A program made the position numbers and the translations under genes. Positions 1 to 64,000 of a DNA stretch of 64,000 bases are shown piece after piece. Origin of the DNA: an uncultured delta proteobacterium. Its GTDB lineage: Bacteria; Myxococcota; Myxococcia; Myxococcales; Myxococcaceae. Every line of letters begins with the position of its first letter. Position 1 is the first letter of the stretch. The stretch lies in NCBI GenBank assembly GCA_963776345.1, contig CAVZMH010000001.1:1-64000 (forward strand), written 5' to 3'. The notes under the pieces were generated by a model. The model was not told the origin of the DNA, made no database searches, and saw only the letters and a list, made by a program, of their open reading frames with translations.

Positions 1-182
1 CGGCCAAGTCGAAGTGCTAGCCAACTCCCCACCAGCAGACAGACCAGAATGCCCAAGGTCGGGAGATGGACGGGGCGTAGCAGCGTCGCGAGAAGGCCGA
101 GAACCGCAGCCCCGCAGACCACCCCGACGACATGGCGGCGTAGGAACGTCTGGACGGCGCTGAGTATCTCGGCGATGCCCAT
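1..182 (-). CDS. Partial (runs off window) hypothetical membrane protein N-terminus
   Basis: Read manually from ATG at 182: MGIAEILSAVQTFLRRHVVGVVCGAAVLGLLATLLRPVHLPTLGILVCLLVGSWLALRLG; two hydrophobic stretches, open to the window edge. Confidence 0.45.
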   Translation of the reverse strand, partial: MGIAEILSAVQTFLRRHVVGVVCGAAVLGLLATLLRPVHLPTLGILVCLLVGSWLALRLG

Positions 183-655
183 GGGGGGCCGCGAACCTAG
201 TCCGTGTGGGTGACTTCGCGAGCACTCACAGTAGGGGTAGTTGGGCTCGCTGCCCGACATACACGGCAACGTCTCGTTGTCCAGACTGAGCCCCGCGCGC
301 TCTCCGGGCACTAGCTCGGGCGCCGCTCTCCTCGGGCAACGGTCCCCGCGCGCTCCCTGAAGTGACCGCTGGCCGAGGTCTTCGAATCCAGTCAGCGAGA
401 CCGGCCGACTCTCACGAGCGAACGCCAGGGTGATCGCCCACGAAACATGGGTCGGTCTTGGCGACACAGTTGGCCCGGTCTTCGAATCTGAGCACTAGGG
501 CCAACGACGGGCGATCGGGCGTCTGGCTGGCTGCTCGGCTCCGGCCAGTACGGTACTGGCCGAAACGGGCTGCGCTCGGGCTGCGCGCTGGACGTCGCGG
601 GTCGCGCCCCCTCGTGCGAGCGCCCGTCGCAGCCCGAACACAGCCCGTGGCGGGC

Positions 656-700
656 GCTTCGATCCCCGCCGCCTCCACAATGAAGTCGAGCGGTTGCCGC
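656..700 (+). repeat. att-like direct repeat copy 1, tmRNA (ssrA) 3'-end fragment plus downstream bases
   Basis: GCTTCGATCCCCGCCGCCTCCACAATGAAGTCGAGCGGTTGCCGC; T-loop TTCGATC + CCCGC + acceptor strand CGCCTCCA; nearly identical copy at 6267-6310. Confidence 0.75.
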
Positions 701-728
701 TTGCCGCGTTTTTCGGGCGGCAATCGCT
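689..728 (+). terminator. Hairpin after ssrA-like fragment
   Basis: AGCGGTTGCCGC...GCGGCAATCGCT inverted repeat with a G-U pair; no long U tract. Confidence 0.4.
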
Positions 729-789
729 ATCCATTCGCTACGCGCTCGACGGAACGTCGCGGACTTGCGCGGGACGCGGTTGGTCTCCC

Positions 790-930
790 CAGGCCCGCTC
801 GGGCAGAGATCCGCGAGTTTCGCGGCGAGCCGCGGCTCGTCTCCTGGTACCAGCACCACGACGGCAAGGCCGTCCGGGCCGTCACCCGGGTGGAGATCGA
901 TCCGGACAGCGGCCGCATCTCGCGGATGTG
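790..930 (+). pseudogene. Fragment resembling the C-terminal (SnoaL-like) extension of an ECF sigma factor
   Basis: IREFRGEPRLVSWYQHHDGKAVRAVTRVEIDPDSGRISR resembles, from memory, ECF sigma C-terminal extensions; no sigma core domains nearby. Confidence 0.35.
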
Positions 931-994
931 GAGGCGATCTCCTGCGAGCCGGGTGCGCCCGTCGACCTCGAGCGGCGCAGAGACTGAACGACGG

Positions 995-1499
995 CCCGTC
1001 GGTGGTCGACATCGGGGCCGGAGCGGGTTCGCTGGTGGCTTCCATCGTTGCCGGCAATCCCGGCGTTCGGGGCATTCTGTTCGATCGGCTGGACGTGCTG
1101 CCCGACGCGCACCACCTGCTCACAGGACGAGGAGTGCGCGCACGGTGCGATCTGGTCGGAGGAAGTTTTTTCGAGCCGATACCAGTCCAGGGAGACGTCT
1201 GGATCCTCATGCAGATCCTGCACGACTGGCCCGATGCGGAATCCCAAGACGATCCTGATGCGGTGCCGCGAGCGGATGCGATCCGGGGACCGGCTCCTGC
1301 TGGTCGAGATGGTTCCCGTGCCCGGCCAGCCCGATGTGGGGATTGCCATTCTTGATATCGCGATGATGATGGTCGGCGGCGAGGCGCGGCAACGGACCGA
1401 GCAGGAATACAACGACCTGTTCGCGGCGACCGGATTCAGCTCGGTGCGTTGGTGGGCATTGGGACAGCCTTCAGCATTCTGGAGGTCAGACCACGCTAG
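995..1499 (+). pseudogene. O-methyltransferase (Methyltransf_2) C-terminal fragment, frameshifted
   Basis: VVDIGAGAG SAM motif, GSFFEPIP, ILHDWPD, then a shift near 1245 into LLLVEMV...GEARQRTEQEYNDLFAATGF, and another shift near 1450; N-terminal dimerisation domain absent. Confidence 0.75.
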
Positions 1500-1520
1500 G
1501 CCTGGGGAATCCCTCGACGT

Positions 1521-1976
1521 TCAGGTGTTGGCCAGCGCCGCCTGGGCGAGCGTCTTCTCGGCGCTCATCTGCTTCGCCTTGTCCGCGACCCCGTAGACCT
1601 TGAACAGGAACACGGTCTGGCCCTTCTTGACGTAGAGCACCGTGTACTGCGCCAGCGTCGCGTAGAACGCATCGTCGCCGAGCCCGCCCGCCGGGGTGAT
1701 GGTGGTTCCCGGAAGCGGGCCGGCCTTGATCCGGTCCCACTCGGCGGGAGGCCACAGCGACACGGTGACAATGACGTGCGGCTTCTCCGAGGTCCACGAG
1801 CATCCCGTGGTACCGATCGGCTGTCCGGCGCCGAAGCTTCCGCCGAGCGCGGCCGTGACCTGCGCAGGCGTGAGCAACCCACACGGCGCCGGTGCCGCCC
1901 GGGCGATACCGCCGAGGCCGCAGATCGCGAGCGCGCAGACCAGCTGCAACCGCGGTTTCCAGCGTGTCCTGGTCAT
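1521..1976 (-). CDS. Secreted hypothetical protein (DUF3558-like)
   Basis: Signal peptide ending ARA, PCGLLT..QV, CSW and GLGDDAFY motifs; GGGGAGG RBS. Confidence 0.7.
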   Translation of the reverse strand: MTRTRWKPRLQLVCALAICGLGGIARAAPAPCGLLTPAQVTAALGGSFGAGQPIGTTGCSWTSEKPHVIVTVSLWPPAEWDRIKAGPLPGTTITPAGGLGDDAFYATLAQYTVLYVKKGQTVFLFKVYGVADKAKQMSAEKTLAQAALANT

Positions 1977-2321
1977 CGGCCACCTCCCCGAAGCAGAGGA
2001 TTCCTCGCACCTGCGTCCCCCATCCTACAAGACGCGCGGAGCGAACCCGAGCATTCTCGAAACTGCCACCGGTATGCGTGATTACACGCGATCCATGCGT
2101 GAGCCAAAGTTTGCCTGCAACGTCTTCGAACGCGAAGTACTGGCCGGTGCGGATGCCACGCAGGTCTCCACGCGTACGCGGCGCATGGCGAGGCGCCGAA
2201 CACTCGGTGTTCTTGCGAGCTTCACGACCGCCATGCTGATTGCCTTCGTCGCGCCACGCCTCGGATTCGGTTTTCTGCGGCGCTTTGATCCTCCAGGTGC
2301 GGCCGGAGGCCCCGGGCGTCT

Positions 2322-2600
2322 TCACAGGTCGATGACGACGTCACCAGTCGGTTTTGAGCAACAGACGAAAAGGTTGCCGTCGGCCGGCTTGTCGAGCGGC
2401 TCCGGTCCGTAGACCACCGCTCCGGAAACCAGACCGCTCTCACAGTTGTGACAGACACCCGTCCGGCACGACCAGCGGACCGGGACGTCACACGCCTCGG
2501 CCAGTTCCAGGATGCTCTGGTAGGCCGAGGCCTTCCAGTGTGCGGCGATGCCACTGCGCGCGAACGAGACCAGCGGACCGCTGCCGGCGTCGTCCCCGGG
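2322..2600 (-). pseudogene. C-terminal 2Fe-2S ferredoxin domain fragment of a MOSC/FAD oxidoreductase
   Basis: WSCRTGVCHNC...LFVCCSKPTGDVVIDL; FAD/NAD-binding modules missing upstream. Confidence 0.65.
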
Positions 2601-2708
2601 CAGTGGGGTCCTGATGTCGGGCCCGTACCCGATCAAGGTAGCGAGGAGGCCGTCCGCTGGAACGCGGGGTTGGGCGTCATGCTTCCAGAACCGCGACTCT
2701 TGGCCGTG

Positions 2709-3005
2709 TCATGCTCGAGCGTTCTCCACGAGCGTGGCAATCTGCACGAACTCGACGCTGGGGCGTACACCGTAGAGACCCGTTAGGCGCTCCAGAAGCG
2801 CATCGGTGAAAAAGGCTTTGGCTGCGACCTCTGAATCCCAGACGTAAAAATTGACGGCCGTGCGCTTTCCGGAATTGACCGTGAAAGCCTTGGAACGCAA
2901 TCCGGACATTCCTTCAAACTTTGCGCGTGCGGTCTCAGCGATCTTCCGCACGGCTTGTTCATCGAAATTGTCTCCGTAGCTAAACGTTACAAATACACCA
3001 ATCAT
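2709..3005 (-). CDS. YdhR-like putative monooxygenase (dimeric alpha-beta barrel)
   Basis: 98 aa; GLRSKAF and NFYVWDSE.AAKAF pattern; AAAGGAG RBS; visibly more AT-rich than neighbours. Confidence 0.7.
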   Translation of the reverse strand: MIGVFVTFSYGDNFDEQAVRKIAETARAKFEGMSGLRSKAFTVNSGKRTAVNFYVWDSEVAAKAFFTDALLERLTGLYGVRPSVEFVQIATLVENARA

Positions 3006-3075
3006 GCCGCACTCCTTTCGATGTAGGGATCAATGTCGCTCGGAAGGTCTGCGATAGCAGAACCGCGAGCGCCGC

Positions 3076-3097
3076 GAATGGCCCGGACGGGCCATTC
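3076..3097. promoter_or_regulatory. Palindromic operator candidate copy 1
   Basis: GAATGGCCCG-GA-CGGGCCATTC, a perfect inverted repeat upstream of the YdhR-like gene. Confidence 0.65.
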
Positions 3098-3098
3098 T

Positions 3099-4169
3099 TC
3101 AGCGCACCAGCATCGCCACCGCCTGTGCACGGGTGCGAACGCCGAGCTGGGCGAGGATGTTGGCCACGTGCCGATGCACGGTGTGCTCGCTGCGAGCGAG
3201 CACCTGCGCGATCTCGCGGTTCGACCGGCCCTGGGCGAGCATCTCCAGGATCTGCCGCTGGCGCGAGGTGAGCGTGGACGTCACCGGAGGCTTGCGCGGC
3301 GCCTTCGGCATGCGCCGGCCCGGTCGCCGCGGCAGCGACGGGAGCCGCTCGAGGAACCGGTGCACCTCCCCGAGCAGCGCCGCCGAATCGCCTACGAACG
3401 GCCAGTGGTCGGCGCCGGGCAGCTCCACGAACTGCGCGCCGGTGATGTGGCGGGCGATGAAACGGCCTTCGTCGATCTTCGCGTCGCGGTCGCCGGTGCG
3501 GTGCAGCACCAGCGCCGGCGCAGCCACGTGCGCGAGCGCGGCCCGGGAATCGACGTCGGTGTTGTAGCGGAGCAGCGCCGCGGCGGCGCCAGGGCTCGCG
3601 CTCTGGCGCAGGTAGGAGGCGAAGCGCGTGGCGAAGCGGCCATCGTTCGCGCGCGACGGCGTCAGGGTGTCGAGCTCCATCGGGCCGCCCCACGAGCGCT
3701 GCACCAGCTCCATCAGCCTTGCGCTCGCCCCGTCGGACGGCGCCCAGGGGTAGTCGGGCGTGCGGCGGCGGCAGGCAAAGCCGCCATAGGCCACGAGGCC
3801 CAGCGTGCGTTCGGGATACGTGGCAGCGAAGAGGATCGCCAGCGACACGCCCTCCGAGGCTCCAAACACGACCGCGCGGCGCACCGACGCGGCGTCCAGC
3901 ACCGCGCGCACGTCGTCCATCCGCTCCTCCATCGTCGAGGCGCGCGGCATCGGATCGGACAGCCCGGTGCCGCGCTTGTCGAACACCAGCAGCCGGCAGC
4001 CCTGCGCCAGCGTGTGGAGGAACGAGGCCACCTCGGGGAAGCGCCAGCTGGCCTCGACGTGCGAGACCCAGCCGGGGATGAAGATCAGGTCGAGCGGACC
4101 ATCGCCCAGCGACTGCCAGGCGATGTGCACCTCGCCGCTGCGCGCGTAGCGGGTCACGGGGAGCGCCAT
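3099..4169 (-). CDS. Alpha/beta-hydrolase fold + LuxR HTH transcriptional regulator
   Basis: TRYARSGEVHIAW, FDKRGTGLSD, GASEG, ELPGADH; C-terminal LTSRQRQILEMLAQGRSNREIAQVLARSEHTVHRHVANILAQLGV. Confidence 0.9.
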   Translation of the reverse strand: MALPVTRYARSGEVHIAWQSLGDGPLDLIFIPGWVSHVEASWRFPEVASFLHTLAQGCRLLVFDKRGTGLSDPMPRASTMEERMDDVRAVLDAASVRRAVVFGASEGVSLAILFAATYPERTLGLVAYGGFACRRRTPDYPWAPSDGASARLMELVQRSWGGPMELDTLTPSRANDGRFATRFASYLRQSASPGAAAALLRYNTDVDSRAALAHVAAPALVLHRTGDRDAKIDEGRFIARHITGAQFVELPGADHWPFVGDSAALLGEVHRFLERLPSLPRRPGRRMPKAPRKPPVTSTLTSRQRQILEMLAQGRSNREIAQVLARSEHTVHRHVANILAQLGVRTRAQAVAMLVR

Positions 4170-4291
4170 CCCGTGGAAACGTAGCCCATTCAGCCGCTGG
4201 AGAAGGAGCTGTCGTCAGGAGCATGTGACAGCAGACCCAGCGCGCCTTCGCCCGACCCGAGCAGCACTTCATCCTGGATGGCGACGCCGCG

Positions 4292-5275
4292 TCAGCCGAC
4301 GGTGACCACGATCTTGCCGATGGCCCTGCGGTCCGCGAGCTGCCGAATCGCCTCGCCGCCGCGTGCCAGCGGAAAGCTGCCGCTGATCACCGGCTTCAAT
4401 CGGCCCGCGTCGACGAGCGCGAAGAGCTCCGCCATGTCCTGCCGGAAGTTCTCGGGTTCGCGCGCGATGTACGCGCCCCAGAAGACGCCCACCACCGCGC
4501 AGTTCTTGAGCAAGGTCAAGTTCAGTGGGAGCTTGGGGATGGAACCGCTGGCAAACCCCACCACCAGCAGCCGCCCACCCCAGGCCAAGGCGCGCACCGC
4601 CTCCTCCGACTGGGTCCCTCCGACGGGGTCGTAGACCACATCGACCCCGTCGCCGTTCGTGGCGGCCTTGAGCGCATCCTTCAACTCTTGCGTGCAGGTA
4701 TTGATCAAGATGTCGGCGCCTTGGGCTTTGCACACTGCGAGCTTGGCGTCGGTGCTGGCGCAGGCGATGACCTTGGCGCCCATGACCTTCCCGAGCTGCA
4801 CAGCCGCGAGACCAACGCCGCCGGAGGCCCCGAGCACCGCGAGCGTCTCTCCCGCGCGGACTCCGCCCCTTTGCTTCAAGGCGTAGTAGGAGGTCGCGTA
4901 GGTCATCAGGAAGCCGCCCGCCTCCAAGTCCGAGAGCTTGGGACTTGCCAGCTTGATGACTTGATATGCGGGTAGGCAGACCTCTTCGGCCAGCATTCCG
5001 AACGCGTTGCAGGCGATGACCCGATCGCCGACGGCCAGGCCCTCGACGCCCTCGCCGACCTCCGCGACCCGGGCCACGGCCTCGCCGCCCGGCGCGAAGG
5101 GTAGGTCGGGTTTGAACTGATATTTTCCTTCGATGATCAGCGTGTCGGGGAAGTTGATTCCCGCCACCAAGATCTGAAGTTTGACCTCGCCGGCGGACGG
5201 CTTGGGCGACGGAAGCCCCTCGGTGAGGACGAGAGACTCGGGCGGACCGAGCCGGGTGCAGAGAAGCGCCTTCAT
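4292..5275 (-). CDS. NADPH:quinone oxidoreductase family (MDR) protein
   Basis: MKALLC, GINFPD..IIEGKYQ, GASGGVG, YDPVGG, GFASG, GKIVV; alternative start at 5311. Confidence 0.92.
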   Translation of the reverse strand: MKALLCTRLGPPESLVLTEGLPSPKPSAGEVKLQILVAGINFPDTLIIEGKYQFKPDLPFAPGGEAVARVAEVGEGVEGLAVGDRVIACNAFGMLAEEVCLPAYQVIKLASPKLSDLEAGGFLMTYATSYYALKQRGGVRAGETLAVLGASGGVGLAAVQLGKVMGAKVIACASTDAKLAVCKAQGADILINTCTQELKDALKAATNGDGVDVVYDPVGGTQSEEAVRALAWGGRLLVVGFASGSIPKLPLNLTLLKNCAVVGVFWGAYIAREPENFRQDMAELFALVDAGRLKPVISGSFPLARGGEAIRQLADRRAIGKIVVTVG

Positions 5276-5355
5276 GATGGACTCCTTGGCAACGCGATCG
5301 AGAACGATCATGGAAACTCCTTGGGTTCCCGATAGCAGGGCCGCGAAAGCCGCGA

Positions 5356-5373
5356 ATGGCCCGGAAGGGCCAT
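5356..5373. promoter_or_regulatory. Palindromic operator candidate copy 2
   Basis: ATGGCCCG-GA-AGGGCCAT upstream of the quinone oxidoreductase. Confidence 0.6.
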
Positions 5374-5468
5374 CCTCGCCGGGGTGTGAACGCCGGGCGG
5401 GGCGACGGTGCAGCCGGCCACCACTCCCAGCACGACGTAGCGGCGGATCATGTCGGCGCTGCGGGGGG

Positions 5469-5780
5469 TCAGCGCCGATACTCGCGGGCGATCGAGGCGA
5501 AGGCCTCGTCCACCGCCCGGGCGATGCCCACGTCGAGGCCCTCACCGGCGGTCGCACGGATCCCCATCACAAGGTTGACCAGGCGCTCGAGCAACGAGGC
5601 CCTTCGGCGGGCGTGGGTGTCCCTCACGGGGCCCACCAGCACATGGAGTTTGACCTCGCCGACGGACGGCTTGGACGACGGAAGCCCCTCGGTGAGGACG
5701 AGAGACTCGGGCGGACCGAGCCGGGTGCAGAGCAGCGCCTTCATGACGGACTCCTTGGCAACGCGATCGAGAACGATCAT
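5469..5780 (-). pseudogene. Truncated duplicate of the quinone oxidoreductase 5' end fused to unrelated sequence
   Basis: MIVLDRVAKESVMKALLCTRLGPPESLVLTEGLPSSKPSVGEVKL is nearly identical to the start of the 4292-5311 gene, then diverges. Confidence 0.75.
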
Positions 5781-5845
5781 GGAAACCTCCCTGGGTTTCT
5801 CGATAGCAGGGCCGCGAAAGCCGCGAATGGCCCGGACGGGCCATC
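5647..5845. repeat. ~200 bp direct duplication of 5178-5374
   Basis: Aligns by eye with few substitutions and indels; includes the operator and RBS. Confidence 0.9.
5827..5844. promoter_or_regulatory. Palindromic operator candidate copy 3
   Basis: ATGGCCCG-GA-CGGGCCAT. Confidence 0.6.
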
Positions 5846-5896
5846 AGCGCTCCAGCATCGCCACCGCCTGCGCGCGGGGGTGCGAAGACGCCGAGA
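5844..5896 (-). pseudogene. 3' remnant of a second LuxR-HTH regulator
   Basis: Encodes ...RAQAVAMLER* versus ...RAQAVAMLVR* at the end of 3099-4169. Confidence 0.65.
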
Positions 5897-6266
5897 ACCG
5901 TCTGCCACCTACTTGACGACGATGTTGTCCAGCCCCGTCGGGTTCGGGGTGGTGGGCGAATCGCGCAGGACAGCGTCAGTCGTCGTCGCGCGTGGCGTCT
6001 GGAGAGCGCGGGAGCGGGATGCGCTCCATCAGAAGGGCCAACTTCAGGAGGGACTGACGAAGCTGCTCCGGGCTCCGCAGCGCCCGCCACCGCGCAGCGA
6101 CCTCCGCGAGTGCCATGCTCACCGAGTCGGCCTCGCCAGGGGCCGCTACTTCCGTACTACACGCGGTGCGGCCGAACGCGTGCTCGTGCGCGCTCTGGGG
6201 CCAGCAACCGGGCGCTGTTGCGGGCTGCTGCGCGCACGTGCTCACCGAAGAGTCTTCGCCAGCACG

Positions 6267-6310
6267 GCTTCGATCCCCGCCGCCTCCACAAGAAGTCGAG
6301 CGGTTGCCGC
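6267..6310 (+). repeat. att-like direct repeat copy 2, tmRNA (ssrA) 3'-end fragment
   Basis: GCTTCGATCCCCGCCGCCTCCACAA-GAAGTCGAGCGGTTGCCGC, one base shorter than copy 1; overlaps hairpin TGCCGC-GTTCGA-GCGGCA. Confidence 0.75.
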
Positions 6311-6348
6311 GTTCGAGCGGCACTCGCCGTCCACTCGCTCGCACACGC

Positions 6349-7560
6349 TCACAGCGACTTCAGGTACTGCACCAGATCCGCACGCTCGGCGGAGGTGAGG
6401 CCCAGCGAGCGCCTGGTGTCGTAGGTGCTCACCACATCCTCCAGTGTCGCCGCAGATCCGTTGTGGAAGTACGGAGGGTGCTGCCACGCACCCTTGAGTG
6501 GCGCGGTCCGATACTGCTTGGTCGCGCTGCGTGACGCGTAACTGGGGACCCCGGCTGCCTCGGGTTCTCCCATCGAATCACTGGGCGGGTGCAGCCGGGT
6601 GTTGGCATCGGTGAACTCGGCTCCGCTGTGGCAGGTCGAGCATCCTGCAGAACCGGCGAAGAGCGCTTGCCCCCGGGATGCCGCCGCAGGGTCGTAGCTC
6701 CCGGCGGGCGGGGGCGGGGCGGTGAGCGTGAGTTGATACGCCTGCAGACCGGGGAGCTTGCTGCTGATCAGATCGTCGGCGCCGTTGGTGACGTTCACGC
6801 CCGTCCGCGGGTCGGAGAACGTTCCGTGTCCGCCCATCTGGGTGACGCCGACGTAGCGGTTCCAGTAGGCGATGTCCGCGCCATCCCCGGTCGAGGTGAT
6901 GCGATGGATGCCGTTCAGGCCATAGGCCGGTGGGATGACCTGTGGCCCGTTCAGGCCATCCTGGTTGAATCGCGGGTCGTACCTTCCCGGGCCCCAGGAA
7001 TTGAAGACCGCACGCGTCGCTGCGTCGAGCGCCGGCGACAGGGCGACGATGGCCCCCACGTTCAGATCGCGATTGGGCCAGCCGTCCAGGCGCTTCCCGA
7101 TCCCGGGGGCGAACGAGCTGTCCACGGTGGAATGGCACAGGGCGCACGTGAAACCGACGCGGGTCAGCGTGTCCTTCCCGTTGATGGTCTCGACCGTGCC
7201 CTTGACGCCGACGACGGCGCCGAGCTTGAGCAGCGCCACCGTGGTCGCGGGATCGGTGAGACTGATCGACCCGTTCTGAATTCCGGTCACCACTGCCGGC
7301 GGGAGGGCTTCCGCATCCACCTTCAGGCCAACCGCCAGTGCAGTGGTCGGATCGACCGTGCTCACCACCTGCTCCATGTGCAGGGCATCCGTCCACTTCG
7401 TCTCGTCGCCGAAGGTGTCGTAGCGAAAGGTCTGCTTCCCCTCAGCGACCAGGGCTGCGTCGGGCGCGCCGCTGTCGTTGCTGCTGCAGGCCGTGACCGC
7501 TGCCAGCGCAAGCGAGCACAGACCCATCCACAACAGCATCGAGGTGCCGTTCGAGTTCAT
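6349..7560 (-). CDS. Di-heme c-type cytochrome lipoprotein (cytochrome c peroxidase-like C-terminus)
   Basis: Lipobox-like AVTAC, CALCH and CSTCH heme motifs, YRTAPLKG..HPPYFHNGSAATLEDVV; GGAGG RBS. Confidence 0.85.
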   Translation of the reverse strand: MNSNGTSMLLWMGLCSLALAAVTACSSNDSGAPDAALVAEGKQTFRYDTFGDETKWTDALHMEQVVSTVDPTTALAVGLKVDAEALPPAVVTGIQNGSISLTDPATTVALLKLGAVVGVKGTVETINGKDTLTRVGFTCALCHSTVDSSFAPGIGKRLDGWPNRDLNVGAIVALSPALDAATRAVFNSWGPGRYDPRFNQDGLNGPQVIPPAYGLNGIHRITSTGDGADIAYWNRYVGVTQMGGHGTFSDPRTGVNVTNGADDLISSKLPGLQAYQLTLTAPPPPAGSYDPAAASRGQALFAGSAGCSTCHSGAEFTDANTRLHPPSDSMGEPEAAGVPSYASRSATKQYRTAPLKGAWQHPPYFHNGSAATLEDVVSTYDTRRSLGLTSAERADLVQYLKSL

Positions 7561-7712
7561 CTCAGCCTCCAGCTGGGTGATTTGCTGCGCGCCCTGGTTC
7601 TGAAGCGAGCGGGTATCGTCGACACCCACTGCTCATTAGAGGAACGGCGCCGGAATCGGTGACAGCGGGCGCTCCGCGGCGGGGCGTCTGATTGCGCTCG
7701 AGCGTCCTCTGG

Positions 7713-9359
7713 TCAGTCGTGCTGCAGATACTGGTGGACGAACGCGATCGTCATGCTTCCTTCGCCGACGGCGGACGCGACGCGTTTGACCTTGCTCGCC
7801 CGCACATCGCCGCAGGCGAAGACGCCGGGGACGCTCGTCTCGAGCAGGTACGGGTCGCGATTGTGCGACCAGCGCCCGGCTTTCACCGTATCGTCTCCGG
7901 TCAGGACATACCCGTGCGCATCACGCGCGATCTCGGTTGGCAGCCACTCGGTCTCGGCGTCGGCTCCAATGAAGACGAAAAGGCCACCGCAGTCATGCCG
8001 GCGCACCGCTTTGCTTGCGTCACGAATGTCTATGGCGGTCAGGTGAGTGTCACCGTAGACCGCCTGCACTTCCGAGCGCAGCTGGACCGCGATGTTCGCT
8101 TTCCCGCGCAACTGCTCAATCAGGTAGTGTGACATGCTCTTCTCCAGGGAATCGCCCCGGACGACGAGCGTCACCTTGCGGGCATAGTTGGAAAAGTAGA
8201 TTGCCGCCTGACCGGCTGAGTTTCCGGCGCCGATGAGGTAGAGGTCGAGTCCATTGGCGGCGCCTGCCTCGCTGCGCGCCGCTCCGAAGTAGAGACCCTT
8301 GCCGAGCAGCCGGTCGAATCCCTCGATCTCCAGGCGGCGCCACCTGACGCCGGCGGCAAGGATGATGGTCCGCGTCCGGACGACCTCATCGCCATCGAGG
8401 AAGACCTCATGCGTCTCCGGATCGATGCGGGTGACGGAGCGCGTGACCAAGATCTCCGCCCCCAGTCGCTTTGCTTGCTGCAGCGCGCGACTCGCAAGCT
8501 CATCGCCCGAGACGCCGCTGGGGAACCCGAGATAGTTCTCGATCCTCGAGGACGTCCCGGCCTGGCCCCCCGGCGCCTCGCGCTCGATACACAGCGTGCG
8601 CAGCCCCTCGGACGCGCCGTAGACCGCAGCAGCGAGGCCGGCCGGGCCGCCGCCGATGATGACGGCGTCGTATTCGGCAAGGCGCGCGCTTGTTTGCAGG
8701 CCGAGGAGCTGCGCAACGTCGCGCGCCTTCGGTCGGCGGAGCACCTGACCGTCGGCGAGCCGCAGCACCGGGCAATCGCCTTCCCCCGGGAGAGGTCCCT
8801 GCCAAAGCGTTTGCAGCGCGGGCGAGTCCGGTGCCACCCAGTCAAAGGTGATCTGGTTGCGGGAGAGGAACCGGCGCATGTCGACGCACGCGGGATCCCA
8901 GCGTTGACCAAACAACGTGACCAGCGGTTTGGGCGCTTGGGCAGAGATGCCCTGCATCCCGCCGATGCGCTCGCGCGCGAGCGCGCTGACCTTCGAGGAA
9001 ACCTCGGGCGATGCCGCCGCGATCGCGAAATACTGCCGGGCCTCCACTCGCATGAGGCGAGACGGTTCTGACGCCCGGTAACCTCCGTAGAACGGCGAGC
9101 CGATGGCGATCGGAATTTCGCCGAAGATGGCGCCGGGGACGCGCCAGCCCAGGGTGCGCTCGACCCCGTCGAACAATCTGACGACCTCCATCTTGCCGGA
9201 GAGAACCGCGAACAGCGCGCGGTCCCCCGCGCCCTCGTGCACGGCGTACTCCCCGGCGCCGAGGTGGATGTCGGCAGACGTCTGCGCGAGCAGCTCGAGC
9301 TGGTCCGTCGCGAGCGTCGAAAACAGCGGGACGGCCCGAACTTCGTCAATCGTCAGCAT
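7713..9359 (-). CDS. cNMP-binding domain + thioredoxin reductase-like FAD oxidoreductase
   Basis: N-terminal cNMP domain (VPLFSTL, FGEIP), GGGPAG, GGQAGTSSRIENYLGFP, GAGNSAG, GDVR...KRVASAVGEG. Confidence 0.92.
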   Translation of the reverse strand: MLTIDEVRAVPLFSTLATDQLELLAQTSADIHLGAGEYAVHEGAGDRALFAVLSGKMEVVRLFDGVERTLGWRVPGAIFGEIPIAIGSPFYGGYRASEPSRLMRVEARQYFAIAAASPEVSSKVSALARERIGGMQGISAQAPKPLVTLFGQRWDPACVDMRRFLSRNQITFDWVAPDSPALQTLWQGPLPGEGDCPVLRLADGQVLRRPKARDVAQLLGLQTSARLAEYDAVIIGGGPAGLAAAVYGASEGLRTLCIEREAPGGQAGTSSRIENYLGFPSGVSGDELASRALQQAKRLGAEILVTRSVTRIDPETHEVFLDGDEVVRTRTIILAAGVRWRRLEIEGFDRLLGKGLYFGAARSEAGAANGLDLYLIGAGNSAGQAAIYFSNYARKVTLVVRGDSLEKSMSHYLIEQLRGKANIAVQLRSEVQAVYGDTHLTAIDIRDASKAVRRHDCGGLFVFIGADAETEWLPTEIARDAHGYVLTGDDTVKAGRWSHNRDPYLLETSVPGVFACGDVRASKVKRVASAVGEGSMTIAFVHQYLQHD

Positions 9360-9705
9360 GGTTCATGTCACATCACTGTATCCGCTCAGCGGGACAGCGG
9401 ACTTCCATGAGTGGCCGTTGGGGTCGAAAGCAGGAAGCGGAGCAGATCCCTCGCTGGCCAACGGGTGGCTGCCAGCCGTGAGCGGAGTGTACCGGGCTCA
9501 TCGTCCCGCGGTTCACTCTGTAGCCAGGGCTGGGGATTTGAAGGCACAGGGGTTGCCCCTCCACCTTGCGCGCGCCGTCCGCGTGCGCGCTCGTGGCCGG
9601 GCGCAAATTTTTCGCGCGGACTCCCCGGCGGAATCGCTTGGCCCGGATCATGGCTCTCACCGGTGGTGCGCCTCGAGTGGAGCGCGCCTTGCAGACGTGG
9701 GAGTC

Positions 9706-10770
9706 ATGACCCGAGCGCTCTCCATCCCGGCGGTCGGCCACCCGAGGCGGGGGCGCTGGCCGGGCGAGCTGTGGAAGCTCGTGCTCGCGGGCGTGGTCTG
9801 GGCCGTCGCCTGGTCCATGTTGCACCCGTTCTCGGCGCTGGTCGCCGGCGTCCTCCCCGCGGGCACGCCGTCGCACCTCGCGAGCGCGATCGCCTTCTTC
9901 GTCTACGAGGTGCCAAAGGTACTGCTGCTCCTGGTGCTGGTGGTCTTCGGCATCGGCGTCATCCGCACCTGGTTCTCGCCGGAGCGCACCCGTCGTCTGC
10001 TGGCCGGCCGGCGCGAGTCGGTGGGCAACGTGCTCGCCGCCGGGCTCGGCGTCGTGACGCCCTTCTGCTCCTGCTCGGCGGTGCCGCTGTTCCTCGGGTT
10101 CGTCCAGGCCGGGGTGCCGCTGGGGGTGACGTTCTCCTTCCTCATCTCGGCGCCGATGGTGAACGAGGTCGCGCTGGTGCTCCTCCTGGGCCTGTTCGGC
10201 TGGAAGGTGGCGGCGCTGTACCTCGGCACCGGACTCGCCATCGCCATCGTCGCCGGCTGGACCCTGGGCAAGCTCCATCTCGAGCGACACCTGGAAGACT
10301 GGGTGAGGGAAGCCACGCGCGGAGGCGGGGTGGCCGGCCTCGAGGAATCCCCGCCGTTCTCGGAGCGGCTCGCCGCGGGGCGCGCGGCCGTCCGCGAGAT
10401 CGTCGGCAAGGTGTGGCCCTACGTGGTCGTGGGGATCGCCGTGGGGGCCGGCATCCACGGGTATGCGCCGGAGAACCTGCTCGCCGGGATCATGGGGCGC
10501 GCGGCCTGGTGGTCGGTGCCCCTGGCCGTGGCCATCGGCGTACCGATGTACTCGAACGCAGCCGGGATCATCCCGGTGGTGCAGGCATTGCTGGAAAAGG
10601 GCGCGGCGCTCGGGACCGTGCTCGCGTTCATGATGTCGGTCGTCGGCCTCTCGCTGCCCGAGGTGGTGATCCTCCGCAAGGTCCTCAAGCCGCCGCTGAT
10701 CGCCGCGTTCGTCGGCACCGTGGCGCTCGGCATTCTCGCGGTCGGCTACCTCTTCAACCTGGTGCTCTGA
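9706..10770 (+). CDS. ArsP/DUF318 family permease
   Basis: TPFCSCSAVPL and GVPMYSNAAG motifs; multiple TM segments. Confidence 0.88.
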   Translation: MTRALSIPAVGHPRRGRWPGELWKLVLAGVVWAVAWSMLHPFSALVAGVLPAGTPSHLASAIAFFVYEVPKVLLLLVLVVFGIGVIRTWFSPERTRRLLAGRRESVGNVLAAGLGVVTPFCSCSAVPLFLGFVQAGVPLGVTFSFLISAPMVNEVALVLLLGLFGWKVAALYLGTGLAIAIVAGWTLGKLHLERHLEDWVREATRGGGVAGLEESPPFSERLAAGRAAVREIVGKVWPYVVVGIAVGAGIHGYAPENLLAGIMGRAAWWSVPLAVAIGVPMYSNAAGIIPVVQALLEKGAALGTVLAFMMSVVGLSLPEVVILRKVLKPPLIAAFVGTVALGILAVGYLFNLVL

Positions 10771-10789
10771 GGAGCAACGGAGGAACGTC

Positions 10790-11035
10790 ATGAAGGTGCA
10801 GGTGCTCGGAACGGGGTGTCCGAAGTGCAAGCAGCTCACCGCGAACGTGCAGGAAGCCGCGCGCCAGAGCGGCCTGGCGGTGGAGATCGAGAAGGTCGAG
10901 GACCTGCGCGAGATCATGAGCTACCGGGTGATGAGCACGCCGGCGCTGGCGATCGACGGGGTGGTGAAGTCCACCGGCAAGGTCCTGCCGGCTGCCGACG
11001 TCCTTGCGCTTCTCCGGGCGCAGGCCGAGGCGTAG
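10790..11035 (+). CDS. Small thioredoxin-like redox-active disulfide protein (MTH895/TM0996 type)
   Basis: VLGTGCPKC...VMSTPALAIDG; GGAGG RBS. Confidence 0.9.
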   Translation: MKVQVLGTGCPKCKQLTANVQEAARQSGLAVEIEKVEDLREIMSYRVMSTPALAIDGVVKSTGKVLPAADVLALLRAQAEA

Positions 11036-11123
11036 CGACCCGGAGGGGCGTACCGCGAGAGCGAGCGGTCGGGTAGGCTCGTGCCAGTTTCCGCGGGCTC
11101 GCGGTCCTTCAACGGGGGGATTC

Positions 11124-11351
11124 ATGCACGCTTCCCGGAAGCTTGGTCGGACCGTCATCGCGCTCGTCGCGCTCCTGGCGGTCGCTTGCAGCGAGAGCCC
11201 GAACGGTCCCGCCGAGTGTGTCGCCGCCGGGGGACGATGCATCTGCGGGCCGTCCGGTTGCGACGGCGGGGTCATCGGCCCGCAGGACTGCAACCCGGAC
11301 CGAAATCCCTGTGGCGGCGTCTGCTGTCTTCCCCCCGATGCCGGGAGCTGA
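11124..11351 (+). CDS. Small Cys-rich lipoprotein
   Basis: Lipobox LAVAC followed by 8 more Cys, ending PPDAGS. Confidence 0.65.
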   Translation: MHASRKLGRTVIALVALLAVACSESPNGPAECVAAGGRCICGPSGCDGGVIGPQDCNPDRNPCGGVCCLPPDAGS

Positions 11352-11355
11352 CACG

Positions 11356-11571
11356 GTGAGGCGAGCGCTCGGACTTGCCGCGGTGCTAGGCCTGTCAACC
11401 TTCGTGGGTTGCGCGAGGGAGGACCCGTTCTGCGTGAGCGATCTCCCCGACGGCGGGTGCACCTACTACCAGCTGTTCAGCTGTCTCTCCGACGCGTGCC
11501 TCGGCGGCGGAGATGAGCGGATGACGAGTGACGCGGGCACGTGCATTCGCGTGCAGCTCTACTGCCAGTAG
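11356..11571 (+). CDS. Small Cys-rich lipoprotein
   Basis: GTG start; hydrophobic leader ending FVGC, 6 more Cys, PDGG/DAG motifs. Confidence 0.55.
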   Translation: MRRALGLAAVLGLSTFVGCAREDPFCVSDLPDGGCTYYQLFSCLSDACLGGGDERMTSDAGTCIRVQLYCQ

Positions 11572-11614
11572 GGAAACGGATCCGCGCGGGCGAGCTCCCC
11601 TGCGAGGCGATCCG

Positions 11615-12499
11615 TCAGGCCGCGATGCTCGGCTCGACCCGCCGTTCGACGGGCCTGCGCTGCATCCGGCGCTTGTACTCCTCGGCCGGACGGACGAACT
11701 CCGGGTCGCCCGCGTGCAGCCTGGCCGCTTCCTTCGGACCGCGGGGCCGCAGCACCGCCCTGGGCCGAAACGGCCGGAAGGCGAACGCCTGCTGCACCGC
11801 GATGTTCTGCGGCCAGTCCACGTCCAGCCCGTAGCTCTCGGGCTTCCGGTCGGGCAGGTACGCCGTCCCCAGCAGCCAGTCCCAGAACGAGAACTTGGTG
11901 GCGTAGTTGATGTCGTGAACCTCGCGGGCGTGGTGCCACCGGTGCATGTACGGCCCGTTGATCACGTACTTCAGCTTCCCCATGTCCCAGTCGATGTTGG
12001 AGTGGATCCACATCCCCCAGCAGGCGTCGATCACCGACTTGATGGCCGCGACCTCGGGGGACATGAACAGGACGATGGGGGCCAGCTCCGCGGTCCCGGT
12101 GATCAGGTTCTCGAAGACGTGACCGCGCGAGCCCCCCACCCAGTCCACGTCCGGGGTCGAGTGGTGGGCCTCGTGGAGGCGCCAGAGGAACTTGTTCACG
12201 TGCATCGACCGGTGGAACAGGTAGATGAACAGGTCGTGGGTGAACAGGGACACCAGGATCTGTGACCAGAGGGGCCACTCGCGGATGCCCCGCGTCTGGC
12301 TCCAGCCGGTGAGCTGGTCGATCGCGGGGATGACGAACCTGGCCGCCAGGAACCCCATGAGCACCGAGAAGACGGTGCTGAACCAGAGCAGGTCGGTCCA
12401 GAACTCGCGACGCAGGAACGGCTGCGGCTCGTACGGGAACCGCCGCTCGAGGGCGATCATCAGGAACGCCCAGAGGACGATGAGGGCCGTGGGGAGCAA
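11615..12499 (-). CDS. Sterol desaturase / fatty acid hydroxylase family protein
   Basis: His boxes YLFHRSMH, LHEAHHS, WIHSN, HRWHH; NYA...WDWLLGT. Confidence 0.9.
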   Translation of the reverse strand: MLPTALIVLWAFLMIALERRFPYEPQPFLRREFWTDLLWFSTVFSVLMGFLAARFVIPAIDQLTGWSQTRGIREWPLWSQILVSLFTHDLFIYLFHRSMHVNKFLWRLHEAHHSTPDVDWVGGSRGHVFENLITGTAELAPIVLFMSPEVAAIKSVIDACWGMWIHSNIDWDMGKLKYVINGPYMHRWHHAREVHDINYATKFSFWDWLLGTAYLPDRKPESYGLDVDWPQNIAVQQAFAFRPFRPRAVLRPRGPKEAARLHAGDPEFVRPAEEYKRRMQRRPVERRVEPSIAA

Positions 12500-12622
12500 A
12501 CTCCTTGGAGTTATCAGCGTGAGACGCGCTGCGCAGCAAATTTATCGCCCCCCGTCCAGCCTGCCTGGATGCCGACTTGACGCGGGGCTTTGTCCCGGTG
12601 AAAGGGGTGGCGTTCTCCTTCG

Positions 12623-13999
12623 ATGACCGTCCCCTTCCTCCTTCTCGCAGCGCTCGCCGGTGCGGTGGCGGTGGCGGCCTGGGTCCGTACCCCGGACTCG
12701 GACCTTCCACGGATCTACCCGCGGGAACCCGAGCGCTGGGCTGGCATCACCGGACGGCCAGCCCCGCTGGGAAGCGCCCTGGACACGGTGCTCTTCTGGG
12801 CGACGGCGGCCCTCGGCCTCGGGGTGGCTGGCGCGCTGGTCGCCGTCGCGCTGCCGGGTCGCCTCGGGCTCGCCCTCGTCGTCGGAGCAGCGGTGGGCCT
12901 CTTCCTGGCGGTGTCGCTGGCCCGGCGGATGCTCCGGTTCGGACCGGGGGCAATGCGGATGTTGCCTCGGATCCGCAGGAGGTCGGTCGGCCGGACCCCA
13001 CGGGTGCTCTTCATCTGCGGGTCACCCAACCAGACCGGGCAGATGATCCAGATCGCCCGGGCGCTCCCCGAGGTCGAGGCGTGGTTCACGCCCTACTACT
13101 CGGACCGGCCGCACTACGTGGCGGTCTTCAAGCTCGGCTGGTTCGAGCCGGCGATCCAGGGCCAAAAGCGCCGCGGCATCTGCGTCGACGAGCTGAACGC
13201 GCAGGGGCTGCGCGTCGACCTCGGCGCCGAGCGCAACGCGTACGACCTCTGGGTCTGTCCCAACGACGCCGTCATCCCCCGCGCGCTCTCCGGCACTCCC
13301 TGGGTCCTGGTCCAGGAAGGCATCATGGAGCAGCCCAACTGGCGCACCTGGGTCTGGCGATACACGAGGCTCATGCCCCGGGGGCTGGCCACCACCGCCG
13401 TCTTCGGGCTCAGCAAGCGCTACACCAAGTTCTGCGTCGCCAGCGAGGGATACCGGAAGCAGTTCCTCGCCGAGCGCATCCCACCGGAGAAGCTGGTGGT
13501 CACCGGCATCCCGAACTTCGACGACTTCGCGCGGTTCAAAGACAACGACTTCCCGCACCACGGCTACGTGCTGGTCTGCACCAGCGACGGCCGCGAGACG
13601 ATGATGAAGGTGGACCGGCCGGCGCTGCTCGAGAAGTCCGTGCAGATCGCCGCCGGCCGCCAGCTCATCTTCAAGCTGCACCCCAACGAGAACGTGGAGC
13701 GGGCCACCAGGGAGATCCTTGCCGTCGCACCGAAGGCGCTGATCTTCGCCGGAGGCAACGCCGAGGAGATGGTGGCCAACTGCGAGGTGCTGATCACCGA
13801 GCACAGCTCGCTCACCTTCTGCGGTCTGGCCCTGGGCAAGGAGGTCCACACCAACCTCCCGCCGGAACAGGTCGCGGCGCTGCTGCCGGTACAGAACCGG
13901 CGCGCTGCCGAGGAGATCGCGGACGTGGTACGCGGAGTTCTTCGCGACCGGGGCCGGGGGCTTCAGGAGAGAGCGGGCGCGCAGCGCAAGGCGTCCTGA
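12623..13999 (+). CDS. Membrane-anchored GT-B fold protein (TagB/TagF or UDP-GlcNAc 2-epimerase-like)
   Basis: Three N-terminal hydrophobic helices; VVTGIPNFDD, IFKLHPNE and VLITEHSS motifs. Confidence 0.65.
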   Translation: MTVPFLLLAALAGAVAVAAWVRTPDSDLPRIYPREPERWAGITGRPAPLGSALDTVLFWATAALGLGVAGALVAVALPGRLGLALVVGAAVGLFLAVSLARRMLRFGPGAMRMLPRIRRRSVGRTPRVLFICGSPNQTGQMIQIARALPEVEAWFTPYYSDRPHYVAVFKLGWFEPAIQGQKRRGICVDELNAQGLRVDLGAERNAYDLWVCPNDAVIPRALSGTPWVLVQEGIMEQPNWRTWVWRYTRLMPRGLATTAVFGLSKRYTKFCVASEGYRKQFLAERIPPEKLVVTGIPNFDDFARFKDNDFPHHGYVLVCTSDGRETMMKVDRPALLEKSVQIAAGRQLIFKLHPNENVERATREILAVAPKALIFAGGNAEEMVANCEVLITEHSSLTFCGLALGKEVHTNLPPEQVAALLPVQNRRAAEEIADVVRGVLRDRGRGLQERAGAQRKAS

Positions 14000-14013
14000 C
14001 GGAGAGACGAACG

Positions 14014-15345
14014 ATGGGCATCGAGGACTTCAGGAACGGCACTGGACAGCGGCTGTACGCGCGGGCGAAGCAGATCCTCCCCGGCGGAGCGCAGCTCCTC
14101 GGCAAGCGGGCGGAGATGTACCTCCCAGAGCTGTGGCCGGCGTACTACTCGCGCGCCAGCGGCTGCGAGGTGTGGGACCTCGACGGGCGCCACTACCTCG
14201 ACTTCACCATGGTGGGCATCGGCGCCTCGACGCTGGGCTACGCCGACCCGGACGTGGAGAAGGCGGTCGTCGACGCCGTGAAGTCCGGTCCGATGTGCAC
14301 CCTCAATCCTCCCGAGGACGTGGCGCTGGCCGAGCTGCTGCTCGAGCTCCACCCCTGGGCGGACATGGTGAGCTACGCCCGGAGCGGCGGCGAGGTGATG
14401 GCCAAGGCGGTGCGCATCGCCCGCGCCGCCACCGGCCGCGACGAGGTCGCCTTCTGCGGGTACCACGGCTGGCACGACTGGTACCTGTCGGTGAACCTCG
14501 GCGGCGCCGACGGTCTCCAGGGCCACCTGCTCCCGGGCCTCGAGCCGCTGGGCGTCCCCAAGGGGCTCGCCGGCACCACGCACCCGTTTGCCTACGGCGA
14601 CCTGGACGCGCTCCGGAAGATCGTCGAGGCGCGCGGGAACAAGCTCGCGGCCATCGTGATGGAGCCGGTGCGCGGCGCGGGCCGCATCCCGGGCTTCCTC
14701 GAGGGCGCGCGGGAGATCGCCAGCAAGAACGGCTCGGTGCTCCTGTTCGACGAGATCACCGCCGGTTTCCGGATGAACACCGGCGGCGTCCACCTGGTCT
14801 ACGGCGTCCAGCCGGACATGGCGACCTACGCCAAGGCGCTCTCCAACGGCTTCGCCATGGCGGCCATCGTCGGGCGCCGGTCGGTCATGGAGGCGGTGCA
14901 GAAGACCTTCATCTCCAGCGCCTACTTCACCGAGCGGGTCGGCCCGGCCGCAGCGCTCGCCTCGACCACCAAGCACCGGAAGATCGACGCCGGGAAGACG
15001 CTGACCGAGATCGGCACCCGGGTGCAGGCGGGGTGGAAGAAGGCCGCCGAGCGCACCGGCGTGCCGCTCAGCGTGACCGGCATCCCGGCGCTGGCGAGCT
15101 TCGGCTTCCAGGACCAGGACGCGCCGGCGCTGATGACGCTCTTCATCCAGGAGATGCTGGGCCGCGGCTTCCTGGCCTCGGACCGCTTCTACCCGACGGT
15201 GCGCCACGAGGAGCAGCACGTCTCGGCGTACCTCGATGCCGTCGAGGCCGCGTTCGGCCGCATCGCCGATGCGCGGGCGAAGGGCGACGTGCTCTCGCGG
15301 CTGCTCGGCCCGGTGAAGCACACCGGCTTCGCCCGGCTGGCCTAG
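14014..15345 (+). CDS. Class III PLP aminotransferase (GSA aminomutase-like)
   Basis: WDLDGRHYLD, GYHGWHDW, LLFDEITAGFR, YAKALSNG. Confidence 0.92.
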   Translation: MGIEDFRNGTGQRLYARAKQILPGGAQLLGKRAEMYLPELWPAYYSRASGCEVWDLDGRHYLDFTMVGIGASTLGYADPDVEKAVVDAVKSGPMCTLNPPEDVALAELLLELHPWADMVSYARSGGEVMAKAVRIARAATGRDEVAFCGYHGWHDWYLSVNLGGADGLQGHLLPGLEPLGVPKGLAGTTHPFAYGDLDALRKIVEARGNKLAAIVMEPVRGAGRIPGFLEGAREIASKNGSVLLFDEITAGFRMNTGGVHLVYGVQPDMATYAKALSNGFAMAAIVGRRSVMEAVQKTFISSAYFTERVGPAAALASTTKHRKIDAGKTLTEIGTRVQAGWKKAAERTGVPLSVTGIPALASFGFQDQDAPALMTLFIQEMLGRGFLASDRFYPTVRHEEQHVSAYLDAVEAAFGRIADARAKGDVLSRLLGPVKHTGFARLA

Positions 15346-15349
15346 CGGC

Positions 15350-16171
15350 TCAGGACTTCGGGGGCGCCTTGCGCTCGTGCTCGGGGATCCGGGTGCGCGA
15401 GGCGTCCACCGTCTTCAGCTCGCCGAGGTGGTGGCGGTACCAGTTCACGCCCGCGTACTTCTGGTTCAGGGCGAAGACCTCGGGGTGCGCGTCCAGGTAG
15501 TCGAGGATGGCCTGGAGCCCGAAGGGCGGCTTCCCCTCGACGAACAGCGCGTCGTAGACGCGGCGGATGAGCTCGTAGTCCTCGGCGTAGTCGATGGTCA
15601 GCCGGTGGGTCATCTGGAGGTCGCGGTCCCAGACGACGTTCTTGAGCTTGAACCGCTCCGGGCGCTCCCAGATGAACGGCGTGGTGTGCTCGCGCTCCAT
15701 GGGGAGCTTCGCCTCGCGCCAGGCGGTCTCCAGGGTGTCGCGCCGCATGACCTCCACGTCGTAGCCGTCGGGCCAGGTGGCGGGGTGGAGGTTGGAGACG
15801 TAGTCGTACGAGGGATCCTCGAGGAACGCGCCGAGGATCCGGTCCACCACCGCCGGATCGATGAGCGGGCAGTCGGAGGGAATCTTGGAGACCGCGTCGC
15901 AGTCGGTGGTGCGCGCCGCGGCGATGTGCCGGTCGAGGAGGTCGGTGGGATGACCGCGGACGCAGGCGACGCCGGCCTGCCTGGCGAGCTCGACCACCGG
16001 CTGGTCGGAGGCGTCGGTGGTGGTCGCGACGACGATCTGCGACGGCGTGCGCGCGGCCTGGAGTCGCTCGAGCATCCGGACGAGCAGCGGCTTGCCGGCG
16101 AGCGGCATGAGCACCTTGCCCGGGAGCCGGGTGGAGCCGGTGCGCGCCTGGACCACGACCAGAACCTTCAC
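15350..16171 (-). CDS. SpsF-like cytidylyltransferase
   Basis: QARTGSTRLPGKVL, SDCPLIDP, REHTTP, RLTIDYAED; GTG start with GGAGG RBS. Confidence 0.88.
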   Translation of the reverse strand: MKVLVVVQARTGSTRLPGKVLMPLAGKPLLVRMLERLQAARTPSQIVVATTTDASDQPVVELARQAGVACVRGHPTDLLDRHIAAARTTDCDAVSKIPSDCPLIDPAVVDRILGAFLEDPSYDYVSNLHPATWPDGYDVEVMRRDTLETAWREAKLPMEREHTTPFIWERPERFKLKNVVWDRDLQMTHRLTIDYAEDYELIRRVYDALFVEGKPPFGLQAILDYLDAHPEVFALNQKYAGVNWYRHHLGELKTVDASRTRIPEHERKAPPKS

Positions 16172-16302
16172 CTGCAACCTCCGTGAACGACCGAAGAAGC
16201 CCGCGTCTTCTAGCGCACCGCAGCGCCCCGTGCCCCCGAAAGCGGTCGGACGGCGCGAGGGGCTCGCGGTTCGCTCGCGGGGCTGATCGAACTCGAGGAG
16301 CG

Positions 16303-16989
16303 CTAGAGAACGCCCCAGCCGCCCGGGTCCTCGTAGGTGATCCGGATCTCGGACTCGGGCGGGGGACGGGGGACCTCGCGCCGGACGCTCGGCGCGGTCT
16401 GCGAGACGGCGGGCGGGCGCGGCGGACGGGGCTCGGCGTTGCTCGCGGCGAACCCGCGGATCGCGGCGCGCGCGGGGCTCTCGTCGTCGAGATGACCTGC
16501 GTCGGCCGGGTGGCCGCTGGGCGTCGCCGCGCGCGGCATGGCCACCGGGAGCTCGCGGCTCCGCAGCGAGCGCGTTCGCACCGTCGGGAGATCCGCGTCG
16601 CTGAATCGCCGATCGGGAGCGGGCAGGGGAATCGACTCGGCCACCGGCATCGACACCCCGGTGGGCGCGCGGAACGACGGCCCGAGCTGCGCGCGGTCTC
16701 CGCGGCGGCGATCTGCACCGGTGCGCCGCTCGAACGCCCGGTGGAGCGGATTCTCCGGCAGTGGCTCCACCATCCGCTTGGCGTGGCCGAGCACCTCGTC
16801 CACGTGGGCCATCAGCGGCTCCACCGCGGGCCCGTAGAGCTTGCGGATGGCCTTTCCCATCGCCTCGAGGCGCCCGGCGTCCTCGCCGATCATCGGCGCC
16901 ACCAGCGCCCGCGCCTTGGCGAACACCGCCCGGAAGCGCTCCAGCTCATCGTAGAAGTCCTGAAGCCTTGCCCTGTCGAGGTCGTCCAC
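16303..16989 (-). CDS. Hypothetical protein (helical N-terminus, Pro-rich C-terminus)
   Basis: GTG start after GGAGGAG; host-like codon usage in the N-terminal half. Confidence 0.55.
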   Translation of the reverse strand: MDDLDRARLQDFYDELERFRAVFAKARALVAPMIGEDAGRLEAMGKAIRKLYGPAVEPLMAHVDEVLGHAKRMVEPLPENPLHRAFERRTGADRRRGDRAQLGPSFRAPTGVSMPVAESIPLPAPDRRFSDADLPTVRTRSLRSRELPVAMPRAATPSGHPADAGHLDDESPARAAIRGFAASNAEPRPPRPPAVSQTAPSVRREVPRPPPESEIRITYEDPGGWGVL

Positions 16990-17096
16990 CGACTGCTCCT
17001 CCCGTACATCGCCCGCCACGAGACTACCGGTCTGTAGCGACACCCCAAGTTTTTGGCGGCACTTAGCCGGTCCGCCTGGCGGGGTAGGAGATCAGA

Positions 17097-18311
17097 CTAC
17101 CGGGTGAAGACGGTCTTCCCGGCCACCCAGGTCTCCCGGACGCGGGTCAGGGCCTGGACGTCCGCTCGAGGGTCGCCCTCCACCAGGACCAGGTCCGCCG
17201 TCGCTCCGACCTTCAGCGCGCCCCGCTGTCCATCCTTCATCCGCCGCGCCGGAGCCGAGGTCAGGCTGGTGAGCACGGCCCGCCAGGCCATCCCCGCGGC
17301 GGCCATCCGGCCGACCTCCTCGTCCGCGTCCTTCTCCGGGATGTAGCCGACGTCGGTGCCGAAGAGGACCTCTCCGCCGCCGGCGACGAAGGCCCGCAGC
17401 TGCTCGGCCCCGGTCCGGATGAACCGCTGACGGACCTCTGGCGGCGCGCCCGCCCGATCCATCTCCACCCGCCACAGGCTCAACGTCGGCGCGAGCGCCA
17501 TGTGCCGGGCGCGCATCCGCCCCAGAAGCTCGGGGCTCCACGGGCCCGCCTCCGGCGCGGTGTGGGCGAGCACGTCCGCTCCGCCGTCCACCGCATGCGC
17601 GACCCCCTCGGCCGAGCCAGGGTGGGCGAAGACCACCAGCCCGTGACGGTGCGCCTCGGCGGCTGCGCCCCGGACCACCGCCAGGTCCATCAGCCCGGTC
17701 CGGCTGCCCCCGAGCCAGGTTCCGACGAACAACTTCGCGCCGCGCGCTCCGAGGCGGACGTCCTCCTGGACCAGGTGCGCGGCCTCCGCCCCGGTTCCGG
17801 GCTGCGGCAGCGTCGCTGCGAGCTCCTCGCCGAGTGCCCTCCGGACGTAGATCGGCACGCCGCCCACCGGATACATCGAGAGCCCGGTGGTGAGGATCCG
17901 CGGGCAATCGAGCGACGCCGCACGCCCGCGCAGCGCGACGGTGTTCTCGGCGAAGGAGCCGAGGTCCACGACGGTGGTGAACCCGTGCGAGGTCAGCATG
18001 TCCCGGCAGGCCTGGCTCAACGCCTCCGCCGGCCGGTGCGCCGCATCGGCGAAGCGCTCCTCGGTGAAGTGCACGTGCACGTTCCAGAAGCCCGGGAGCA
18101 CCGTCGCACCGGCCCCGTCGACGCGTCGAGCTCCCGCGGGCACGGGCACCGCTCCCGACGGCCCGAGCGCCGCGATCCGTCCGTCGCGCACCACGACCGT
18201 CCCGTTCTCGATGGCCGAGGCGGTGGCGGACGGAAGGACCCGCGCGTGCTCGATGACCGACGTCTCGCCGGCGTGGGCGTTCAGCACGACGGCCAGCGCC
18301 ACCACCCACAT
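17097..18311 (-). CDS. Secreted amidohydrolase family protein
   Basis: Signal peptide; LPGFWNVHVH, FAHP, LAHT, FGTDVG, GATADLVLVEGDP. Confidence 0.88.
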   Translation of the reverse strand: MWVVALAVVLNAHAGETSVIEHARVLPSATASAIENGTVVVRDGRIAALGPSGAVPVPAGARRVDGAGATVLPGFWNVHVHFTEERFADAAHRPAEALSQACRDMLTSHGFTTVVDLGSFAENTVALRGRAASLDCPRILTTGLSMYPVGGVPIYVRRALGEELAATLPQPGTGAEAAHLVQEDVRLGARGAKLFVGTWLGGSRTGLMDLAVVRGAAAEAHRHGLVVFAHPGSAEGVAHAVDGGADVLAHTAPEAGPWSPELLGRMRARHMALAPTLSLWRVEMDRAGAPPEVRQRFIRTGAEQLRAFVAGGGEVLFGTDVGYIPEKDADEEVGRMAAAGMAWRAVLTSLTSAPARRMKDGQRGALKVGATADLVLVEGDPRADVQALTRVRETWVAGKTVFTR

Positions 18312-18372
18312 CCCCCGCACCAGGGGGACGCCTGCGGAGCGGCGCGGGGGCGCCGCGCGTCCAGGCTCAGGC

Positions 18373-19578
18373 TCACACCAGGCGTGACTCGCCCGGCCGT
18401 GCCTCCACCCGATCCTTCCTCGTCCGGCCATACGCGGCAGGTGCCTCCTGGGACGTCGATCCCGTCAGCGCCGAACCCACGATCCGGTGAATCGCCCGCT
18501 GGAACGAGGCGCTGTTGTACGTCCGCGCCAGCCGATCGAGCATTCCCGAATTCACGATGTCCCGTAGCACGTGCCCGGCCACGAACTCTGCGGTGAACCG
18601 CCGCCGGAGCGCGCGGACGTAACCCCGCCAGGCCACGGACTCGGACGCCTCGCCCCGCACCACCCGGGCGACGGCGTCGCCGGCGAAGACGCCCGACTGC
18701 ATCGCCTGGCTGATGCCCTCGCCCGTCCCGTTGTGCGTCAGCCGTGCCGCCTCGCCGGTGAGCAGGGCCCCGGGCCGGGTCACGTTGGCGATCCAGGTGG
18801 TGTGGACGATGGGATGTCCCCTCCACCCGCCGATCGGCCGCGCCCCCTCGAGGAGCTCCCTGTAGTGCCGGTCCAGGAAGCCCTGGAACATCGCCCGCAG
18901 GTCGCGCGGCACCTTCCGCCCGTACTCGTCCTGGGCGTCGATGCAGATGCCGATGTTCACGCGCGTCCCCGTCTCCGGGAAGAGCCAGCCGTACAGCGGC
19001 GTGAGCTCCCGGTCGAAGACCATGTCCAGCCGCCCGGGCTCGAACCCCGGTCCCTCCCACCAGCCCATCAGGGTGTCGATGTGCCGCCGCTCCCGGTCGT
19101 CGCGGCTGAAGAGGCTGTGCGCACCGTCGGCGAAGAGGGTCCAGCGCGCGCGGATCTCGCTCCCCTCGAGCCCGCGGACGCCCACCACCCGCCCGTTCTC
19201 CTCGATGGCCTCCGTCACCCGGTAGCCGTCGCGGAAGCGCACCCCGAGCGAGCGCGCGCGCTCCACCAGGAGCCCATCGAACTCCTTGCGCAGGAGAATC
19301 ACCGCCGCCGAGTTCGCCGGGACGCGGAGCTCGTCCCCGGCCGGGGTCACGATGCGCACCGCCAGCACCGGGTTGGCCCGCTCCCGCAGCGCGGGCCCGA
19401 TGCCCAGCGCCTCGGCGACGTGCAGCGCGGTGGGCGACAGGCCCGAACCGCACGTCTTGTCGCGCGGGAACCGGTCCCGGTCCACCAGCAGCACGTCCTT
19501 GATCCCCAGCTGGCCCAGCTGCACCGCCGCGGCGGCGCCCGAGGGGCCTGCACCCACGATGAGGATCTCGGTCTCCAT
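18373..19578 (-). CDS. Geranylgeranyl reductase family FAD-dependent oxidoreductase
   Basis: VGAGPSG, FPRDKTCG, ADGAHS, YGWLFP, TGEGISQAMQSG. Confidence 0.9.
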   Translation of the reverse strand: METEILIVGAGPSGAAAAVQLGQLGIKDVLLVDRDRFPRDKTCGSGLSPTALHVAEALGIGPALRERANPVLAVRIVTPAGDELRVPANSAAVILLRKEFDGLLVERARSLGVRFRDGYRVTEAIEENGRVVGVRGLEGSEIRARWTLFADGAHSLFSRDDRERRHIDTLMGWWEGPGFEPGRLDMVFDRELTPLYGWLFPETGTRVNIGICIDAQDEYGRKVPRDLRAMFQGFLDRHYRELLEGARPIGGWRGHPIVHTTWIANVTRPGALLTGEAARLTHNGTGEGISQAMQSGVFAGDAVARVVRGEASESVAWRGYVRALRRRFTAEFVAGHVLRDIVNSGMLDRLARTYNSASFQRAIHRIVGSALTGSTSQEAPAAYGRTRKDRVEARPGESRLV

Positions 19579-19682
19579 TGGACGCACCTCAGGTAGCGAG
19601 ATGTGGTCGAGGTCTCAATCGAAGTCTGCAGACGCCGGCAACGTATCGAACGGAAGCCCGTCGTCTATGCTGCGGGGACATC

Positions 19683-21233
19683 GTGACGCAGACCGCCGAG
19701 CGCCCCGTTCCCTCGCCCCGCCGACCCCGGTTCGTCGGCGAGCTGGACACGCTCATCCGCGCCCGGTACCCGCTGGTCTACCTCGTCTCCTCGGAGGAGG
19801 CACGCGTCGACGAGCTCCTGCGGGACATCGCCCGCGGCCACGGCAAGTCGCTGATCGGCTGGTCCGCGGTGCGCGGGCTCCACCGCCTCGACGACACCCG
19901 CGGGGTCGCGCTCCCGGACCAGACCGAGGAGCCGTTCGCCGCGATCCAGGCGCTCCGGGGGCTCCAGGAGCCGGCGCTGGTCGTCCTCAAGGACCTGCAC
20001 GCCTGGCTGGACGACCGCCGCCTGGTCCGCGCGCTCCGCGAGCTCGGCCAGGCGCTGAAGAGCAGTTACACCACTGTGCTGGTCCTCGCCCCGGTGCTCC
20101 AGCTCCCCGTCGAGCTGGAGAAGGAGATCGCCGTCCTCGACGTCCCGCTCCCCACCTTCGCCGAGCTGGCCGACCTGCTCCGCGACATCGTCGGCGTCCT
20201 CCGGAAGGCCGGCCGCGTCACCGTGGACCTCAAGCGCGAGGAGGGAGAGCAGCTCATCAAGGCCGCCCTCGGGCTCACACTGCAGGAGGCGGAGAACGCC
20301 TTCGCCAAGGCCATCGCCGACGACGACCGCCTAGACGCCAGCGACATCCAGCGGGTGATGGACGAGAAGCGCCAGGTCATCCGCAAGAGCGGGCTCCTCG
20401 AGTACTACCCGGTGGACCACTCGCTCGCCGGCGTGGGTGGGCTCCAGAGCCTGAAGGACTGGCTTCACCGCCGCGCCCGCGCCTTCACCGCCGAGGCGCA
20501 CGCCTTCGGGCTGCCCGAGCCCCGCGGGCTCCTCCTCCTCGGGGTCCAGGGCTGCGGGAAGAGCCTCACCGCCAAGGCCATCGCCTCGCAGTGGGCCCTC
20601 CCGCTGCTCCGGCTGGACATGGGCCGGGTGTTCAGCGGCCTGATCGGCTCGAGCGAGGAGAACCTCCGCCGTGCCATCCGGGTCGCCGAGAGCGCCGCCC
20701 CGGCCGTGCTCTGGCTCGACGAGATCGACAAGGCCCTCTCCGGCTCGGCATCCTCGAACGTCAGCGACGGCGGCACCACCGCCCGGGTCCTCGGCACCTT
20801 CCTCACCTGGCTCCAGGAGAAGACGGCTCCGGTCTTCGTGGTCGCCACCGCCAACCGCGTCGAGGGCCTCCCGCCCGAGCTGCTCCGCAAGGGCCGCTTC
20901 GACGAGATCTTCTTCATCGACCTGCCCGACCTCGCCGAGCGCCAGGAGATCCTCCGGATCCACGTCTCGCGGCGCGGCCGCGCGCCCGAGGCCTTCGACC
21001 TCGCGGGCCTCGCCGCCCGCGCCGAGCAGTTCAGCGGGGCCGAGCTGGAGCAGGCCGTGGTCGAGGGACTCCACGCCGCGTTCTACGCCCGGACTCAGCT
21101 CGCCGACGCCCACCTGGCGCAGGCGATCTCCGAGACCGTGCCGCTCGCGGTCACCCTGCGCGAGGAGATCTCCCGCATCCGCGAGTGGGCGCACGACCGG
21201 ACCCGGCCCGCCTCCCGCGCGGTGGCCCGGTGA
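19683..21233 (+). CDS. Ycf46-like AAA+ ATPase
   Basis: [20 protein letters not shown], Walker [32 protein letters not shown]. Confidence 0.9.
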
Positions 21234-21891
21234 GATTCCTGCCCCGCTTCCAGCGGCTCGAGCGCTCTCGCCGGGAGCCAGGGCGCGGCGCGCTCCGCCA
21301 CCGGCGAGCGCTTCGGGGCGATCGAGCCGGCGGCTCCGCTCCCCGAGGTCCATCCCGGCAAGCTGGAGCGGTTCGCGCCTCCGGTCGAGCCGCCGCTCGA
21401 GCTCGCGCCGCGCTCGGACGACCAGCCCTTCGTCCGTTGCCCGGCGTGCGGCGTGGACTCGCCGCCCGGCGCGCGCCGGTGCCAGTGCGGCACCGCGCTC
21501 GACACCCTCGAGGCGGTGGCCTTCAATGCCGAGCTCTGGGACCGGCATCGCTCGGAGCAGGCGGTCCACGAGACGCTGCACCAGCGCGCCCGCGAGGCCG
21601 ATCTCGAGGCGGCGAGCCGGCTGCAGCAGGAGCGCCGGGCCCTCGGCGAGGCGATCGCCCGGGAGATCGCCGCCCGCGAGCGGGCCGCCAGGTCCGGGGT
21701 TTCCGCCAGGTTTGCCGGGGCCCTCTTGCTCCTCGGATTCAGCGCCCTGGTGCTGCTCCCGCGAGGGCCCCTGGCCCGGCTCGTCTTCGCCCTGCTCCTC
21801 GGAACGCTGGCCGTCCGGGCGGTCGTGGTCTGGGCCCGCTCCCGTCCGGCGAAGCCCGACCCCGAGGACCCCTCGAGCGCCGACCGCTCGA
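21230..21891 (+). CDS. Zinc-ribbon membrane protein (apparent frameshift near 21280; stop lost)
   Basis: GTG overlaps the ATPase stop; second frame gives CPAC...CQC, a coiled coil and two TM helices; a single-base deletion at ~21889 would create TGA. Confidence 0.55.
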
Positions 21892-21895
21892 CGAG

Positions 21896-23377
21896 CTACT
21901 GGCGGACCGGCAGCCCCACCGCGGCGGGGTCGAAGGCGATCCCGCCGAACGTCACCTGCGCCAGCGAGTTCAGCTGGACCTGGCCGTTGGCGCCGGTGAC
22001 CGAGACGAGGTTCCCGGCGGGCGCTGGGCCCGGTCCCGGCCGAGAGCACCCAGAGGTTGCCCTGCTTGTCGAACGCCAGGCCGCCGGGACAGGCGAAGTC
22101 GGGGAGGGCGAGCGCCGAACCGACCAGGCTGCCGGTCGGGCTGATCTGCTGCACGGAGTTGCCGCTGCAGCTGCTGACCCAGGCATTCCCGCTGGCGTCC
22201 ACCGCGATGCCATACGCGTCGGTGACGGAGACGCCCGCCAGGTCGAGGGTGAAATTGGCCGTGAAGCGGTAGACCTTGCTGCCGGACTTCGAGACCACCC
22301 AGAGCTTGCCGTTGTTGCCGACGTCGTAGCTGATCCCCCAGACGCAGCCGACGGAGATCCCCGTGGCCGTGGGCGTGGGCGCCGCCGCGCTCCGCGAGAA
22401 GGTCGACACTCCACCGTTGGTGCCGCTGCAGCTGGCCACGGCGACGGTGTCACCGCGGATGGCGATCCCGGTCGCGCCGGCGAGCGCCACGGTCTTCGCA
22501 GCCGTCGTGCCGCCGCTGGCGAGCGTGTCCGGGGTGTACATCCGCACGCCATCGGAGAACGTGGCCCAGAGGTTCCCGTCGGCGTCGAAGGCGGCGGCCC
22601 GCGCACCCGAGACGCTGACACCCGTCTCGCTGGCGTGGTCCACCAGGAGCTGCGTCTCGGTGTAGCCGCGGATCGCGTCACCGGCCGGAACCCACATCCG
22701 CCCCTGGCCGCCACGCAGGGCGAACTGCACCACCACGGTGGACTCGAGGTTCGGCTTCACCGGAACCGGGGCAGACCGCGCCGGGGTTCCGCCGTCGAAC
22801 TGGACCGTGCCGTCCCAGATGCCGTCGACCAGGGTCCCGGGCACGGCGATGCCCGCATCGGCCGTCACCACGTACGTCCCGGCGTCGAGGATGCGGCTGC
22901 GGAGCACGGTGGGTCCGGACGCCACGAAGGTGGCCGTCGTCCCGGCGACGGGGTCGGTGATGTCCACCCAGCCGACCGCCCCGCCCGGATCGATGCCCAG
23001 CGCGATCCGGCCGTGCGCCGAGGGCACCACCTGCACCGCGGCGGTCGCCGGCTTGAGGGCGCCATCCACGGTCGCGGTCGCCTGGATCACCACGGCGCCT
23101 CCGGTGCTGCCGAGGTCCGAGGGGGTGAAGGTGTTGGTCTGCCGTTGCTCTGCCCGAGCACCCTGCGCTGCCGCTGAGCACGCTCCAGGTCACGTTCCCG
23201 GTCAGGGTCGCCGTTCTGGGCGACTGCCTGGAGGGTGATCGGATCCGACCCCGTCTCCACGCTCACCGTCGCGGGCGAGATGGTGAGCTTCGGGCCGACG
23301 TTCTGGATGGGCCCCTGGTCGCTGCAGGCGATCGCCAGGGCCAGGGGAGCGAGGTACACCACGAGCGGGATGCGCAT
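21896..23377 (-). CDS. Lipoprotein with Ig-like N-terminus and NHL/Vgb-like beta-propeller repeats (frameshifts near 23210, 23150 and 22020)
   Basis: MRIP...LAIAC lipobox; AFDADGNLW, IAVDASGNAW, LAFDKQGNLW and GGIAFDP repeats spread over several frame segments. Confidence 0.7.
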
Positions 23378-23485
23378 TGCCTTCTCTCGTCCGGGGAGAG
23401 ACCAGACGACACCGCCTTTCGCCGACCGCGTCAACGTTTGGGCACGGGTACGCCGCTGCCCACATGCCGCCCGCCACCGCGCGCG

Positions 23486-24701
23486 TCAGCCGGAAGCGAT
23501 GGCGCCGGCAGGCGCCGTGGCCCGATCCTCGGAGCGGATGCGCGCCAGCAGCAGCGTGGACACGGCTCCCACCGCCAGGCAGGCCAGCCAGAGCGCCCGT
23601 GCCCCCGCCGCCTCGAGCACGTTCAGGCCGGCCCACGGGCCGATGGTGAAGCCGATGCCGAAGGTCATCGAGTAGAAGCCCATGTACTCGCCGCGGCGCG
23701 CCGGCGGAGCGAGCTCCGAGACGTAGGCCGCGGTGGAGGGGAAGAGGATCATCTCCCCGAAGGTCCAGACCACCACCGTGGCCACGATGCCCCAGTAGCT
23801 GGTGAGGAACGCCAGCGCCCCGAACCCGAGCGGTGCAGAGCGCCGACCCGACCGAGAGCGCGCGGGCCGGGCTCCAGTGCGCCGTCGCCGAGTTCAGGCG
23901 CACCTCGAGGAACACGATCAGCATCGTGTTCAGGGTGAAGAGCAGGCCGTAGCTCCGGGTGGAGAGCCCGAGCTGATCGACCATCCACACCGGCATCGCC
24001 CCCTCGTGCTGGAAGAAGACCAGCAGGACGGGAAGCAGGCAGAGGATCACGTACCGCAGCCGGCGGTCGGCGATGGCCCCGAGCGACGGCCCGGGTCCGG
24101 CGTGCGCCTCCACCGACTGGACCCGGAGCGGGAACACCAGCAGCACCAGCGCCGCGGCGAGGGTGGTCGCCCCGTCGACCCAGAACAGCATCTGGAACGA
24201 GTGGGCGGCGAGGAAGCCTCCCAGCGCCGGCCCGACGCTCATCCCGAGGTTGATCGCCAGCCGGTTGAGCGCGAACGCCTGCCGCTGCAGCTCGGGCGGC
24301 GCGAGGTCTCCCACCAGGGCCAGCGTCGCCGGCCGCATCGCCTCGGACACCGCCGAGAGCACCGCCATCCCCACCAGCACCTGGGGCATGGTCCGGAGCA
24401 GCGGCAGCGCCCAGAACCCCACGCCCCCCAGCAGCAGCGAGACGGTGAGGATGCGCTGCGAGCCCACCCGGTCCGCCAGGCGCCCGGCGAAGGGGGAGGT
24501 CAGCAGCGAGACGACGCCGTACACCGCCAGCGCCGCCCCGGCCTGCGCGGCCGAGAAGCCCAGGTTCCGGGTGAAGTGGAGCGCCAGGAACGGGATGACC
24601 ATCGTCCCGGCGCGGTTCACCAGGGTGGCCAGGGCGAGCAGCCAGCTGTCGCGCGGAAGACCCGCCAGGTCCGACCAGGGATTGAGCGCACGCAACGTCA
24701 T
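23486..24701 (-). CDS. MFS transporter (frameshift near 23830)
   Basis: LVNRAGTMV.PFLALH, GRLADRVG, NLGMSVGP; continues FGEMILFP...APPARRGEYMG in the next frame. Confidence 0.85.
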
Positions 24702-24743
24702 GAGGGAACCGGGGAGCAGCGGGGGTAACGTGGCCCCGACGCG

Positions 24744-25979
24744 ATGTCGAGCGCCGCTCGCTGTATTCCCGGGCCGAGGGCCGCCGTGTTTCGCTCCCAT
24801 CGATGGCTGACGGCGATGCTGCTCGCGGCGTCCACCGCCTGCCACGAGGCGACCCCACCGCCGCCGCCGGCGCCCCGTCCTCCTCCTCCTCCACTCGGGC
24901 CCGCGCAGGTCCAGGCCGCGTTCCCCGAGGGGGTCGGCGACCCGGCCGGCTGGGCGAACGATCTCCTGTCCGCCTTCTCCGACGCGGGACTGGTCCCGGA
25001 CGCCACGCGGGTCTGCGGGGTGGTGGCGGTGCTGCAGCAGGAGTCGGGCTTCCAGGCGGACCCGCCGGTCGCCAACCTCGGCCCGCTGGTCCGGAGGCGG
25101 CTCGAGGAGGAGGCCGAGAAGTACGGCCCGCTCGGGCCCGCGGCGATGGACCGGCTGCTCAAGGACCGGGTTCCGGGGGACCGGCGCACGTTCGAGCAGC
25201 GCATCCGCCGGCTGCGGACCGAGCGCGAGCTCGACCTCCTCTTCCGCGACATGCTCGAGGCCGAGCGCCGCGAGCACCCGGCGATGGTCGCCACCGCCAA
25301 CCTCCTGGACACCGTGTTCCGCGGCCGCCGCCTCGAGGACCTGAACCCGGTCACCACCGCAGGCTCGATGCAGGTCAGCGTCCGGTGGGCCGTCGACTAC
25401 GCGCACACCCGCGGCTGGCCTGACGGGGAGCAGGCGGTCCGCGACGCCCTGTACACCCGCGCCGGCGGACTGCGCTTCGGGGTGCCGCGGCTCTGGGCTT
25501 ACCCGCTCACCGACGCCGACGCGCTCTACCGGTTCGCCGACTACAACGCCGGCCAGTACGCATCGCGGAACGCGGCGGTGCAGCGGGCGCTCGCCCGGCT
25601 CACCGGGCTGCCCCTCGCCGCGGATGGAGACCTCCTGCTCATCGGGCCCGACGGCCGGCCCACCGCGGAGGACAGCGAGACGCTGCGCGCTTTCCGCGTC
25701 TTCCGCGATCGCTTCGTCCCCACCCTGCCCGAGGCGCGGCTCCGCCAGGATCTCGAGAAGGGCAAGGAGCTGGCCTTCGAGGAGACGCCCAGCTACCTCG
25801 CGCTCCGGCGCGTCTACCGCGAGCGGACCGGGAGCGCCCTGCCGGCCGCGGCGGTCCCCGAGCTGGAGCTGAAGAGCCCCAAGCTGCGGCGGGGGTACAG
25901 CACGGCCGCGTATGCGCGGAACGTGCTCCGGCACCACCGGGCGTGCCTCCAGCGGCTCCGGGGCGACGCGCCGGAGTGA
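24744..25979 (+). CDS. DUF1615 (YaiW-like) family lipoprotein
   Basis: QESGFQADP, TAGSMQVSV, RFADYNAGQYASRNAA, ELKSPKL; start uncertain. Confidence 0.85.
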   Translation: MSSAARCIPGPRAAVFRSHRWLTAMLLAASTACHEATPPPPPAPRPPPPPLGPAQVQAAFPEGVGDPAGWANDLLSAFSDAGLVPDATRVCGVVAVLQQESGFQADPPVANLGPLVRRRLEEEAEKYGPLGPAAMDRLLKDRVPGDRRTFEQRIRRLRTERELDLLFRDMLEAERREHPAMVATANLLDTVFRGRRLEDLNPVTTAGSMQVSVRWAVDYAHTRGWPDGEQAVRDALYTRAGGLRFGVPRLWAYPLTDADALYRFADYNAGQYASRNAAVQRALARLTGLPLAADGDLLLIGPDGRPTAEDSETLRAFRVFRDRFVPTLPEARLRQDLEKGKELAFEETPSYLALRRVYRERTGSALPAAAVPELELKSPKLRRGYSTAAYARNVLRHHRACLQRLRGDAPE

Positions 25980-26048
25980 GCGCCGGCGGGGCCCGCGGAG
26001 GCCTCGACGCACCGCGGAGCTCGGAGCGGTGTAAAGTCGGGCGCCCAC

Positions 26049-27317
26049 ATGTCCAGCAGCGAGAGCGCCCCGCAGGCGTTCCGACCGGTGCCCCGCACCG
26101 GCGTCATCTTCGTCACCACCGAGGCGCAGAAGCGCGGCTTCGATCCCGCCAGCCCCGACTGGTGCAACCTCGGCCAGGGCCAGCCCGAGACCGGCGAGCT
26201 GCCCGGCGCGCCGCCGCGCATCCAGGCGCTGGCCGTGGACCCGGCCGACCAGGAGTACGCGCCGGTCGCGGGTCTCTGGGAGCTCCGCGAGGCCATCGCC
26301 GCGCACTACAACCGGACCTACCGTCGCGGGCTCCCGTCCCAGTACTCGGCGGAGAACGTCAGCGTCTCGGGCGGGGGGCGCGCCTCGCTGACCCGGGCCG
26401 CGGCGAGCCTCGGGCTCATCAACCTGGGCCACTTCCTCCCCGACTACACGGCCTACGAGGAGCTGCTGGACGTCTTCAAGGCCTTCACCGCCATCCCCAT
26501 CCTCCTCGACCCGGAGCAGGGCTACGCCTTCGGACCGGATGCGCTGAAGAAGGAGATCCTCGGCCTGGGGCTCTCGGCGGTGCTGCTCTCCAACCCCTCG
26601 AACCCCACCGGCAAGGTGGTGCAGGGCGCGGAGATGGAGACCTGGGTGGAGCTGGCCCGCGGGCTCGACTGCGCGCTGCTGATCGACGAGTTCTACTCGC
26701 ACTACGTCTGGACCACCGATCCGCGGGCGCCCGCGCCGATCAGCGCGGCGGCGCACGTGCGCGACGTGAACAAGGACCCGGTCATCCTCTTCGACGGGTT
26801 GACCAAGAACTGGCGGTACCCGGGCTGGCGCGTCACCTGGACGGTCGGCCCCCGGTCGGTCATCGACGCGGTGAGCAGCGCCGGCTCGTTCCTCGACGGG
26901 GGCGGGAGCAAGCCGCTGCAGCGGGCGGCGCTGCCGCTCTTCGAGCCGGGCCTCGTCCAGCGCGAGCTGCAGGCCATCCACGGCGCGTTCCGGCCGAAGC
27001 GGGAGCGGCTTCTGCACGGGCTCCTGGCCCTGGGCATCCGGGTGGACCGCGAGCCGGAGGCGACGTTCTACGTCTGGGGCGACCTCGCCGGGCTGCCGCC
27101 ACCGCTCAACGACGGGATGGGGCTCTTCCGGGCAGCGCTGGAGCAGAGAGTCATCACCGTCCCCGGCGAGTTCTTCGACATCAACCCCGGCAAGCGCCGG
27201 CGCGGACGGGCCTCGCGGTTCCGGCGACACGCCCGCTTCTCCTTCGGACCCTCGATGGAGGTGGTGGAGCGGGCCCTGGAGCGGCTCGGGGACGTGGTCC
27301 GAGCACGGGCCGCGTAG
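26049..27317 (+). CDS. Class I/II PLP-dependent aminotransferase
   Basis: NLGQGQP, SNPSNPTG, DEFY, GLTKNWRYPGWR. Confidence 0.92.
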   Translation: MSSSESAPQAFRPVPRTGVIFVTTEAQKRGFDPASPDWCNLGQGQPETGELPGAPPRIQALAVDPADQEYAPVAGLWELREAIAAHYNRTYRRGLPSQYSAENVSVSGGGRASLTRAAASLGLINLGHFLPDYTAYEELLDVFKAFTAIPILLDPEQGYAFGPDALKKEILGLGLSAVLLSNPSNPTGKVVQGAEMETWVELARGLDCALLIDEFYSHYVWTTDPRAPAPISAAAHVRDVNKDPVILFDGLTKNWRYPGWRVTWTVGPRSVIDAVSSAGSFLDGGGSKPLQRAALPLFEPGLVQRELQAIHGAFRPKRERLLHGLLALGIRVDREPEATFYVWGDLAGLPPPLNDGMGLFRAALEQRVITVPGEFFDINPGKRRRGRASRFRRHARFSFGPSMEVVERALERLGDVVRARAA

Positions 27318-27368
27318 AGGCCGCACCGCCGTTGACAGGGGCTTCCCGACGGTGGGATGCCACGGGGG

Positions 27369-27803
27369 ATGCGCGAGAACGAGATGCCGGTGACGGTGTC
27401 GGTCACGCGTGCCGACGGGACCGTCGAGCAGGTGCAGGTGGGCACCGCCGTGCGCCAAGGAGACGGCTTCAGCCTGCGGCTGGGCGAGCTCACCATCGGT
27501 GGCGAGGGAGTGGTCCGTGCCGCCGCCCCGGCCCGCCGTGCGCCGTCGGGTGCGCCGGGCGAGCCGCCGACGGTGTTCCCTCCCTACGGCCGGAGCCGGG
27601 GGATGCCCATCCGCGGGGCGAGCGGGCAGGACCTCGAGTTCTACGCCACCGGTGCGCGCCGCACGCTGGCCGATCCCAGCAAGGCGCGCTTCCACGACAA
27701 GGAGCGGGCGCTGCTGACGGCCATCGAGGCGGAGCAGGCCCGCCAGGGCGGCGGAGGCGGGGCGGAGGAAGAGCCGCCGTCGCCGGAAGAAGAGCAGTTC
27801 TGA
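27369..27803 (+). CDS. Hypothetical protein
   Basis: Clean ORF with host codon usage; C-terminal PPYGRS...DLEFYA...WHDKE-like (FHDKE) module and acidic tail. Confidence 0.75.
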   Translation: MRENEMPVTVSVTRADGTVEQVQVGTAVRQGDGFSLRLGELTIGGEGVVRAAAPARRAPSGAPGEPPTVFPPYGRSRGMPIRGASGQDLEFYATGARRTLADPSKARFHDKERALLTAIEAEQARQGGGGGAEEEPPSPEEEQF

Positions 27804-27828
27804 CCTTCGACGCCCCCGAGGTCCTCCC

Positions 27829-28611
27829 GTGTTCGAACTCGCCCCGTTCCTCCGGCTCGACGGCTGGATCAGCCTGCTGACCCTCACCGCGCTGGAGGTG
27901 GTGCTGGGGATCGACAACCTGGTCTTCCTCTCCATCATGACCGGGAAGCTCCCGGCGGAGCGTCAGCCGCTGGCCCGCCGGCTGGGGCTGGGGCTGGCGC
28001 TGGTGATGCGGGTGCTGCTGCTCCTGGCGATCTCCTGGCTGGTGAAGCTGGAGGCCAACCTCTTCACGGTCCTCGGCGAGGGCCTCAGCGGGCGTGACCT
28101 GGTCCTCATCGCCGGCGGGCTGTTCCTGGTGGGGAAGGCGACTCACGAGATCTTCGACCGGCTGGAGGTCGACCACTCCAGGGCGCAACGGCCGGTGCGG
28201 GCCTCCTTCGCCGCGGTGGTCACGCAGATCGCGCTCCTGGACCTGGTGTTCTCCATCGACTCGGTCATCACCGCGGTGGGGATGGCCCGGGCGCTGTCGG
28301 TGATGGTGGCCGCGGTGGTGATCGCGGTCCTGGTGATGCTGGCCTTCGCCGGGTCGATCAGCGGGTTCATCGAGCGGCATCCGAGCCTCAAGATCCTCGC
28401 CCTGGCGTTCCTCCTCCTCATCGGCGTGGTGCTGGTGGCCGACGGGATGGGCCAGCACATCCCGAAGGGCTACGTGTACTTCGCGATGGCCTTCTCGCTC
28501 GGGGTGGAGCTCCTGAATCTCAAGCTCCGCGCGCGCCAGGTGCCGGTGAAGCTGCACGGGCCGCTCGAGGCCGAGCGGGCAGCTGCCTCGCCCCCGGCGA
28601 CCGAGGGTTGA
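27829..28611 (+). CDS. TerC family membrane protein
   Basis: LEVVLGIDNLVF, DLVFSIDSVITAVG, KGYVYFAMAFS. Confidence 0.93.
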   Translation: MFELAPFLRLDGWISLLTLTALEVVLGIDNLVFLSIMTGKLPAERQPLARRLGLGLALVMRVLLLLAISWLVKLEANLFTVLGEGLSGRDLVLIAGGLFLVGKATHEIFDRLEVDHSRAQRPVRASFAAVVTQIALLDLVFSIDSVITAVGMARALSVMVAAVVIAVLVMLAFAGSISGFIERHPSLKILALAFLLLIGVVLVADGMGQHIPKGYVYFAMAFSLGVELLNLKLRARQVPVKLHGPLEAERAAASPPATEG

Positions 28612-28618
28612 GCGCGCG

Positions 28619-29257
28619 TCAGTAAGGAACGTACGTCGCCCGCTTCCGGTCGACGAACTTCCGCACGCTCGGCCGCGACCAGACCGCGTCCACGAAGCGC
28701 TGCACCTTGTCCCCCAGCGGGTGACCGCTCTTGCCCAGCCGCTGGAGCATCAGGGTCAGGTCGGCGTCGGCGATGCTGAACTTGCCGAAGAGGGAGGTCG
28801 CGCCGGGCGCGAGGAGCGCGTCCGCCGCGGCGAGCAGCTTGGCGGCGGCCTGCTGCGCCCTGGGGGTGAGCGGCTCGGTCGCCGGCGCGTAGAAGATGGT
28901 GTCGGCCGAGCGTTCCTCGCGGATGGGCATCAGGTCGCTCCGCACCCAGGCCATCACCTGCCGGGCGCGGGCGCGCTGCTGGACGTCCTCGGGGAAGAGG
29001 CGGGGAGTGCCCGGGAACGCGTCCTCGAGGTACTCGGCGATCGCGCTCGACTCGGAGAGGTAGAAGTCCCGGTACCGGAGCATCGGCACCCGCGCGGTCA
29101 GCGAGCGCCGGGCGTACTCCGGCGCGCGGGACTCGGCCTTGTGCATCGCCACCTCCTGCACCTCGTACGCGAGCTGCTTCTCCTCCAGCGCCACGAACGA
29201 CGAGAAGGCGTAGGGACTGATCCAGAACGCATCCACCCAGAGGGTCAGGTCGGGCAT
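28619..29257 (-). CDS. yfcF: Glutathione S-transferase (YfcF-like)
   Basis: SPYAFSSFVALEEK, SLTARVP, LSESSAIAEYL, RARARQVMAWVRSDL, SIADADL. Confidence 0.8.
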   Translation of the reverse strand: MPDLTLWVDAFWISPYAFSSFVALEEKQLAYEVQEVAMHKAESRAPEYARRSLTARVPMLRYRDFYLSESSAIAEYLEDAFPGTPRLFPEDVQQRARARQVMAWVRSDLMPIREERSADTIFYAPATEPLTPRAQQAAAKLLAAADALLAPGATSLFGKFSIADADLTLMLQRLGKSGHPLGDKVQRFVDAVWSRPSVRKFVDRKRATYVPY

Positions 29258-29299
29258 GCGCGGACCGTCTCACGTCGCCCGGGATGCTGGCCATCACAG

Positions 29300-32200
29300 T
29301 CAGGCAGCGGCGGCCGGCGCGAGCTGTGCGCGGGCCTCCGTGGTCGCCGGGGCCGGCTCCACCTCGACCTCGGGCGCGAGCAGCTCGTACACCACCGGCG
29401 TCACCAGCCGGGTGAGCAAGGTGGAGCTGAGCAGGCCTCCGATGATGACCCAGGCCAGCGGCGAGTAGAGCGAGGAGTTCTCCAGCGCCAGCGGCAGGAG
29501 GCCTCCCAGCGCCGTGGCGGTGGTGAGGAGGATGGGGATGAACCGCGTCTTCCCCGCCTGCTCGATGGCCTCGCGCAGCCCCACGCCCTTCGCCCGGAGC
29601 TGGTTGGTGAAGTCCACCAGGAGGATGGAGTTCTTCACCTCGATGCCGATCAGGGCGATGAAGCCGATCGCCGCGGTGAAGCTGAGCGTGTTCCCGGTGA
29701 GGCCGAGCGCCAGCACCCCGCCGATGATGCCCAGGGGGATGACCGAGGCCACGATGGCGGTACTCTTGAAGGTGCGGAACTCGAGCACCAGCACCGCGAG
29801 CACGCCGAACGCGGCGACGATGATCGCCGAGCCGAGCCCGCCGAAGCTCTCCTGCCGGCTCTCGTACTCGCCCGCGGGCACGATGCGGTAGCCCGGCGGG
29901 AGCTTCACGCTCGCCACCTTCGCCAGCACCGCGCGGGTCACCTTGTCGGTGTTGAAGCCGGGGAGCACGTCGGAGGTGACGGTGACGCTCCGCTCCTTGT
30001 TGTAGTGGTTGATGGTGGTGGGCGAGCCCTCGAGCTCCAGATGGGAGAGCTGGCCCAGCGGCACCTGTCCGCCGAGCGCGCTGGTCAGGTAGACCCGGTC
30101 CAGCGCGTCGAGGCTCGGCCGGTCGTCGGCCCGGGGCAGCATCACGACAATCTTGTACGCCTCGTCCACCTGGCCCTCGGCGCGGTAGCGGCCCACCTCC
30201 AGGCCGGCCAGCCCCATCCGGACGCTCCGGTCGACATCGACCAGCGGCACGCCCTGGAGCCCCGCCTTGTCGCGGTCGATGGTCACCCGGAGGTCCGCCT
30301 TCCGCTCGGTGCTGGGATTGCGGACGTAGGTGGTCCCCGGAGTCTCGAGCAGCAGCGTCTCCACCTCGGCGGCGATCGGCTCGAGCACGTCGAGGCGCTC
30401 GCCGATGACCCGGAGCGCGACCGGCGCGTCGAGCGGCGGGCCGTTCTCGAACTCCTTCAGCTCGATCTTCGCGCCGGGATAGCCCCCGAAGCGGCCCCGG
30501 AGCTCGGCGATCAGCCGCGCCAGTTTCTGCGGCTGAAGGTCGGCGACGGTGACGAAGACCTCGGCCACGTTCGACTTCTGGTTCTTCGGCGACACGTTGT
30601 AGTAGATGCGCGGATTCCCCTGGCCGACGTTGGCCATCACCGCGCGGACCTCGCGGCGGCCGGCGAGCTGGGCCTCCACGAAGCGCACCGCCTGGTCGGT
30701 CGCGCCGAGGCTGCTCCCGTCCGGGGTCTCCACCATCACCATGAACTGCGGCAGCCCGGCCTTGGGGAAGAGGCTGAAGCCGATGACCGGCACCAGCGCC
30801 ACGCTCCCGGCGAAGAGCGCCGCGGCCACGCCCACCGTCAGCCAGGGACGGGCCAGCGCGCCGTGCAGGAGCCGCCGGTACGACAGATCCACCGCCCGGT
30901 TCAGCGTCCGGAGGAACCAGTTGCCCTCCGGGTGCTCCTCCTTGCGGAGCATCAGGCTGGAGAGGAAGGGGATGATGGTGAGCGAGACGAACAGCGAGGC
31001 CAGGATGGTGAACACCACCGCCATCGGCATGCTGCGGATGAAGAGGCCCGGCGCGCCGGGGAGGAAGAGCGAGCGGGAGGAAGGCGAAGATCAGCGTCGC
31101 GGTGCACCCGAGCACCGACACGCCGATCTGCCGCGTCGCCTCCACCGCGGCCTCGGTCCGCGTGTGCCCCTCGCGGAGGAAGCGGGTGATGTTCTCCACC
31201 ACGACGATCGAGTCGTCCACCAGGAGCCCGAGGGCGATGACGAAGCCCACGATGCTCAGCTGGTTGATGCTGAACCCGGTGAGGTGCAGCGCCGCCACCC
31301 CGATCGCCAGCGAGAGCGGGATGGAGATCATCACCACCAGCGCCGCGCGCCAGCCCAGCGGGAGCAGGGTGAGCAGCACCAGGGCGATGGCCAGCCCGAA
31401 GTCGCGGAGGAACCCGTCCAGCCGGTGGGCGACGTTGCGCGCCTGATCGAACCCCACCTCGAGGCGCACCGACCCCGGAAGCTCGCCCCGGAAGTCGGAG
31501 AGCTGCCGCTCCAGCCCTTGCCGCACCTGGAAGATGTTCTGCCCGTCGCGCTGGGCCACGGTGACGAACACCGCGCGCCGCCCGTCGAAGCGGCCGAGGT
31601 GCGTCGACTCGGCGTCCCGGAGCTCCACCTGGGCCACGTCGCGCAGCCGGACCAGCGCATCGCCCCGGGCGGTCACCACCGTGTCCTCCACCTGGGCGAC
31701 CGAGGCGTAGTCGCCGCTGGTCTTCACGTTGAACTTGCGCTTGCCCACGTCCACGCTCCCCGCGGGGATGTTGGCGTTGGTGGTCTGGATGGCGGAGATC
31801 ACTTGCGGCGGAGTGATGCCCAGCGCCGCCAGCCGCTCGAGGTCCAGCGCCACCCGGACCTCCTGCGCCGGGTAGGCCCAGCGTGCGGCGTCCTTCGTCC
31901 CGGGCACCGTGTCCAGCCGCTTCTTCAACCGGTCGGCCAATTCCTGAAGGCTGAGGTACGAGGCGGTGTCCGAGACCAGCGCCACCTGGAGGATGTTCAC
32001 GTTCGAGGCGTTGAACTTCTTCACCTCGATGCTCTGGAGGTCGGCGGGAAGGGTGGGGCGGAGCGCGTTCAGCTCGCGCAGCACGTCGTCGTACTTGCGG
32101 TCGGGATCCGTGCCGGCGTTGAACTCGATGCTCAGGACCGCCAGGCCGTCGCTCATCTCGGACTTGAGCGTCTTCACCTCGTCCAGCGCCTTGAGCTTGG

Positions 32201-32405
32201 CCTCGATGGGGTCGACGACCAGCTTCTCGAGGTCGGTGGGCACCGCGCCCGGGTAGACGACGGCGATGGCGAAGTTGGGGTAGGGGAAGCTCGGGTCCTC
32301 GGACTTGGGAATGCTCAGGAGCGACGAGCCGCCGAGCGCGGCGAGCATCCCGAAGACGACGACGGTGAACTGCCAGCGGCGGACGGAGAAGGCGGCGAGA
32401 CCCAC
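29300..32405 (-). CDS. RND efflux permease (AcrB/CzcA family), frameshift near 31070
   Basis: GLLVDDSIVVVENI in the N-terminal frame; IEVKNSILLVDF and RFIPILLTT in the C-terminal frame. Confidence 0.88.
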
Positions 32406-32413
32406 GGCCGGCC

Positions 32414-33454
32414 TCACTGGACCCGCGCCACGGGCAGGCCCGGGCGGAGATAGGGAGCGCCGTCGGTCACCACCTCGGTGACCTGATCCAGGCCCTGGAG
32501 CACCGCGACGCGCGGGCCCTCGATGAAGCCGATGGTCACCGGCACCCGGCGGGCCCGGTTGTCCCCGGCGGAGACCGTGTACACGGCGGCGCTCCGCCCG
32601 CTGCCCTCGACCAGCGCCTCGACCGGCACCGCCCACAGCTCGGGCGGCGCGCCGGGGACGATCTCCACCTTGGCCACCAGCCCCGAGAGGAGGGTGGAGC
32701 CCGCCGCCTCCACCGCCACCTCCACCTCGAAGGTGCCGGTCTGCGGCGAGGCCCCGCCGGCGATCTGGGTCACCCGGGCGGAGAAGGTCCGGTCGGGGAA
32801 GGCGTCGAAGCGGACGGTGGCCAGGTCCCCCAGCCGCACCTGCACCGCGTCGCGGTCGCTCAGGCCGAGCTTCACCACCCAGCCCCGGGTGGCGCCGCGC
32901 ACCAGCAGCACCGGCGTCCCGGCGCCAACCTGCTCGTGCGCCTCGACCAGCCGGCGCTGCACCTGCCCGTCGTCCGGCGCCCGCAGCTCGGAGACCACCC
33001 GGGCGTGGCGGGCCTGGCGGAGAGAGGCCCGGGCCAGCTCGACCGCGGTCTCGGCGTCCTGGAGGCTGACCCGGGCGACCGCCCCCGCAGAGGCGAGCCG
33101 CTCGATGCGCGCCCGGTCCCGCTCCGCCTTCTCGTAGGCCGCGTTCGCCTGGACCAGCGCCGCGTCGGCGTCGAGCGTGTCGAGGGTGGCGAGGACCTGG
33201 CCACGCCGGACCGTCTGGCCCTCGCGGACCAGGATGCGGTCCACGGTGCCGCCGCTCCGGAAGGCGAGCGCCATCTCCTGCTTGCCCCCGAGGCGACCCG
33301 CGGCGCGGATCGGCCGGAGCACCTTCTCCCGGACGACCGGCGCAGTCCGGACGGCGATGGGGGCCGGAGTGGCCGGGGCAGCCGGCGGCCTGGTGCAGCC
33401 GGCGAGCAGGGAGAACAGACCGAGGAAAAGCAGCGCGACACGGCGGACGGACAT
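32414..33454 (-). CDS. RND periplasmic adaptor (MFP) lipoprotein
   Basis: LLAGC lipobox; lipoyl-like GGTVDRILVREGQTVRRGQVLA, LRAPDDG, TGTFEVEV. Confidence 0.9.
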   Translation of the reverse strand: MSVRRVALLFLGLFSLLAGCTRPPAAPATPAPIAVRTAPVVREKVLRPIRAAGRLGGKQEMALAFRSGGTVDRILVREGQTVRRGQVLATLDTLDADAALVQANAAYEKAERDRARIERLASAGAVARVSLQDAETAVELARASLRQARHARVVSELRAPDDGQVQRRLVEAHEQVGAGTPVLLVRGATRGWVVKLGLSDRDAVQVRLGDLATVRFDAFPDRTFSARVTQIAGGASPQTGTFEVEVAVEAAGSTLLSGLVAKVEIVPGAPPELWAVPVEALVEGSGRSAAVYTVSAGDNRARRVPVTIGFIEGPRVAVLQGLDQVTEVVTDGAPYLRPGLPVARVQ

Positions 33455-33486
33455 GCCCGACCTCCTGAATGTGGCTGGTGGTAACT

Positions 33487-33506
33487 CTGGATGTGTCCAG
33501 CGTCAA
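33487..33506 (-). promoter_or_regulatory. Possible -35 (TTGACG) with an adjacent palindromic operator upstream of the RND operon
   Basis: CTGGA-TGTG-TCCAG palindrome at 33487-33500, immediately 3' of TTGACG on the minus strand. Confidence 0.3.
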
Positions 33507-33656
33507 CTTGAGATGTCGACGGGACGCAAGCTCCCGAGATCACGGGCCGCTCGCGCCGAGGTCGGGCCGATGAGGCTTTCAGGTGCCGGGTGATGTCATG
33601 GGCGCGCGTCCCGGGCGCTCGTTCTCGCCCGGGTGACGCCGGGACCCTTGTCGCCC

Positions 33657-34121
33657 TCAGCCGGGCTGCGCGCGGCCGGAGTAGACGCGGAGGATGAGGA
33701 GCTCGAGCGTGTCCTTCGGGCGCTCCACCACCACGGAGTCGCCGGCCGAGCGCCCGAGCAGGGCCGCGCCGAGCGGCGAATCGACCCGCACCCAGCCCCG
33801 GGCCGCGTCCGCCTCGTCGCCACCCACCAGCCGCAGCTCGCGCCGGCTGCCGTCCGCATCCTCCACCTCGAGGTAGGCGCCGAGCACTGCCCGTCCGTCG
33901 GCGCCCGCATCGGGGGCGGCCGGCACCGCCCGCTCGAGCAGCACATCCAGCGCGCGGCGACGCTCGTCAGCGCCCGGCGCGTCGGTACCCTCCAGGGCCG
34001 CACGCTCGCGCAGCAGGCGGGCGTGCCCGTCGGCCGTCAGCGGACGTGGGCCCACCGGGCCACGGCGCCCGGGCAGCGGCGGGGGCACCACGTCGTCCTC
34101 TCGGGTGAACGCCTTGCTCAT
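33657..34121 (-). CDS. GreA/GreB family protein (short form)
   Basis: MSKAFTRED, LTADG, VGGDEADAARGWV..DSPLGAALLG..AGDSV. Confidence 0.85.
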   Translation of the reverse strand: MSKAFTREDDVVPPPLPGRRGPVGPRPLTADGHARLLRERAALEGTDAPGADERRRALDVLLERAVPAAPDAGADGRAVLGAYLEVEDADGSRRELRLVGGDEADAARGWVRVDSPLGAALLGRSAGDSVVVERPKDTLELLILRVYSGRAQPG

Positions 34122-34193
34122 GGGGCGTGGGGAACGGTGCGCCTCCTCCAGCAGCCGAGTCAACGAGGGTAGACTCCCCGTGACGAGCACCCC

Positions 34194-35354
34194 ATGACGC
34201 TGGATCCGATCGCGCTGGCCGTTCCGTTCTTCTTCCTCCTCATCGGGCTGGAGCTGCTCGTCGCGCGTGTCCGGCACCGGCGCGTCTACCGCTTCACCGA
34301 CAGCTTCTCCGACCTGGGCTGCGGGGTGACCCAGCGGGTGGTCCTGCTCCTCTTCGAGGCCGCGCTCCTCGCCGGCTACGCCTTCGTCCATGCGCACGCC
34401 CGGCTGTGGACCTTCGCCCCGGGGAGCGTCTGGCCCTGGGTCATCGCCATCGTGGGGGTGGACCTCGGCTACTACTGGTGGCACCGCCTCTCGCACGAGG
34501 TGAACGTCCTGTGGGCGGTGCACGCCGTGCATCACCAGAGCGAGGACTACAACCTCGCGGTCGCGCTCCGACAGGCGGTGCTCTCGCCGCTGACGGTGAT
34601 GCCCTTCTACCTGCCGCTGGCGGTGCTCGGCGTCCCGCTCACCGTCTTCTTCATCGTCAACGCGCTCAGCACGCTCTACCAGTTCTGGATCCACACCGAG
34701 CTGGTGGACCGGATGGGCGCGCTGGAGAAGGTGGTGAACACCCCCTCGCTCCACCGGGTCCACCACGCGGTGAACCCCGAGTACCTGGACCGGAACTACG
34801 CCGCGACCTTCATCCTCTGGGACCAGCTCTTCGGAACGCTGCGCCGAGAGGAGGCGCCACCGGTGTACGGGGTCAGCCACCCGCTCCGGAGCTTCGATCC
34901 GGTCTGGGCGCAGGTGCAGCCGCTCTGGGGGCTGGTGCAGGCCGTGCGGCGCGCGCCGTCGCCGGGCCAGGCGCTCCGTTTCCTCCTCGCCTCGCCGGCC
35001 TGGCACCCGGATTGGCTCGGTCCGGCCACGCCGCGGCGCGGGGTCGACCCCGAGGCGCTGCCCAAGTTCGACGTGCAGCCCGGTCGGCAGCGGACCTGGT
35101 ACGTCGGCGCCCAGCTCACGCTGATCATCGTCGTCGCCTTCGCCCTCCTCACCTGGCACCAGGCGCTCTCCTTCACCGCGCTGGCCACCGCGGTGGCCTG
35201 GGTCCTGGTCTCGCTCGTCGCCGGGGCCGCACTGCTCGAGGGCCGGCGGTGGGCGGTGGGGCTGGAGATGGCCCGGATGGGCCTGCTCGCCGGGGCGGTG
35301 GCGATGGTGCTCCTGGTCCCGTCGCTCGGGCCGGTGCTGTTCGCGAGCCGCTGA
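34194..35354 (+). CDS. Sterol desaturase family, alkylglycerol monooxygenase-like
   Basis: YYWWHRLSH, HAVHHQSEDYNL.VALRQ, YQFWIHTE, HRVHHA, WDQLFGT. Confidence 0.9.
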   Translation: MTLDPIALAVPFFFLLIGLELLVARVRHRRVYRFTDSFSDLGCGVTQRVVLLLFEAALLAGYAFVHAHARLWTFAPGSVWPWVIAIVGVDLGYYWWHRLSHEVNVLWAVHAVHHQSEDYNLAVALRQAVLSPLTVMPFYLPLAVLGVPLTVFFIVNALSTLYQFWIHTELVDRMGALEKVVNTPSLHRVHHAVNPEYLDRNYAATFILWDQLFGTLRREEAPPVYGVSHPLRSFDPVWAQVQPLWGLVQAVRRAPSPGQALRFLLASPAWHPDWLGPATPRRGVDPEALPKFDVQPGRQRTWYVGAQLTLIIVVAFALLTWHQALSFTALATAVAWVLVSLVAGAALLEGRRWAVGLEMARMGLLAGAVAMVLLVPSLGPVLFASR

Positions 35355-35478
35355 CCGCGACGTCAATCGCAACGCCGCGGCGCCGGCGCGCCTTCGCCGT
35401 CGGTGCTTGACACTCGCGCCGGCGCCCGGGGACGCTCGCGCGCTCCTCGCAGCTCGCATCCTTGCCGGGAGGGCCGAG

Positions 35479-36717
35479 ATGGGGACCAGGCGGCAGTTCC
35501 TGAAGGACCTCGCCGGTGGCGCAGCGCTGATCGGCTCGGGTGCGCTGCTGCCGTCGCTGGCCCGCGCGGCGGAGGCGACGTCGGTCGGCCCGGCCACCCT
35601 CCCTCCCGGCACGCTCGAGACGTCGTTTCTGGAGACGCTCCCGGGGAAGAGGCCGCTCATCAAGCGGACCTACCGTCCGCCGAACTTCGAGACCCCGCTC
35701 GAGGTCTTCGGCCAGATCTTCACCCCCAACGACGCCTTCTTCGTCCGCTATCACCTTGCGCGCATCCCGGAGGTGGCCGCGGCCGACTGGAAGCTGGAGA
35801 TCGGCGGCGACTCGGTGGAGAAGCCCTTCACCCTCGATCTCCCGTCGCTGCAGCGCGACTTCGAGCAGGTCGAGCTCGCCGCGGTCTGCCAGTGCTCGGG
35901 CAACCGCCGCGGCCTCTCCGACCCCCACGTGGCCGGCGTCGAGTGGGGCGTCGGGGCGATGGGCAACGCGCGCTGGAAGGGCGTTCGCCTGAAGGACGTG
36001 CTCGCCAGGGCCGCACCGAAGAAGGAGGCGCTGGAGGTGGTCTTCAACGGCGCCGACCACGGCTCGCTCGAGGCCACCCCGGACTTCATGAAGTGCATCC
36101 CCGTCTGGAAGGCGCTCGACGAGAACACGCTGCTCGCCTGGCAGATGAACGGCGAGCCACTCCCGCACTGGAACGGCGCACCGGTGCGGGTCGTCGTCCC
36201 CGGATGGACCGCGACCTACTGGATGAAGCACGTCATCTCCATCCAGGTCGTCTCCCAGCCCTTCAAGAACTTCTGGATGTCCACCGCCTACCGGATCCCC
36301 AAGGGGAAGTTCCCGGTCGTCGATCGCTTCCTCTCGCAGGAGACGGAGGTCAACACGCCGATCACCGACATGGTGGTGAACTCGCTCCTCACCAGCCCCC
36401 GCGAAGGCCAGCGGTTCCGCCCCGGGCAGCCGGTCGAGGTGAAGGGCATCGCCTGGGACAACGGCAGCGGCATCCGGACGGTCGAGGTCTCCGCCGACGA
36501 AGGCCGCAGCTGGCAGACGGCGACGCTGGACCAGGACCTCGGGCGCTTCTCGTTCCGCGGCTTTCGCCACGCGTTCAAGGCCGGCGCCAAGGGAGAGGTC
36601 TCGGTCCTCGCCAAGGCCACCAACCGCATGGGGGCCTCCCAGGCCTTCGAGCTGGTCTTCAATCCCGCCGGCTACCACAACAACGTCGTCTCCCGGGTCA
36701 CGGTCCGGGTCGGATAG
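35479..36717 (+). CDS. Sulfite oxidase-family molybdoenzyme (SorA-like), Tat-exported
   Basis: TRRQFLK Tat motif, FFVRYH, CSGNRR, GAMGNARW, WNGAPVRVVVPG. Confidence 0.9.
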   Translation: MGTRRQFLKDLAGGAALIGSGALLPSLARAAEATSVGPATLPPGTLETSFLETLPGKRPLIKRTYRPPNFETPLEVFGQIFTPNDAFFVRYHLARIPEVAAADWKLEIGGDSVEKPFTLDLPSLQRDFEQVELAAVCQCSGNRRGLSDPHVAGVEWGVGAMGNARWKGVRLKDVLARAAPKKEALEVVFNGADHGSLEATPDFMKCIPVWKALDENTLLAWQMNGEPLPHWNGAPVRVVVPGWTATYWMKHVISIQVVSQPFKNFWMSTAYRIPKGKFPVVDRFLSQETEVNTPITDMVVNSLLTSPREGQRFRPGQPVEVKGIAWDNGSGIRTVEVSADEGRSWQTATLDQDLGRFSFRGFRHAFKAGAKGEVSVLAKATNRMGASQAFELVFNPAGYHNNVVSRVTVRVG

Positions 36718-36727
36718 GGGCACCCCG

Positions 36728-37006
36728 ATGACCGCGCTGCTCGTCCTCGCCCTCCTCTCCTCCTCGCCGGCGTACCCCGACGAGAACCGGGTCCAGCTCA
36801 AGGAGGGCCCGGCCCGGGACCTGGTGCTCGGCCGATGCGCCGCCTGCCACAGCCAGGACTACATCCCCATGAACTCGCCGTTCCTGGACCGCAAGGGCTG
36901 GGAGGCCGAGGTCAACAAGATGGTCAAGGTGTTCGGCGCGCCGATGGAGCCCGAGGAGCTGACGAGGGTCGTCGATTACCTCGCCACCAACTACGGGAAG
37001 AAGTAG
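36728..37006 (+). CDS. Monoheme cytochrome c (SorB-like)
   Basis: Signal peptide, CAACHSQDYI, WEAEVNKM.KVFGAP. Confidence 0.88.
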   Translation: MTALLVLALLSSSPAYPDENRVQLKEGPARDLVLGRCAACHSQDYIPMNSPFLDRKGWEAEVNKMVKVFGAPMEPEELTRVVDYLATNYGKK

Positions 37007-37214
37007 CGCCCGCTCGCCGGAACGGTGATGCGGGCTAACGTCGAGACCACTTGGATCGACCGGATGATCGCGCCGCAATCGCGGCCGAGGCCTAGGAGCG
37101 ACGACGGAGCGTGGCCGTCGTCACGTGACGGAGGAGCGACGCGGCGATCGGGCCGCGAGGGCAAGCGAGGGACGGATCGATCCAAGTGGTTTCGGCGTTA
37201 GGTTCGGTCCGAAG

Positions 37215-38264
37215 ATGGACCCCACCCGCCTCGACGGCTCGCAGATCTTCTCCTGGATCCTGGTGGGGCTGGCGCTGGCCCTGCTCTGGGCCATCCTCCA
37301 GCCGTTCTGGAGCGCGCTGCTCCTGGCGGCGGTGCTGGCCGGCGTCTTCTCGGGCCTCCAGCCACGGCTCGCGGGACGGCTCGGGGGTCGCGCGGGGATC
37401 GCCGCGGGGCTGCTGACCCTGCTGGTGCTGCTGGCCATCGTGCTCCCCTTCGGCGCGATCCTCGGGATCCTGGCCAGAGAGCTCCTCCAGGTCATCGACT
37501 CGGTCCGCTCGAGTCTGCAAGAAAGCGGCGTCTCGGGGCTCGTCCACCGACTGCCCGTGCCGCTCCAGGCGCTGGCCGAGCGCGCCGTGCAGGCAGCCGG
37601 GGGCGGGCAGAGCTGGGTGCAGATGGTCCAGTCACAGAGCGGGAGGGCCGCCACTGCGGCGCGCGCCCTCCTCTCCGCGACCTCGCACGCGGTGGTCGAG
37701 GCGGTGCTGATGCTCATCGCCTTCTACTTCCTCCTCCTCGACGGGCACCGGCTGGTGGGCTGGCTGGAGCGAATGGCGCCGCTTCCCCCGGGTCGCTTCC
37801 GCAGCTTCCTCTCCGAGTTCCGGAACGTCTCCCGCGCGGTGGTGGTCTCCATCGTCGGGACGGCCGCGGTGCAGGCCACCGCGGCGCTGGTGGGCTACCT
37901 CATCGCCGGGGTGCCCAACGCCATCCTCTTCACCCTGCTGACCTTCTTCATGTCCTTCATTCCCTCGGTGGGGGCGGCCAGCGTGCCGCTGCTGCTCTCG
38001 GTGGTGCTCTTCTTCCAGGGCCGGACCGGGTGGGGCGTCTTCCTCGTGCTCTGGGCCATCCTGGTGGTGGGGCTGATCGACAACGTGGTGAAGCCGCTGC
38101 TGATCAAGGGCGGGGTGGAGATGCACGGGGCGGTGGTCTTCTTCGCGCTGCTCGGGGGCCTGGCGGCGTTCGGGCCGGTGGGGCTCATCGCCGGCCCGCT
38201 GGTGGTCGCCTTCTTCATCGCCATCAGCCGGGCCTCGGCGCGACCGGACGCGCCGCCGGGCTGA
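37215..38264 (+). CDS. AI-2E family transporter
   Basis: FYFLLLDG, IPSVG, IDNVVKPLL, GGLAAFGPVGLIAGP. Confidence 0.92.
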   Translation: MDPTRLDGSQIFSWILVGLALALLWAILQPFWSALLLAAVLAGVFSGLQPRLAGRLGGRAGIAAGLLTLLVLLAIVLPFGAILGILARELLQVIDSVRSSLQESGVSGLVHRLPVPLQALAERAVQAAGGGQSWVQMVQSQSGRAATAARALLSATSHAVVEAVLMLIAFYFLLLDGHRLVGWLERMAPLPPGRFRSFLSEFRNVSRAVVVSIVGTAAVQATAALVGYLIAGVPNAILFTLLTFFMSFIPSVGAASVPLLLSVVLFFQGRTGWGVFLVLWAILVVGLIDNVVKPLLIKGGVEMHGAVVFFALLGGLAAFGPVGLIAGPLVVAFFIAISRASARPDAPPG

Positions 38265-38279
38265 GGGTCGAGCGGGGCG

Positions 38280-39086
38280 TCACCCCTGGGCGTCGAGGAA
38301 GGTGCGCAGCGCCGCGGTCACCGCCTCGGGGGCGTCGATGGGCGACATGTGCCCCGCGCGCGGGATGCGCACCAGCCGCGCGCCGGCGATGCCCGCGGCG
38401 ATCTCCGCCGATCGCGCGGGCACCGTCGCCGTGTCCTCCTCGCCCACCAGCACCAGGGTGGGGCAGCGGATCCGCGAGAGCAGCGACAGCACGCTCTCCC
38501 GCTGGAGCACGCCCTCCACCGCCCGCGGCATCGCCCGCCGATCGAGCGCCAGAAGATGCTCCCGCCAGGCGCGCAGGTCCGCGGCCCGGGCGGGATCGCT
38601 CCGTGCGCTCGCCCCGTGCATGATGGCCTGCACCTGCCCCACCACCGGCCGCATCCCGATCCAGCGCGCGACCCACTCCAGCCGGCGGTAGCGCGGCAGG
38701 TTCTTCGCCGGCTCCGGTCCGGCCGAGGTGTCGAGCAGCGCGAGCGAGCGCACCAGCTCCGGACGGCGCGCCGCGAGCCGCATCCCCACGAAGCCGCCCA
38801 TCGACAGGCCGACGAAGTGCACGGGGGCGATGCCGAGCGACTCCACCAGCCCGGCCGCGTCCTCGGCCAGGGTGTCCATGTCCAGACCGGAGACCGGCTT
38901 CGCGCTCTCGCCCTGACCGCGGTGGTCGTACGCGAGGCAACGGTATCGCCCGCGGAGCGCCGCGACCTGCGCGTCCCACATCCGCCGCGAGTAGAGCAGG
39001 CCGTGGGAAAAGAGCACCGTCGGGCCCTGTCCTCCGGCGTCGTCCACCGCGAGCTCCACACCGTTGCAGCGGATGCCAGTCGCCAT
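38280..39086 (-). CDS. Alpha/beta hydrolase (enol-lactonase-like)
   Basis: SHGL, DHRGQG, GLSMGG, GEED, AGH. Confidence 0.9.
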   Translation of the reverse strand: MATGIRCNGVELAVDDAGGQGPTVLFSHGLLYSRRMWDAQVAALRGRYRCLAYDHRGQGESAKPVSGLDMDTLAEDAAGLVESLGIAPVHFVGLSMGGFVGMRLAARRPELVRSLALLDTSAGPEPAKNLPRYRRLEWVARWIGMRPVVGQVQAIMHGASARSDPARAADLRAWREHLLALDRRAMPRAVEGVLQRESVLSLLSRIRCPTLVLVGEEDTATVPARSAEIAAGIAGARLVRIPRAGHMSPIDAPEAVTAALRTFLDAQG

Positions 39087-39184
39087 GGGGCGGTAGGCTA
39101 GACGCTCGCCTCGCCGCCGTGGTCGGTGAATAGCGCGCCCGGACAGGGCGTCTCGCCACCAGGCAAGGAAGGACGGAACCGACG

Positions 39185-40462
39185 ATGCGCAGGATGCTCT
39201 GGATGGGATGCGCGCTGCTCGCCTCGGGCTGCGTGGTCCGCGAGTACCGGGAGCCACCGCCGCCTCCCGTGGCGTACCGCCCTCCGCCGCCGCCTCCACC
39301 GGTGGTCGAGCCGGAGCTGGAGATGGACGTGGCGAGCGTCTACCTCGATCCGCCGGTCGATCAGCCGGCCGCGGTGGCCATTCCCTGGGCGCCTCCCCCG
39401 ATGCGCTGGGATCCGCCGCCGCAGCAAACGTTCGTCGACGCGGTCTGGGTCGGCGGCCACTGGACCTGGTGGAATGGCGAGTGGGTCTGGGCGCGCGGGC
39501 GATGGGCGCGTCCCCCCACGCCGGCCTACGTCTACTGCGAGCCGTACTACGAGTACCGGGGCGATGCGGTGGTCTTCGTCCCTGGCTTCTGGAGACCCAT
39601 GGTCCGCGTCTTCGTCCCGCCGCCGCCGATGGTGTACGTGCCGTTGGTCCAGGTGCGGGTGGTTCACGTCGGCTACGCGCGACCGATCGGTCCGCACGGG
39701 GTGTTCGTCCCGGCGCCTCCCGGCTCGCAGCCGGGGGTGATCGTCCCGGCGCCGGTGGGAACGCCGCCGGCCGTGGTGCTCAGCGCGCCGCCGGTCGTCC
39801 GGCCGGGCATGGTGGTGCGTCCGGTGCCGGGCCGCGGCGTGGTCGAGGTCGTGGCTCCGGCCGGCGTCACCCGCGAGGGGCATCCGGTCACCGCCCAGGC
39901 GCCGGTCGTTCCGCGCGACGCGGCCGCGGTCCACCCGGTGGTGGTCGCGCCTCCGCCGCCGGTGCGAGGCACGCCCGTGCCTGCCGGGGTCGGGCCCGCG
40001 GTGGGTGGGACTGCGCCGGTCTCGGTTTCGGAGGGCGACCCTCAGGCCGGGACGATCCGCAAGCCGACCCCTCCGGTGGGCAGGCCCGTCTCGGTCCAGC
40101 CGAGTGCCGGCCCCGTGCCAGTGCGTTCGCTGCCCTCGCCGGGTCAGGCCTCGGGCGGCGCGCCGCCGCTGGTGCGTCCGGTGCTCCGCCCCGAGGCGCT
40201 CGGCGGCGAGAAGGGCGCTCCGCGGCCCTGGCAGGACACGGAGCGGCCGGGCGGTGAGGGTCCGCTGGTCCGTCCGGTGCCCGCGTCGCGCCCCGATGTT
40301 GCGCCCCGGCCGCCGCCGGTCCAGACCGGCGCGCCCCAGCAGACCGCAGCGCCTGCGGCGACGCCGCGGGTCCAGACGCCTCCGCCCCGCCCGCACCCGG
40401 TCCCTCCGAAGGTGACGCCGGAGGATCGCAAGCGGCCGGACCCGCACGAGAACGAGCGCTGA
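39185..40462 (+). CDS. Pro-rich lipoprotein with YXWGXW-like repeats
   Basis: LASGC lipobox; VWVGGHW, WVWARGRW, VFVPGFW; long Pro-rich tail. Confidence 0.8.
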   Translation: MRRMLWMGCALLASGCVVREYREPPPPPVAYRPPPPPPPVVEPELEMDVASVYLDPPVDQPAAVAIPWAPPPMRWDPPPQQTFVDAVWVGGHWTWWNGEWVWARGRWARPPTPAYVYCEPYYEYRGDAVVFVPGFWRPMVRVFVPPPPMVYVPLVQVRVVHVGYARPIGPHGVFVPAPPGSQPGVIVPAPVGTPPAVVLSAPPVVRPGMVVRPVPGRGVVEVVAPAGVTREGHPVTAQAPVVPRDAAAVHPVVVAPPPPVRGTPVPAGVGPAVGGTAPVSVSEGDPQAGTIRKPTPPVGRPVSVQPSAGPVPVRSLPSPGQASGGAPPLVRPVLRPEALGGEKGAPRPWQDTERPGGEGPLVRPVPASRPDVAPRPPPVQTGAPQQTAAPAATPRVQTPPPRPHPVPPKVTPEDRKRPDPHENER

Positions 40463-40548
40463 GAAGGCTGGACGCGCCGCGCTCTCCGCGGCTCCGCAGC
40501 CATCCCCGGCAGGGGCTCGAACTCCGGTAGACTCCGGCGTTCCCGCCC

Positions 40549-42378
40549 GTGCCTCGCGCCCGACCCGCCGCCATCGTCCTCGCGCCGTCTCCGCTCCGCG
40601 AGCGCCTGCAGCGCCTGCTCGGCGAGCTGGAGGCGCTCCGCGACGAGGTGGCCCAGCTCGAGCTGGAGTGCGAGACGCTCCGGAGCGAGCTCGCCGCGTT
40701 CGAGGTCCGGCACCGCGCCGAGCTCTCGGAGGAGCAGCGCTGGCTCCAGCGGATCACCTCGGTCGTCCGCCAGATGGAGCGCTGGGTCGAGATGCTCGAG
40801 GACGCCGAGCCCCGGCAGCGCGCGGCCCGGGCGCGACGGGTGGAGCGCGAGCGCACCCGCGAGCTCCACCGGGAGTCACGAGAAGCCGAGCAGGTCGAGG
40901 AGGAGCCGGCGCCCGAGCCCTCGCCCGCGGCGGAGCTGAAGTCGCTCTACCGGCGGCTCGCGCGGCGCTTCCATCCCGACCTGGCGCGGACCGAGGAGGA
41001 GCACGTCCGACACGCGGCGCTGATGGCGCGGATCAACGCGCTGTACCGGGCGGGCGACCGCGCCGGCCTCGAGGCGCTCGCGGACCAGGCCCTCGGCTCG
41101 GAGCTACCGGAGCCGGCGGTCTCGCTGGAGGAGGAGGTCCGGCTCCTGGAGGAGCGCCGCATGCGGTTCGAATCCGCCCGTGACGGGCTGCGGCTGGAGC
41201 TCGATGCGCTCCGGGGGTGTGCGACGGCCGAGCTCCGCCGGCGGGCCCGAGCGGCGAGCGAGGACGGACGCGACTTCTTCGACGAGCTCCGGGCGGAGCT
41301 GGCCTCACGGTGCGAGGGTGCGCTCGGGGACGTGCGCGACGCGGCGGGGGCCCTGGAGGATGCGGTGAGACGAGCAAACCGTCGGTCGCTGGCCACCGAG
41401 GGGAGGCGGACGCTGGACCGCGCCTTCGACCCGCTCGGCCGTCAGAGGCTCGTCCGGCTGTCGCTGGAGGCGCTGGAGGCGGCGCGGGCAGCGCCCGAGG
41501 CGCGGCACGAGGCGGAGCGAATCGCCGAGCTCGCCCGGACCTCTCCGGCCGCGGCGCGGCTGGTCCTGTTCGCCTACGCGAGCGAGCTGGTGCCGCATCC
41601 GCTGGACGGGCTCAGGACGTACGAGGACCTGGCGCTCCGGTTCGAGCACCTGGGCGCCGGTGACGACGAGCCCCGGACGCTGGAGCGGGCGCTGGTGGAC
41701 GCCGCCGAGCTCGTCGAGTTCGGGATCCGCCGCGCCGGCGAGCGGCTGGTCCAGAGCGGTCTGCGGTTCCGCAGCGCCGTGCTGCGCGACGCGGTGCCGC
41801 TCGCCCTCCGCAAGCATCCGCTGCGGGTGGAGTTCCGGCGGGTGCTGGGCACGCTGGGCGAGCGCACCGGGTGCCCGGCGTGCCAGAAGGAGGTCTTCGC
41901 CGTCCCGCTCTACCGGCTGCGCGGGCTGGACGACCTGCACGCCAGCGCCTGCCCGCGCTGCGGACATCTGGTGTCGAGCTACTTCCTGCCCCGCGGCAAG
42001 GACGTGCAGTCGGTGCTGAACACCGCCTTCCTCGACCTCGAGCTGCTGTCCGAGTGGAGCTTCCGGATGGGCCCGGCGTCCGTCTCGGTCCAGCTGCTCC
42101 CGGTCCAGGTGGAGCGCACCACGGTGGGCCAGCTCAAGCGGCGGTTCTGGGCGGACGTGCTCGAGCGGCACGGCGTCCCGGTGCCGCTGGAATCGGTGCG
42201 GCTGCTCCAGTCGCGCCGGCCCGTCCAGGAGCGCCGGAAGCTGGCGCACCTCGACCGGCAGGAGTTCGTGGTGGCCTTCGGAGAGAAGGCGGGCGTGTCG
42301 GTCGCCGACGCGCTGGAGACCGTGCGGCACCGCATCCGCACACGGTTCCGGCCGGACGCCTCCGCGGTCGGGCGCTGA
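40549..42378 (+). CDS. Coiled-coil J-domain protein with C-terminal Zn-ribbon
   Basis: LKSLYRRLARRFHPDL...MARINALY; CPAC...CPRC. Confidence 0.8.
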   Translation: MPRARPAAIVLAPSPLRERLQRLLGELEALRDEVAQLELECETLRSELAAFEVRHRAELSEEQRWLQRITSVVRQMERWVEMLEDAEPRQRAARARRVERERTRELHRESREAEQVEEEPAPEPSPAAELKSLYRRLARRFHPDLARTEEEHVRHAALMARINALYRAGDRAGLEALADQALGSELPEPAVSLEEEVRLLEERRMRFESARDGLRLELDALRGCATAELRRRARAASEDGRDFFDELRAELASRCEGALGDVRDAAGALEDAVRRANRRSLATEGRRTLDRAFDPLGRQRLVRLSLEALEAARAAPEARHEAERIAELARTSPAAARLVLFAYASELVPHPLDGLRTYEDLALRFEHLGAGDDEPRTLERALVDAAELVEFGIRRAGERLVQSGLRFRSAVLRDAVPLALRKHPLRVEFRRVLGTLGERTGCPACQKEVFAVPLYRLRGLDDLHASACPRCGHLVSSYFLPRGKDVQSVLNTAFLDLELLSEWSFRMGPASVSVQLLPVQVERTTVGQLKRRFWADVLERHGVPVPLESVRLLQSRRPVQERRKLAHLDRQEFVVAFGEKAGVSVADALETVRHRIRTRFRPDASAVGR

Positions 42379-42447
42379 GCCGTCACGATCGAGACGGCAC
42401 CGAGGACGAATCGGGAAGCTCGGCCCGAGCGCGTGGCCGTGCGCCGG

Positions 42448-42831
42448 TCACCAGCGCCCGGGTTCGCGCCGCTCGGCCTTCCGACGGCCGAGCCGCTTCT
42501 TGGCGTCGAGCCGGCGTTCCTTCGCCCCGCGAGATGGGCGCGTGGGACGCCGTGGTCGGCGGACCCGGGTCAGGCCGGCGAGGACGGCGCGGAGCCGCTC
42601 CAGCGCGGTGCTCCGGTTCTGCGCCTGGCTCCGGCGCTCGGTGGCGGTGACGGTCACTCCGGTCGGCGGGTGAACGAGGCGGACCGCGGAGGCGGTCTTG
42701 TTCCGGTGCTGACCGCCGGGACCTCCGCCCACGAAGGTGGAGACCTCGCACGTCCGCAGCAGCGCCTCGTCGTCGAGCGCGAGCGCGGCCCGGGCGGCTT
42801 CCCGCCGCAGCGTCTGGTCCGAGGGCTCCAT
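42448..42831 (-). CDS. Peptide chain release factor-like protein (ArfB-like, GGQ)
   Basis: [26 protein letters not shown]; basic tail [15 protein letters not shown]. Confidence 0.88.
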
Positions 42832-43384
42832 CCCGGTCGGGGTCTACACGCGCTCCGGTCGGTCCGCACGCTCGCCGCCCGCCGGGGTGCCGGCCGCCGA
42901 GTGCCAGACACGTCGGGCGTGGGCCTCGAGGGGAAGCAGATGCTCGGCGCCGCCCGGGCCGGACGGCCCCGCCCACCAACTGAGACGCGCTGTGCGAGTG
43001 AGGCCCTCGTAACTGCCTGAGCCGTCGAAGCCCAACTTCCCTCAGTAGTTGTTGCAATCGCCTCTCGTGCCTCGGAGCGGCTCCCCGGGCGGACCTCGCG
43101 ATGCTGGGCGTCCGCCGCACGGCCCCTCGCGCGACGCAGTGGCCGCCGTGTCCACCCGCCTCGGTGGGTGGCCTCGGCCAGGCACGAGCGTGCCCGGGCG
43201 GCTGACCTCCGGCCCTTTCGGCGTTCTCCCCGGGGCGCTGCGGCCCTCGGTCGCCCCGCTCGGGCCGAGTCCGCGGCCTCGGCCAAGAAATTGGCCTGCC
43301 TGCTCGGCGAGACACCGGCCTCAGCCTGCCCTCCGAGGGGTGCAGGGTCGTGGTCCTCCTGTTAGCACCGCACCTCCCCCCTCC

Positions 43385-48655
<5,271 letters not shown>

Positions 48656-48691
48656 ACGCCGGCCGCGGTGAGCGCGCCGCTCCCTCCAGGC

Positions 48692-49069
48692 TCAGCGATG
48701 CGCCTTCTTGGTCGTCGTCTTCTTCGAGGAGCTGGTGGACTTGGCGGGCGTCGCGGCCGGCTTCTTCTTCGGCTCCTCGACCTTCACCGGCTCCACCTTC
48801 CGCTCGGCGAGCAGCGCCTTCTCGCGCTCGAGGTCGCGGATCTTCATCTCCATCGTGGCCTGGGTCTTCGCCAGGTCCTTCACCTTGGTCTCGAGGGCGG
48901 TGGACCGCTCGCTCTCCTTCTTGAGCGCGGCCTCGGCCTCGTCCTTGGCGCCCTTCAGGGTGCAGGAGCTCCAGCCGCCCACCACCACTGCGGCCACGAG
49001 GAGGATCCAGGGGAGCTTGGAGGGTCGAGAACGGCGCCACTCCGCCTCGAACTCGGCAGTAGTCGACAC
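48692..49069 (-). CDS. Small membrane-anchored coiled-coil protein with Lys-rich tail
   Basis: GTG after GGAGG; TM LPWILLVAAVVVGGW; coiled coil; KKKP..KKTTTKKAHR. Confidence 0.7.
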   Translation of the reverse strand: MSTTAEFEAEWRRSRPSKLPWILLVAAVVVGGWSSCTLKGAKDEAEAALKKESERSTALETKVKDLAKTQATMEMKIRDLEREKALLAERKVEPVKVEEPKKKPAATPAKSTSSSKKTTTKKAHR

Positions 49070-49121
49070 AGGGCCTCCACCTTAGCAGGCCGGCCCCCCC
49101 GTGGTAGTTCCCTCCGGCGCG

Positions 49122-49946
49122 ATGGCCACCCTGGCGCACACCCGGTTGACGGAGGGTCCACGGGCGCCGGAGCGCTGGGTGGTGTTCCTCCACGGGCTGC
49201 TCGGGCGAGGCGGAAACTGGCGCTCCTTCGGCAGGAGGTGGGTGGAGACACACCCGACCTGGGGCGCGGTGCTCGTCGACCTGCGTCTCCATGGCGACTC
49301 GCGCGCTGGCTTCGCTCCACCCCACACGGTGCGCGCTGCGGCCGACGACGTCCTGGCGCTGGTCGAGGCGCTTCCCGGCGGGGTGGAGGCGCTGGTGGGA
49401 CACTCGCTGGGCGGGAAGGTGGTCCTCGCCGCGCAGCGCGCGAGCCACCAGCGCTTCCCGCGCGCGGTGGTGCTCGACGCCTCCCCGTCAGCCCGCCCGG
49501 AGGGGCTCGGGTCCGAGCAGACCCGCGACGTGCTCGCGCTGCTCGCCAGGCTCCCGCGGGAGTACGCCACCCGCACCGAGTTCGTCGCCGCGGTGGAGGC
49601 GGGCGGGCAGCCCCGGGCCATCGCCCAGTGGCTCGCCATGGCGCTCGAGCCCGGCGGGCGTGGATTCCAGCTCTCGCTCGACTTACCGGGGCTCGAGTCC
49701 CTCTTCCGGAGCGTGCTCGCCGAGGACGACTGGGACGTGGTGACCTCGGTCCCGTCCGGTCACCGGCTGGCGTTCGTGGCAGGCGGCAGCTCCGGCGTGG
49801 TCGAGCCCGCGGCGCGCACCCGGCTCGGGGCGCTCGGGCCGAGTGTGACCTTCGAGGAGGTTCCCGGCGCCGGCCACTGGCTCCAGGTGGACGCGCCCGA
49901 CGCCACGTTCTCCGCGGTGGAGCGGGCGCTCTCCGAGCGCTCCTAA
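49122..49946 (+). CDS. Alpha/beta hydrolase (YbfF/ABHD11-like)
   Basis: LHGLLG..GNW, DLRLHG, GHSLGGK, AGHWLQVD. Confidence 0.9.
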   Translation: MATLAHTRLTEGPRAPERWVVFLHGLLGRGGNWRSFGRRWVETHPTWGAVLVDLRLHGDSRAGFAPPHTVRAAADDVLALVEALPGGVEALVGHSLGGKVVLAAQRASHQRFPRAVVLDASPSARPEGLGSEQTRDVLALLARLPREYATRTEFVAAVEAGGQPRAIAQWLAMALEPGGRGFQLSLDLPGLESLFRSVLAEDDWDVVTSVPSGHRLAFVAGGSSGVVEPAARTRLGALGPSVTFEEVPGAGHWLQVDAPDATFSAVERALSERS

Positions 49947-51277
49947 CGGGGCGCCCAGCCGAAGAAGAGGTGGCAGAGGCTGGTCGCGGCGACGTAGCCG
50001 GCGAGGTCCGCCGCCAGGCACGCCACCAGCGTGTGGCGGAGCACCCGGACCTGCACGCTCCCGAAGTACACCGCGAGCACGTAGAAGGTGGTCTCGGTCC
50101 CGGCGTTCAGGAGGCACACCAGGTAGCCGACGAACGAGTCCGGGCCGTGGGTCCTCATCGTCTCGCTCATCACCCCCAGCGCGCCGCTCCCGGACAGCGG
50201 CTTGATGAGCGCCATCGGGAGCGCCTCGGCGGGGAAGCCGAGCCGCGAGGTGAGGGGAGAGAGCAGGCCGGTCAGCGCATCCATCGCCCCGGAGGCCCGG
50301 AACATGGCGATGCCCACCAGGATGGCCACCAGGAAGGGGATGATGACGATGGCGATCTGGAAGCCTTCCTTCGCGCCGGCGATGAAGACCTCGTAGACCT
50401 TCACCCGCCGGGCGATGCCGAAGAGCATGATCGCCAGCATCAGCGCCGGGATCATCCACTCGCTCATGAAGGTGCGGACCAGGTCGAATCCCGAGTGCTC
50501 CGGCTGCAGGCGGAAGCCCCCCCGCACCGCGGCGGCCACGAAGAGCGCCAGGAGCCCCAGCGCGAACGCCCGCCGGCCTGGGCTCGCCGGCGCGTGCGCC
50601 TCGGCCAGCTTCTCCGCGGTGGCCAGGGCCGCCGCGTCCGGTCCCTTCGGCGCCGCGCCGGCGGCGGGGAGGGGCTCGACGGTGTAGCGGTCGGGACGGA
50701 ACCGGGCGCGCCGCTCGAGGAGCTTCGCCACCAGCACCGCGGTCAGCGCCGCCGACAACGTGGAGAGGAACGAGGGGAGGACGATGCCCGCCGGATCCTT
50801 CGACCCGAGCGCGGCGCGCACCGCCACCGCGCCGAGCGGGAGGATCGCCACGCCGGCCGCGTTGATCGCCAGGAACAGCGCCATCGAGTTGGTCGCCACC
50901 CCCGGGTTCGGGTTGAGGGTGTTGAGCTCCGCCATCGCCTTGAGCCCGAACGGCGTGGCGGCGTTGCCGAGCCCGAGCATGTTCGCCGAGAGGTTGAGGA
51001 TCATCGACCCCATCGCGGGGTGATCCTCCGGGACCTCCGGGAACAGCCGGCGCATGAGCGGGCGCAGCCCCCGGGCGAGCGACCGCATCAGGCCGCCCTC
51101 CCGGACGATGCCCATCATCCCCAGCCAGAGCGCCATCTGGCCGACCAGCCCGATGGCGAGATCCACCGACGCCTTGGCGGCCGTCAGCGAGGCCTCGGTC
51201 ACCCGGGGCATGGTGCCGCGAAAGGCCGCCGTGAGGACGGAGCCCACGACGAGGACGAAGAAGATGCCGTTGAGCAC
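49943..51277 (-). CDS. SpmA/SpmB fusion (nucleoside-recognition gate domain membrane protein)
   Basis: ANMLGLGNAATPFGLKAM; KPLSGSGA, TETTFYVLAVYFG. Confidence 0.9.
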   Translation of the reverse strand: MLNGIFFVLVVGSVLTAAFRGTMPRVTEASLTAAKASVDLAIGLVGQMALWLGMMGIVREGGLMRSLARGLRPLMRRLFPEVPEDHPAMGSMILNLSANMLGLGNAATPFGLKAMAELNTLNPNPGVATNSMALFLAINAAGVAILPLGAVAVRAALGSKDPAGIVLPSFLSTLSAALTAVLVAKLLERRARFRPDRYTVEPLPAAGAAPKGPDAAALATAEKLAEAHAPASPGRRAFALGLLALFVAAAVRGGFRLQPEHSGFDLVRTFMSEWMIPALMLAIMLFGIARRVKVYEVFIAGAKEGFQIAIVIIPFLVAILVGIAMFRASGAMDALTGLLSPLTSRLGFPAEALPMALIKPLSGSGALGVMSETMRTHGPDSFVGYLVCLLNAGTETTFYVLAVYFGSVQVRVLRHTLVACLAADLAGYVAATSLCHLFFGWAPR

Positions 51278-51444
51278 GGGGGCTCCGCACCCTAGCAGCG
51301 CGCCCGGACGCCACCCGCTGCTCGGGGGGTGCACCGAATGCAGCCAGCCGCCCCGTTCCGGTCGCCGGACGGGGAACGGCCGGTTTGCCGCTCCCGAGGC
51401 CCGCGAGTTACAGTTTCCCGGCCGTTTCCCCTCGGGAGACTGCG

Positions 51445-53284
51445 ATGGCTCGAGAGGCCCTACCAGGAGAGGTGTATCGACCAGCGTCCCCGGGCGGACG
51501 CACGGCGAGCGCCACGCCTGACGACGGGGTCGGGGGGCCGGTCCCGAGGCTGCCGCGCGGGGCGACCCTGGGCCGGTACGTCGTCCTGGACTGCCTGGGC
51601 AGCGGGGGGATGGGGGTCGTCTACCGGGCCCACGACTTCGCGCTCGACCGGCGCGTCTCCCTGAAGCTGCTCCGCTCCTCGGGGAAGGACCCGGAGGCCC
51701 GGCGCGAGCGCCTGGTGACCGAGGCCCAGGCGCTGGCCCGGGTGTCCCATCCGAACGTCCTGGCGGTGCACGACGTCGGCACCTGGGAGGACGAGGTCTA
51801 CCTCGCCCTGGAGCACGTGGAGGGCGAGACGCTCCTGAGCTGGCTCGACCGCGCGCCGCGGACGCCGGCCGAGATCCGCGGGATGTTCCTCCAGGCCGCG
51901 CGCGGGCTGCAGGCGATCCACGATGCGGGGCTGGTGCACCGGGACGTGAAGCCCGAGAACCTGCTCGTCGGGCGCGACGGGCGGCTCCGGGTGGCGGACC
52001 TCGGGCTGGCCATCACCGCGGGGAGCGGCGGATCGGCGCCGGCCCGCGAGACGCTGCGGCCCGGGACGCCCGGCTACATGCCGCTGGAGCAGCACCGGGG
52101 CGAGGCGCTCGACGCGCGCGCCGACCAGTTCAGCCTCGCGGTGGCGCTCTACGAGGCGCTGCTGGGCCACCGTCCGTACGGGAGCCGCGGAGCCTCGCGC
52201 GAGGCGCTCGAGGAGCGGCTGGCGCGCGGACCCGGAGTCGACGTGCCGCGGTCGGGCGCCGTCCCCCCGCGGTTGCACCGGGCCCTCACCGCGTCTCTGA
52301 GCCCGGACCGCGACCGGCGCCCGGCCTCCCTCGCTCCGCTGATCGACGCGCTCACCTCCCCCGGTCTGCCGGCGCCCCGCAGCCTCGGAGGCTACGTCGC
52401 CGTCGGCGCCTCGCTGGCCGTCCTCCTGCTCGCCATGGCGCGCGGAAACGCGGCGCCTCTGGCCTCCGCCGAGGCGGCGCCCTGGCTCCCGCCCGCGTAC
52501 GAGTTCCAGGCCGAGGGGGTGGAGCCCGCGGCCCCGGCGGTCCTCGGCGCGGCGCTCCCGCCCGCCGCGCCCGGAGCGACGCTCCGCGAGGCGGCGTCCT
52601 CCGTCCGCAGCGGCCCGGCGTCCGCCTCCGCCCCGTCGCTCGCCCCACCGACCTCGGCCGCGGTGGTCCGGCCCGAGACGCTGGTCATCGGCCGGCGCGC
52701 GCCGTCCGCCGAGGTCTCCCCGTCGCCGCCCCGCGCTCCGGGCCTCGACCTGGACCGTCTCGCCGAGCTGCGCAGCCTGGTCCAGGCGCTCTACCGCGCG
52801 CTGACCGAGCCCCGGGAGGGCAGCGCCCAGGGGCCGCTCCTCGCGCTCTCGCCCGTGCCGGGCATGTCCTCGCCGAGCGGGGTCCCGTCGACCCCGGCCC
52901 CGGTCCAGCTGGCGTCGGCCGGGCTGAGCGGTGGCTCGGGGCCGGACTGGGTGGACCCGACGGGGCAGAGCATCGCGGCGATGGAGCGCCGGCTGGACCA
53001 GCAGATCCGCCAGAACCGGAGCCCGCCGGAGATTGCCCAGACGCGCTTCGCGCTCGCGCAGGCCATCTGGGACTCGAGCGACGCGGTCGACGCGCAGAAC
53101 CGCGCCCTGACTCTCGCCCGCGAGAGCAAGGCGGCGCTCGACGCGGTGACCAACGACGACTCGAGCGTGGTCGAGCTGCGCCAGGCGGTGAACGACTGGA
53201 TCTCGACGCGCGAGGGGCCGGTGGGCAAGCCCGGGGGCCCGCGTCTGACCTTCCAGCACGCCCAGCTCAAGCTGGAGTCGTGGA
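51445..53284 (+). CDS. Ser/Thr protein kinase with TM segment and C-terminal extracytoplasmic region (reads through into the next gene as given)
   Basis: LGSGGMGVVY, VSLK, HRDVKPEN, DLG, GTPGYM.LEQ, DQFS; TM VAVGASLAVLLLAMA; TGGA at 53281 would be TGA with one G fewer. Confidence 0.8.
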
Positions 53285-53298
53285 CTCCCGTCGCTGAC

Positions 53299-54678
53299 GT
53301 GTCTCGCCCCAACGCCACGAGGTCCGAGACCGATGGACGGCCGTCGTCCCGGCCCGCCCGGTCCAGCCAGCTGGTGGCCGCGCTCTCCTGCGACCGGCCG
53401 CTCGAGCCGCCGCGCGCGGTCGACCTGACGGGAGCCTCCGAGGTCTGGCTCGGCCGGTCGCCGCCCGAGGCTCCTCCCGGCGTCGTCCGGCTCAGCTTCG
53501 CGGACGAGCGGATGTCGGCGCTCCATGCGCGGCTGCGGCGGGTGCTCGGGCGCTGGGTGGTGGAGGACGCCGGCAGCAAGAACGGTCTGCGCGTGCAGGG
53601 GACCCCGCAGCGGCGGGCGGTGCTCGAGCCCGGCGACTCGATCGAGTGCGGGCAGACGTTCCTGGTCTTCGAGGAGCACCCGCGCGGGGACGACCCGCCG
53701 CCCTCGCTCCCCCCGGGCGCCGCGGAGCTCGGGTGCCAGAGCTTCCATCCGGAGCTCCTCGCCGCCTGGTCGGCGCTGGCCCGGGTGGCGCCCACCCGCG
53801 TGCCGGTGATGCTCGAGGGCGAGACCGGCACCGGGAAGGAGCTGGCCGCGCGGGCGCTGCACGTCTGGTCCGGCCGGTCCGGCCCCTTCGTGGCGGTGAA
53901 CTGCGGCGCGCTGCCCGAGCACCTGGCGGAGAGCGAGCTGTTCGGCGTCCGTCGGGGCGCCTTCACCGGGGCGGTCGAGGACCGGCCGGGGCTGGTCCGT
54001 GCCTCGAGCGGCGGGACGCTGCTCCTCGACGAGGTGGGGGAGCTTCCCGCCGCGCTGCAAGTGAAGCTCCTCCGCGTCCTTCAAGAAAACGAGGTGCAGC
54101 CGGTGGGCGCGGCGCAGCCGGTCCGCGTCGACCTGCGCGTCGTCACCGCCACGCACCGCGACCTCTCCGCGCTGGTGGAGGAGGGGACCTTCCGGAGCGA
54201 CCTCTTCGCGCGCCTCACCGGGCTCTTGGTGGAGCTGCCGCCGCTGCGGGACCGCCGCGCCGACCTCGGGCTGCTGGTGCCGGCGCTGCTCCGGCGGGCC
54301 GGCGCGCCGCCGGCGGTCCGCATCTCCCGCGAGGCAGCGCGGGCGCTCTTCCGCTGGAGCTGGCCGCACAACGTCCGCGAGCTGGAGAAGGCCCTGGCGC
54401 TCGGGGTGGCGCTCGCCGGCGACGGGCGCATCGAGCTCGCGCACCTGCCGGAGGTCTTGCGCACCGCCCCCGAGCCCCGGCCGGACGCGATGGCCAGCCG
54501 CGGCGACCGTCCGCTGAGCGACGCCGACGTGACGCGCCGGACCGAGCTCATCGAGCTGCTCCGGGCGCACCACGGGAACGTCAGCGCGGTGGCGCGCCAG
54601 ATGGGCGTGGCGCGGATGCAGATCCAGCGGTGGTGCCGGCGGTTCCACCTGGACCCGGCGAGCTTCCGCGCCGCCTAG
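53299..54678 (+). CDS. FHA-domain sigma54-dependent enhancer-binding protein
   Basis: FHA (LGR, MSALHA, DAGSKNG), Walker A GETGTGKE, GAFTGA, LLDEVGE, WPHNVRELE, C-terminal HTH. Confidence 0.9.
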   Translation: MSRPNATRSETDGRPSSRPARSSQLVAALSCDRPLEPPRAVDLTGASEVWLGRSPPEAPPGVVRLSFADERMSALHARLRRVLGRWVVEDAGSKNGLRVQGTPQRRAVLEPGDSIECGQTFLVFEEHPRGDDPPPSLPPGAAELGCQSFHPELLAAWSALARVAPTRVPVMLEGETGTGKELAARALHVWSGRSGPFVAVNCGALPEHLAESELFGVRRGAFTGAVEDRPGLVRASSGGTLLLDEVGELPAALQVKLLRVLQENEVQPVGAAQPVRVDLRVVTATHRDLSALVEEGTFRSDLFARLTGLLVELPPLRDRRADLGLLVPALLRRAGAPPAVRISREAARALFRWSWPHNVRELEKALALGVALAGDGRIELAHLPEVLRTAPEPRPDAMASRGDRPLSDADVTRRTELIELLRAHHGNVSAVARQMGVARMQIQRWCRRFHLDPASFRAA

Positions 54679-54695
54679 CGAGGAGCCGGGGGCGC

Positions 54696-54750
54696 GGGGT
54701 GCAACACCCCGAGGTGCAACACCCCCCGGGGGTGCAACGTGTTGCACCCC
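54696..54750. promoter_or_regulatory. Enhancer-like array of four GGTGCAAC boxes (three direct, one inverted)
   Basis: GGTGCAAC at 54698, 54713 and 54731; GTTGCACC at 54741. Confidence 0.7.
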
Positions 54751-54793
54751 GTCCGCTGGTACCGATGTCCCAGGCGATTTGCCGCCCACGGCC

Positions 54794-54809
54794 CGGCACG
54801 CCGACTGCA
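54794..54809 (+). promoter_or_regulatory. Sigma54 (-24/-12) promoter
   Basis: CGGCACGCCGACTGCA: GG-N10-GC spacing, matches TGGCACG-N4-TTGC. Confidence 0.7.
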
Positions 54810-54819
54810 CAGGCAGGGG

Positions 54820-54903
54820 AGCGACGTCGAGGCGGCCCGCCGTCCTGGGGCCACGGGGCGCCGTGGGTTCACTCTCCCCTCCCCACGGCGCCTCGTTTTT
54901 TTT
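54820..54903 (+). ncRNA. Candidate sigma54-dependent small RNA (~85 nt)
   Basis: Lies between the sigma54 promoter and an intrinsic terminator; no ORF with RBS; two hairpins, the second with a 14-nt pyrimidine loop. Confidence 0.55.
54854..54903 (+). terminator. Rho-independent terminator
   Basis: 14-bp stem CGGGGCGCCGTGGG/CCCACGGCGCCTCG, loop TTCACTCTCCCCTC, then T8. Confidence 0.85.
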
Positions 54904-54904
54904 G

Positions 54905-55711
54905 TCAGTAGCTGTCGCTGGAACCGCCGCCGCCGCCCTCGCCACCGCCGCCGCCGGAGAAGCCGCTCCCACCGTCTCCGCCTCCGCCGAAGCCGCCACC
55001 TCCGCCTCCCCAGCCGCCGCCGTCTCCCCCACCGCCCCAGCCGCCCCCGATGAACGGCGGGCCGCCCCAGTAGGTGCGGCGACGCGGGTGCCGGCTCGCG
55101 CGAAGGAGGAGCATCAGGACGACGAAGAGGATGAAGCCCCAGAAGCAGAGGTCGAACCAGTGGGGCAGCACGACCGGGGGCTGCTGCCAGTCGGGCGGGC
55201 GCTGGCCGGCAGGACGGCGCGTGGTGCCCGAGCCCGAGAGCGCCTCGGTGATCCCGTCCACCCCCGCCAGGATCGCGTCGTGGACCCGCTCCTGTCGCAT
55301 CAGCGGGGCGATGCGCCGCCGGATGATGTCGTTCGACTGGAGGTCGGTGAGGTCTCCCCCCACGCCCTTGCCGGTCTCGATGCGGATGCGGCGCTCGCCG
55401 GTCGCGATGACCAGGACCACGCCGTTGTCCTTGCCCTTCTGTCCCGGGCGCCAGGTCTGGATGAGCTGGTACCCGACGTCCTCGATGGGCTCCCCCTCCA
55501 GCGAGGGAGTCACCAGGACGAAGATCTGCTTGGTGGTGCGGCGCTCGTAGTCACCGAGCCGGTTGTTGAGGTCCGTCAGCTCCGCCTGGCTGAGCAGGCC
55601 CGCGGTGTCGGTGACGTAGTCGGTCTGCTTCGGGACGTTGAAGGCCCGGGCGGAACCGGCGACGAGGAGGAGCAGGGTCGCGCAGAGCGGGCCCCAGGCC
55701 CGCGCCCGCAT
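54905..55711 (-). CDS. TPM domain protein (YgcG-like)
   Basis: YVTDTAGLLS, GQKGKDNGVVLVIA..ERRIRIETG; TM; Gly-rich tail GGGGSSDSY; start overlaps the lemA stop. Confidence 0.9.
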   Translation of the reverse strand: MRARAWGPLCATLLLLVAGSARAFNVPKQTDYVTDTAGLLSQAELTDLNNRLGDYERRTTKQIFVLVTPSLEGEPIEDVGYQLIQTWRPGQKGKDNGVVLVIATGERRIRIETGKGVGGDLTDLQSNDIIRRRIAPLMRQERVHDAILAGVDGITEALSGSGTTRRPAGQRPPDWQQPPVVLPHWFDLCFWGFILFVVLMLLLRASRHPRRRTYWGGPPFIGGGWGGGGDGGGWGGGGGGFGGGGDGGSGFSGGGGGEGGGGGSSDSY

Positions 55712-56304
55712 CAGAAGGTCACCTTGGGCGCCTGCGTGGCGTCCGCGGAGGCCTGGAAGTACACCCGCGGCTTGAACGTGCCGCCCGTGACGCGCTTCAC
55801 CACTGCTCCGCGGATCTTCCCGAGCTCGGTGTTGTAGTCCCGCACGGCGTCGTTGTACTGCTCGCGCGAGCGGAGGATCCGGTTCTCGGTGCCCTCGAGC
55901 TGGACCTGCAGGTCGTGGAACTGGGCATTGGCCTTCAGATCCGGGTAGGCCTCGTTCACCAAGAGGAGCCGTGAGAGCGCGCCCTTCAGCTGGTCCTGGG
56001 CCTTCTGGAAGGCGGCGACCTTCTCCGGATCCTGAAGGTCCTCGGCGCTGAGCGTGATGCCGGTCGCCCGGGCGCGCGCCTCCGCGACGTCGGTCAGCGT
56101 CTTCTCCTCGTGCTGGGCCGAGGCTTTCACCGTGGCCACCAGGTTGGGCACGAGGTCCGAGCGGCGCTGCAGCTGGGCCTGATAGTCCGCCCACTTCGCG
56201 TCGCAGACCTGATCCTTGGCGATCAGCTGGTCGTACTGGTTGCAGCCGGCCAGGGCGAACAGTCCCACGGCGGCCACGAGGGAGATGGGGGCGCGGGTCG
56301 TCAT
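55711..56304 (-). CDS. lemA: LemA family protein
   Basis: QRRSDLVPNLV.TVK, EAYPDLKA, LEGTENRI...YN. Confidence 0.92.
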   Translation of the reverse strand: MTTRAPISLVAAVGLFALAGCNQYDQLIAKDQVCDAKWADYQAQLQRRSDLVPNLVATVKASAQHEEKTLTDVAEARARATGITLSAEDLQDPEKVAAFQKAQDQLKGALSRLLLVNEAYPDLKANAQFHDLQVQLEGTENRILRSREQYNDAVRDYNTELGKIRGAVVKRVTGGTFKPRVYFQASADATQAPKVTF

Positions 56305-56436
56305 GGCGTCACCCTAACGCCCACCATGTGCGCACGTGCAAGGGAACTTTCGGTCGGGGGTGTGCCTCCCCGGCGTCCCGGCAGGCAGACGCAAGTCCCG
56401 TCGGGACATTAGGATTCCGGCTCGTACCCGCCGACG

Positions 56437-58398
56437 ATGCGACCTGCCCCTTCTACGCCGACGAGCTCAGCGTGGACGCGCACACCCGTGCCGCGTCCGC
56501 CCAGTGCCCGGCGTGCGCGCCGGCGGCGCTGGAGGCGCTGGAGGCAGCGGGCGGCGATCATCGCGCTCGCGCTGGTGGGCGCCGTCACCGTCCTCCACTC
56601 GGTCCTCAACTCCTCGATGGTCCGGATGCGGCTCCGGGACAAGGTGGAGGCCGCGCTGGCGGCGCGACTGGGCGGCGTGGAGCTGGGGAGCCACAGCGAC
56701 GTGGACTGGGGCCTCCGGCTGAGCTTCGGCCCGGTGCGCATCTCGCCCGAGCCCGGCGCGCCGGTGGTGGTGGAGATCGAGCGGGTGCGCGTCCGGCCGC
56801 GGTGGACGTCCCTGCTCGCCGGTCGGCTCGAGCCGGGGCTGGTGCAGCTCCGCACCGTGGTCCTGCGCCCGGGTACCCACCTCGAGGGCCTGCGGGCGCT
56901 GGCGAAGCGGCTGCAATCGAAGCCGGCCGCGCCGCCGAAGGAGAACTCCGCGGCCGCGTCCACCGGCCCGCGCCTGCCGCGGCTCGAGGTGGTGGACCTG
57001 CGCATCGAGCTGGTCTCGAGCCAGGACGGCCATCCGCTGGACCTCGGCGCGTGGGACGCGCAGGTGGAGGTGACCGGAGGTCCATCCGCCCGCGCGCTGG
57101 ACGTCGCGGTGCAGCGGGACGGCGGCGGGGAGGCCCGGTCCACCGTCCGCTGGGCGCGTGACCAGCCGTTCCAGGTGGAGGCGGGCCTGGAGGGCATGCC
57201 CCTCCGGCCGCTGATCGAGCTCCTTGGGCAGAAGGTCGGGGTGCGCGCCACCGCCGGCTCGGTGACCGCCCGGATCAACGGGCTCGTTCCGCCGGACCTC
57301 AAGCGCGGCGAGCTCGAGGTGGAGGGCCGCATCGACGGGCTCTTCCTCGAGGGCAACCGTCTGGCCACCGAGCCCGTCGGCCCGTGGCGCCTGTCGGGCG
57401 CGGGGACCGTGGACTGGGACCGCGGCTCGCGCGAGGTCCGGCTCCGCGACGGCCACATCGGCTTCGGCGAGAACGACTCGTTGCGGGTCAACCTCGAGGG
57501 TGTGTACGAGGGCACCCGCGTGCCCCGCTTCCGCGCCGAGGCGCGGGTCGACCAGCTCCGTTACCAGGACGCCGTCGACGCGCTGCCGCCGCAGTTCAGC
57601 CTGGGCAACGAGGCGCCGCGCATCCCCGGGCTGCTCGACGCGAGGGTCCGCGTCTCGGGGCCGGTGCGCGACCCCGAGCAGTGGGCGGCGGAGGTGAAGC
57701 TCGACCTGGCCGGGCTCCGCGCGGTGGCCAAGGCGACGCCCTTCTTCCTCCGCGGTCCCTTCATCTACCGGCCGGTGGACGCCGCCGGGCACACCCGGGA
57801 AATCTGGGTCGGGCCGCAGAACCCGAACTTCGTCCCCATCTCGGACTTGCCCCGGTACGTCTCCCGCGCGGTGACCACCAGCGAGGACGCCGGCTTCTGG
57901 TTCCACCCCGGCTTCGACTTCGACGAGATGAGGGAGAGCCTCATCGACGCCGCGGAGGGCAGCCGGGTCCGGGGCGCGTCCACGCTCACCCAGCAGCTGG
58001 CAAAGAACCTCTTCCTCTCCCGCGAGCGGACCTTCGCCCGGAAGGTGCGCGAGGCGCTCTTTACCCTGGCGCTGGAGGCCTCGCTCCCCAAGGCGCGGCT
58101 GATGGAGATCTACCTGAACATCATCGAGTGGGGCCCGGGCCTCTACGGGCTGGGCGAGGCCTCGCGGCACTACTTCGGGGTGAACCCCAGGAACCTCAGC
58201 GTCCAGCAGGCCGCCTTCCTGGCGACCATCATCCCCAATCCGGTGAAGTACCACGCGTTCTACGAGAAGGGCCGGCTCAGCCCTCAGTGGCAGCACCGCG
58301 TCCGGACCCTCGTCCGGAAGCTGGAGTCGAACGGGATCATCGACTCCACGCAGGCGTTCCAGGCCGAGGTCACCCCGGTGAGGTTCCGGCGGGACTGA
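56437..58398 (+). CDS. Transglycosylase (GT51) domain protein with long AsmA-like beta region
   Basis: N-terminal TM; SEDAGF, RGASTLTQQLAKNLFL, RKVRE, YLNIIEWG; no transpeptidase domain. Confidence 0.88.
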   Translation: MRPAPSTPTSSAWTRTPVPRPPSARRARRRRWRRWRQRAAIIALALVGAVTVLHSVLNSSMVRMRLRDKVEAALAARLGGVELGSHSDVDWGLRLSFGPVRISPEPGAPVVVEIERVRVRPRWTSLLAGRLEPGLVQLRTVVLRPGTHLEGLRALAKRLQSKPAAPPKENSAAASTGPRLPRLEVVDLRIELVSSQDGHPLDLGAWDAQVEVTGGPSARALDVAVQRDGGGEARSTVRWARDQPFQVEAGLEGMPLRPLIELLGQKVGVRATAGSVTARINGLVPPDLKRGELEVEGRIDGLFLEGNRLATEPVGPWRLSGAGTVDWDRGSREVRLRDGHIGFGENDSLRVNLEGVYEGTRVPRFRAEARVDQLRYQDAVDALPPQFSLGNEAPRIPGLLDARVRVSGPVRDPEQWAAEVKLDLAGLRAVAKATPFFLRGPFIYRPVDAAGHTREIWVGPQNPNFVPISDLPRYVSRAVTTSEDAGFWFHPGFDFDEMRESLIDAAEGSRVRGASTLTQQLAKNLFLSRERTFARKVREALFTLALEASLPKARLMEIYLNIIEWGPGLYGLGEASRHYFGVNPRNLSVQQAAFLATIIPNPVKYHAFYEKGRLSPQWQHRVRTLVRKLESNGIIDSTQAFQAEVTPVRFRRD

Positions 58399-58462
58399 GC
58401 GCCGTCCTCTCGCCGGGGACGAGTGGGTTGCGCGCGGTGGCGCCTGCGTTACGTAACTTCCC

Positions 58463-58672
58463 ATGTTGAATGGGACCTTCGATCGTCAGGGCGAGGCCGC
58501 CGACTTCACCCTCCCCACCGGCTGTCCGCTGTGCGGTGGGGAGCTGGCCGTGCGGATGACTCCTGGCATCAGCTACAGCTACTGCGCGCACTGCCACTGG
58601 CTCTCGCGTTCGCACGTGGCGGTCGGGCCGGACAGCGTCCGCGTCGGGCATCCGCCCGGCGGGCTCGTCTGA
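58463..58672 (+). CDS. Small zinc-ribbon protein
   Basis: 69 aa, CPLCGG...CAHCHW. Confidence 0.7.
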   Translation: MLNGTFDRQGEAADFTLPTGCPLCGGELAVRMTPGISYSYCAHCHWLSRSHVAVGPDSVRVGHPPGGLV

Positions 58673-58674
58673 GC

Positions 58675-59427
58675 TCACTTCCCGAGCAGGGCTGGAAGCA
58701 GCGTCCCGCTCGGGCCTTCCCGGACGTGGTCGAAGCGGCCCGCGTTGTCGGCCCGCTCCGCGTTCACCAGCCAGGTCTCCGCGCCCCGGGCCCTGGCCAG
58801 GTCGACGAATCCAGCCGCGGGCCACACGGCTCCCGAGGTCCCCGCGGCGAGGAAGACCAGGCGTCCCCCGCGCCAGCGCTCGAGGAAGTCGTCCACCGCC
58901 TCGAGGTGCGCCGGGTCGAGCGTCTCCCCGAACCACACCACCGCCGGTCGGAGCGCCTCGCCGCAGCGCTCGCAGCGCGGCACCGTGCCCTCCGGGTAGG
59001 CGGTCTCGTCCGGGGTCTCGGGCCGGATGCACTTCGAGCAGCGCGTGCCGAGCAGCCGGCCGTGGATCTCGACCAGCCGCTCGCTCCCGGCGCGCCGGTG
59101 CAGGCCATCCACGTTCTGGGTGACGAGCAGGAAGCGCTCGCCCATTCGCCGCTCGACCTCGACCAGGGCGCGGTGACCCGCGTTCGGCCGTGTGGCCAGC
59201 GCCGCCTCGCGCCGCTCGGAGTAGAAGCGCCAGACGAGCGCCGGGTCGGCGTGAAATCCCTCGGGCGAGGCCAGCCGCTGGAAGGCGTGCGATCGCCAGA
59301 GGCCGCCCGAGCCGCGGTAGGTGGGGAGCCCGCTCTCGGCCGAGACGCCGGCGCCGGTCAGGACCAGCAGCGCCGAGTCCGGCCCCAGCCTGAGCTCACC
59401 CTCACTGGATGAAGTATCCGGCGCCAC
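58675..59427 (-). CDS. cobB: NAD-dependent deacylase (sirtuin, CobB-like); start uncertain
   Basis: LTGAGVSAESG, TQNVDGLH, EIHG, CXXC...CXXC, RPAVVWFGE, GTS. Confidence 0.88.
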   Translation of the reverse strand: MAPDTSSSEGELRLGPDSALLVLTGAGVSAESGLPTYRGSGGLWRSHAFQRLASPEGFHADPALVWRFYSERREAALATRPNAGHRALVEVERRMGERFLLVTQNVDGLHRRAGSERLVEIHGRLLGTRCSKCIRPETPDETAYPEGTVPRCERCGEALRPAVVWFGETLDPAHLEAVDDFLERWRGGRLVFLAAGTSGAVWPAAGFVDLARARGAETWLVNAERADNAGRFDHVREGPSGTLLPALLGK

Positions 59428-59818
59428 GGAATCGTCCGCCTGCGTCGAGCATCGTGGTGACGGTCTCCCGGGCGCGCTCCTTGTGCTCGAACCGGGTCTC
59501 GTAGATGACGACGACGTACGTCCCGTCGGGGGCCCCCGGCAGCGCGTGGGTCAGCTGCTTCGAGGCGAGCTTCCGCGAGACGAGCTTGCCCAGCGGCTCA
59601 CGCGCCGCCGCGGCCTGCTTCTCCCACGTCGACCGGGGAACGGCCTTGCGGAACATCGCCGAGGCCTCGTCCCACGAGGCGCCGTACTGACCGGCGTCGA
59701 TGAGCTTGAGCCAGGCCTCGGCCGCCTGGACCCCGGCGGCCTCGCTCGCCTCGGCGGCGTGGGCCGCCGCAGCGGTGGCGGCCAGCAGGAGGCAGGTCAG
59801 CGCGAGCGCACGGGTCAT
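59402..59818 (-). CDS. DUF4019 domain secreted protein
   Basis: Signal peptide; WLKLIDAG.Y..SW, LPGAPDG.YVV..YETRF, GYFI. Confidence 0.88.
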   Translation of the reverse strand: MTRALALTCLLLAATAAAAHAAEASEAAGVQAAEAWLKLIDAGQYGASWDEASAMFRKAVPRSTWEKQAAAAREPLGKLVSRKLASKQLTHALPGAPDGTYVVVIYETRFEHKERARETVTTMLDAGGRFRGAGYFIQ

Positions 59819-59896
59819 CGAGTCACTCCCCCGGGGTGGAGGAGCATGCCCGAGCAGAGGGCGATGGGCGAGTTCGTCGGCCCCGGGGCGCTCGCC

Positions 59897-61096
59897 TCAG
59901 ACCCGGGCCGCGCCGCGGCGTGCCAGGTGCGTCACCGCCTCCCCGAGCCCCCCGAGTGTCAGCGGGTACATCGGGAACACCTTGCGGATGGTCCGCACCG
60001 TCTGCGCCCACCAGGCGCTCTGCGGCTCCGGGTTCAGCCACACGTGGCGGTGGAAGTGCTCGGCGAGCTGCATCAGCCAGACGATGCCCTCGGGCCCGTC
60101 CGGATCGAACAGGTCCGTTCCGCTCGAGCGGAGCATCAGCTCGTACGGCGCCATCAGCGCGTCGCCGACCATCACCAGCTTCCAGTGCGGGCCGCAGTCG
60201 GCGAGGAGGCTCGGCAGGGGAATGGGATCCGAGAACCGCTCCGTCCGGTACACCCGCCCGTAGACGCAGTTGTGAAAGTAGTGGGTCCGCAGCTCCTTGA
60301 AGTGCGTGGCCTGCTTCGCCGCGCTGAACAGCCGGTCGACCACGTGGGCATGCGGGGTCATCGAGCCGCCCACGTCGAGGAGGAGCAGCACCCGGGTGTC
60401 CGGCCGGCGCGGGGGCCGGAGCACCACCTCCAGCTCGCCGGCGTTCCGGGCGGTGGCGTCGATGGTCTCCTCCAGGTCCAGCTCGTCCGGCGCTCCCTCG
60501 CGGGTGAAGGCCCGGAGCTTCCGCAGCGCCATGCCCATCGCCCGGGTGTCCAGCACCTGGTCGTCCCGGTAGCCACGGTACAGCCGCGCGTCCGCCGTCT
60601 TCAGAGCGCTGCGCCCGCCGCCCTCGCCCTCGATGCGGAAGCCCTCCGGCGCTGTGGCCTGTCCGGCGTTCCCGAACGGCGAGGTGCCGCGGGTGCCGAT
60701 CCACCGGTTGCCGCCGTCGTGGCGCTCTCGCTGCTCGCGCATCCGCTGCTCGAACAGCGCTTGCAGCGTTCCGGCATCGAGCGCGTCCAGGGCGGCCGAC
60801 TCCTCCGGCGAGCGCTCCCGGGGTGGTTTCTCCGCCGCGTCCCGCAGCCACTCCAGCAGCGCCTCCGCCAGCGCCTCTCCCTTCTCCTCCACGCCTTTGA
60901 AGTGGGAGAGGAACGCCTGGTCGAACGCATCCAGGTGCGCCTCGGTGTGCACGCAGAGCGCGCGGGCCACCTCGTAGAAGCCGTCCAGCGAGCTGTCGTG
61001 CAGGCCGACCTCCAGCGCCCGGGCGAGCGCCAGCGCCTCCTGCGCCCCGACCGGCACTTTCCGCCGCCTCAGCTCGTAGAGGAACCCGACGAACAC
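59897..61096 (-). CDS. VWA/CoxE-like domain protein
   Basis: HDGGNRWIGT.GTSPFG, LLDVGGSM, YFHNCVY, VGDALMAPYEL, WLNPEP. Confidence 0.9.
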   Translation of the reverse strand: MFVGFLYELRRRKVPVGAQEALALARALEVGLHDSSLDGFYEVARALCVHTEAHLDAFDQAFLSHFKGVEEKGEALAEALLEWLRDAAEKPPRERSPEESAALDALDAGTLQALFEQRMREQRERHDGGNRWIGTRGTSPFGNAGQATAPEGFRIEGEGGGRSALKTADARLYRGYRDDQVLDTRAMGMALRKLRAFTREGAPDELDLEETIDATARNAGELEVVLRPPRRPDTRVLLLLDVGGSMTPHAHVVDRLFSAAKQATHFKELRTHYFHNCVYGRVYRTERFSDPIPLPSLLADCGPHWKLVMVGDALMAPYELMLRSSGTDLFDPDGPEGIVWLMQLAEHFHRHVWLNPEPQSAWWAQTVRTIRKVFPMYPLTLGGLGEAVTHLARRGAARV

Positions 61097-61103
61097 CCCT
61101 CGC

Positions 61104-61943
61104 TCACCCCCGCGCCCGGCGCGCGCCCGCGGCCTCGGCCAGCGCCTCGAGGTCCTGCTCTTTCTTGAGCAGCGCGCCCACGAAGGGGAGCTGGGCCTCG
61201 AGCTTCAGGTTGTCGACGCCCGCGGCCTGCAGCACGGCCAGCCAGTCCACCAGCTCGCTGGTGCTGGGGCGCTTCCGGAGGCGGGTCAGCGCGCGGAGCT
61301 GGAAGAAGACCTCCAGCGCCTGATCCACCAGGTCGTCGTCCAGCGAGGGGTGATGCACCCGGACGATGCGCTTCATCAGCTCGGCGTCGGGGAAGTCGAT
61401 GAAGTGGAACACGCAGCGGCGGAGGAAGGCGTCCGGCAGCTCCTTCTCGTTGTTGCTGGTGATGACCACCACCGGTCGCTCGGCGGCGACGATCTCCTCG
61501 TCGGTCTCCATCACCCGGAACCGCATCCGGTCCAGCTCGTGGAGCAGGTCGTTGGGGAACTCGAGGTCCGCCTTGTCGACCTCGTCGATGAGCAGCACCA
61601 CCCGGCCCTTCGACCGGAACGCCTGCCCCAGGGGCCCCCAGCGAATGTAGTGGGCGACGTCCTTCACGTCGCCGTCGCCGAAGCGGCTGTCGTGGAGCCG
61701 CTGCACGGTGTCGTAGACGTAGAGCCCGTCCTGGGCCCGGGTGGTGCTCTTCACGTGCCAGGTCAAGAGCGGCAGCCCGAGCGCGGTGGCGATGGCCTCG
61801 GCCAGCAGCGTCTTGCCGGTGCCCGGCTCGCCCTTGACCAGGAGCGGTCGCTCGAGGGCCAGCGCGCAGTTCACCGCGGCCTGAAGCGCGGGGTTGGTGA
61901 GGTAGCGGTCGGTGCCGGTGAAGCGTCGGAAGGCGGTGGGCAT
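61104..61943 (-). CDS. MoxR family AAA+ ATPase
   Basis: KGEPGTGKT, LIDEVDKAD.EFPNDLL, TSNNEKELPDAFLRRC. Confidence 0.93.
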   Translation of the reverse strand: MPTAFRRFTGTDRYLTNPALQAAVNCALALERPLLVKGEPGTGKTLLAEAIATALGLPLLTWHVKSTTRAQDGLYVYDTVQRLHDSRFGDGDVKDVAHYIRWGPLGQAFRSKGRVVLLIDEVDKADLEFPNDLLHELDRMRFRVMETDEEIVAAERPVVVITSNNEKELPDAFLRRCVFHFIDFPDAELMKRIVRVHHPSLDDDLVDQALEVFFQLRALTRLRKRPSTSELVDWLAVLQAAGVDNLKLEAQLPFVGALLKKEQDLEALAEAAGARRARG

Positions 61944-61949
61944 GGGGCG

Positions 61950-62687
61950 TCAGGAGGGGAGCAGGCTCCCCAGGAGCTGGGCCACCCGGTCGAGGGCGTC
62001 CGGGTGCACGGTGTGGGGGCCGTCGAAGGGGATGAACTCGACGGCCAGCCCGGCGGCGGTCAGGAGGTCCCGCAGCGCCTCGCCCTCGGAGTAGGGCAGG
62101 ATCGGATCCTGCCGCCCGTGGGAGAGGATGACCGGAAGGCCGGTGCGGCGCGGGGCGAGCTTCCTCCAGGTGTCGGCGGTGATGAGGACCGAGCTCAGGC
62201 CCACCAGAGCCGCAGGCCGATGCTCCCAGTGCAACGCGAGGTCCGTGGCCAGCATCCCGCCCTGGCTGAACCCGCCGAGCACCACCCGCTCCGGTCCAAG
62301 CCCCGAGCCTGCGAGGAGCGCCTCGATGCACCCTTGCAGCTTCCGGCGGGCCGACGCCAGACCCTCGGGAACGTCGTTCCGGAGCCGCTCCCGGCCCTCG
62401 GCGCTCCCGGAGAGCATCGACAGCCTGGCCCAGTCCAGTGGCCACCAGGCCCGCGAGTCCCCCCAGGCCGCGACCCCCATGCTCAGGGGCGCCGCGGGGA
62501 AGGCGAAGCGCACCGGAGCGAGCCGCCGCTCCCGCTCCAGCAGCTCGGGGACGAACGGCACCAGGTCCTCCCCGGACGCTCCGTACCCGTGACAGAACAC
62601 CACCAGCAGCGGCGGCCGGGCGCCGGCCTCCGGCTGCACCACGTGCACCTCCAGCTCGCCGGCGGTGCTGGTGACCACGTCGTTCAT
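61950..62687 (-). CDS. Phospholipase/carboxylesterase
   Basis: HGYGA, GGFSQGG, HGRQDP, GPH. Confidence 0.9.
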   Translation of the reverse strand: MNDVVTSTAGELEVHVVQPEAGARPPLLVVFCHGYGASGEDLVPFVPELLERERRLAPVRFAFPAAPLSMGVAAWGDSRAWWPLDWARLSMLSGSAEGRERLRNDVPEGLASARRKLQGCIEALLAGSGLGPERVVLGGFSQGGMLATDLALHWEHRPAALVGLSSVLITADTWRKLAPRRTGLPVILSHGRQDPILPYSEGEALRDLLTAAGLAVEFIPFDGPHTVHPDALDRVAQLLGSLLPS

Positions 62688-62734
62688 GAAGTCCTCTCCA
62701 CGCTAGCAGAGCATGGTAAGGCCCAGGGTCGGCC

Positions 62735-63928
62735 ATGGCTCGCTCGCAAGTCCTGGTGACGGTCACCGGCTCGGATCAACCCGGCATCACCGCACGGCTC
62801 ACCGGCATCATCGCCACCAGCACCGCCTCGCTGCTGGACATCGAGCAGGTCGTCGTCCACGGGCAGCTGACGCTCGCCCTCCTGCTCGCCCTCGACGATG
62901 ACGACGGGCTCCTCAAGGACCTCCTCTTCGCCGCCAAGTCGCTCGGGGTCGAGCTGGACTTCGCGCCGGTCGACCCGGGCGACCCGGGCGCGCCTCCGGA
63001 CACCCAGCGCTTCGTGGTGACCGTCATCGGGCGCTCGCTCGGGGCGCGGGAGATCCACGCGGTGGCCAGCACTCTGGCCGACCACCAGGGGAACATCGAG
63101 CGCATCCACCAGCTGTCCAAGGGCGACCTGGGCTCGGTGGAGATCCACCTCGGGCTCCCGTCGGGGGCCGACCCGGAGCCGCTCAAGCGCGCGCTGCTCG
63201 AGCTGGGGATGCAGGAGAGCTTCGACGTCGCGCTCCAGCGCGAGGGCCTGTTCCGGAGGAGCAAGCGGCTGGTGGTGATGGACATGGACAGCACCCTCAT
63301 CCGGATCGAGGTCATCGACGAGCTCGCCCGGGCGCACGGCGTGGCGGACAGGGTCGCGGCCATCACCGAGCGGGCGATGCAGGGCGAGCTGGACTACGAC
63401 GAGTCCCTGCGGCAACGCCTGGGGCTGCTCGAGGGTCTCGACGTCTCGGTCCTGCGGCGCATCGCCTCCGAGCTCCCGCTCACCGAGGGGGCCGAGAAGC
63501 TCATCCAGGTGCTGAAGCGCCTCGGCTACCGGACCGCGGTCATCTCCGGCGGGTTCTCCATCGCCGCCGAGGCGCTCAAGGCGCGGCTGGGCATCGACTA
63601 CGCGTACTCCAACACGCTCGAGGTCGCCGGCGGGAAGCTCACCGGCCGGGTCGTCGGGCCCATCGTCAACGGCAAGCGCAAGGCCGAGCTGCTCGAGGTC
63701 ATCGCCCAGGCCGAGGGCGTGCTCCTCGACCAGACCATCGCCGTCGGCGACGGAGCCAACGACGTCCCGATGCTAGAGAAGGCGGGGCTGGGCATCGCCT
63801 TCCGGGCGAAGAAGACGCTCCGCGAGCGCGCCGACACCTCGCTCTCCGCCACCGGCCTCGACGCCATCCTCTACCTCCTGGGCATCAGCGCCGAGGAGCT
63901 GCAGGACGCCACGGCCCGGTTCGGGTAA
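62735..63928 (+). CDS. serB: Phosphoserine phosphatase with ACT domains
   Basis: ACT (GSDQPGIT), DMDSTLI, AMQGELD, SGGF, GDGAND. Confidence 0.95.
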   Translation: MARSQVLVTVTGSDQPGITARLTGIIATSTASLLDIEQVVVHGQLTLALLLALDDDDGLLKDLLFAAKSLGVELDFAPVDPGDPGAPPDTQRFVVTVIGRSLGAREIHAVASTLADHQGNIERIHQLSKGDLGSVEIHLGLPSGADPEPLKRALLELGMQESFDVALQREGLFRRSKRLVVMDMDSTLIRIEVIDELARAHGVADRVAAITERAMQGELDYDESLRQRLGLLEGLDVSVLRRIASELPLTEGAEKLIQVLKRLGYRTAVISGGFSIAAEALKARLGIDYAYSNTLEVAGGKLTGRVVGPIVNGKRKAELLEVIAQAEGVLLDQTIAVGDGANDVPMLEKAGLGIAFRAKKTLRERADTSLSATGLDAILYLLGISAEELQDATARFG

Positions 63929-63940
63929 AGCAGCGAGTCG

Positions 63941-64000
63941 ATGAGCACCGACGGCTGGAGCGGATGGTGGCGCGGCCGGCAGGACGCCTTCGAGGCGGCG
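63941..64000 (+). CDS. Partial CDS (runs off window)
   Basis: ATG 12 nt after the serB stop; MSTDGWSGWWRGRQDAFEAA, open to the edge. Confidence 0.4.
   Translation, partial: MSTDGWSGWWRGRQDAFEAA

Follow-up and report, generated by a model that had tools for sequence, protein, structure and literature searches.

Analysis of the window, a 64,000-nt stretch of myxobacterial DNA, points to a pathway in which a membrane Ser/Thr kinase would act through an FHA-type sigma54 activator on an Hfq-independent small RNA that would block GAGGGGAG ribosome-binding sites, a reading to which we assign a probability of roughly 55%. In the proposed scheme, the kinase likely signals via the FHA domain of the activator, which is predicted to bind TGCAAC boxes and start an RNA of ~80 nt; the exposed terminator loop of this RNA would base-pair with ribosome-binding regions of the GAGGGGAG type, an interaction likely to reduce how much exported protein is translated, including TonB-dependent receptors. 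The features involved are collected in Table 1.

Table 1. Features of the predicted module and its neighbors (positions in the window).
Feature	Position	Strand	Basis or remark
Gate-domain membrane gene, divergent	49943..51334	-	Pfam Gate
Membrane Ser/Thr kinase	51445..53297	+	Pfam Pkinase, E 7.5e-38
FHA - sigma54 AAA+ (GAFTGA) - HTH enhancer-binding protein, 459 aa	53299..54678	+	Pfam FHA, Sigma54_activat, AAA_lid_14, HTH
Predicted enhancer: two GGTGCAACACC boxes and palindrome GGTGCAAC-GT-GTTGCACC	54698..54748	+	Kept in 10/10 genus loci
Conserved motif GCTGGT..TGTCCCAG between enhancer and promoter	54755..54773	+	Invariant columns in genus alignment A1
Predicted sigma54 -24/-12 promoter CGGCACG-CCGA-CTGCA	54794..54809	+	Sequence and conservation
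Predicted small RNA, ~80-84 nt: 5' block GUCGAGGCGGCC, weak 5-bp hairpin, terminator hairpin	54820..54903	+	Fold and conservation
Intrinsic terminator, 15-bp stem (one G-U) and U8	54853..54903	+	Sequence and fold
Exposed loop UUCACUCUCCCCUC, 14 nt, predicted seed; complement GAGGGGAGAGUGAA	54868..54881	+	Unpaired probability at least ~0.9
TPM-domain gene, LemA-TPM operon, convergent	54905..55837	-	Pfam; neighbor outside the module

The original prediction had placed enhancer-like boxes, a sigma54 promoter and a terminator abutting the convergent TPM gene behind the activator, and all of these were found as described. The GGTGCAAC boxes are at 54698 and 54713, and the palindrome spans 54731-54748. 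Placed by the established spacing rule for sigma54 promoters, the transcription start would be at 54820, and 54820..54903 contains no frame that runs from a start codon to a stop, in agreement with the earlier view that the transcript encodes no protein. Across 5.1 Mb, the strict sigma54 motif was found at 18 places. Its -24/-12 letters are kept in 25 distinct orthologous promoters, the following 15-17 nt vary freely at a fixed length, and boxes, promoter and terminator hairpin are present at all close orthologous loci for which there is sequence. When 29 loci (16 distinct RNAs) were compared, 28 shared one and the same 48-nt core of the RNA; in this comparison, the 4-fold codon sites next to the RNA are 49-89% identical, with a mean of 57%. 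These alignments support a conserved non-coding unit, apparently sigma54-driven, without a protein product and under strong selection, and we regard transcription of the ~80-nt RNA as highly probable. One RNA run (X24), for which presence of the organism is not established, showed no coverage of the RNA and therefore counts neither for nor against transcription. A REP-like or mobile repeat was ruled out, the intergenic region being single-copy.

Where a 14-bp stem followed by T8 had been described, the hairpin and the T8 (54896-54903) are present, and the stem is counted as 15 bp including one G-U pair (arms 54853-54867 and 54882-54896). The minus strand has no U run at the terminator. No terminator was found between the activator stop and the hairpin, so the hairpin probably also ends read-through from the kinase and activator genes. 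Its 14-nt loop, identical in 28 of 29 loci, is indeed unusually large, exceeding those of all other hairpins among the genome's 106 terminator-like ones; a plain intrinsic terminator would have, in contrast, a short and freely varying loop. The fold of the whole 86 nt has a z-score of only -2.4, and an alternative fold that pairs the 5' block is 13 kcal/mol less favorable. The 5' block itself is invariant among orthologues.

Alignment of the intergenic region in relatives, proposed earlier as a check, disclosed a conserved promoter and loop, with covariation at 0/20 stem pairs within the genus. Across 16 hairpins, double changes occur at 11/15 stem pairs; the members of alignment A6 were picked by the model and fitted to the same model, and the weaker ones may be non-homologous. 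The loop core CUCCCCU(C) persists on different stems, including an unrelated one in locus L556, and the sister-genus genome G128 carries the identical loop on an altered stem. This pattern suggests that the loop is likely the active part of the RNA. Near-identical hairpins terminate protein genes in two loci (L082 and L083), and similar hairpins lie behind ECF sigma genes in genus g12. Among 151 Myxococcales genomes, a loop-plus-U pattern, which misses G128-type tails, gave hairpin-like matches in the window's genus only. A relaxed stem-loop pattern in GTDB returned at least 120 loci, mostly from unrelated high-GC taxa among the matches listed, and a search for the activator covered 1/64 of the GTDB parts, with generic activators dominating the matches. 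The range of the predicted RNA is narrow: two genera, with uncultured soil myxobacteria as hosts.

In the window, 51445-54678 reads as a single open frame of 1,077 codons that joins kinase and activator. In contigs from 7/7 runs with near-identical DNA, an additional base follows 53280 and brings the kinase stop at 53295-53297, out of frame in the window, back into frame, and 0/10 same-genus orthologous loci are fused; the fusion was therefore rejected as a novel protein. Judged from these sequences, the single-frame state of the window is a 1-nt deletion. Assembly error is its likely source, because other genes in the same assembly, for example two receptor genes, are also split; a private mutation is the alternative.

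The kinase is composed of an N-terminal Hanks-type domain with visible G-rich loop, VSLK, HRDVKPEN and DLG motifs, a single hydrophobic segment (~52387-52443, judged by eye), a Pro/Ala linker and a C-terminal helical domain. An atlas search with its tail gave TPR-like look-alikes at 0.86-0.89, all below 0.9, and serves as a lead only. The activator starts with a GTG one base past the kinase stop and ends with a TAG at 54676-54678. Like other FHA-type enhancer-binding proteins, it combines an FHA domain, a sigma54 AAA domain with GAFTGA and an HTH, and has no receiver domain; GAFTGA is found in 4/6 aligned activators and GAYTGA in 2/6 (alignment A3). The positions GR, SxxH and NG, which we take to be the FHA consensus, are present. 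Orthologues that are 87-91% identical were found in 10 of 12 other genomes of the genus. Adjacency and domain logic are the sole grounds on which the two proteins appear to be coupled, and phospho-control of the activator through its FHA domain is, in our judgment, probable. That the kinase senses the state of the envelope is a guess from its topology and from the target class. Feedback of the loop on the kinase leader is not claimed, as the conserved GGGAGA there amounts to only 6 nt and lies within a hairpin.

The assignment of the boxes to this activator draws on a wider comparison. The four-box cluster is the sole one with more than two boxes among the genome's 17 TGCAAC/GTTGCA clusters. 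At least two TGCAAC boxes follow the stop in 22/24 activators with the helix ARMQ[IV]QRW versus 0/32 with other helices, and in 4/6 of the distant activators that share this helix. Box sequence co-varies with the HTH helix across the subfamily, and the boxes most likely belong to the adjoining FHA activator. The GCTGGT..TGTCCCAG motif, present as a single copy in the genome and kept only partly in the 79% clade, is possibly the site of a DNA-bending protein.

To the original prediction, the loop was complementary to GGAG/GAGG-type sites. It complements the variant site GAGGGGAG rather than reproducing the 16S anti-SD (tail GAUCACCUCCUUUCU). In the window's genome (G000), with gene starts and signal peptides assigned by rough custom scripts, exported proteins make up 35% of loop-complementary start regions versus 16%; among 671 start-region heptamers, GAGGGGA (22/48) and AGGGGAG (19/47) rank first and second by signal-peptide share, a ranking equalled by 6 of 3,000 loop shuffles. 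With paralogues collapsed, the share is 45/133. GAGGGG stands immediately before the start in 17/24 receptor-gene loci; the receptor leaders of this genome match the loop over 6-7 nt only and are related by descent. The control genomes gave a mixed outcome: one lacking the RNA (G075) showed no exported-protein bias (3/28), and another lacking it (G021) showed a similar bias, with AGGGGA at 9/14 (p 5e-4). An RNA-bearing genome (G007) gave an uninformative 3/12. Against the pooled controls, the window's genome stands at 49/143 versus 12/55 (p 0.12). Free-energy ranking of targets in this genome produced a diffuse list with no clear winner, the best contiguous sites being 10-11 nt. The Hfq family had no match in the genome, which is 98% complete, and this absence fits pairing from a pre-exposed loop.

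More specific complementarity is seen in the sister genus, where the Gate-domain gene, a conserved synteny marker, is also present, the convergent neighbor differs from the TPM gene, and a receptor operon sits behind the same activator. Downstream of the operon's terminator, in G128/L094, L347 and L346, lies the RNA with a second box array and its own promoter. The perfect 12-nt loop complement occurs twice in G128, in the RNA gene and in the leader of a TonB-dependent-receptor gene. This leader (L094) could form 14 contiguous Watson-Crick pairs with the RNA, equalled by 0 of 20,000 shuffles, a match that could be a trace of duplication; in a second species (L346), the longest run is 7 nt, with 5,602 of 20,000 shuffles as good, and 53 of 3,000 shuffles match the loop duplex with the leader. 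Pairing with the L094 leader requires partial opening of the RNA stem. The sister-genus activator would drive both the receptor operon and an RNA matching the operon leader, forming an incoherent feed-forward loop. On balance, we lean towards base-pairing repression by the loop.

Alternatively, a real sigma54-driven small RNA could use its loop to bind a protein or to sponge RNAs with purine-rich seeds, without blocking ribosome-binding sites. Near-invariance of stem and loop within the genus would fit a protein surface, and precedents exist: SdsR, RseX and ArrS act as repressors of fepA through their terminator loops, apparently with no pairing involved (PMC11979758), and CrfA is a sponge (PMC12559287). 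The mixed outcome of the control genomes also agrees with such a role. Two observations make us consider it rather unlikely: the loop core stays constant as the stem changes between genera, and a unique 12-14 nt complement sits in a leader that follows the same activator.

In the window's genus, the receptor operon is missing at the locus and the RNA alone is retained, which raises the question of a leftover promoter, with the hairpin merely ending the upstream mRNA and insulating it from the convergent TPM operon. The operon's presence at the same place in the sister genus is consistent with such a loss, as is the fact that other relatives of the activator usually drive a protein gene. However, a plain terminator has no need of an invariant 14-nt loop, an idle promoter should have decayed where neighboring 4-fold sites are 57% identical, and the sister genus has the RNA unit beside the operon, so we judge this explanation very unlikely.

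Among the closest characterized systems is Pxr with PxrK/PxrR of Myxococcus xanthus, also of the Myxococcaceae, in which the small-RNA gene lies straight behind a sigma54 activator gene (PMC5684412, PMC5568312, PMC10217877). The original prediction did not recognize the architecture as described; the pairing of a sigma54 activator with a small RNA is in fact known from pxrR-pxr (PMC5684412, PMC10217877), and a Ser/Thr kinase with an FHA activator as small-RNA input was not found described in the literature searched. Both systems have an enhancer and a -24/-12 promoter behind the activator gene, and a C-rich loop, here at the level of sequence. Pxr, however, receives its input from a histidine kinase and a receiver-type activator, in place of which a Pkinase-domain protein and an FHA activator are found here, the latter 41% identical to PxrR, and this within the AAA-HTH part alone; and Pxr has 108 nt and three stem-loops, compared with ~80 nt and one strong hairpin. 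Pxr is also processed into a shorter form and acts as a block to development. Its direct targets were largely unproven and still predictions in 2025 (PMC11928866). That the RNA is a diverged Pxr paralogue which carries out the function of Pxr under a different regulator, as the shared order of activator gene, promoter and RNA, the GGUUC opening of both C-rich loops and the similar 5' UCGA(A/G)GCG might suggest, is highly improbable: the Rfam Pxr model gave no match at E up to 10, neither did a profile of 26 Pxr loci (found with a published probe), the model of the present RNA found nothing significant on these loci (best 12 bits), 12/13 genus genomes have a separate Pxr-like RNA, and the C-rich loop is on the terminator here and on the first stem in Pxr. 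The Rfam search as a whole returned six matches at E 0.15-9, all well under the cut-off, and in the window's genome the Pxr model (RF01812) has its sole match at C21:14849-14958, away from the predicted RNA.

On the regulator side, FHA-domain enhancer-binding proteins of M. xanthus were reportedly described by Jelsbak and colleagues in 2005, with protein genes said to be their outputs. They share the FHA-AAA-HTH layout beside a Ser/Thr kinase gene, whereas here the genome's only box-rich promoter drives no protein. Qrr (under LuxO), CrcZ (CbrB) and NrsZ (NtrC) are sigma54-dependent small RNAs and resemble the present case in that the main output of a sigma54 activator is an RNA; they differ in depending on histidine-kinase phosphorelays and are unrelated in sequence. 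MicL is a sigmaE-dependent small RNA grouped with RybB and MicA. The likeness to RybB/MicA (PMC1804206), and to OmrA/B, OxyS, SdsR, RseX and ArrS acting on fepA or fhlA (PMC11979758), is a signalling pathway with an RNA arm that reduces the synthesis of outer-membrane and TonB-dependent proteins, an envelope role that is only predicted here. The latter group also illustrates that a terminator loop can be the active part, and OxyS pairs via this loop (PMC11979758). All of these are enterobacterial RNAs that associate with Hfq and answer to sigmaE or two-component systems, whereas the genome studied here had no match to Hfq. Cuckoo/alpha-r14 and NfeR1 likewise keep their anti-SD-like loop unchanged while the stems vary freely, and occur in multiple copies. 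They silence mRNAs where translation begins, and their confirmed targets include periplasmic proteins (PMC4615179, PMC10746234); NfeR1 is under negative control by NtrC and positive control by LsrB (PMC10746234). The alphaproteobacterial Cuckoo/alpha-r14 RNAs carry CCUCCUCCC in 2-4 adjacent hairpins, unlike the single CUCUCCCCUC loop on the terminator here, so that the conserved loop on variable stems makes the likeness one of working principle.

A broader proposal is tentative: a eukaryote-type Ser/Thr kinase pathway with one tiny RNA as its whole output might constitute an Hfq-free envelope response that reads GAGGGGAG as a variant ribosome-binding code on exported-protein mRNAs. The loop would then be reused as a portable 3' module under three or more other promoters, and a paralogous FHA activator would be followed by another RNA, unrelated to this one.

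Pxr is the characterized myxobacterial small RNA in the literature searched, and the RNA predicted here would be a second, unrelated family. Its regulator is defined, with a predicted binding site that follows the activator helix, and the RNA has just one exposed seed and a specific candidate target; together these permit a direct test of small-RNA action in an Hfq-less genome. If the scheme is true, it would connect Ser/Thr phosphosignalling with regulation by RNA, and one among the many myxobacterial FHA activators would be assigned an output. If the target class is true as well, a functional class of mRNAs would be addressed through the ribosome-binding sequence itself.

Inspection of the region behind the activator gene located all the elements named in the original prediction, with the enhancer-like boxes, the sigma54-type promoter and the hairpin with its T-run following the activator stop. 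The transcription start predicted from the usual spacing to the -24/-12 motif (54820) gives an RNA of about 80–84 nt from which a reading frame is absent. Of the 17 TGCAAC/GTTGCA clusters in the window's 5.1-Mb genome (G000), only this four-box one exceeds two boxes, and the loop ranks first in size among 106 terminator-like hairpins collected with our own script. A 5' block of the RNA is invariant, resembles the 5' end of Pxr, an sRNA from Myxococcus xanthus, and is complementary to the 3' arm of the terminator; a fold using this pairing comes out 13 kcal/mol less stable. An Rfam search of the region returned nothing meaningful.

Positions of features in the window, in G000 and in related loci (L numbers)
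Feature	Position	Remark
Activator stop (TAG)	54676-54678	read in window sequence
Enhancer-like boxes	54698, 54713 and 54731-54748	read in window sequence
-24/-12 motif (predicted sigma54 promoter)	54794-54809	read in window sequence
5' block of the RNA	54824-54837	
Terminator hairpin	loop 54868-54881	15-bp stem, 14-nt loop, then eight T
UvrA-like ORF	43049-48655	from translation alone
Single-base losses and split receptor genes	window 53280 and 54706; G000:C14:80881-84079; G000:C22:226821-229738	losses relative to independent runs
Diverged Pxr-like RNA	G000:C21:14849-14958 (L085)	38-48 bits across 12 genus genomes
Receptor operon terminator	L094:2379-2468; L346:11833-11922	
Two-hairpin non-coding candidate	L354 ~2830-2930; L399 ~9010-9110	also L356, L369

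Boxes, promoter and RNA recur in 10/10 orthologous loci of the window's genus with sequence past the activator stop; an eleventh locus, whose contig ends 11 bases past that stop, stands outside the count. The activator has an orthologue (87–91%) in 10 of the 12 other genus genomes, the remaining two being 68% and 75% complete. Close loci numbered 31, of which 24 were metagenomic and 7 came from genomes, some of them being redundant contigs. The RNA is reached in 29, and 28 of those, with 16 distinct RNA sequences among them, share an identical 48-nt core; mean identity at the 4-fold codon sites of the activator is 57%. Across 25 distinct promoters the -24/-12 letters are kept and the next 15–17 nt vary freely. 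No stem covariation was visible within the genus, where the stem is too invariant.

The kinase, FHA, sigma54 AAA and HTH domains detected with Pfam fall in one open frame of the window. A kinase-activator fusion was rejected for the lineage, as 0/10 same-genus loci are fused; the kinase stop lies one base upstream of the activator GTG in eight, and in two the kinase frame ends short of that stop. An extra base after 53280, restoring the kinase stop, was present in contigs from 7/7 independent runs that contain this DNA and were compared. The single-base losses and split receptor genes listed in the table suggest indel errors across the G000 assembly; fused or broken genes there call for checking. 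A UvrA-like ORF of great length in the window (listed at 1,868 aa) shows repeated ABC modules in its translation.

To assign the boxes, we scored 56 of 80 metagenomic activator relatives, having dropped duplicates and sequences with fewer than 230 bases past the stop. At least two TGCAAC boxes follow the stop in 22/24 relatives with the helix ARMQ[IV]QRW versus 0/32 with other helices, several of which show different repeated boxes in place of TGCAAC. Sixteen of those 24 are closely related, and the six distant ones give 4/6. Because box presence tracks the helix across these relatives, the TGCAAC boxes can most likely be assigned to this activator. At L353, L364, L368, L374, L376, L378, L380, L385 and L013, the stop of the activator relative is directly followed by repeated boxes particular to it, by a sigma54 promoter and then by short protein genes. 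Box sequence shifts with the HTH helix among them, which makes these loci a ready-made set for working out a recognition code.

The layout of the unit is that of pxrR-pxr in the available text of PMC5684412, PMC5568312, PMC11928866 and PMC10217877. Identity with Pxr was rejected: a profile of 26 Pxr loci, retrieved with the published probe, matches G000 on contig C21, elsewhere than this locus, the covariance model of our RNA found nothing significant in the Pxr loci, and the RNA is not a member of that family. The Rfam Pxr model (cut-off 80) gives 38–48-bit matches in 12 of 13 genus genomes, that of G000 being the C21 locus. The G000 context of this Pxr-like RNA, the only one inspected, contains no pxrR upstream and resembles a sigma70 -35/-10 pair, not sigma54; it is possibly Pxr outside the PxrK/PxrR circuit.

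Run against 151 family genomes, our model, built from 10 sequences, hit 41 of them at E up to 0.05; scores above 100 bits came from the genus only. In the sister-genus genome G128 (locus L094), the same block of kinase, activator and divergent upstream membrane gene (Gate) is followed by a TonB-dependent-receptor-like gene, itself preceded by boxes and a sigma54 promoter, and by one further gene. Past a terminator, the locus then has another box array, another promoter and an RNA of about 110 nt with the same loop and a changed stem. This arrangement recurs in L347 and L346; in two other sister-genus genomes the activator match is absent and the RNA match reaches at most 21 bits. The window layout could derive from the sister layout, had the operon that separates the two box arrays been lost. 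The operon's own terminator has a large conserved loop with CCCCUCC, possibly a second, 3'-derived seed copy.

Further copies of the loop hairpin were seen at the ends of protein genes (L082, L083), by themselves after a different promoter (L084) or with an unrelated stem (L556). L082, L083 and L084 share an upstream promoter-like element, GGCAG...TTTGTCAC.CCTGCC, which is absent from G000; what follows it is either a gene for a secreted protein with the loop hairpin at its end or just the hairpin RNA. Similar hairpins with loops CUCUCCCC(U) lie behind ECF sigma genes in another genus, g12 (L066, L073, L076, L081, L088); their homology to the RNA is uncertain. Double changes affect 11 of 15 stem pairs across 16 hairpins of these kinds, and 0/500 shuffles reach the score; the set leans towards the structure, since its members were picked with the model and then fitted to it. 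Most loops retain CUCCCCU.

The loop had been predicted to complement ribosome-binding sites, which stood in part: the loop differs from the 16S anti-SD, and its complement is GAGGGGAGAGUGAA. In the 29-nt receptor leader of L094, 14 contiguous bases are complementary to the loop and adjoining stem (0/20,000 shuffles as good), and the 12-mer occurs in G128 only in the RNA gene and this leader. The L346 leader site is interrupted by a two-base bulge and rises only modestly above chance (53/3,000). Members of the window's genus lack the receptor gene at this locus, but GAGGGG directly precedes the start in 17/24 of their paralogous receptor loci, which share ancestry, versus 3.8% of G000 genes. 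By our own rough scripts for gene starts and signal peptides, a signal peptide is predicted for 49/140 G000 genes whose start lies near a complement of 7 nt or more; the share is 16.5% for all genes and 22% for those with GGAGG. The two heptamers matching the loop core rank first and second of 671 for signal-peptide share (6/3,000 loop shuffles equal). Controls were mixed: samples of the RNA-less genomes G075 (1.2 of 9.0 Mb) and G021 (0.8 of 9.0 Mb) and of the RNA-bearing G007 (0.4 of 5.5 Mb) gave 3/28, 9/27 and 3/12, and G000 did not differ significantly from the pooled RNA-less samples (p 0.12). Signal-peptide genes made up 9/14 of those with AGGGGA near the start in the G021 sample (L462-L501), a genome in which the model search found no RNA. 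The export bias may predate the RNA, and the AGGGGA bias could be a more widespread property of certain myxobacteria, or a sign of another RNA. Hfq had no match in the G000 genome.

We propose that the single-pass kinase would sense an outside or envelope cue and, through phosphothreonine, alter the activity of the FHA activator, which would open the sigma54 promoter of the RNA; the pre-exposed loop would then seed pairing on GAGGGGAG-type start regions and lower translation of exported proteins. This whole reading, to which we give a probability of about 0.55, joins the observed anatomy, conservation and complementarity to a predicted transcription, pairing, sign of control and signal. Its main rival, a loop serving as a protein-binding site or sponge, has precedents in the available portions of PMC11979758 and PMC12559287 and appears rather unlikely. 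The translation-blocking reading shares its loop logic with cuckoo RNAs and NfeR1, and its predicted role resembles that of RybB/MicA, in the accessible parts of PMC4615179 and PMC10746234 and of PMC1804206, respectively; the RNA is not a member of the cuckoo RNAs.

L354, L356, L369 and L399 each contain a kinase gene together with the gene of a paralogous FHA activator (helix ARMQ[IV]HRY, 53–54% identity). The activator is followed by TGTCAC/TGTAAC boxes and a sigma54-type promoter, and these by a conserved non-coding candidate distinct from the RNA above, which has two hairpins, a purine-rich loop and a terminator. The module is not present in G000. This suggests that kinase-FHA-activator-sRNA modules arose more than once. 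The literature searched, outside which most subscription papers fell, yielded no description of an sRNA for which a Ser/Thr kinase and an FHA activator provide the input. The unit is best read as a genuine RNA family that this literature does not describe, and the system as a novel version of a known plan.
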